NCBI RefSeq assembly: GCF_011386835.1
Contig: NC_088804.1
Location: 42,718,001 to 42,782,000, forward strand
Source of the DNA: Chrysemys picta bellii
Taxonomy: Eukaryota
Direction: 5' to 3'
DNA: 64,000 nucleotides
Below, piece after piece: positions 1 through 64,000 of this stretch. The notes beneath the pieces were generated by a model. It saw only the letters and a program-made list of their open reading frames with translations. It did no database searches and had not been told where the DNA came from. Within the stretch, counting starts at the first letter, position 1. The number at the start of each line of letters is the position of its first letter. Made by a program: the position numbers and the translations under genes.

Positions 1-3000
1 AAGGGGGGGGGGCAGGGAAATTGCAGTGCTTCCTTCACTCTGGGGGCAGAATTTGCACACAGGGCTGTTGGAAGCCCCCTCCAGCGCATCACTGACCTCT
101 TCCCAACAGGACTCAGGGCACCTGGCAATGCAGCCTGGCTCAAAACTCTGAGAAACAGATTTCACTGCGTAACCCAGATCTTCAGCAGGGCCGGCACCCT
201 CCAGCTCTCTTCCTAGATTCCTGGTCTCTCTCATGCTTGGGAAGAGCTGTACCTGGGACACCCAGAGATGGGGGGCCGGGACTCCAGGAGCCCCACTGCG
301 CGCACACATCAGGTGGCTTGGACAGTCCTTTGAGGCTCTGCTTGCTTCCTTGGAGCCTCTAGCGCCCACTGTTGTGAGTGTTTGATTCCCAGTGTACGTT
401 GCTCAGGATTAACTCCTGGGATTCAGCTTCTCAAGTTACCAGTGTACTGAGCTTTCCGAGACTGGCTAGAGCCTTGTGGGACACGTACTCCATCTGCAGA
501 CCAGTACGGTAGCCCATCTCCTTAGTGGCACAGATCGACAGCTTGATGTAACTAGACTTAGGGTGAGAATTCACAGCACAAAACGTTTGACGGTGAACCT
601 AAGAGCATGCCGCCTCGAGCCTGGCCTTCCCCAGAACGGGCTCGCAGTGTGTGAAGAAGCGATCCTGGAGGGCACACTTCCTTTAAGTGAGGTATGAAGC
701 CCAGATTGTCCTGCCAGCGCAGCAGCCTGCTGAAACCCTAGGGAGGGAGTGTTCTTCACAGGCCCCTCACAACTACGTGGCCTATGCCCGATGCCTAGCA
801 GCTCATTTCCAAACACTGGTTTAGCAACCAGCAAAAGCCAATCAATTGAAACGTGTTTGTTTAAACAACAAATCATGCTAGGTTATAACATACTTAGAAT
901 AGTGTCTTAGCTGATTGGGGTTTATGAAGTGAATATAAAGTTAATATAAAGTGAGTTCCATCACAGTACTGATTTGGATAGGTTTGTGTTCGCCCAACAG
1001 ACTGTTATCTGGTCTGTGGACCAATTGGAAGAGTTGTCATTTCCACGCAAGGCTGTTAAGCTCTTCAGTCTATTTTAGCTGCTCTTAAAGTGGATATTTT
1101 AGCTCTAGTATGGTTGGGGTTTGTGCCACCAGTCCAGCGAGTGCTGGAAACCACAGCGTCTGCATGGTGAAAAATCTACTGCAGGGAGAGTAGACTTGTT
1201 CTAAGCCTCAGTTCTTAGACAACCCGTAAAGAAATACTCTTAACGCCACAGGGTGATTAAGCTGTTACCATGTTAGACTATTTTCTTATCTAAATGTCCG
1301 TTTTCTTTAATTTGCAGCTTCACCACATTGGTGGCTGTAAAGCACTGGAATATTTTTACAGTTAGAGGCTAGGCCAGTTTGGTCTCTTACCAAAAGCCAC
1401 ATGTCAACTTAAATTAGAATTCTGGACAAGGTCCCTCCTTCTCCCAGGAAAACGTGGCTTGCTAGGAACCAGGTTTACGAGGGTAAAGATGGGGTCCATC
1501 AGCAGGGGAATAGTCACCCCTGTTGTACTGGAAGTGTGAGTAGTGTCAGTATATCACATAAAATGGGACAGTCTCTCCCCCCCACCCCCATTATTCCTTC
1601 ATTCTGCAAACTACCTAATAAGCTGCTATGCAAATTGTTGTGCCCTGGCTGGTTTCAAGGGGTTAGATATCCCTGAGGATTTCAGGGAACAACTTGTAGA
1701 CTTAAGCACTTTCTCTGCTTTTTTATTTTGCTCTGACACTTAAGGTTGAGTGGTTGCTATGTTAAGTTCTGGTGGTGGTCACTGATTGTCAGTACTGCCC
1801 CGGATCTGTGCAAAACTTCAGTGTAAATGCCTTGCTGTCAGGGGGGTGAACTCTTCCCAAATCACCTGTCACTAGCAAAGCTCTGGTTGAGGTGGCAACT
1901 GAAATGTCAAGAGTAGACGCCAAATCGAATTGCACATGATGGACGTTTGGCTTAACAGGAGGTTATTTTAACTCATTTCGATTGGATTTGGATTTCTGTG
2001 GGAGGTAGGGGAGTACTTAGTACTGCCTTGTCATAACCGCCCACTACAAGCTGAGCTGGCACCCCTTGTGCACGGCCAGCTGGAATGAAGTACAGTATGG
2101 TCTGTCTTCCCCTTTGCATCAGACGTGGTATAGTTAATGTGCAGAAAGGCTCACGCTACCAGCCTGAAACTGTCTCCCAACCGACCCAGGTTCCTTCCCA
2201 GGCTTCGCTGTGTTAGGAATTACATTCTGTCCTGTTTAAGCAATCACTTTTGAGCCTTTTGCCACAAAGCCTGAATTCGATCCTGACTTGCTTCACCAGT
2301 GAAGCCCCTGAGATCTCAGCCTAGTCCGCAGAGAACCTGTGTCCAAACCAGACCAATCTTCTCATTCGCGTGAGCGTCAGTGTTCACTGATTGGAGGCTC
2401 AGGTCTGTTGCGGATCAGAGGTACTTGGGGAAACTTGCCAGTTTGCACTCTGCCTAGTTCTCCCCAGGGCTGTCTTCCATTCATGCCAAATATCTGCCCT
2501 GTTACAGAATGCTGCATGCTCTCCTGGAACGCTGCGAGCCATCGCTTACTCTGGAAGCTCGGGTCCTCTTAGCTTTTAAGGTTTTTAATGTTGGTATTAA
2601 AAGCCTTTTCTGCAGGCTGAATTTCTGATGCTCAGGCCCCCACTGTGTCCCAGCTCCTCCCCAGAAGTGTTGAGGTACCAGATTTATCTGCAGTACATAC
2701 ACTATGTGCCTCACCTGGCCTCGTTTGTTTCTGGTGGCAGCAGGCGCCCCCCTTCCCAGAGGCTGTGTAGAGACATGGGGAAATGTACAAACTCCTGGGA
2801 GCTTGCTCTGTCTTCCCTGTAAGTGGGGGAAAGGGCTGCGAGAGACTGCTCCTGCCCCCTCCCACATCTATGCAAACCTCGGGATTTTGAGTGAGGCGAT
2901 ATGTTGGAAAGCTAGAAAATGCCCCATGTGGCGCTCCGGCTCGGCAGCTGGAGAGCTGTTACAGCATTCCATGTGGAAGATACACCACTGAGAGGCATCC

Positions 3001-4503
3001 CAGGTTATCCTTGGAAACCAGAGGGAGGAGAGGAGAATATCTATGCTGAGCTTGTGTTTTCTGTCCAGAATAAGAGCAGGCAAGTGTCTTAAATATGGGG
3101 GGGGGGGGTAATTAAACTAGTGAATGGTGTTTACAAAACCTTACATAAGCTGCGTAGATTTTAAAAGCTATCTAGTCAATCAATTCCTCCTACCAACTCC
3201 TCTTCAAACAGCACTTGTGGGATCGACTCCCAGAGTTAATACTCTGCAAAATCTTTGCAGATTCTTGTGCTTTCCCCAATACAACATTTCTATGCCTGTG
3301 GCTAATTCCCACAACTGAAAGCAGACATGGCACGCATGGCTTCATTTGTAACGAAAGAGGTGCCCGGGCTCAAGCAATTTTTTTACTTTCCTAACTGACA
3401 CGCCAAGCCCAAAGGTGCCGGGGCTGAGCCTGGCGGAAATGAAGCACTGCTTGCATGTAGAAACCAGGCTACACTTTTCTTTAAAAGGAGGCCAGTAGCC
3501 TCTTCGCGTTAGATAATCAGCAATAAAGAAAATGGATGAGAGACTAGTAAAGGCAAATGCGTCTTTGGCTGTGAATCCCACTCCCGGTGCTTCGTGGGAG
3601 CCACGTGGCCAGAGCAGCCTGAAGCACCATGGTTGCCGTAAGGCTAAGTAACCGTTCTCTATAGCCAGCCCACCTCTGCCTTTGGCCTTTATGCTGCCAG
3701 GATTTTGCTACATGAGTTAATTCTGTTTCTGCTGCTGATCTTGCAGCCTCCTGGCCTGCAATACAGTACATCAAAACCTTGATTGCACTTTCATGTTCTA
3801 GAATTTGGGGGAACTACAGGGCTAGTTCTGCCTGGTTTTAAAAATAAATTCATTTGCAGTGACATCTCTTCTCTGCTGAAGAAAATTAAAAAAAAAAAAT
3901 CCCCTTGGCACATCAATGTTTGTGGTGCTCCATTTTCCTTTTAGCATATCTGCCTGTCTGGGATCAGCCAGTGTAGGGGATCTCACTACAGTGAATCAGT
4001 GATAAGTTTACAATTTGGGTCAATAGAGCATTACAAGCCGCAGGTGCTAGAGACAAGAACCCTGTAGGTATAACTGACCCCAGGTCATCTGAAGAATAAC
4101 TTGCACCGAACCACTACAAATAAACTGTTTTTTAACCTGTGCAAACTCTATGCTGTTTGATATGATATAATCAAGGCACAGACTGTAACACTCCCATGAA
4201 AAAAATAAAATAAAATGCAATCAATTCTATTTTTGTATTCTTTGTAGTTCACTATTTATACAATTCTTCCTTTTTTGAGGTTTTTAATCTCTAGCTTTTG
4301 GAACTTCCAGGTTACCAAATCCAAATAACCCAAGTGGTGACAAGCAGGGGAGTTTGTGTATTTCACAATCACATTAAAGCTTTATGTGTACTCTATAAAT
4401 ATAGATGCATAGACAACCTATTGTCCCTTGAGTTGCATGTTAACTGTATAGTATTGTACATTACAATGAAAATGTAACTGAAGGGCAAGTATAACCTTTA
4501 TAC

Positions 4504-4519
4504 TGTAAATAACAATAAA
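4504..4519 (+). terminator. Probable 3' end (Pumilio-type TGTAAATA plus AATAAA) of an upstream + strand gene, by synteny SNTB2
   Basis: TGTAAATA 4504-4511 and AATAAA 4514-4519 close an AU-rich, TGTA-rich stretch (~4200-4540). No coding exon recognised in 1-4500. SNTB2 is inferred only from conserved gene order. Confidence 0.4.
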
Positions 4520-4853
4520 GGCTTTTATGCTTTTAGATTGTTTTTTCTCTGTGGAAATGTTTTGTCTGGGGTAGGAGATGCAATAACTTTTGCCATTCAA
4601 GATGGAAAACATTACTCCCTGCCCTCCTTGGCCAGAAGCTTAGGGGAGCAAACAAAAAATAACCAAAACCCCCAGTGGTGCAGCACCCTGGAAGCTGGCA
4701 GCCAGGGAGACCACCTGATCCTAGAACAGGAGAGACTCTGCTTTTCCTGCCACACACGGTTCTGTGTTGGAGGGGAGGGGACTTGGCAGAACCCGAGGAC
4801 AACAGTGGATCTGTGGTGTTCATGCCCCATTGAGATTCATGAGGCGGTTCACC

Positions 4854-5077
4854 CAGGGCCGGCTCCAGCGTTTCTGCCGCCCCAAGCAAAAATTGCGGCA
4901 GCAATGGGGGGGGGGGGGGGGGGGAAAGCAGTGATTGGCGGCGGCAGTTCAGCGGCAGGTCCTTCGCTCCTAGCGGGAGTGAGGGACCTGCCGCCCCCGA
5001 ATTGCTGCAGGTGCCGCCCCTCTCCCTTGGCCTCCCCAAGCACCTGCTTGTTAAGCTGGTGCCTGGAGCCAGCCCTG
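4854..5077. mobile_element. Non-autonomous hAT-type DNA transposon (MITE)
   Basis: TIRs CAGGGCCGGCTCC...GGAGCCAGCCCTG; perfect 8-bp TSD GGTTCACC at 4846-4853 and 5078-5085. Confidence 0.85.
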
Positions 5078-5806
5078 GGTTCACCTATATGAGCCATCAG
5101 CTCTCTGCAGGCTCAAAGAACTGTCCCTGCATCAGTTACATCAAGCTTTTCTTTGACCCAATGAGGGCAAGAGTGTGGTGAGTTTTTGTTTTTTGTTAAA
5201 GCTGAAATTCCCACATAAGCACATGATTGGAGGAGCTGGGATCCTAGGTATTGGCCTACAGAACCTATGCCTTAAAGCAGCCCTGGATGAATGGGGCTGC
5301 ATTGATAGGCCCGGGGCCCAATAAGCATCTATTTGTTGCTGTGATGTACTGGAGGGAAAATATCTCACCCAGACAATGCCGTATTCAGAAAAGTGTTACG
5401 GTTTAAGAATGGAACGGTCTGCCTACTCTGGAAAGGCAGGGGTGACAGACAATCACACGGGACCAGGCAAGCCTCAACCACTGAAAGGCGGGGCACTTCT
5501 ATCTCTGGAAAAGGAAAGGTAAGGCACTGTAGTGTCCATTAACTCTACATGGTTATTAAAGCGCCAGCCCTGAGTGAAATGGATGTATGCATTCTAGGGG
5601 GCAAATGCCAAAGATGGGAGTAGCACGGCCCATTAGAAGGGGCTCCTGGTTTAAGGCAGATGGTGACGAGGTAACAATGCCACTTTAGAAACAGGAGTGC
5701 AAAGCCCAGGATTCTGTGTGCCAGCTGGAGGCAGGTAACCTTTCTCACCCCCACCCCAACCAGCGATCTGCCAAGGAAAAACAGTGGCTGAGACCTCTTC
5801 TCCAGA

Positions 5807-5891
5807 AAGCGACAGAGGCCTGTGGTAAGGTGCCATAGGACTCTGTCGCTTTTTACAGATCCAGACTAACACGGCTACCCCTCCGATACGT
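5807..5891. mobile_element. Short Penelope-like element fragment with inverted end
   Basis: Shares ...TTTTTACAGATCCAGACTAACACGGCTACCCCT... with the copies at 52172 and 55406; AAAGCGACAGAG is inverted against CTCTGTCGCTTT; TSD TTCTCCAGA at 5798-5806 and 5892-5900. Confidence 0.7.
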
Positions 5892-6677
5892 TTCTCCAGA
5901 GAGGATGCTGTCTCCTCACGTGCAGGGTACCAGAGGAAGCTGTAACAAACCCGCTGGCTGCAGCCAGCCAACCAGCCGAATGCAAATCACATCTCCAGCC
6001 TCAATGTATGAGCTGTGAGGGAGACTAGCCCCTGGAACAAATGCCCCCGGGCAGTAGCGCATTCTCCAGCTCCAGCCTCCTCCGGTCCAGCCTGGACAAC
6101 TTTCTGGAGGAGGCTTTAGCCAGATGCAAGTTCCTGGGCTCAGCACAGGGCTAACTGGGTGTGAACTTGAATAGCCCCTGTTCTGCAGGCGATCAGAGTC
6201 GAGGAGCTAATGGGCCCGTTAGAGTTAAGAAGGGGAGTCGGTAGGGGAAGGGGGGCTGTGTCTATCGCGGGGGGTCTCTATGCAGGGCTGGTGGACGAGG
6301 ATGAGGGGGTCACAGGCACCTCTATAAAACAAAGCCCTGAAGAGCGTGACTGGCCCCTACTCGCTGGGGGTGGGGGGGGGGGGTACGCAGGTGTCTCCGT
6401 GCGGGGGGAGCGGCGGCGGGGGGGGTCTATTTGAGGGGGCAGGATATGGGGGTGTCTCCTCCCCTCCCCTCCCCGGCCGGCGGTCGCTGCAGTTCCCGGC
6501 GCGGCCTGCAGGGGGCCCCGCCGTTCTCGCTCCCCGCGTAGCCGCTGCGCGACCGGTGGGTCCCGGTTCGGTGCCGCCGCCTCCTGCCCGCCGCGCCGGG
6601 GCCTCCCCGCCCGGAGCCGGATCCGGATCCAGGCCGCTCGCAGCGCCCCGGGGACTCGGGCGGCACCGGGCGATGAA

Positions 6678-14306
<7,629 letters not shown>

Positions 14307-14627
14307 AAGCTTCTGCCCTGGGGCGGGCGGGGGTGGCAGGGCGGGGCTGGCAGTGGCAGCATGTATGCTTGCAAAGCCCTAGTGCTGGCAGGCGGACGGT
14401 GCCAAGTGGGCGCTAATGTTCAGCTCCCTACTAAACCCACCTGTCTGTGGGCCCCCAGCTGGGAGTTACACAGCAGCACGGCCCCTGGCAGGCCTGTGGA
14501 AGGGGCTGAGCACAGCCCAGGGGCCTGCCCTGCCTCCCCCAGGGGCCCTGACACCCCTGCCCGCCTTTTTTTTTTTTTTTTTAATTTTTTTAAATTAATG
14601 CTGCTTGTTTTGTCTTGTTTATATACA

Positions 14628-14633
14628 AATAAA
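14628..14633 (+). terminator. VPS4A polyadenylation signal
   Basis: AATAAA about 320 nt after the stop, preceded by a U-rich tract. Confidence 0.75.
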
Positions 14634-15986
14634 AACGATCCAAAAGCTTCGCCCGCCGAAACGGGACTTTCCTGGGGTGGCTGAGCCCACACAGTGCTGC
14701 CCTGATTGCGCGGGACCAGCCGGCAGGGGGTAACCCTCGTCTGGGCTAGGCCCCATGTGCCAGGCTCTGCATGTCTGGCTCCCCACGCTGGAGCTGTGCT
14801 GTGAGACGCCAGCCTGTCCCGTGGCACTGCGAGCAGGAAGTGGCTCTGGAGGCACGGCTAGGGTCGGGCTCTGCAGCACGTGGGTGGTCAGAAGGCTGCC
14901 TTGTCTCCAGCTAGGCTCTGCTCCCTGCTGTAGCAGGGCAGAGCAGTGGTGTGTCCGCTTGGCCAGCCACGGTCAGCAGTGCTGCTGACGCAGGGAGCCC
15001 TCCCCGGCTGGCTGCTTTTCCATAGCTGTGGGACTTCTCCAGCCTGCCGCACATCCCCTCCGTGAGCCTGTCTCTGCTTTCCCGCGCGCTGCAACCCCCC
15101 GTCCCATCAATTCCCGGATCACGGTATGCTAAGGCTTCGTTCCTGCTGCAAGCTGGGGTCCCAGGCCCTGCCGCAGAGCTCCAGCCTACTCAGCTTCCCC
15201 CTCCCTCCGTGCTGGCAGTAGAGGATCCCCATAAGAACTGAAGGTGTGGACGTGGGGCGAGAGCGGCTGAATAACGGTCAAGAGGAGGGGGAGATCTGAG
15301 GGCTACGTCCTCCAAAGGGGGAGTGACAATCTGCAGCCCCTTGGCTGCTGTACTTCCCTGTCCTACTGCGCCTCATTCTCGTCTCCTAGGAGTAGCCAAG
15401 TGCCAAGCCCCAGCGCTGGAGCTGAAGAGCTTCGTTCAGGCGTTAGCCTAAGGAGCTAACCCCACGCCCTGGCTGCTGTTGGGCCAAACTCAATAGCAAC
15501 CCCCCTGGCCGTCTCTGCTCCCTCACAGGAGCTCCCCATCTGCACTCGCTGGGTGGGCCTGCGAGGACGAGCGGCGGAATAGCCAGCAGTGCTGGCAGTA
15601 ATGGTGGTCGTTGTGCTCCAGAGCTCAGGGGGGCAGGTCTCTCTGTGCTGTTTGTGGGCAGGATCCCAGCGCGCCCCCTTCCCGGCCCTGGGGCCTGCCA
15701 GATCAGTTGGCTGGAGCACAAAAGCTTGTGTCCTCACAACGTGCTCAGATCTGCAGCCAGCTCCTTGGAGCGTGAGACTCCCTGCCCCTCCCGGTCTGTG
15801 CTTCCAGGGGGGCCAGGAGCGTCTGCCGGGGTAACCCCGTCTGCGGGAAGCTGGGCCCAGGCTCGGGGGGCTGAGTGAGGAGTGGTCAGAGCACAGGACT
15901 GGGAACCGGAACTCCTGAGTGCTAGACAGCGCTGGCGCTGTGTAAAACGGGGACGATGCAGGGCTGGGGGAATGAGACTCCTAGTG

Positions 15987-16192
15987 CAGGGGTTCTCAAA
16001 GTGGGGGGCGGGAGGTTATTACGTGGGGGTGGTGGTGAGCTGTCAGCCTCCACCCCAAACCCCGCTTTGCCTCCAGCATTTATAATGGTGTTAAATATAA
16101 AAAAAGTGTTTTAATTTATAAGGGGAGGGGGGTGTCATACTCAGAGTTGCTGTGTGAAAGGGGTCACCAGTACACTAGTTTGAGAATCACTG
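15987..16192 (+). mobile_element. hAT-type MITE (~205 bp family, copy 1)
   Basis: CAGGGGTTCTCAAA...TTTGAGAATCACTG; TSD TCCTAGTG/TCCTAGAG; homologous to 42174-42392 and 43218-43421. Confidence 0.85.
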
Positions 16193-17713
16193 TCCTAGAG
16201 CCTGAGGTGCCGATGGGGGGGAGAAAAGCAGCAATTGCTATTCCTTACCCCCTCTCCCCCTCCCCCCCCCCCCGGCCAGTTTTACTGTCAACCCCTCTTG
16301 GAGGCTTGTAGCCAGCCTGGAGGTGGGTGACGTGCCTGGCGCAAGGCCACTGCATCGGCCTGAGGCTTCCAATGCTTAACTAACACCCCACACACACACA
16401 CACACACACCTACTGCTGCCTAGTTGGGGGGGTTGCAGTATCAGAGCTGGGGGGCTCTGCTCAGGCCCCAGCCAGGCAGGCTGCTGTGGGAGGTGGATCG
16501 GCTGGCCCAGCTGTGTACGGGGGGGTTGCAGATTGGGCAGGGAAAGCGCCCAATGTAGAGCTGCTGAACAGCGAGCGGTGGGGCTGTCACGGCTGGATTT
16601 GCCCGTAGGCTACTTGTAACCTGAATGTTTTCCTTTTAGCTCCGTGACCACAGTCTCACATTGCCCTTTTAGGTGAATTTAATTCCCAACCCATCCACGC
16701 TGCCCACTGGGCTCCTTAGGGAAACGGCTCCCTCCTGAGGGCTGGATTTACGTGGGAGCTCAGTGCGCCGGGGGCTGTTTTCAATTTGGGCAGCGTCTGT
16801 AATGAAATCTCCGCAGCAGCGGTGGCTCTTGGGAAGAGCTCCACTTTTTGCTCTGCTCTGCACTAAGATGGTCTGTTCTCAGCACGCGTGTTTCATTCAA
16901 TTGCTGCCTGGCTTCTCAGTGGGGAAGAGAACTCCTGCTAGAAGGCCTTGCAGTCGGAGAGCCCCTGCCCAGGTAGACAGCTCCTTGCTCGGGTCCGCCA
17001 GGAAGAGTCTGCTGCTCGTAGGGGAGCTGCCCCTGTGTCTGGCTTCTCTTGTAGATTGGCTCTGGTGCCCTAGAGGGAACCTAGGCAGCCACAGCCCATG
17101 AGCAGGAAGTCTGGCTTGCAGGGGACAGTGGGTGGCACTAGCAGGCTGCCAGGGGAGGTGAAGAACGTGGGGTGGAAAGGAACCCAGGCTGGAATTGTGA
17201 AAGACTTTCTCTGTATTTGCCATAATAAAGCTGATGAATCTCCCTGGCCTGTGGCTCAGCAAGTGTGTTCCTTCCCGAGGCCTGGCACGGTGGGTAGTAG
17301 CCAGCTGCGGGCGCCAGCACCAGCACTGGGGTGGTACTTGCTAGCGACAGTATTCCTGCTGACAGGCGGGAGGGCTATATCCACTGGCCTTTCCCCCTAA
17401 GGCCTGAGCTTCACATGGTGCAGTGACAGAAGGGAAGACAAGTTAATCTCAGCTTGGTCCCTGGGGGTGCACATCATAAAACTACTTCTCCAAGTGCTGG
17501 GCAAAACCGAACCAGCGTGGCAGGACTCCCCTGTGCAGCCAGGGGACAGCCCGAGGCAGGGGCTGCTTGGCAAGCACAGGAGATGCACCAGTCTGCCTGC
17601 GCCGGCTCCCAGGGGGGAGGTGCTCGCCATAGCCTCCGAGGGAAAGGGAGGGTTGCGCCCCCCCAGCCACAGGACCTCAGAACTCTCAGACTGCAGCTGA
17701 GCTGTGCAACACG

Positions 17714-17719
17714 TTTATT
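17714..17719 (-). terminator. PDF polyadenylation signal
   Basis: TTTATT on + (AATAAA on -) about 125 nt after the PDF stop. Confidence 0.75.
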
Positions 17720-17842
17720 TTCCTTGCTGGCGGTAGGAGAGCTCCCAGCGCAGCCATCGTGCCCTCAGTCAGAGTGGAAGACACACCCCATTACAACCCA
17801 AGCCGGTCACTTCAGCCGCCCGTGATGCAGCACGTGAGGGGC

Positions 17843-19155
17843 TCACTCGGTCACCTCCGTCCAGCGCGTGTTCACAAAGGTCTGGCTCTCCATTTTGTCG
17901 ATGTACAGGATGCCCTGCAGGTGGTCCATCTCATGCTGGAGGATGCGGGCCGCCCACCCGCTTGCCTGCCAGGAAACGGGATCTCCTGCCTCATTCAGGC
18001 CTGCAGAAGCAAACATGGCCCAGGTGAGAAGCTGAGCACCACGCTTCCAATCCCCCCTCTGGCTAGGCACAGCATGTAGAGCCCCCTCCGGGCAGGGCTC
18101 ATGCAGCAGCATGCAGACGGGGAGGGGTTTGGGCCCTGCCTAGGGGCAGTGTGGGATGAAGCAGGCAGGGCCATTGCCCCCACTCTCCGCCAGCACTGCA
18201 GAACCGGGGTCTCCCCCATGCCGGCATGAATTCCTGCCACTTGCACAGCTGATCACAATTGAAGCCCTCAGTCTGTCCCCGGCTCTGTGGTTCAGAGCCA
18301 CGGGGCTCCTGCCAGACTAAGGGGGATGCACTGGACGTGCCAGAATGCCGATCCCGGCACCGAACGAGGCCAGCACGCTGCAGCCTGGCTATGGACGGGG
18401 GGCTGGTCCCAGGGGGCTGAACCTACATGCTTCCCAGAAATACGCGTTGTTGCCACAGGGATGGTGGGCATTGGTGACTGGGGCAGGTGATGGGGGGAAA
18501 GCCGAGGGGGGCTGGGAGCAGCGGAAGCCGCTGAGGAGGGCTGGGGCCCAGAGACAGGCTCGCTCTAGCACGATGTGGTCCATGGGCTAAGCCCCGGGGC
18601 TGCCCCAGCCCTACCTGACACCTCCACCGCCTGGTACCGGGGCACCGAGGCGGCAAAGCCCGCGACGCTCGCGCAGCCCTCGGGGAAGGAGACCAGGCGC
18701 GAGTCCAGCACCCGCATGGCCGGGTTCACGAACACTTTGAGCGGGAACGGGGCCATCTGCCTGGCCTCCCGCAGGCCCGGGCTGGTCTCCCGGTGCAGCC
18801 GCTCTGGGAGCTCCGCCACGAAGACCTGCAGGGGCACCCCGAGCTGCGGCGCGCTCAGCCCCTGGCTCGGCAGCCGCCGCATCACCCGCACCAGCGTGTG
18901 GATCAGGCGCTGCAGCTCGGGGCCGGCGAGCAGCGCGGGATCCACGGCGGCGGCGGCGCCGCGCAGCACCGGGTGCCCGGCCTGGCACACGCGCTCGTAG
19001 GGCGGCTGCGGGGGCGCCACCAGCGAGCGCCCCAGGAACCCCAAGTAGTTGCGCGGCTTGGGCGGCGCGCCCTGGAGGCCTCGGACCTGCGCCCGCGCCG
19101 GGCGCCAGCGGCTCAGCGCGTGGGCGAGGGGCGGCCGAGCTCCGCACGCCGCCAT
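17843..19155 (-). CDS. PDF: Mitochondrial peptide deformylase (232 aa, 2 exons)
   Basis: Exon 1 19155-18615, exon 2 18000-17843 (699 nt). Arg-rich N-terminus; motifs GLSAPQ, EGC and HEMDH. The ORF-track start at 19176 is a GTG; the ATG is at 19155. Confidence 0.96.
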
Positions 19156-19183
19156 GCCGGGACCGGGACCGGGCACGCGCGCT

Positions 19184-19244
19184 CACGTGCGACTGAGCCG
19201 CCAGTCCCAACCGGAAGTAGCGGAGCATGCCGGGAGTTGTAGTC
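19184..19244 (-). promoter_or_regulatory. PDF proximal promoter: E-box, ETS/GABP and ZNF143 (SBS) motifs
   Basis: CACGTG 19184-19189; CCGGAAGT 19211-19218; GACTACAACTCCCGGCATGC on - at 19225-19244; inside a CpG island. Confidence 0.75.
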
Positions 19245-20343
19245 TCCTAAGGCACGGGGAGAGCGCGGCCCCTGGCGGCAGAGGGCGGGGTCACCGGCTC
19301 CAAGCCAAGGGGGGGAGGGGGATTAGAGGGGTTTGCAGGGGGGTTGCAAGCACTCCGGGGGGAGGGTTCCCCAGCTTGAGGCACTGCGGCAGGCAAGGGG
19401 CACTGCAGGGCCCCCCGCTGTGGAGAGCAAGAGCAGCCCCACCCCCTGGTCTCTGGGGGCAGCACGATCCATCCAGGTCCCTGCGGTGATGGGCCTGTCC
19501 CTGTCACTAGGTCTATCTGCCAGCCCTGCCCCCCAGGAAGGAGCCCCAGTGTGGGGAGTGGGGTGTCATGACGGAAGGTTGGGGATAGATCTGCTACATT
19601 GACCAGAGGCTGCTGGGTGGCCTTTCTCCACCTCACTTTGCCCATGGCACTACACTTTCCACAGGAGGGCATCATGGGCCCCTCGGTACACAGGAAAACC
19701 ACAGGAGGCAGGGAAGAGGCATGCCCAAGGACACATATCCATGCTTCTCCCACTCCAATTGCCTACAACCCCCTGGCCCTGCTCTAAGCCCTCAGCTAGC
19801 AGCCCTCCACCACCCTCTGCTTGAACCCACCCCCACATAGAAGGGGGGGGCACAAGCCATCCCAGCTAGGTTTTGAATGTTAGGTGTTGTAGGGATCCTC
19901 ACCCTGTGCGAAGTGCTGGACTAAGGCCCAAGCTGAAGGTTCCAGAAAACCAGCTCTTCATTTACACACGAGAAAAAAAAAAACCAAGGGCACCTGAGAG
20001 CCTTGCCAGGGCCAGCACCAGCTCCTACCCTCCTCAGCCATGGCCTGAGATGGGCCTGTCCACCACGCCACCTCCTCCCTCGCAGTGCAAACTGCAGAGT
20101 TCTTTATGAAAAACACACGGATTTTTCTCTCTGGCGGTTGCCTCTTGAGCTACCAGAGGTTTGAGCCCAAAGCTCAGAGGGGATAATAGCAGCAGCTCCG
20201 TATCTGTGAATATCTTCAAGAGCTGAGTCCTTGTCAGGCTGGGGAGGGATATGACAGACCCTCCCTGCACCGTATGCCCATAGCAGCTGCTTGCAGCCAG
20301 GGCTGGGGGGGTAGCAGGTACAGCACAGAATACATGAATGAGC

Positions 20344-20349
20344 TTTATT
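20344..20349 (-). terminator. Candidate COG8 polyadenylation signal
   Basis: AATAAA on - about 410 nt after the COG8 stop and upstream of the PDF promoter. Confidence 0.6.
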
Positions 20350-20755
20350 TATACAATGAACAGCCTTTTTCAGAGGTATGTACTTCATTGAACCTGCTTT
20401 CCAAGTCCGAAAGCATTCACTCTCTTTATACTACAGGTTGTCGGGAGCCCGGGCCTGTGCCCAGCCTCCTTCCCCCAGGACCAGGAGACCTGCAAGGGCC
20501 CTTGCCCACACTTGATGGGTACAGAGAAGCCAAGGAAGTAGTTACAGATGATGCAGCCTGTAATGCTCTGTACAGTTCCCATCAGCAGACGCAGCCAATG
20601 CTCCTGCTCATCTCCATCCACATCCCCACACTCAGTGCCATTGTTCAATACCAGCGCTGCTATGTGCGAGACCCCCACAGGCTTCTGCAGAGGCCAGACT
20701 CACTCAGTATATGCACGCAGCACGGCGGGCAAGCTGGGGCAATCCCCTCCCTCTG

Positions 20756-23552
20756 TTAGGTTGTGGCTACTGGGACATCAGGCTGCAGAACAGCCATTGC
20801 GTTCACACTGCTCTCCTCTCCAGCCACCGGAGGCAGCTGCGCACTGGGTTCTACTCCCTGCTCTGGCCCTGGAATTTCTGGTGCAGGTGCTGGGCTCTCC
20901 TGGGCCAGTTCCTTCTCGTCTGGAGTGAACATGGCCTCTCTCTTTGGCAGGATGAAGGCGAGTGGCTCCTTGATCACATTCACGTCCACACAGCCAAGGC
21001 TGCCGTACTTGTGCAGCTGCGTGGGAGGAACACCTGGCCAAGAGAGCAGAGAGTTAACTCACCCAGAGCCCACCTGGAAAGGGACATGGGGACAGTGACG
21101 ACATCACACAGCTCAGGCAGGGATCCTTGTAGACTGTTGGACTTCACTGGGGGAGCTCTGAGCACTCCCGCCAATGGATGTCCCATGGGAACCAGAGCAG
21201 GGCAGTAAAGGGGTCAAAGACAAGGGTCTCTGGGACCCACCTTGCTCAGCAGATATGCCCTGGCTCTGCATGAGAGCAGGCACTTCCCTCATACTTCTCT
21301 GCTGAGGGAAGAAGGAATTCTTACCCAGGGTCTGTGCTATCTGGGCGGGGGGAAAGAGGACGTGGAGGCAACGGTTAAGGTAGGGGAGCAGATCTTCCAG
21401 GAACACTGTACAGAACTGAGCAAAAAGCTCCTGCTCCCGGCTGCTGAAAGCTGCCTCCTCTGCCCGGTGAAAAGCCAGGATTGTTTTAGTCACCTGCAGG
21501 AAGGAGAGAGAGAGAGTGAGCGCGTAAGCACCTTCAGTTCCTCATCCCGCAACCTCCACCCTGGGCAGCTGCATCAAACATTCCCCAAGCTGCTCAGAGT
21601 GATGGGACTGGCCCTGGAGAGCAGCCACTGACCCACCACCTTGCCCTACACAATTCATCTTCTGATGCTGGATCCCGAGTCTGATTCAGTTGCCCAATTG
21701 TAGGGGAAATGCAGGGGAGGGGAAAGGGGCTCATTCAGCCAACAGGAAGTGGGTGCAAGATCTATCCTCAGCATTCTGACAACCCAGTACAAGAAGCTGA
21801 AATAGAAAGAAACAGCCATGCCCTGTCAGGTGCCTGCCTCACCTTGCCAAGGGCAGCCTCCAGGGAAGTCGTTACATCCTGGGCAAGAGCCACAGGGCAG
21901 CAGAGACGCAGGTCATTGAAGGCAACCAGAATGTTGTTCAGGAAGCAGGCAAGAGGTGGGAAGTCCAGCAGCACCATGGGAGGCTGCAGGGTTCCTGGCT
22001 GGGTGGCTGGCACTGTCACAGGGATGGTGCTGCCTAGGACAGCAGGAGCAGAGATCAGCGTGTAGGAGTTCATCTCATCTTGGAATTTGTCCACTGCTTC
22101 CTGAATCGCCTTCCTGAAAGTGCCAAATGCAACTTGCTGGAACACTGGGGCCAGCTGGCCCCGGAAATCAGCTCCCACCCTGCTGAAGGACAGGCCAAAG
22201 TACATGCACTGACCCAACAGTGAGTCCAAGCGGCTGCCCACCCCCCGCTGGAGGTCATTGTCCAGAACCTGCAGGAATTGTGAAACCTTCTGCAGCACCC
22301 AGCCATGGAAGATGGCACTCTCGTTGACCACATGCTCGCCAGGAGGCAGCAACGGCTCCTCGTCCGAGAAGATGGCGCGATACTGTGTGATGATGTCAAA
22401 GAGATGGACGCGGCAGGCCTCGATGGTCTTGGTGATGTGGAAGTAGGGGTCGTCATCAGGGATGGAGGCCTGGATGGAGTGGAGCCAGGCGTCCCGGGCC
22501 TGCAGAAACTTGATGCGCAGTTCGGCCTCTGTGAAGACATCCATGCGCCGCAAGTAGCCAATGACACGCAGGCAAGCAGGCAGCTGGATATTAGTGCGCA
22601 GTTGCTGGATCAAGTGATTCAGCATCAGCTGTGAAGACTGATGCACTTCGTCCACAATGCCCTAGAGGCAGGGAGAGAGAGACCTCAGCTATGAGACAGT
22701 CCACCACGGCCTCAAGTTTCATGCCCCAAACCTGAACTCCAAACGTCACCCCCAAACCACACTCCTCTCAGAGCAAGACCCCACCCGCTGCGTGGAGGTG
22801 AGTCGACCCATGCCAGCCACCATCCAAGGAGCTCATCCCATGCCCAGGGGCTGCAGACCCCCAGCATGGGCAGCACTATTGGGACAAACCTGGACGACGG
22901 GGATGGAGGAGTGTTTCCTCTCCAGCCGGCGCACGTAGGCAGCGAGCTCCAGGGCCTCCTCATAGTAGCCGTTGCGGACGCAGGTGTCCATCAGCTGCGG
23001 GATCTCCAGGATCTCCAAGATCTCCGTGTGCCGGTTCAGGGTCAGGCTGTTCATGCGGCGGCTGGAGGCGATTTCCTCGGCGTCCCGCAAGAAGCTCCTG
23101 CCGGAGGGAAGGAGAACTCAGCCCCCGCGCAAACCTCCACCAGGCCCTGCCCCCTCCCCAAAGGCCCCGGGCCAGGGCCCCGCCCCCCCAAAGGCCCCGG
23201 GCCAGGGCCCCCCCCGGGCCCACCTGCAGGTCTCCTGGAAGCCGGGCAGCCGCCCCAGGAGCCGGGCCAAGCCGCGCTCGATGCCCCCGAAGCCGCGGCC
23301 CGTCTCGCTGGTGCACTCGGCCGAGCGGATGAAGATCTTGTAGTGGGCGAAGGCCAAGTGCCGCGTCTGGGCGGCGGCCAGCGCCCGCTCCTCGGCCAGG
23401 CGGCCCGGCTCGCGGCCCAGCGCCTCCAGCCCCAGCCCCGCCAGCTCCGCCAGGTACCCGGCCAGCTCCGGCCCTGGCGCCGGCCCCGGCGCCCCGCGGA
23501 ACAGCCAGGCCAGCAGGCTGGCCTCCTCCAGGGCCGCGCCGGCCGCCGCCAT
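20756..23552 (-). CDS. COG8: Conserved oligomeric Golgi complex subunit 8 (600 aa, 5 coding exons)
   Basis: Exons 23552-23224, 23097-22890, 22661-21843, 21493-21325, 21033-20756 (1803 nt). Recognisable segments [66 protein letters not shown]. Confidence 0.96.
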
Positions 23553-23876
23553 CTTGGGGAGAGCGCCACGACACGCTGGTACGTGCTATCCACAGGGTGC
23601 AGGACTCTATGGTGTGGGGGGCACTCTACCCCGCCTCTCGGCAACTCTACTGCTCTGGAGACACTTGGTCTAGCGCCCCCTACAGCTCCGCGAACTCAAA
23701 CCCGGTACGCGCGTCCCTCCGACTCTATGGCACTGAGCGGGGTACGCTGGCCCCATCCACCCAGGGACGCTCTATGTTCCAGACTCTACTAGCCCAGGGC
23801 TGTTTCCGGTTCCGGGCTGTCCCCTCCCCCACGTGGAGCAGTGCCCTGACTAAGCCCGGAGCTGTCGGGTGCGGCG
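23553..23876. promoter_or_regulatory. Bidirectional COG8/NIP7 CpG-island promoter
   Basis: Head-to-head ATGs 324 bp apart; YY1-type CCGCCATCTT 23546-23555 over the COG8 start; CTCF-like TAGCGCCCCCTACAG ~23671-23685; ETS-like TTCCGGTTCCGG 23804-23815. Confidence 0.85.
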
Positions 23877-26685
23877 ATGCGGCCCCTGACGGAGGAGGAG
23901 ACCCGGGCCCTGTTCGAGAAGCTCGCGAAATAGTGAGGCGGGGCCGGGGTAGCGGAAGGGGGCATGTCCTGGCCCGGGGGAGGGCCTGGCCCGGGGTAGC
24001 CGGGGGGAGGGGCTGGGCGGAGGGGGGCATGTCTTGGCCCGGGCGGGGGGGGCGCTGAGCGGAGGGGGGGGCCTGGCCCGGGGTAGCCGGGGGGAGGGGC
24101 TGGGCGGAGGGGGGCATGTCCTGGCCCGGGCGGGGGGGGCTGAGGGGCGGGGGGGGGCCTGGCCCGGGGTAGCGGCTGGGCGGAGGGGGGGCTGAGCGGA
24201 GGGGGGGGGCCTGGCCCGGGGTAGCCGGGGGGGAGGGGGGCATGTCCTGGCCCGGGCGGGGGGGGCTGGTGGCCCCCAAGTGGCCCGTCCCGGGACCCAC
24301 CACTCACGGTCTCTCTCCCCACAGCATCGGCGAGAACATCCAGCTGCTGGTGGACCGGCCCGACGGCTCCTACTGTTTCCGCCTGCACAAGGACCGGGTT
24401 TACTACGTCAGGTGGGCGGCGCAGCCGGGCTGGAGTCCCCAGGCCACAAGCGAAGTGACCAGTTCTGCAGACCGGGCCCCTGCTGGGTCAGGGCAGGGAT
24501 TGGCCCCAGGGCGCTGTGTCTCCTGGAGCGTGTGGGGCTGATGCTGCTTGTGACTGCAGCTATTCGTGCACTGCAGGTCCCCAGCCAGGTTGCCCTGCCC
24601 CATCCGTGCCTCTGGCTGACAGTGGGGGGCCTGGTGCTGGTTAAACCTTCTCTTTAGGCGTTGAGGTTCTCTGAGAACTAATCACACGTTGGCTGCGTTT
24701 GCTCTTTCCTAGTGAGAGAATCTTGAAGGTGGCGACCAGTATCCCTGGGGACAAGCTGGTGGCACTTGGCACCTGCTTTGGGAAGTTCACCAAGACCCAG
24801 AAGTTCCGGCTCCACGTCACTGCCCTGGATTACCTTGCTCCCTATGCCAAGGTGAGAGGCTTGCTAAGGAGAAGCTTTCAGGCAGCAACCTGATCCTTGG
24901 TCACGTTTAGCAGCACTGGTGTGCTGTGCTCCCTGTAAGCTGCTCCTTGAGCAGCCCAGGAGCCGTTTAAGTGCTGCCCAGCTGATTAGCACAGAGGTAG
25001 CATGTGCTCAGGTGCCCCTCCCCCCATGTTGCTCCATTCTGCAGCTGCTCACAGGACCCTCCTGCTGGCTGTGCAGAGCAGGGGTGGGGGAGGAGGGTGC
25101 TGATCCCCCTCCCCCAGCCCCTGTACCCCATCTCCACAGGGCTGAGGGGGGACAGCCTGGCTCAGGACTCAGAGCTTCTGCAGGGAAGGGTGAGTGAGTG
25201 CCTTTCTTTAAAGAGAGAGTGCACTGTTTCTGAGACTTCCCCAGCAGCCAGCTCACACAGTCTGTCTCTCTCCCCGCCCACAGAGCAGGAGAGCTTTCCA
25301 TGAGTGCCTTAAAGAGACAGCATGGAGCATCTCTCAAAAACTTTCCTAGCAGCCAGCACACACACAGTCTGTGTCACACACACACGCTGTCCCTGTATTG
25401 TCACACGCACCTCCCAACATATACCTATATTGTTACTTCTTGCAATGTACATATATTCTTTGTAATTTTATTCTTTCAAAGTGTGTTTAGTGTTTTGACT
25501 GGTCTATGCATTTCATTTTTTTCTTACTACTGAAAGAATTAAATTTAAGTGTGAGTTCTAAAATGCCTAACCTGTCCTGGCTGGAGTAATTATCCCTATT
25601 TAACTTTTAAAAAATACTATATCTAGGTTTTTTGTTTCTACTGGTGCACATAATATTTATTCCACACACGGAAAAAATTAGAGGGAACCTGGGTGGGAAA
25701 AGGGTGTAATATGTCTGCAGACCTATAACTAAACAAGATGGACCAATTCTTCCTCATACTCATTTGCTCTTATGTTGCACATATCCCCTACCCTGTGTCG
25801 CTCTAGCTTGTATGCATGGAGTGTCTCTTTAATAGATTTATACAGTGTGAGAACAGTGGAGCCGGAGCCTGATCCTGTTTGAAGTCTTTAGGTGCTACTA
25901 ACTATCTACTGCTAATATTTCCCTCCCTACTCACTCCCCTCGTGGCACTGGAGCTGTCTCCAGTCTCAAGTGTCTGCCTTCTGGCTCACCCTACATGCAC
26001 AAAGTAATCTGCTTTCTGTGGGCTTCCCTGGCACTAACCTCCGCTGGCCTCAGCCTCTGGTCCCCTTACATGGCTGCATGAAGAGCAAAAGGAAACAACA
26101 GACTGTTACAGGTCTTCCCTGTTGTCTCCCATGCCCCAGATACCCTACTTGAGCCTTGCTTCACAAGGTGGCATCAGCTGTGTCTCTACCCTTGTGCCCA
26201 GTTGCATGAGGAATAACCTTGTAGGTTCAGCAGTAAGTTTAACTTGGGAAGATTTGGGTGAGCAACTGCTGTGCCTCCTAAGGATGGGTGCTTTTCTCTT
26301 GCAGTATAAAGTGTGGGTGAAACCTGGAGCAGAGCAGTCCTTCCTTTATGGGAACCACGTGCTGAAATCTGGCCTAGGCCGCATCACCGAGAACACAGCT
26401 CAGTACCAGGGTGTGGTGGTGTATTCCATGGCCGATGTTCCTCTGGTAAGTGACAGTGCTGGTAGGGGAGTGGATTGTTCTTCAGAAAACAGTGATGAAC
26501 TTGCTTTGAGCAGAGTAGTGTTGATACAAGTGGGTGCCTGAGTTTCACTGTTCTTAATTCCCCAGGGTTTTGGAGTAGCAGCAAAGTCTACCCAGGACTG
26601 CCGGAAAGTGGACCCCATGGCGATCGTAGTGTTTCATCAGGCTGACGTGGGGGAGTACGTGCGGCATGAGGAGACACTTACTTAA
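23877..26685 (+). CDS. NIP7: 60S ribosome biogenesis protein NIP7 (180 aa, 5 exons)
   Basis: Exons 23877-23932, 24325-24411, 24713-24851, 26305-26445, 26566-26685 (543 nt). [10 protein letters not shown]...; PUA-domain region [29 protein letters not shown]; ends VRHEETLT*. Confidence 0.98.
23940..24270 (+). repeat. G-rich degenerate tandem repeat in NIP7 intron 1
   Basis: Recurrent modules GGCATGTCCTGGCCCGGG, GGCCTGGCCCGGGGTAGCCGGGGGG and GGGCTGGGCGGAGGGGGG with many G4-G9 runs. Confidence 0.8.
24924..25691. mobile_element. Probable non-autonomous hAT element in NIP7 intron 3
   Basis: Degenerate TIRs CTGTGCTCCCTGTAAG ... TTAGAGGGAACCTG; TSD not recovered. Confidence 0.45.
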
Positions 26686-26905
26686 AGGGCAGCCAGCAGC
26701 ACAAGGCTCTGAGGACTCAGCTGCACATGGCAATGGAGCGTGTTGTGAAGTCAGAACTCAAAGCAGCAGCAGGGAGCTCTCCTGGGATGGGGCTCTGCAG
26801 GCTGCTGTAAAGGATTACAGACCAATCTAACTCTTGAGAGCTCTGAGGAGTGCCTGTCCTAGCCTCAAGAGGAGACAGGGCTTACATAAAACTTGTTTTC
26901 TATCT

Positions 26906-26911
26906 AATAAA
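26906..26911 (+). terminator. NIP7 polyadenylation signal
   Basis: AATAAA about 220 nt after the stop. Confidence 0.7.
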
Positions 26912-27383
26912 AACCATGTTGGTGTGGTCTAGTGAAAGAACTCAGCTACTTGGTCCTAAGCCCTGCCCAGGAACAGCTCTTACGCTCACAGGCTAAAGGC
27001 AGTTTTCTCAGTAGTAGCTGCGGAGGGGGGGTAGATCACCTTAATGCAGCCACCTCCCCCCTCCATGGGTGCTAGGGCAAGCTGGAAGTTCTGTGTAGCA
27101 GGAGACAGAGATGAACACGGCTGTTTCAGTCAACAGGAACAAAGTAATTCCTCCCCTCCCCAGGGTTGTTTCTGCCTTGTTCCCCAACAGAGACCCAAGT
27201 ACAGCGAGAGGGGGGGCTGACAGGGTTGTGTGACTGGAGGACACCATGACCACACCCCTGAGGCTAATCAGAATCTGTGTAGGTGGGTGCTGTAGCAGTG
27301 GCTTCCATGGCAGGGAGCAGCCCTGGTTCCTAGAGGATGGTGGCTTCAGACAGGACAGTGCTTGTGCAGTGTGAACGGTTTGT

Positions 27384-27389
27384 TTTATT
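27384..27389 (-). terminator. TMED6 polyadenylation signal
   Basis: AATAAA on - about 350 nt after the stop; convergent with NIP7. Confidence 0.65.
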
Positions 27390-27739
27390 TATAAATACGT
27401 GAACAGCTTTTCAAGCCATTTCACTATTAGACCATTGGGCAGATTAGGCCTAAACCAACAGTGAACCATCCCCTCTTCCTCCCCCCAAAATGGGTCTTGT
27501 GCTACAGACCTAGTAGAGAATGAAGATAAAGAGCCAGCTGAACGCTAGGGTATTGAGGGGAATTCTGTACCTGAAAAAATCCCCCAGTCCAGCTCCTTCC
27601 ACAGGTAGGATCTCCCATTCTTCCATGGAGGCGGAGGGGAGAAAGGATGAGATGGAGTTCAGTGTGCTCTGCAGTGTTACGGGCCTTTCCTTCGGTCCTT
27701 CCTGCTGCATGGGTCCAGCAGTGGTGTAAGCCAGAGGCC

Positions 27740-34044
<6,305 letters not shown>

Positions 34045-35431
34045 CAAACATCAGGGGCACTTGGAAGGAGTTCAACTCCTCAAGGTAATCTCAGTGCAAT
34101 TACCAGGCCTGCATGGGCAGCTGTGCAGTTTGTCCTCATTAGAGCTTAACCGTCTGAAACATTTTGTAAAACCCTGAAGTCCGCTTTGAAGAAACGTCAC
34201 TAGGTACAAATGGTTCTTCCTGGGGAACTGCTTGTTCTGGGGGCAGGCTGGGTGTCCTGCACTCAGACTTCTGTCTACAGCCCACACCATGGTCTGAAGG
34301 ACTCTTTACAGTGATTAGTGTGTTAAAACATTCCTAGAAACTTAATTTAGTACAAGAAATCTAGACACTGATCACAGAGCAACAATATGCCAGAGAAGAT
34401 CCAGGGACTTGGCTACATGGGCTGTGTGCCCTATATCTTCCACTACCTTATGCTGCCATCCCATCTGGGTGCTGCAAGATAGGTCCTGTTTCATCTTTGG
34501 CTGTGACTTCTCTTCTCTTATGGAGTCTGTGACAATGTCCTCACTCTGTAAATGGGAAAGGGGCACCACTGGCTGGAAAGCGTTCTATTGCATAGAGTGG
34601 GAGGCAAGCAAAGGGCTGGTATCTATTTTTGGATGTGGGATGATATTTATTCTCATGCCCTCGTATGGCACAAGGAAGAAAGTGGCCCATGTTTCTCCCA
34701 CTGACACTTATTAATCTGGTTTACTGTAACTGGCCCAAATGGAACTACTAAACAGGGGAAACGTGGCTTTGCCAAAGGCACACTTCACAGCCAGGCCACT
34801 CAAGCACAGAGGAAAGTTTCAGAACAGAAGAAAATATAAAATAAACAGGGCAAAGGGCAGGGAGAAAGAGTCTGGCTAATAGCGAAGTTGAAGAGGTTAC
34901 TTGAGCCACTTGTATCCAGACAGCCAGGAGTTCCTCTGGTGAGGTTCCTTCCAGCAACCGCTAGTGCCAAAGGACATGGCTAAGGCAAGCAGGGGACTTC
35001 TACCCAGCACCAGTGACAACGGAAGCAGCTCACAGGACCCCTGCTGTTGGGGGTATTTCTGCAGCTAGAACCGAAGGAAATTAAATGCATGAGTGTTGGT
35101 GGAAGTGAGGGGAAGATGATACATAAGTGCCTCTGAAATCCACTTGTCTCTAATAAGCAGCAGCATCCCACCGGATGGGGTACAAGACTTTCTGGCACTC
35201 CAATTCAGTTAGTTGCTGATGCGATGCTCCCCGCTTCAGCTGGCTCAGGAAGTGAATGCAGGATGAAATTCTGGTTGTTAACAGGGTGTCCCACAAAGCT
35301 GTCACTAGGCCACTGACCCAGGGATATGCCAAGCTTCTCCCTTTTCAAGGTGGAATATTTACCTGAGGAGGGAATGCTGGGGAGATACAAATCAAATTTG
35401 TTGCAATTGTTATATCCAACACAGGAACTGC

Positions 35432-35437
35432 TTTATT
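35432..35437 (-). terminator. Candidate TERF2 polyadenylation signal
   Basis: First AATAAA I noted on - after the stop, about 950 nt downstream. Confidence 0.5.
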
Positions 35438-36381
35438 TTACATGATGGGTTCAGACATGGGATCGGACTTGGCATTAGAAGGCAAGGCATGTCTGGGGCC
35501 TGCCAGAGATCCCCAGAGACCTTTCAGAGATAATGCACTACTCCAGGAAACAGACACAAGGAAGGGAATTTTGCGAAGAAGGAGGCAAGTCAAACCAACT
35601 GAACACTAACTTTTAACTTGATGACATCTGGCTCCAAACATTCTAGAAACTAATGAGCACAAAGACAAAACAAAACATCTATTTTAAAGCATCAAAAAAA
35701 CGTGGAGGAAGAAATCCCCACTCAATATAAAAATGTACAAAGCAGAGAAATGTGGAACCCAACGCCAGTCCCCTTGCCAAGAAACCAGACTTCTGCCGGG
35801 GCAACTCAGCAACAGCTCAGCCTACACTGCTGCTTGCCCCTCTGGGAGGGGCAGATGGAGAAAGCCGATCAGCCAAGTGATTCACAATCGGTTTCAGAAA
35901 ATGACTATAGATAAAACAGTCGGTGACAGGATTACCCTGCCATTCAACCAGCCTCGGAGTAGAGAAAGCTGCGACCCGGCTACAGGCCACTCAGGTTCCA
36001 GCTCGAATGCTCACAGGGCAAAGGCTGCCAGAGTCCTCGCTGTTTCTGAACATATACAACATGTCAGCACTGTAGCACCTTTACTAGCCTATTTCCATAG
36101 TTACTCAGGCTGGGTTGCTTCTGTTGACAGACAAAGACCTAAATTTAGTGACTCCAGCTAAATGCAAGAACTAGGAAGGTTTCACAAGCTCTAGTCAAAC
36201 TTTGCTTCTTCCAGCTGTAGCATTCAGCTCTCCCAAGCAGCCATAACAAGTCTCCACATCATTCCTATCACATTGCTAGGAAGGGGACTACAAGCCTCCT
36301 CCCATGGCAGTTGTTGCTTTGGTCCATCTTTTGGAGACAAATGAGAGCAAGTGTGACTCTAAGAGTTCTCAACTGCTGTTT

Positions 36382-39300
36382 TCAGTGGAGTCCCAGCTTT
36401 TTCATAGTCCGCCAGCGATCCTTAATCATCACCGAGGTGCGGTTCTCAAAGGGGAACTTTTTGCAAATGATTTTCCAGTTCCCTTCTCCAAACTTCTTCA
36501 CTCCTTCTCTGATCCACTCGCTTTCCTGTACTGTCCACCTCTGCAAAAGAAGAACAAGGGGTGTCATGACTCTTAAGGCACAGGTCCTATCACCTCTACA
36601 CTACAGGCTTCTTAGCCTCCTTGGTCCCCCTTACATCCATACTATCAGCACCTTCTTATAACATAGGAAGAAGGCACAGGTACCTTGCCAATAACTCCAA
36701 GGTACCCAGTGATCACTCCATTCCAGAAGAATTGTTACAATGGTTATATAAACCAGGAAAATATTATAGCTGAAGTTCAGGATTAGTTCTGTTTCCCACA
36801 TCACAGTGTAGATTACACAGGAAATTCTCAGGAGTTATTGCTCTTGTATCCTCCAAGTAATCATGGAGAGAGTGTGGAAGTTACACGCCCTGTGCAACGT
36901 CCATACAAGTGAAGAGAACTAACTACCTGCGGCTCGTGGAAGGAAAGTGCTGCGTTCGAGGGCACTGTGAAGTTCAGTGACAGGAGGCCAAGTATAAGGG
37001 AAGAGGTGAACCACAGGAAAGCAAACAATGAAAGATGTACAGGTAGCATAAAAGTGAACAGCCATTCACTTGTCAGAAAGTTGGTTACTGCAGGCATCAG
37101 ATCTTGGAGCCTTTACAAGGCAAATGCTGCCAGGTGACAAACTCTGTATGTGGTGCCACTGGCATGCACCACGCTTTTTCACTGCATGGAAAATCCGACG
37201 GACCCAGCTCCAAACAATTGGCATCAGACAAAAGGGGGCAAGGAAGGAGGATTCACTCAGGAGACACCAACCCCGGCACCTCCTGAAAGAGTATTTATAT
37301 TTTTAATACTAGCTTCAGGCTTATTTAGGAATGATGTGGTTTCTAGGGTGTGTTCTAGTTCTCCGCCTCTTCAGCTCACTTACCTGCTGAGCGGTTCAGG
37401 AAGCAGATGCCAGCCAGGATAAGCGGCACACAGTATTTTAGGCCTCTACTACTTTCCTGGCTTTTAGTGGACAAACATAAGCCAGGCCCTCTCAATTTAA
37501 AGATCCGTGCAACCCAACTCACCCCCTTGTAAGTTCAACGCTTAGATAACGCAAGCATTGACCAAAGTACTCCAGTCCCTTAGTAAATATCATCTGTCAG
37601 TTCAGCATCTCAGAGTTCTCCATTCAATGTGCACCAATCACTTGGACTCTTCTACCTGAGCTGATACCAGAGGCTAAGAAACCTCTGAACAGCAAAAGGG
37701 ATTTCCCCTTTCCAACCTTTTCTATTGCTTCACTACCCCTGCAGAGCCTTGCTCTGGGCTGCTGAACGGAGCTGGAGGGCTCTATATTACCTGTTTCTTG
37801 GAACCGAGGATTGAAGAGCTGTGGCTATTTCTCCCAGGGGACTCTGAAAAATAAACCCAAGAAGAGTCATATTTCAGCATTCGCCTTCTGCTGTGCATGT
37901 ATCTCCCAGAGAGACTGGCTTTAGCCGGTTCCATTACAGGGAGAGAGCGGCATGGCCACCAGGGGAACGCCCTTGGCCCGGGTATGGAAAATAGAAACAA
38001 ATGCCCTTACTTCCTCTAGCTTCTAGAATTCCACATACTGAAGAGACACTTGGCCATTCTGATCCTAGCCCTGGTTACTCATAAGAAGTGTAACTAAAGA
38101 AATATAATAACTAAGACTGCGTCAAAAGGAATTAGACTTGTCTCAGGTTAGCAAATGTGTCTAAGAAAAGAAAAAAAAAAAAAAAAAAGGACAGCCTGAG
38201 CCAAAAAGCTTCCTCAATAGAAATCCCTGTTCATAAATGGAAGCATGTTCAGGCCACAGCAGGGAAGGTCCCAGATGTTAAACAGCATCCAGAAGAAAAG
38301 TCTTAGCTGTGATTAATTACACCTTTTGAAACAAGCATGCAAATGCTCATCTGCCACCCTACAGCTGTTAATGGGAAGGAACTGCTTTTGGGCTGGGTCT
38401 CAGACTAGAATAGCTGACAATGACTGACAGGTCTGAAGCTGTAACAAGAGAGTACTTGCTAGATGTTCCATGATCAGGTACACAATGGATTTAGCAACTT
38501 CCCATTGTTTGGGCCCGCCTAAGAAAGGGACATCATCTCCATTTCTGCAGTCCTGTAACAGCAACCGTAGTCCCAAGCTTTCCAGGGTTATGGGATTTCT
38601 AGACTTTTGGTTTCTGTCAAGTGTTCAAGGCAACAGAGTGCCCCAGGGCCAACAGCATGGTTGGGACCAGCAATTAAAGAGTGTGCATGGCAAAAATAGC
38701 ATACTTACTCTTGTCCAGGAAGAGCTCATCTTCCTCACTCCATGTGTCCTTTTCTTCTTGCCCGTTCAAGGTGTTCCATCTTGCTTTCAGTGGCCTGAAA
38801 ACATACAACACACATTTTAACTGCAAAAAGCCAGCCTGGTTAATGAGGGCTGAAGAGACAGTCACTGCAGACAGCTAAATCACACATCCAAAAGGAACAC
38901 AGAACACTGACTAATTACCTAGAGGCCACTGGTAAAACGGTCCAGGACCACCTTGGTACCAATGAGTCAAGACTAAGATCAGTATGCAGCACTGGGAACC
39001 GTGGGAGCTTGCCTGACAGCTGGATTATGTATGTTTGCTTCACCTCCACAACACATGCATCTTAGTCCACTGCCATCTGACTGGTTTGTAGGTAAAGGGT
39101 GCCATATGCGTATGTCTGCATTCAAAGCCACTCAGTGCCATTTTAATACCTACAGGCAGTTCTCTTTGGACCTTGACAGATCCCTGTATCAAACACACAC
39201 AAGAAGCAACTGAGAGCGAACTATGTAAGAATTAAGCAGTTGCTGCAAACTGATACAAACAACTGAGCTACCAAGAAAGGGCCGTGCATGTGGCATGAAA

Positions 39301-41842
39301 CAGACAATGGAATGGGGCAGGAGCACTTAGCAAGTCACATGCTCCACAAGGCTGCTATGAAATTTTTACTACAGGCAAAGCCAGCTGGTTCCAAACCAAT
39401 TATATTCCTTATTTCTCTCGCTCACATGCACATACTCAACTCCTTACAGGATAAGATGCAGCTGAAATCAGGTGCATTTAAAATACTTTAAAAGGATCCA
39501 TTCAATTAGTTTTAATATTACAGCAACTACATGAAAACAAATGCTCCCTGTTAGTAATACTCTTGTGCAATCCATCGCTGTTGCAGCATGCAACCATTTT
39601 CACACAGATGTATACGAGCATTTGGGAAGGGGAAGGTTTGAAGATCAACTCCTGAAGCAAAAGCTGACATCCTTTGTCACCAACAGCCAGCACCATCAGC
39701 ACCGCTGCCATTTAAAGCATTGCATCCTAGCTAGGATCTTAGTCAACAATGGGCGGCAAGAGTCAAGGAGTCAGGGAGCTCTGGGAACATGCCAATCCCG
39801 GGTGCTCCGCAGGGCACTGGGAACAGCTGGGGCCTACTGAACTGAATAAAATGCTTTACACTTGTAGTGGCCAACTTCCAAGCATTTTAGTGCTTTGGCA
39901 CGTAACACGTTAAGCACATAAAACCTGAAATGCTAAGCTCTAAACCAGTCTCTTTTCAAGCACGAAAGTTCATGCAGCTCAGTAGGGTCTGCTCTGCAAT
40001 CAGTTCCCTGAAGTGCTCCTAAGTCTGAAAACCTTACGGAACTACGTTTGCCTCATCTCTCCTGGGGAACTCAAGTACTGCTCAGGAAAGGGAATTCCCT
40101 GCTGTTTCATTCCTGCAGACCCACACTACTGCCTTAAGTGTGCAAAAGCAGAGGTCCTCATCTGCACAGCCTCCAAGATGCATTAGAAGGGAACCCTGCT
40201 ACATGCTCATCAAGTCCTACAGAAAACATGCATCCCAGAAGCCTGGCTCCAGAGAAAGGTTTGTTCCCACATATCCACCCATTCCCTACTCTAACTTACA
40301 GCTAAGTGATATAATACATATACAAGGTACAAAACAAGTGTGGAAAAATTAAAGTAACTTGCATCAATATTCTATTACTCTTAAAATTCATACATGATTT
40401 AACTTCATCACTGATGTGAAAATTTACCTTAATCTGTCCCACAAAACATACCTACAAACTCCAACCTGTGTATTACTAACTGCAGATTTACATAGTCAGA
40501 TGCATACACTGCGAAGCGGTTTGCAAGGATGTCAAGGGTCAGCATTAAGGTTATTGGAATGTAGGTGGTGAGCTTTCCCATTTCCCATGTTGCTAACCAC
40601 ATGTATGAACTACAAGGGCAATAGAACATTTGCTTTAACTATCCATTTCCACATTTTCCAAAAGGGAGGGATTTTTAACATTCTAGTTTCGCACTGATAA
40701 GGTTCTATTGTTGAATGTAACAATGTTAGCTATACGTTCTCAAAGTATTGCATCTGCATTAGAATACAGTGTCACAGATGTGCTTCATACTTGGGACTTC
40801 TGGAAGATACACGCTGAACATGTGGCTTTTGAACAAGAGTCCTGAATGCAGAAGATACCACTGGCTCCTGGGATGAGTCTGGCGTCTCACTCAGCTCAGT
40901 GCTCTGGCTGTCCTGCTCCATAATCAGTCTGCTTATAGTGAACAAGCGTTTACTCTTTGGAGGTGATTTAGGTATGTCTGAGGTCTCCAAGGGTGGATTC
41001 TCCTCTTCTCTCTGCCTCTTGAGTCTGTGGGATACAGAAGGGGACAATTGCTTGGGGAAAGAAAAGTCTGTTTCATCCAGTTTGGTAAAGGCTGCATCAG
41101 AATCTTGGGAATTTGACAAGGTCTTGAAAGCTTCTCTCAGAGCAGAAATCCCATATGTGGTTACAGTTCCAGGCGGCTGCCTATAAAATAAATGAAGCTA
41201 AGCAGGTTACATCAACGATTTCAACAATACAAGGCTCTACTTCACTAAAATCACAGCTGCTCCCCTCACTCTGCCCCATAGCTAAGCTCCTACCAAATTC
41301 ACATCCATGCAAAAGCACATCACAGACCATGAAATCAGACCTTCCCCCGTGAAATCTAGCTATTGGAGGGGACAGGGAGAGACAGGGCTGGGGGCATCCC
41401 AACCGGGGACTGCTCCCATGCACCAGGCTCCAGCTGCTAGTCCTGTTCTGTCAGGGACAGGACTTCCGCTTCCCCAGCACAGCCGCTTTCAGAGGGAGGT
41501 CAGACCCACCTCCGGGTACCTCTCCCGGCTGCAGGAAGCTCCAAAGATGCTGCCTTCAGAGCCCAGCTTTCAGCCCCTTCAGCTTTGAAGGCAGCGCAGC
41601 CGCGGAACTTCCTGTAGTCGGAAGATCCCAGAGTTGGGTCTGACCTCTCCCCAAGAGTGGCCGTGCAGGGAAAGAGGAAGTCCTGTCCCTCCCCAGCTGG
41701 CCCGGACTAGCAGCTACGAGCCCCCAGCTGGGGCACTTCCAGCAGCACAGGGGGAGATCAGACCCACCTCCAGGAAGCTCTGTGGCTGCTGTCTTCAGAG
41801 CCCAGCTTTGAAGGCAGCGCAGAAGTGATGGTGGCAATCCCG

Positions 41843-41892
<50 letters not shown>

Positions 41893-44800
41893 TCCCCTTT
41901 TGGGGCAGGACCCCCATGGTTACAACACCGGGAAATTTCAGGCGTAAACATCTTAAAACGGGAAATTGACTAATTTTAAAACCCTCTGGCCATGAAACTG
42001 ATCAAAATGGACAGTGAATTTGGTAGGGCCCTATTCATAGCAAACAATCATGCCTGAAAGTCCATCACAACACAACGCATTCTCAATCTCCACTGACTCA
42101 TCTCCCTTCTACAAGAACTTCGGTGTCATGTACCATCCTGCCAGCAGTGCAGGTGAGCTGCCTCCTCCAAGACCAGTAGCTCTCAAACTTTGTTAGTGGT
42201 GACCCCTTTCACAAAGCAAGCCTCTGAGTGCGACCCCCTTATAAAGATACAAAAAAGAGTTTTTAATTTAACACCATTATAAATGCTGGAGGCAACACGG
42301 GATTTGGGGTGGAGACTGACAGCTCACGACCTCCCATGTAATAACCGCACGACCCCTTGAGGGGTCCCGACCCCCAGTTTGAGAACCCCTTGTCCCAGAC
42401 AGATGTCATTACTGCTTGGTAATGACAGCAACGATCCTGAAAGCATCCGTGAGGCCATATGGAATATGGGTGACCATTTATAATATTGATACCAATATTC
42501 CAAAATTGCAATGAATCCTACAAGATATGCCATGTAAGGTATCAGGGGAAAGGTATGATTTGATAAGTATAATCATGTTTATATGTATCGTCTTTCCATT
42601 GAGTTCTAAACGTGTGATGTATTTGTATATCGAACTTGTGCTTTGTTTCTGGGTGACACCCCCAGAGAGTTTGGCACCAACGCTGTCCAGTCTGTTGGAT
42701 GGCCCATCAAAGGCAATCAGCTGTACAATGAACCCACTGAGAGAAGCCAGGGGCTACCCTATGACTCAGCGGGACACGCCCCTGGACAGGGGACTCCAAG
42801 TGCTTGTCCATGCCCATGTGCTGTGAGCTTGTGTTTGGGACAAAGGATATAAAAAGGCAGCTGCATCTTCTCCATTTTCAATCCTGCTTTCCACCTCTGG
42901 AGCATCTTCTCTACAAACTGAAGCTTTTAACAAAGCACTGATAGACCCATGCAAGCTTTGGATGTTTTCCAGGGGGGCTTTCCAAGCCAGCAAACTCACC
43001 AATGCTGCTAAGAACCTGATGTATGGACTCTGAAGTCATATGTATGTATCTGACTGCTTTGACCATTTAACAACTCTCTTCTTCTTTTATAATAAAACTT
43101 TTCGTTGTAGATGCTAAAGGACTGGCTGGCAGCGTGGTATTTTGGGTAAGATCCAAATAGTATTGATCTGGCAATGTGGCTGGCCCTTTGGGGATCAGAA
43201 AAACATTCTGTGTAGTGCAGGGGTTCTAAAACTGGGGGTTGTAAGGATATTACCTGGGAGGCCATGAGCTGTCAGCCTCCACCCCCAAGCCCTGCTTTGC
43301 CTCCAGCATTTATAATGGTGTTAAACATATAAAAAAGTGTTTTTAATTTATTAGGGGGGGTTCGCATTCAGGGGCTTGCTGTGTGAAAGGGGTCACCAGT
43401 ACAAAAGTTTGAGAACCACTGGTGCAGCAAACAGAGTTTTAAAAAACTTCTCACTGTACTGGACCTATTTGCTGATTGGGAGCCAGAGAACTGGAATGCA
43501 ATAAAGGGTGCTGTGTGATTTCGTTTTTAGCTTCTTGATAACCATTGTGGGAGATCAGGAGCACAGTTTGGGACTAGTTGGTGAATCTAACTTCAGTGTT
43601 AACCACCAGTTTTGGCAGAACCTGCTCTCCTTTTTGCAGCCTGCCCTGACCTTGGCATTTTCAGTGTCGGCTACCGTAGGCACCTCGGATCACAGCATCC
43701 ATCTGTTTTATCCCTCCAAAGAGTGGCAAACTAAATGCTATTGACCAAACCTATGTCCTCTGAACCATGGACACACCAAAACCCTTCTGTAAACATAAGG
43801 CCCTCTCTCATTCGCCACCTGTCACAAGGGACACCTTCCCTTCCTATAGTCCAAACACTCACCAGGGTACTCTTCAGAAAAAAAGATTAATGTTTTAATT
43901 CAAAGCTAGACAGCCTGGTGAAAAATCCTCAAGTAGTAGCCCCTGGGGCAGCACAACTGCATTGGCACATGGCAAAAAGTTACAGCGGCCTGCACAGAGC
44001 TAAACCAGTGGGTGCTACAATTCAGAAGCAAAATTCTGGCAAACTTCATTCACCATATGTGGTCAGCTTTCCTCTCTAAGTTGCTAATGCATCACCACAG
44101 CTGCTCACCTCTCAAAGTCATTTGAAGACATTTCCACACTGTCTGGAGCGACCGCTGGTGGTTGCTTAGCTACTTCCACACTGTCTGGAGCGACCGCTGG
44201 TGGTTGCTTAGCTACTTCCACACTGTCTGGAGCTGCCGCTGGTGGTTGCTTAGCTACTTCCACACTGTCTGGAGCGACCGCTGGTGGTTGCTTAGCTACT
44301 TCCACACTGTCTGGAGCGACCACTGGTGGTTGCTTAGCTACTTCCACAGGCTCTGGAACGAATGCCAGCTTCTTAGTTTCACCAATATATTCTGAATTCA
44401 AAGTCTTTTTCGCCATCTTTGACAGGAAGAAAGCACATAATCATTACAAATAGAACTCCATGGAACTGCATTTATTTTACTCCCATTCCACAGACATGGA
44501 ACATTATTTAATTAAGTGCACAATCCCTGCAATTACTTGCTGTTCTATGGTCAGGGTGCTATTTAGTATATTGGAGATAAGATAATTGGTCATTTTTCAG
44601 GTGTTCTGCAGTAGTTACATGTGTAGAGTTAAGTTATCTTGATTAAGAACTTAAATAACCACCAAGTCATTTTATAGGATGGAACCTTAAGAGAAGGTCT
44701 GAATTTTAAATGCTAAAAACTTATTCCCTTGGTGCTCTGGTCCCAAAACTTTAGAGCCAGACATTTGTATCTGACTTCTGAGTACAAGTCAAAAATATTA

Positions 44801-47800
44801 CACGTCAATAAGACAAAAACAAATTGGTAACTTCTTTCTAATTCATATCATTTGAGACTATTGTATCAACATTATAAAAGTTATCTGCATCTCTGTGAGC
44901 CAGAGATTGTATTCTAACTGAACAGAGGTGGTTTACCAAGTCTCCCCAGGGATCTACAATGACTGGAGGTGATTATTGCACATCCTGGGACAGGTAAACA
45001 TCACCAACGCAGTATAACCCCAAAGGATTTTACAAATAGTGGACCAGACCAGTTTCCAGAGGCCCAGGAAACCAAGAAAGGCTTTCGGTACAAAAAGTGA
45101 ACTTAAAGCAAGGGATTGGGGGGTTGTTCTTTACCTGAAAACTGACCTGAACCTTTAACAAGAGGGCAAGGCCTGCTGGAAGGATCTGAAGGACTTTGAC
45201 TCCTACCAGACCCTCATGTGAAAGATGAGTCGCTTCTAATATGCACTTAAGACTTTTCATGGTTTTATGACAATTTTTCCTCTGTAATTCTTTTGTTCTT
45301 AAATAGACATACTTTGCTTTGTGAAGGCTAGCTGGTTCCTTGTCCTTCAGGAAAAAGAGTGAACCCATGGGTGGGGAGCTAGGTCAGACGGCTGGGATAG
45401 TCACAGAGAAAAACAAGCCTAAATCCCAGATCTGAAGGGAGAGAGGACGCTGCCTATAGAGAGGTGACAGCTGGAGGCCTGAGACCTAAGGGTGTATCCC
45501 TTGAACAGAGCACGGAGGGGTTAGAGGTGACATGCATCACATGCAATTTTCCCGCAGACCATGGGGGTGACAGCTGGGGTAGGGCTGAAATGTGGGTAGC
45601 AAGGTAGACACATACTGTCAAGAGAAAGGGCTCTGAATCCTCCAGGTAGGTCTCCAAGAACTGGAACGCACTCTGCTGAAAAGTCTTGTAGGAAAAATTT
45701 CGGATCATCGTATGAGACAAATTCTTCTCACGGATAATGCTGAGCAACTCTGTCCTCAGTTTCTAGTCAAGAGGCAAGAACATTCTGAATATGTACAAAT
45801 GATACAAGTTACAAATGCAGGAGCTAGGGGTTTGGGTGGAGAGGGGACTTCCCCACTGACACTACAACATTATCAGCTAATTTACACTGATTAAATTAGG
45901 AAGCAAAAGCCAAAATGTCTAGAGTCTGTGTCAGCATTGCCAACTACACTCGCTTTCGGTGCCGGACAACGCAATGGTAGCAACAGACAGAAATGAAGAA
46001 AAGGAAATACATGTTTGGGAACATATTGCACAGCCAACAAGATACCCCATCGCACACCCCAAAAATTCACATAATCAAACTCACCTGGGTGCTGGGATCC
46101 TTTGCCATGGTTTTTTTCAGAATTTTTGAGGCTTTATCAAACTCTCTCTTTTTAATACAAATGATAACAGCCTAGAGAGGAAAAAGAGGATCTCAGTTTT
46201 TATATGTGTATCAATTCAACCACATCTCCTAAATCAGCTTCACAAACAGCACAGGCAAAATGCAAGCAAAGCCTCTGACGTTCCTTCCAAATACTATCCA
46301 AGTAACATGGAAATAACACTTTTTGCACCAAACACCTTAATGAGCTGCTAACCTGAAATCCTACTATACCCTTCTAACTATCCCATTAATGCAAGGTTAC
46401 AATTACGGATTGCGTTACCTAATTTTCATGTGTATGGTGCCATTCAATTCAGCAAAATACTTATTGTAAATGTACATGAACACCCCTGAAGTTTGAGAAC
46501 CCATCAGTTCTCACCAGATTTCCTTGGCTTAATTTTAAACAAACAAGTAGCCTTCTACAGGACCACAGAGTTACGTGGCACGTCAATACTAAAAGAAGCT
46601 GACATGGCCCCTCCCCAGAGAGCTTACAAGTGAAGGTAGACAGCATATGGCTGTAGGAAGGGGAGAAAACGTGCCAAAGGTTTGCTTATTGTAGCATAAT
46701 ATGCAATAAAACATCATAGTTACATTTTATATTTTACATATATCATATATGCAAACTTTATCCCAGGCCAGCAAATTGAACAGACCAGTCTGCAGGGGAT
46801 GACTAGTTGCAATAGTAAGTTTTTAGGAGGGATTCTTAGATTCTAAGAGCATTCTGGTTCTACATTTAAAAGGTCCTCCAATAAAGAGAAGAGAGAAAGG
46901 ATGCATTATTTCTAATATAGTCAATAGAGAAAATGGTAATAGCAAAAGGAATGTTCTGCTTTTCAGGTCACCTTTAATAGAGTTACAGATCCTGATAAGT
47001 TACTATCTTCCTAGCAATGGAAAGCTCCCGGAAATAAGACAAATGATGGAGGGAAGATCTGAGAGGGGACAATTGCCTTCAGTGTAAGGGAAGCTTTTTT
47101 TTTTTTTTCAATTAGATTAAAGCTTATAAAAGTCTAAACTATTTGAATGAAAAAGGAGAACTTGACCCTTACAGCTTGCTTCACCATTTTTCTAACAGAT
47201 TCCATTGCCACCTCAGACACAGGGAATTCTCTCTCAATCAGCTCCAGCACACCGATTGCAGATTCAAGAGGGGTGAGCTCTGACTCTGTATCAAAGGTGC
47301 AATCTACAATTAAAAGAAACAATGCATTCCTATTGGTTTTAAAACAGACACACAAATCTACCTGGGCCCAAGAAATCCTCCACAGGAAGCAGCCAAAACA
47401 AGTAGGCTAGGATTTGCTGTTAGGCCACTAATGCTGCAGTAACTGACACAGCAGAGAACTGCACAGACAAAACAGTTATGATCAAGAAAGGCAAGAAAGG
47501 CTGTCTAAGGTATGCGAGGTCCTCAAAAAGAAACATGACGTTTGGTGAGTTTGAAATTAAAAGCAATAAACATTGCGAGCTGAGTATGTGGAGGTTTCCT
47601 TTAATTTACACTCTCAAGAGAAAAATCAGGAATTAACACACTGAATAAAAGTTACAGAAGATTACACTAACGTAGTTTAAATACTCAAACATCAAGAAAT
47701 TTAAAAGTAAAGTTCTTGCCATAATATTGAAAGGGCATTGTCGTCAGATCAAATTTGATCCCCAAGTTTAAGTTTTCCTCAACTACAACTAGATCTAAGA

Positions 47801-49069
47801 CTGATATACGTGGTTGCTTTACTTAATGTTTTAATTCCAATTGAAAGCAAAAACAAAGTCTTCTCCACAGTGTTTTCACTCAAACATTGTGTTCTTGTTC
47901 TATCACAGGAGAAATGAAGAATTAAATTGATTACCTATACATTGTTTGCAAAAGAAAGTGGAAGTGACTTTGTTCCAGATGACAGAGAGAAAATATGGAA
48001 TCCCTGCAAAGAAGCCAGGTTTTTCTTAAACAAAAACTTTTGTTTGGGTTTTAGGCTATTAATAACAGAATGTTTGATGTTTACCCCACATCGTGCCTTC
48101 AAGTGACAATGCTAAACAGGAAAAAATAAATCATACCTCAGTCTGAAAGTTTTACCTATTATTGTTCGATTCCTATAACTGAAAAGAGTGATAATTACTT
48201 CCCTATTTCCCAGTTTGTTTACCCAGCACATTAACTACCCTATGAGAAGAGTCACTTTTGATTACGTCGGTTCTGGTCAGAGGCATTATCCCTACTATTA
48301 GCAGGCCCATGTCCTTTCCTTTGCAGAAAAGACTCTTATAAATAAAAAACACAAGCAGATTATTTCAAGGAATTATAAAAGAGGTTTCAGAGGCCTTTAC
48401 CCAAACCTGAACTTCAATTTAAAACAATCCAAATAGCGTAGTTGGTTTTCCTCGGCCAAACAGTAAATAAAAAGCAATTTCAACAGAACCGTCACTGTGC
48501 ATAGGCAATGCAGTGAGGTGAATGACACTTTGGGAACAGGGCTGAGCACCAGTAAGGCAAATTGTGACGCTGTTCTCTCGTACCTAGGTTCTCTCCCTCC
48601 TCAATTCTTGAAAGAAACTGCATAATCCGGAGCAGACGGGAGACTGCAGGCTCCTTAACCAGGGGCCGCAGTAGCAGAGCTAGAGAGAGAGAAGACAGAG
48701 AGCTTGGGACACCCAAGTCAGAACCACCCCCCACCACCATCCCGGAGTTGGACCCAAGAGCCCCCTTCCCCCTCCCCGAGCGGGCGGGCCCCGCTCCCCA
48801 CTCCCATTCCCCTCCCCGGGCGGGCCCCCCTCCCTCCCCGGGCGGGCCCCCCTCCCTCCCCGGGCGGGCCCCTCACCCTGCATCACGTCGCGGAACTCGC
48901 GGAAGTCCCGGTTCCGACGGGCCCGATAGGCCCCCACGGCCTGGTGGAAGTAGAACTGCAGCACCCAGCGGTTCACCGCCTCCTCGGGGGCGCGGAGCCC
49001 CAGCGCCCCCTTCCCAGCCGCCATGGGCCCCCGCCGGCTCCGGGAGACCCGTCCGCGCCCGCCAGCCAT
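36382..49069 (-). CDS. TERF2: Telomeric repeat-binding factor 2 (549 aa from ATG 49069; 10 exons)
   Basis: Exons 49069-48877, 48679-48584, 47303-47173, 46171-46085, 45762-45616, 44416-44109, 41180-40791, 38794-38709, 37843-37791, 36540-36382 (1650 nt). TRFH ([14 protein letters not shown]...LTPLESA), RAP1-binding-like region (LREAFKTLS), TIN2-binding-like region ([12 protein letters not shown]), Myb domain ([13 protein letters not shown]...[16 protein letters not shown]). Other in-frame ATGs at 49099 and 49024. Confidence 0.96.
41283..42033. mobile_element. Non-autonomous hAT element containing a (CA)n microsatellite
   Basis: TIRs TAAGCTCCTACCAAATTCAC ... GTGAATTTGGTAGGGCCCTA; TSD CCCATAGC/TTCATAGC; (CA)n ~41845-41887. 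Confidence 0.75.
42174..42392 (-). mobile_element. hAT-type MITE (~205 bp family, copy 2)
   Basis: Reverse-complement homolog of 15987-16192; TSD TCCAAGAC/TCCCAGAC. Confidence 0.8.
42448..43694 (+). mobile_element. Solo LTR in TERF2 intron 6 (antisense to TERF2)
   Basis: (C)GTGAG...TCACA termini with 5-bp TSD GCATC (42443-42447 / 43695-43699); TATAAAAA 42848; AATAAA 43091; AP-1 TGACTCA 42762. Confidence 0.75.
43218..43421 (+). mobile_element. hAT-type MITE (~205 bp family, copy 3) nested in the LTR
   Basis: CAGGGGTTCTAAAA...TTTGAGAACCACTG; degenerate 8-bp TSD GTGTAGTG/GTGCAGCA. Confidence 0.8.
44132..44347 (-). repeat. Coding 42-bp tandem repeat (5 copies plus partial) in TERF2 exon 6
   Basis: Unit TTCCACACTGTCTGGAGCGACCGCTGGTGGTTGCTTAGCTAC on +, encoding [14 protein letters not shown] on -. 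Confidence 0.95.
44900..45540 (+). mobile_element. Possible old LTR fragment in TERF2 intron 5
   Basis: LTR-like composition and layout similar to the other LTRs here, ending ...GGTGACA; no TSD found. Confidence 0.3.
46437..46660 (-). mobile_element. L2-like LINE 3' remnant
   Basis: CATTCAATTCAGCAAAATACTTATTG (reverse L2-type tail) followed by CCCCTCCCCAGAGAGCTTACAAG. Confidence 0.4.
48770..48874 (-). repeat. G-run tandem repeat (~22-bp unit) at the start of TERF2 intron 1
   Basis: CCCCGGGCGGGCCCCCCTCCCT about three times on +, G-rich on the TERF2 sense strand. Confidence 0.75.
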
Positions 49070-49082
49070 CCCGCGCCAGGAT

Positions 49083-49253
49083 CCGGAAGTGACGCGCATA
49101 GCACGACGGAAGTGACGGCATCCCCCCGCTGCTGCCCTCTCGACTCCTTAGGGAAAGCGAGCGCCCCCTGCCCTTCCTCCTCTTATTGCCAAGCGAGGCG
49201 CACGGGCGACTACAACGACCAGCATGCACTGCGGCCTACGGTTCCCAATATGC
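49083..49253 (-). promoter_or_regulatory. TERF2 promoter: two ETS and two ZNF143-like motifs in a CpG island
   Basis: CCGGAAGTGAC from 49083 and CGGAAGTGAC from 49107; GACTACAACGACCAGCATGC 49208-49227; CTACGGTTCCCAATATGC 49236-49253. Confidence 0.65.
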
Positions 49254-50096
49254 CCCGCAGACCGGATCTCCCGGCCTGCACTGCGTTGCGCGCCCCCTGC
49301 CGGCCCCGACGAGCCATGCAGGCCCCGGCTCGGCCCACTCCGGAGGGATTTAATGGGATGTTCACACTGGGGCTGGCGGCGCGTGTTCTTCGAGGGAACC
49401 GTGTCTTATTCCGCACCCCAGTCATTAGCCAGAGAGTCCCGCCCTTCCCCAGTCCTTACACGTCCCATTGTCGGGCCTGTTCCGGGCACTAACAGCCCCT
49501 GCTGCAAACAGGGCGGCCCAAGTGCCTCATCCTCGGTGCTGCACCCCTGGGGTTACATTAGGGGAGAATTCAGCCTATTGCCCGTACCAGCCACTCGGTA
49601 ATACAAACTGCTCTTCTTTCCTAGGGATTGTGCAACAGAGCAGTGAGAGACGAGTGACCCCAGGAACCCCGGCCCGGTCCCTGTGCCCTGATTAAAAGAG
49701 TCTCCACATTTCTACATGTAATCACCTTGGTTCCAGATTCCTTATACATATAACTACACATTTGCTAAAAACATTCTCCTAATCTCTAGTAACAAATTAA
49801 TGATGGTTGAAAATCTTTTTCAACATATAAAAAAGCAGGAATTGAATGGCCACCTCTTTCTCTTAACTGTCCAGAATATAATAACAACTCCTCACAGGCC
49901 CAGAAAATATTGTCTTATCTTGATACCACCATTTTGAGTCCCATTAATAACCTTGGATTAACTCTGTTTGAGTCTTGCTAATGCTAATTTAGTCAAAATA
50001 TAAAATTAGACAAACTGTGTTCACATGCAGAATTCTGGGCCTGTCACTTAAGTAATTAAGACATGTTGGTGCCACCCTCAGTTTGAAGTTGTGCTA

Positions 50097-50930
50097 CTAT
50101 GGTACGCCCACATCTTGAATACTGTGTGCAGATGTGGTCTTCCCATCTCAAAAAAGATCTATTGGAATTCGAAAAGGTTCAGAAAAGGGCAACAAAAATT
50201 ATGAGGGGTATGGAACGGCTTCCGTATGAGGAGAGATTAATAAGACTGGAACTTTTCAGCTTGGAAAAGAGACGGCTAAGGGGAGATATGATTGAGGTCT
50301 ATAAAATCATGATTGGTATAGAGAAAGTAGATAAGGAAGTCCTTGTTTACACAAGAACTAGGGGGTCACCAAATTAAATTAATAGGCAGCAGATTTAAAA
50401 CAAAAGGAAGTATTTAGGGGGGATAGCTCAGTGGTTTTGAGCATTAACCTGCTAAACCCAGAGTTATGAGTTCAGTCCTTGAGGGGGACACTTAGGAATC
50501 TGGGGCAAAATCAGTACTTGGTCCTGCTAGTGAAGGCAGGGGGCTGGACTTAATGACCTTTTGGGGTCCCTTCCAGTTCTATGAGATAGGTATATCTCCA
50601 TATATTAATATTAAAAACAATTCACACAGCGCACAGTCAACCTGTGGAACTTCTTGCCAGAGGATGTTGTGAAGGCCAAGACCATAACAGGGAACTAGAT
50701 AAATTCATGGAGGAAAGGTCCATCAGTGGCTATTAGCCAGGATGGGCAGGAATGGTGTCCCTAGCTTCTGTTTGCCAGAAGCTGGGAATGAGCAACAAGG
50801 GATGGATCACTTGATGATTACCGGTTCTGTTCATTCCCTCTGGGGCACCTGGCACTGGCTGCTGTCCAAAGACAGGACACTGGGCTAGATGGACCTTTGG
50901 TCTGACCCTCTAGGGCCATTCTTATGTTCT
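50097..50930 (+). mobile_element. 5'-truncated CR1 LINE about 1 kb upstream of TERF2
   Basis: ORF 50099-50377 [20 protein letters not shown]...[22 protein letters not shown]; tail GGCCATTCTTATGTTCT; same family as the VPS4A copy. Confidence 0.93.
50416..50612 (+). mobile_element. tRNA-derived SINE with CR1-like 3' half, nested in CR1
   Basis: A box TAGCTCAGTGG 50424-50434, B-box-like GAGTTCAGTCC 50468-50478; 3' part GGGGCTGGACTTAATGACCTTTTGGGGTCCCTTCCAGTTCTATGA; interrupts CR1 between AAGTATTT and TTCACACAGC. Confidence 0.8.
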
Positions 50931-52171
50931 ACCCTTTCTTCTTTTGCATTTAAGAATATGTGAAAGAGGGAAGGGAGTAACACTCTCTAGCATACTATAC
51001 AATAGTGCTCTCCCAGACCTGAGGATATCCTAGCTTCATCCTAATTTCTTCATAGATCTCGTTCTCTTCTAGCTTTGAATATTTGGTGGTATTGTAAATT
51101 AATCTTTCATTGCCAACAACTCTTCTTCTTCCCCTCATGTATAATACTCCTTCCAGGAATCTTGGAAACTGAACTAATTTTAGTAGGATCAATGCTCCTG
51201 TCCCCTCTTTTGTTCCTAATGCAAATCCTATCTGAAGACAGCTGTCTTCCTTTCAGTATGCTAGTTAACATACTGCAGGATTTATTCCTACAGACAAAGA
51301 ATGTATGTGAGTGATTGAGTTTATAATATTACAGCCAATGACTGCCTTGCCTTCATTCTTTCCTTTCTTGTTTTCAATCCCAACATTCTTTTTCTGTTAG
51401 ATTCCTTTTCTATGTAATGCCAGTTCTAATCCCCAACAGACCTAAATTCTCTCTTTGGTGTGTGCCTCCTATAAAAACATTTCCTGTTGCAAACAATAAC
51501 CGTGCATAGATTCCTAGTGTCTAACAGTGACCCCTTTTTGAAGCCCTGCACTGATAGGCTCCAAAAAGGATTGTTCATCCATTTCTACTCAGTTAGAAAA
51601 GTCATTACAAATGGGAGTTCTGTTTGGCTTTCAGGATATCCACACCCTTTCCTCCCCTCCAGGGGCTCCATAGAAGAGAAAAAGGAGGAAAAAGAAACAA
51701 GAAAAATCAATGTGTGTCAAATGGAAAACAATAAAACTGGGAGGGAAAGAAATGCTATTGGCAAACAAACAAAGGGAAGTAAAAATAATTAAAATCTGCA
51801 AGAGCAAGAGGATGATGTGTTTTCACCTCTGGATTGAGTTGAGTGACCTCTACAGTGTATACACAGTCATGGGGCAGTTAGAATGGAACTAATTATAACC
51901 TGATTGTCACAAGGTTCATTTGTTCGAATGCAGCACTGAAGGGTTAGGAAGGATACAGAGAAATCTACAGATCCATACTGTGTCCTGTTCTGTGAGGCAG
52001 CATGACAGAATTACACAGTTTCCTTAGGGTCCCTTACCGTATAAAATGGGCAAGAGCTAATGGAGCAAGCAAGATGACTCAGGTCTCAACCCATAAGACC
52101 ATGGCACAACAGCTGATCAGTTTGGTGTGCTGTATTGGCTACTCATGATCCAAGGGAAACATTATTACCAA

Positions 52172-62975: not shown

Positions 62976-63185
62976 AGACAAGGTGTCTGAGGTAATATCT
63001 TTTACTAGACCAACTTCTGTTGGCGAAAGAGACAAGCTTTCAAGCTACACAGAGCTCTGCTTCAGGTCTGGGGAAAACTTGTTCCTCTCAGGAACAGAAG
63101 TTGGTTCAGTAAAAGAGATCACCTCCCCTAACTTGTCTCTCTAATACCCTGGGACCAACATGGCTACAACAACACCGCAAATAAT
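62976..63185. mobile_element. Second Penelope-like family fragment with inverted repeats and a decayed hammerhead
   Basis: AGACAAGG...CCAACTTCTGTT inverted against AACAGAAGTTGG...CTTGTCT; TSD ATACTAAGT(T/A)GTG (62963-62975 / 63186-63198); on - at 63030-63069 AGAC-CTGAAGC-A-GAGCT-CTGTGT-AGCTT-GAAA-GCTT-GTCT. Confidence 0.7.
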
Positions 63186-64000
63186 ATACTAAGTAGTGTC
63201 AGGGTAGGTCAATATTTTGAAGGCAGATCTCCAAGCAGAACCCAGGTTTTAAAGAAGCCGATGCTGGTGGTTCAACATGAGTATCTGTCATGTTGTTCAC
63301 TTCCAAGAGGTGGGTGTATTTCTCTGACTGGGAGGGGAGTTATCCCTGTGTATAGTCTGCGGTTCCCCTGCATTCTTTGGGGTGAGCAGGGTTATGTGAT
63401 AACTCATGTTGCTATTGACTTGGATTCTTGAAACGTTTTAAGGTATAGGTTGCTCCTAACAGTGTTTGGAGTCAGTAATTCAGCAGAACAAAAAATGTTA
63501 ATAAATTGTCAGCTGTGTTTTTGTCCCACCTCAAAATAAAACCTCAGCTGCCATGCCACCCCCACCCGCCCTGAGCTTCTGGCTTCTACATAGCAATGCA
63601 CTTATCACCTCTTTCTGAACTAATGCTAAAACAGAAGCACTTCACTGAAAAAGCACCATCTTCCTTTTCAGCACTGTTTGTACTCTGTGTAAGCTTGGCT
63701 TGGGTTTACCACTAGCTGAAAATGTCCATTTACACACACCTGCTATGTGGCCATAACATTATTAAGAATATGAGCAGGATGTTTGATCTCCAGGACATGA
63801 TGACTAAAAAACTAGTGGACTCTACGGGCTATGTGATAGGAGACAGAATGACAACTCATCAGCCTTTTTGGGTTCTTCCATTTTGCAGCATCTGAGATAT
63901 TGGAGGGTGTGTGTGTGTGTGTTTGTCTTTGTCTTTCCAGGATTTACAAAGTAAGCCAAGATACATTTTTATTGTTTAAATACAGCAAAATGATACTTTA

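Follow-up and report, generated by a model that had tools for sequence, protein, structure and literature searches.

The TERF2 locus of the painted turtle

The window, that is, the whole 64,000-nucleotide stretch of DNA that was analysed, holds the complete painted-turtle TERF2 gene, with a tandem repeat in its exon 6. The whole coding span lies at 36382..49099 on the minus strand, running from the start codon at 49099 down to a low end that holds the Myb exon and the stop codon. Isoform X1 of Chrysemys picta bellii TRF2 (P0166, XP_005310632.3, 559 aa) maps onto this span exon by exon, from 49099 to ~36385, in a tblastn search. The exon matches are 94-100% identical, mismatches are confined to one-residue overlaps of adjacent matches, and the hinge of XP_005310632.3 is identical to that of the window. 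Full-length analyses were based on database proteins that map exon by exon in this way, and not on exons joined from the window.

The domain content of the exons provided the identity of the gene. The Pfam TRF family (PF08558) matched three exon peptides, among which that of exon 5 alone (45616..45762, minus strand), encoding the TRFH domain's final part, passed the curated cut-off (26.6 bits against 25, E 5.5e-06). The next exon downstream of the array, exon 7 (40791..41180, minus strand), displayed a full-length match to TERF2_RBM (PF16772, positions 1-41 of 41, E 1.2e-24) and a region aligning with the TIN2-binding part; an alternative acceptor lies inside this exon at 41025|41024 on the minus strand. 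The last exon encodes a Myb domain (PF00249, E 3.8e-14). Two features were taken as diagnostic of TRF2: a RAP1-binding motif in the hinge, which is missing from TRF1, and the N-terminus, which is basic in TRF2 and acidic in TRF1. Besides the RAP1-binding motif, direct reading of exon 1 showed 7 Arg and 6 Gly among its first 25 residues, none of which is acidic, that is, a basic, Gly/Arg-rich N-terminus.

A coding minisatellite in exon 6

Exon 6 (44109..44416, minus strand) is a 308-nt open stretch flanked by ...cctgtcaaag upstream and gtgagc downstream, delimited by its open reading frame and splice contexts and by the joint of an RNA contig. It begins in phase 0, breaks off behind the second nt of a codon, and maps to residues 229-331 of P0166. 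Its product is a hinge segment with TRFH on one side and the RAP1-binding motif on the other, and the TRF, TERF2_RBM and Myb matches thus confirm the location given in a preliminary description of this DNA, the TRF2 hinge between the TRFH and RAP1-binding regions. A Pfam search of the repeat-exon peptide matched no family.

Tandem Repeats Finder reported a single array at 44132-44348, with a period of 42, 5.2 copies, 97% matches, 0 indels and a score of 413. These head-to-tail, in-frame units within a coding sequence make it a coding minisatellite, a class with units of 10-100 bp and a length that is a multiple of three. On the minus strand, unit 1 (44306..44347) is a Val-Val variant, 1 nt off the consensus by a C-to-T change at a CpG site that turns Ala into Val. 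Unit 2 (44264..44305) is the consensus, as are unit 4 (44180..44221) and unit 5 (44138..44179), with no nucleotide differences among the three. Unit 3 (44222..44263) is an Ala-Ala variant with the codon GCA, 2 nt off the consensus (Val to Ala). The first 6 nt of a sixth unit remain at 44132..44137, after which the unique tail of the exon starts. Together with the unit alignment, this bears out the earlier count of five in-frame 42-bp units, 1-2 nt apart and adding about 70 residues.

Each 42-bp unit encodes 14 residues, so that gain or loss of whole units keeps the reading frame. Pro, Ala and Val make up 21% each of the unit, which has a net charge of -1; the five units add 70 residues to TRF2, of which 15 are Pro, 15 Ala and 15 Val, with a net charge of -5.

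Exon 6 is spliced into mRNA

The preliminary description had questioned whether the repeat reaches the mRNA, considering the AAG acceptor weak. The 3' end of intron 5, comprising a pyrimidine tract and this AAG acceptor (44417..44433, minus strand), is identical at the DNA level in the seven turtle species compared, including the side-necked Emydura. In the RNA-type run X13, a contig joins 45616 to 44416 at a depth of 67. The 1199 nt left out between them have GT..AG ends when read on the coding strand; exon 5 is thereby spliced precisely onto the AAG acceptor of exon 6. Exon depth in this run is at least 10 times intron depth. On the other side, contigs of the same run extend from the donor into units 5 and 4, and RNA loose ends at 44108/44109, next to the intron 6 donor gtgagc (44103..44108, minus strand), run on into exon 7: a 183-nt loose end at the donor carries on into the start of that exon, with an exact match to 41150-41179. 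The five units are also present in all annotated painted-turtle isoforms. Exon 6 is spliced into mRNA via a conserved AAG acceptor, and the doubt about its use is removed.

The array is common to all turtles examined

Turtle sequences were collected first by querying with the neighbouring exon and then through word searches and sequence clusters. Exon 6 was compared as DNA in seven species (Chrysemys and six others, L001-L007) and as annotated proteins in the other 18. The same unit family was found at the same place in all 25 species, which represent 11 families, and the copy-number comparison proposed earlier gave a range of 3-9 units.

Among side-necked turtles, Pelusios has 7 units and Emydura 5. 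Softshells and their allies include Pelodiscus, with 9 units (4 in older models), and Carettochelys, with 6 units of 15-16 residues each. Sea turtles range from 4 units in Chelonia and Natator, through 5 or 6 in Caretta and 6 in Dermochelys and Eretmochelys, to 7 in two species of Lepidochelys. The snapping turtles Chelydra and Macrochelys have 3 and 7 units, the big-headed turtle Platysternon 4, and the Asian pond turtles Mauremys and Pangshura 5 and 7. Tortoises carry 4 units in Chelonoidis and 4-6 in three species of Gopherus. Meanwhile, among emydids, Trachemys, Malaclemys, Terrapene and Emys have a first unit truncated to 24 nt followed by four full ones, in an exon of 290 nt, whereas Chrysemys has five full units, none of them truncated, in its 308 nt. 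This difference implies at least one gain and one loss on the Chrysemys branch.

Side-necked and hidden-necked turtles separated more than 200 million years ago. The array occurs on both sides of this split and is therefore older. An influence of spacer length on t-loop, RAP1 or condensate behaviour in a long-lived lineage had also been suggested. Copy number shows no visible trend of this kind, with 4 full units in the giant tortoise Chelonoidis, 4 in Trachemys and 9 in a softshell; it does not track long-lived lineages, and the suggestion is therefore without support.

Hinge repeats in crocodilians and birds

In turtles, autocorrelation of the hinge sequence was highest at lag 14 (z 16-19). 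Alligator and gharial (z 13-19) had their peak at lag 13, as did most of the birds examined (z 5-11), and pheasant, chicken and kiwi had theirs at lag 26. Chicken TRF2 (P0199), with 718 aa, a 288-residue hinge and period 26 (z 18), agrees with the statement in the preliminary description of a repeat-expanded linker with a different unit. Galliform TRF2 resembles that of turtles in that the same gene carries periodic Pro/Ala/acidic units in the same hinge, flanked by TRFH and the RAP1-binding motif, and in that length depends on the lineage (Gallus 718 aa, Phasianus 713, Cyrtonyx 822). It differs in its period of 26, made of two 13-residue half-units, in its degenerate units and in its 283-392-residue hinge; turtles, in contrast, have a 14-residue unit in near-identical copies and an exon product of 97-139 residues. 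Chicken TRF2 was reportedly cloned by Konrad et al. in 1999.

Crocodilians likewise have a tandem repeat within the orthologous exon 6. In Gavialis (L008, 12794-13294) this is a 39-bp repeat of about 8-10 copies, and the alligator hinge contains three to four near-identical 13-residue units. The crocodilian array differs from that of turtles in having 13 rather than 14 residues per unit, a more acidic composition and more diverged copies (72-83% matches).

Smith-Waterman scores were compared with those of composition-preserving shuffles. With a one-residue gap, the match between the alligator and turtle units beat 500 of 500 shuffles (z 4.3), and those of gharial, birds and lizards to the turtle unit were weak and not significant. 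A core similar to the turtle unit, E-x-[AS]-K-x-P, recurs in alligator and bird units. Unit homology being significant for alligator alone, we do not claim a single ancestral turtle-archosaur array: judging from the units, the arrays of turtles and archosaurs may represent either one such array or repeated expansion from one seed motif. The earlier proposal of recurrent expansion in sauropsids stands as far as lineage-specific arrays in turtles, crocodilians and birds are concerned.

By eye, no array was seen in the TRF2 of a skink, a horned lizard and a vole. The vole (P0010) was the sole mammal examined and has a short hinge without array, so that the statement that mammalian TRF2 lacks the repeat holds for this species.

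Concerted evolution and constraint of the turtle unit

Lineage-specific synonymous states occupy every unit of an array. The codon for Val3 is GTC in 5/5 Emydura units, that for Ser14 is TCT (not AGT) in 7/7 Lepidochelys units, and that for Gln6 is CAG in all eight units of Terrapene and Emys, indicating concerted evolution. Outside codons 9-10, five of the seven species showed no difference within the array, and changes between species were fixed. The homogenisation could be due to unequal exchange, to conversion, or to collapse and re-expansion, all of which would fit the data.

The unit is also conserved between species. Outside codons 9-10, a single one of 36 nt separates the consensus unit from that of Emydura; for comparison, the two turtles have 79% identity in intron 6 and match at 59 of 69 positions in the unique 5' part of exon 6. 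At the intron rate, about 7.5 changes would be expected in 36 nt against the one observed (P about 0.005, a Poisson estimate). At the protein level, 33 units from seven species hardly vary at 12 of the 14 residues, the unit is more conserved than the unique part of exon 6, and Ser14 is retained despite a switch of codon family from AGT to TCT. Outside codons 9-10 we counted roughly six kinds of synonymous change and four of non-synonymous change, with non-synonymous sites about three times as numerous. Comparisons of this kind suggest that purifying selection keeps 12 of the 14 residues.

Nearly all variation of the unit falls at codons 9-10, the commonest form of which (GCG, then GCG or GTC) carries adjacent CpG sites. 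At these codons, CpG transitions (GCG to GTG or GCA) account for many of the variants, the change in unit 1 of the window among them.

Concerted evolution and slow turtle rates inflate the apparent conservation of the unit.

A proposed disordered spacer of lineage-specific length

An AlphaFold2 model built with 26 orthologues provided a structural context for the repeat. TRFH (helices at residues 32-245), the RAP1-binding helices and the Myb domain were modelled as helical, with pLDDT peaks of about 90, 68 and 94, respectively. Over residues 246-338, which include the whole array, pLDDT lay at about 30-38 and secondary structure was absent. The array segment is thus predicted to be intrinsically disordered.

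We propose that exon 6 of TERF2 carries an old coding minisatellite common to all turtles examined. Its turnover would proceed by unequal exchange or replication slippage, which would homogenise the units within each lineage; purifying selection would act on 12 of the 14 residues, leaving variation mostly at the CpG-bearing codons 9-10. The product would be a disordered, mildly acidic spacer of lineage-specific length, linking the TRFH dimerisation domain to the RAP1-binding helices. We consider this explanation as a whole, an old, constrained and concertedly evolving turtle minisatellite that encodes a disordered spacer, to be probably correct. Human TRF2 no longer phase-separates in vitro once its hinge is deleted, and binding of RAP1 to the hinge suppresses phase separation (PMC8988007). 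These data make it plausible, by analogy, that tether length affects the behaviour of TRF2. With 3-9 units in turtles, much longer hinges in galliforms and none of the repeat in mammals, these species offer a natural length series of the tether between the TRF2 dimer and its RAP1-binding helices, and such natural hinge variants could serve in testing RAP1 loading, t-loop formation and condensation.

Any disordered linker would by default be read as a spacer, and so strong a constraint, covering 12 of 14 residues, seems to go beyond what a passive spacer would need. The tight constraint therefore leaves room for a sequence-specific role. The unit core E-V-A-K-Q-P might act as a binding or charge-patterning element, with copy number setting its valency, which would fit the stronger conservation of the unit relative to the exon's unique part and the recurrence of a related core in alligator and birds; the effect of hinge deletion on human TRF2 also agrees with it. 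Against this, the exon has no Pfam family and no SH3, WW, EVH1 or SUMO-interaction consensus was recognised by eye, the mammals and squamates examined manage without an array, and the apparent conservation is inflated as noted above. Hence, we regard a multivalent motif array as unlikely. In a broader form of the idea, selection would maintain the unit as a multivalent short linear motif, and its copy number would be a shelterin valency dial in turtles, crocodilians and birds, acting together with a conserved alternative splicing event in which the adjacent RAP1-binding motif is lost. Its chances are, in our estimate, slightly lower still. If valency did matter, the array could recruit a partner or balance the basic N-terminus in TRF2 condensation.

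The array is old rather than young

Returning to the old minisatellite that we favour, its age is at odds with the label of a young repeat in the preliminary description. Under that label, the five units would have expanded recently in the painted-turtle lineage and would form a hypervariable VNTR there. Such an expansion would account for the identity of units 2, 4 and 5, for the five full units of Chrysemys where Malaclemys, Trachemys, Terrapene and Emys have a truncated and four full ones, and for the disagreement of two annotation versions in unit 3. The spread of the array through all 25 turtle species, including side-necked ones, largely refutes it. In the flanking introns, moreover, Chrysemys is just 2-4% diverged from other emydids. 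Units that date back tens of millions of years, to the age of the family, would then be expected to show about one difference per 42 nt even if no constraint acted, and the 1-2 differences per 42 nt seen here cannot date a duplication. Unit types are also partly shared with Malaclemys and Terrapene at matching positions, for example the GCG GTC last unit and the GCG GCA type, and the copy number is the same in both C. picta versions. A recent origin of the array is thus improbable. We read the turtle array, from these comparisons, as an old, slowly turning-over coding minisatellite rather than a young expansion. In a slowly evolving, constrained turtle sequence, near-identical units are no sign of a recent event.

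Variation within species and reliability of the array

The earlier annotation of the painted turtle (XP_005310632.2 and others) also has five units, with units 2-5 all of the Ala-Val type. In the window and the current annotation, unit 3 is Ala-Ala through GCA, a codon that also occurs in Malaclemys units. The sequence of unit 3 is the sole difference in the array between the two versions of C. picta bellii. In other turtles, Caretta caretta records comprise four allele forms with 5 or 6 units, two records of Eretmochelys differ in unit 1, and two haplotype assemblies of Lepidochelys olivacea are identical across the array. A copy number that still varies within a species is thus seen in Caretta; C. 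picta has 5 units in both annotation versions.

All four read runs, one of RNA type and three of DNA, yielded short-read contigs that break inside the array, so that its length is unreadable from contigs. No contig carrying the unit-3 variant was found among the four runs, although this does not prove its absence. An over- or under-expansion of copy number by the assembler is very improbable: contigs do break here, and Pelodiscus, with 4 units in older records and 9 in newer ones, shows that collapse does occur at this locus, but two C. picta bellii versions with a different unit 3 both give five units, close relatives carry four full units and a truncated one, the two Lepidochelys haplotype assemblies agree exactly, and the collapsed-unit contig of run X3 has ~3.3x the flanking depth, on a crude estimate roughly the five-unit expectation.

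RefSeq also holds TRF2 'isoforms' that differ by whole units. The cyclic 42-nt unit is devoid of AGGT, and unit-length GT..AG introns are therefore impossible. TRF2 lengths from annotated models call for caution, the array collapsing in short-read contigs and unit numbers conflicting between records, as in Pelodiscus.

Comparison with other repeats and linkers

The human DRD4 exon 3 48-bp repeat, the PER3 54-bp repeat and involucrin are coding VNTRs in disordered regions. Like the turtle array, they consist of head-to-tail units with a length that is a multiple of three, keep the reading frame and are homogenised within lineages. The turtle array differs from these in that its unit was kept through the whole turtle radiation, within a narrow range of 3-9 copies.

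The PEVK region of titin contains tandem units with Pro, Val, Glu and Lys. Its units, predicted disorder and plausible action as an entropic spacer are reminiscent of the turtle array by analogy only, as it belongs to another protein, with another unit length and no common ancestry. We discarded a classification of the array as a PEVK-like entropic spring: disorder is predicted, but P+E+V+K make up 57% of the 14-residue unit, against the at least about 70% expected of such a composition.

Within shelterin, TPP1 also has a lineage-variable disordered linker, of 50-700 residues across lineages, which was interpreted as serving as a flexible tether (Myler et al. 2021, PMC8653790). This linker, unlike the turtle hinge, is not described there as a tandem repeat. 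Neither that study nor the painted-turtle genome paper mentions a TRF2 hinge repeat, and our literature search found no description of one in turtles or other sauropsids; the turtle TRF2 hinge array is thus apparently undescribed.

As a minor observation, the Chi-like octamer GCTGGTGG occurs in four of the five units. Its 10 occurrences in the whole window, against 4.75 expected, were reached by 3 of 100 shuffles, an unremarkable enrichment.

Alternative splicing of TERF2 exon 7

TERF2, which encodes TRF2 on the minus strand, displayed an internal CAG acceptor in exon 7 (40997-41025, first exon base 41024), found in both an RNA contig and RefSeq isoforms. Through this site, exon 6 is spliced straight to the portion of exon 7 that encodes ...LKRQREEE. 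Exactly 52 residues are lost in the process, and the whole Pfam match to the RAP1-binding motif lies inside them. The acceptor is backed by a 28-nt loose end of the RNA contig, which matches exactly, and the same 52-residue deletion occurs in RefSeq isoforms of Chrysemys, Emydura, and Phasianus. The motif is also absent from many further turtle and galliform TRF2 models. Our literature search found no paper on a TRF2 isoform without the RAP1-binding motif. This splice may be of greater interest than the hinge repeat itself.

The preceding intron 6 contains GT/CA dinucleotide microsatellite tracts at approximately 41560-42000, which show up as runs of VCVC... when the minus strand is translated.

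Variation of the hinge repeat

The exon 6 sequences of other turtles begin their arrays with a truncated first unit of 8 residues (24 nt) that is devoid of AKQPPx (L001 5541-5830, L002 4895-5184, L006 4873-5162, and L007 5005-5294). This unit is common to tortoises, Asian pond turtles, Platysternon, and emydids except Chrysemys. It resembles a shared derived trait marking that superfamily, one that was lost or overwritten in Chrysemys.

Copy number also varied among RefSeq TRF2 "isoforms" annotated in single genomes (P0185/P0043/P0184, P0159/P0046/P0162, P0187/P0189, and P0048/P0051), which differ by entire repeat units. These amount to 6, 5, or 4 units in Gopherus evgoodei, 4, 3, or 2 in Chelonia mydas, 4 plus the truncated unit versus 1 in Trachemys, and 4 or 3 in Terrapene. 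The cyclic 42-bp unit contains no AGGT, which makes canonical introns of unit length impossible. These models probably represent either alleles of different copy number among the RNA donors or artefacts of alignment or template switching.

Within the painted turtle, unit 3 (44222-44263) encodes Ala-Ala (GCG GCA) in the window and in the current C. picta bellii annotation, and Ala-Val, as do units 2, 4, and 5, in the previous one. No contig with the Ala-Ala variant was found among four other sequencing runs. The discrepancy may reflect allelic variation, distinct individuals, or a mistake in one of the assemblies.

The octamer GCTGGTGG, a perfect match to the E. coli Chi sequence, occurs on the plus strand in four of the five units (44154-44287). 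Its count across the window (10 versus 4.75 expected) was not significant.

In intron 5 (44430-45490), DNA contigs of three other runs deviate from the window at approximately 12-23 shared positions, making the intron-5 haplotype of the window the odd one out. In the short segment 45450-45492, depth rose several-fold and loose ends were numerous, as would be the case for a fragment of an interspersed repeat.

At 392 residues, the hinge of the TRF2 of the galliform bird Cyrtonyx montezumae (P0193, 822 aa) was the longest observed. Approximately 100 of its residues are duplicated internally in near-exact form, so turnover is ongoing in galliform arrays as well.
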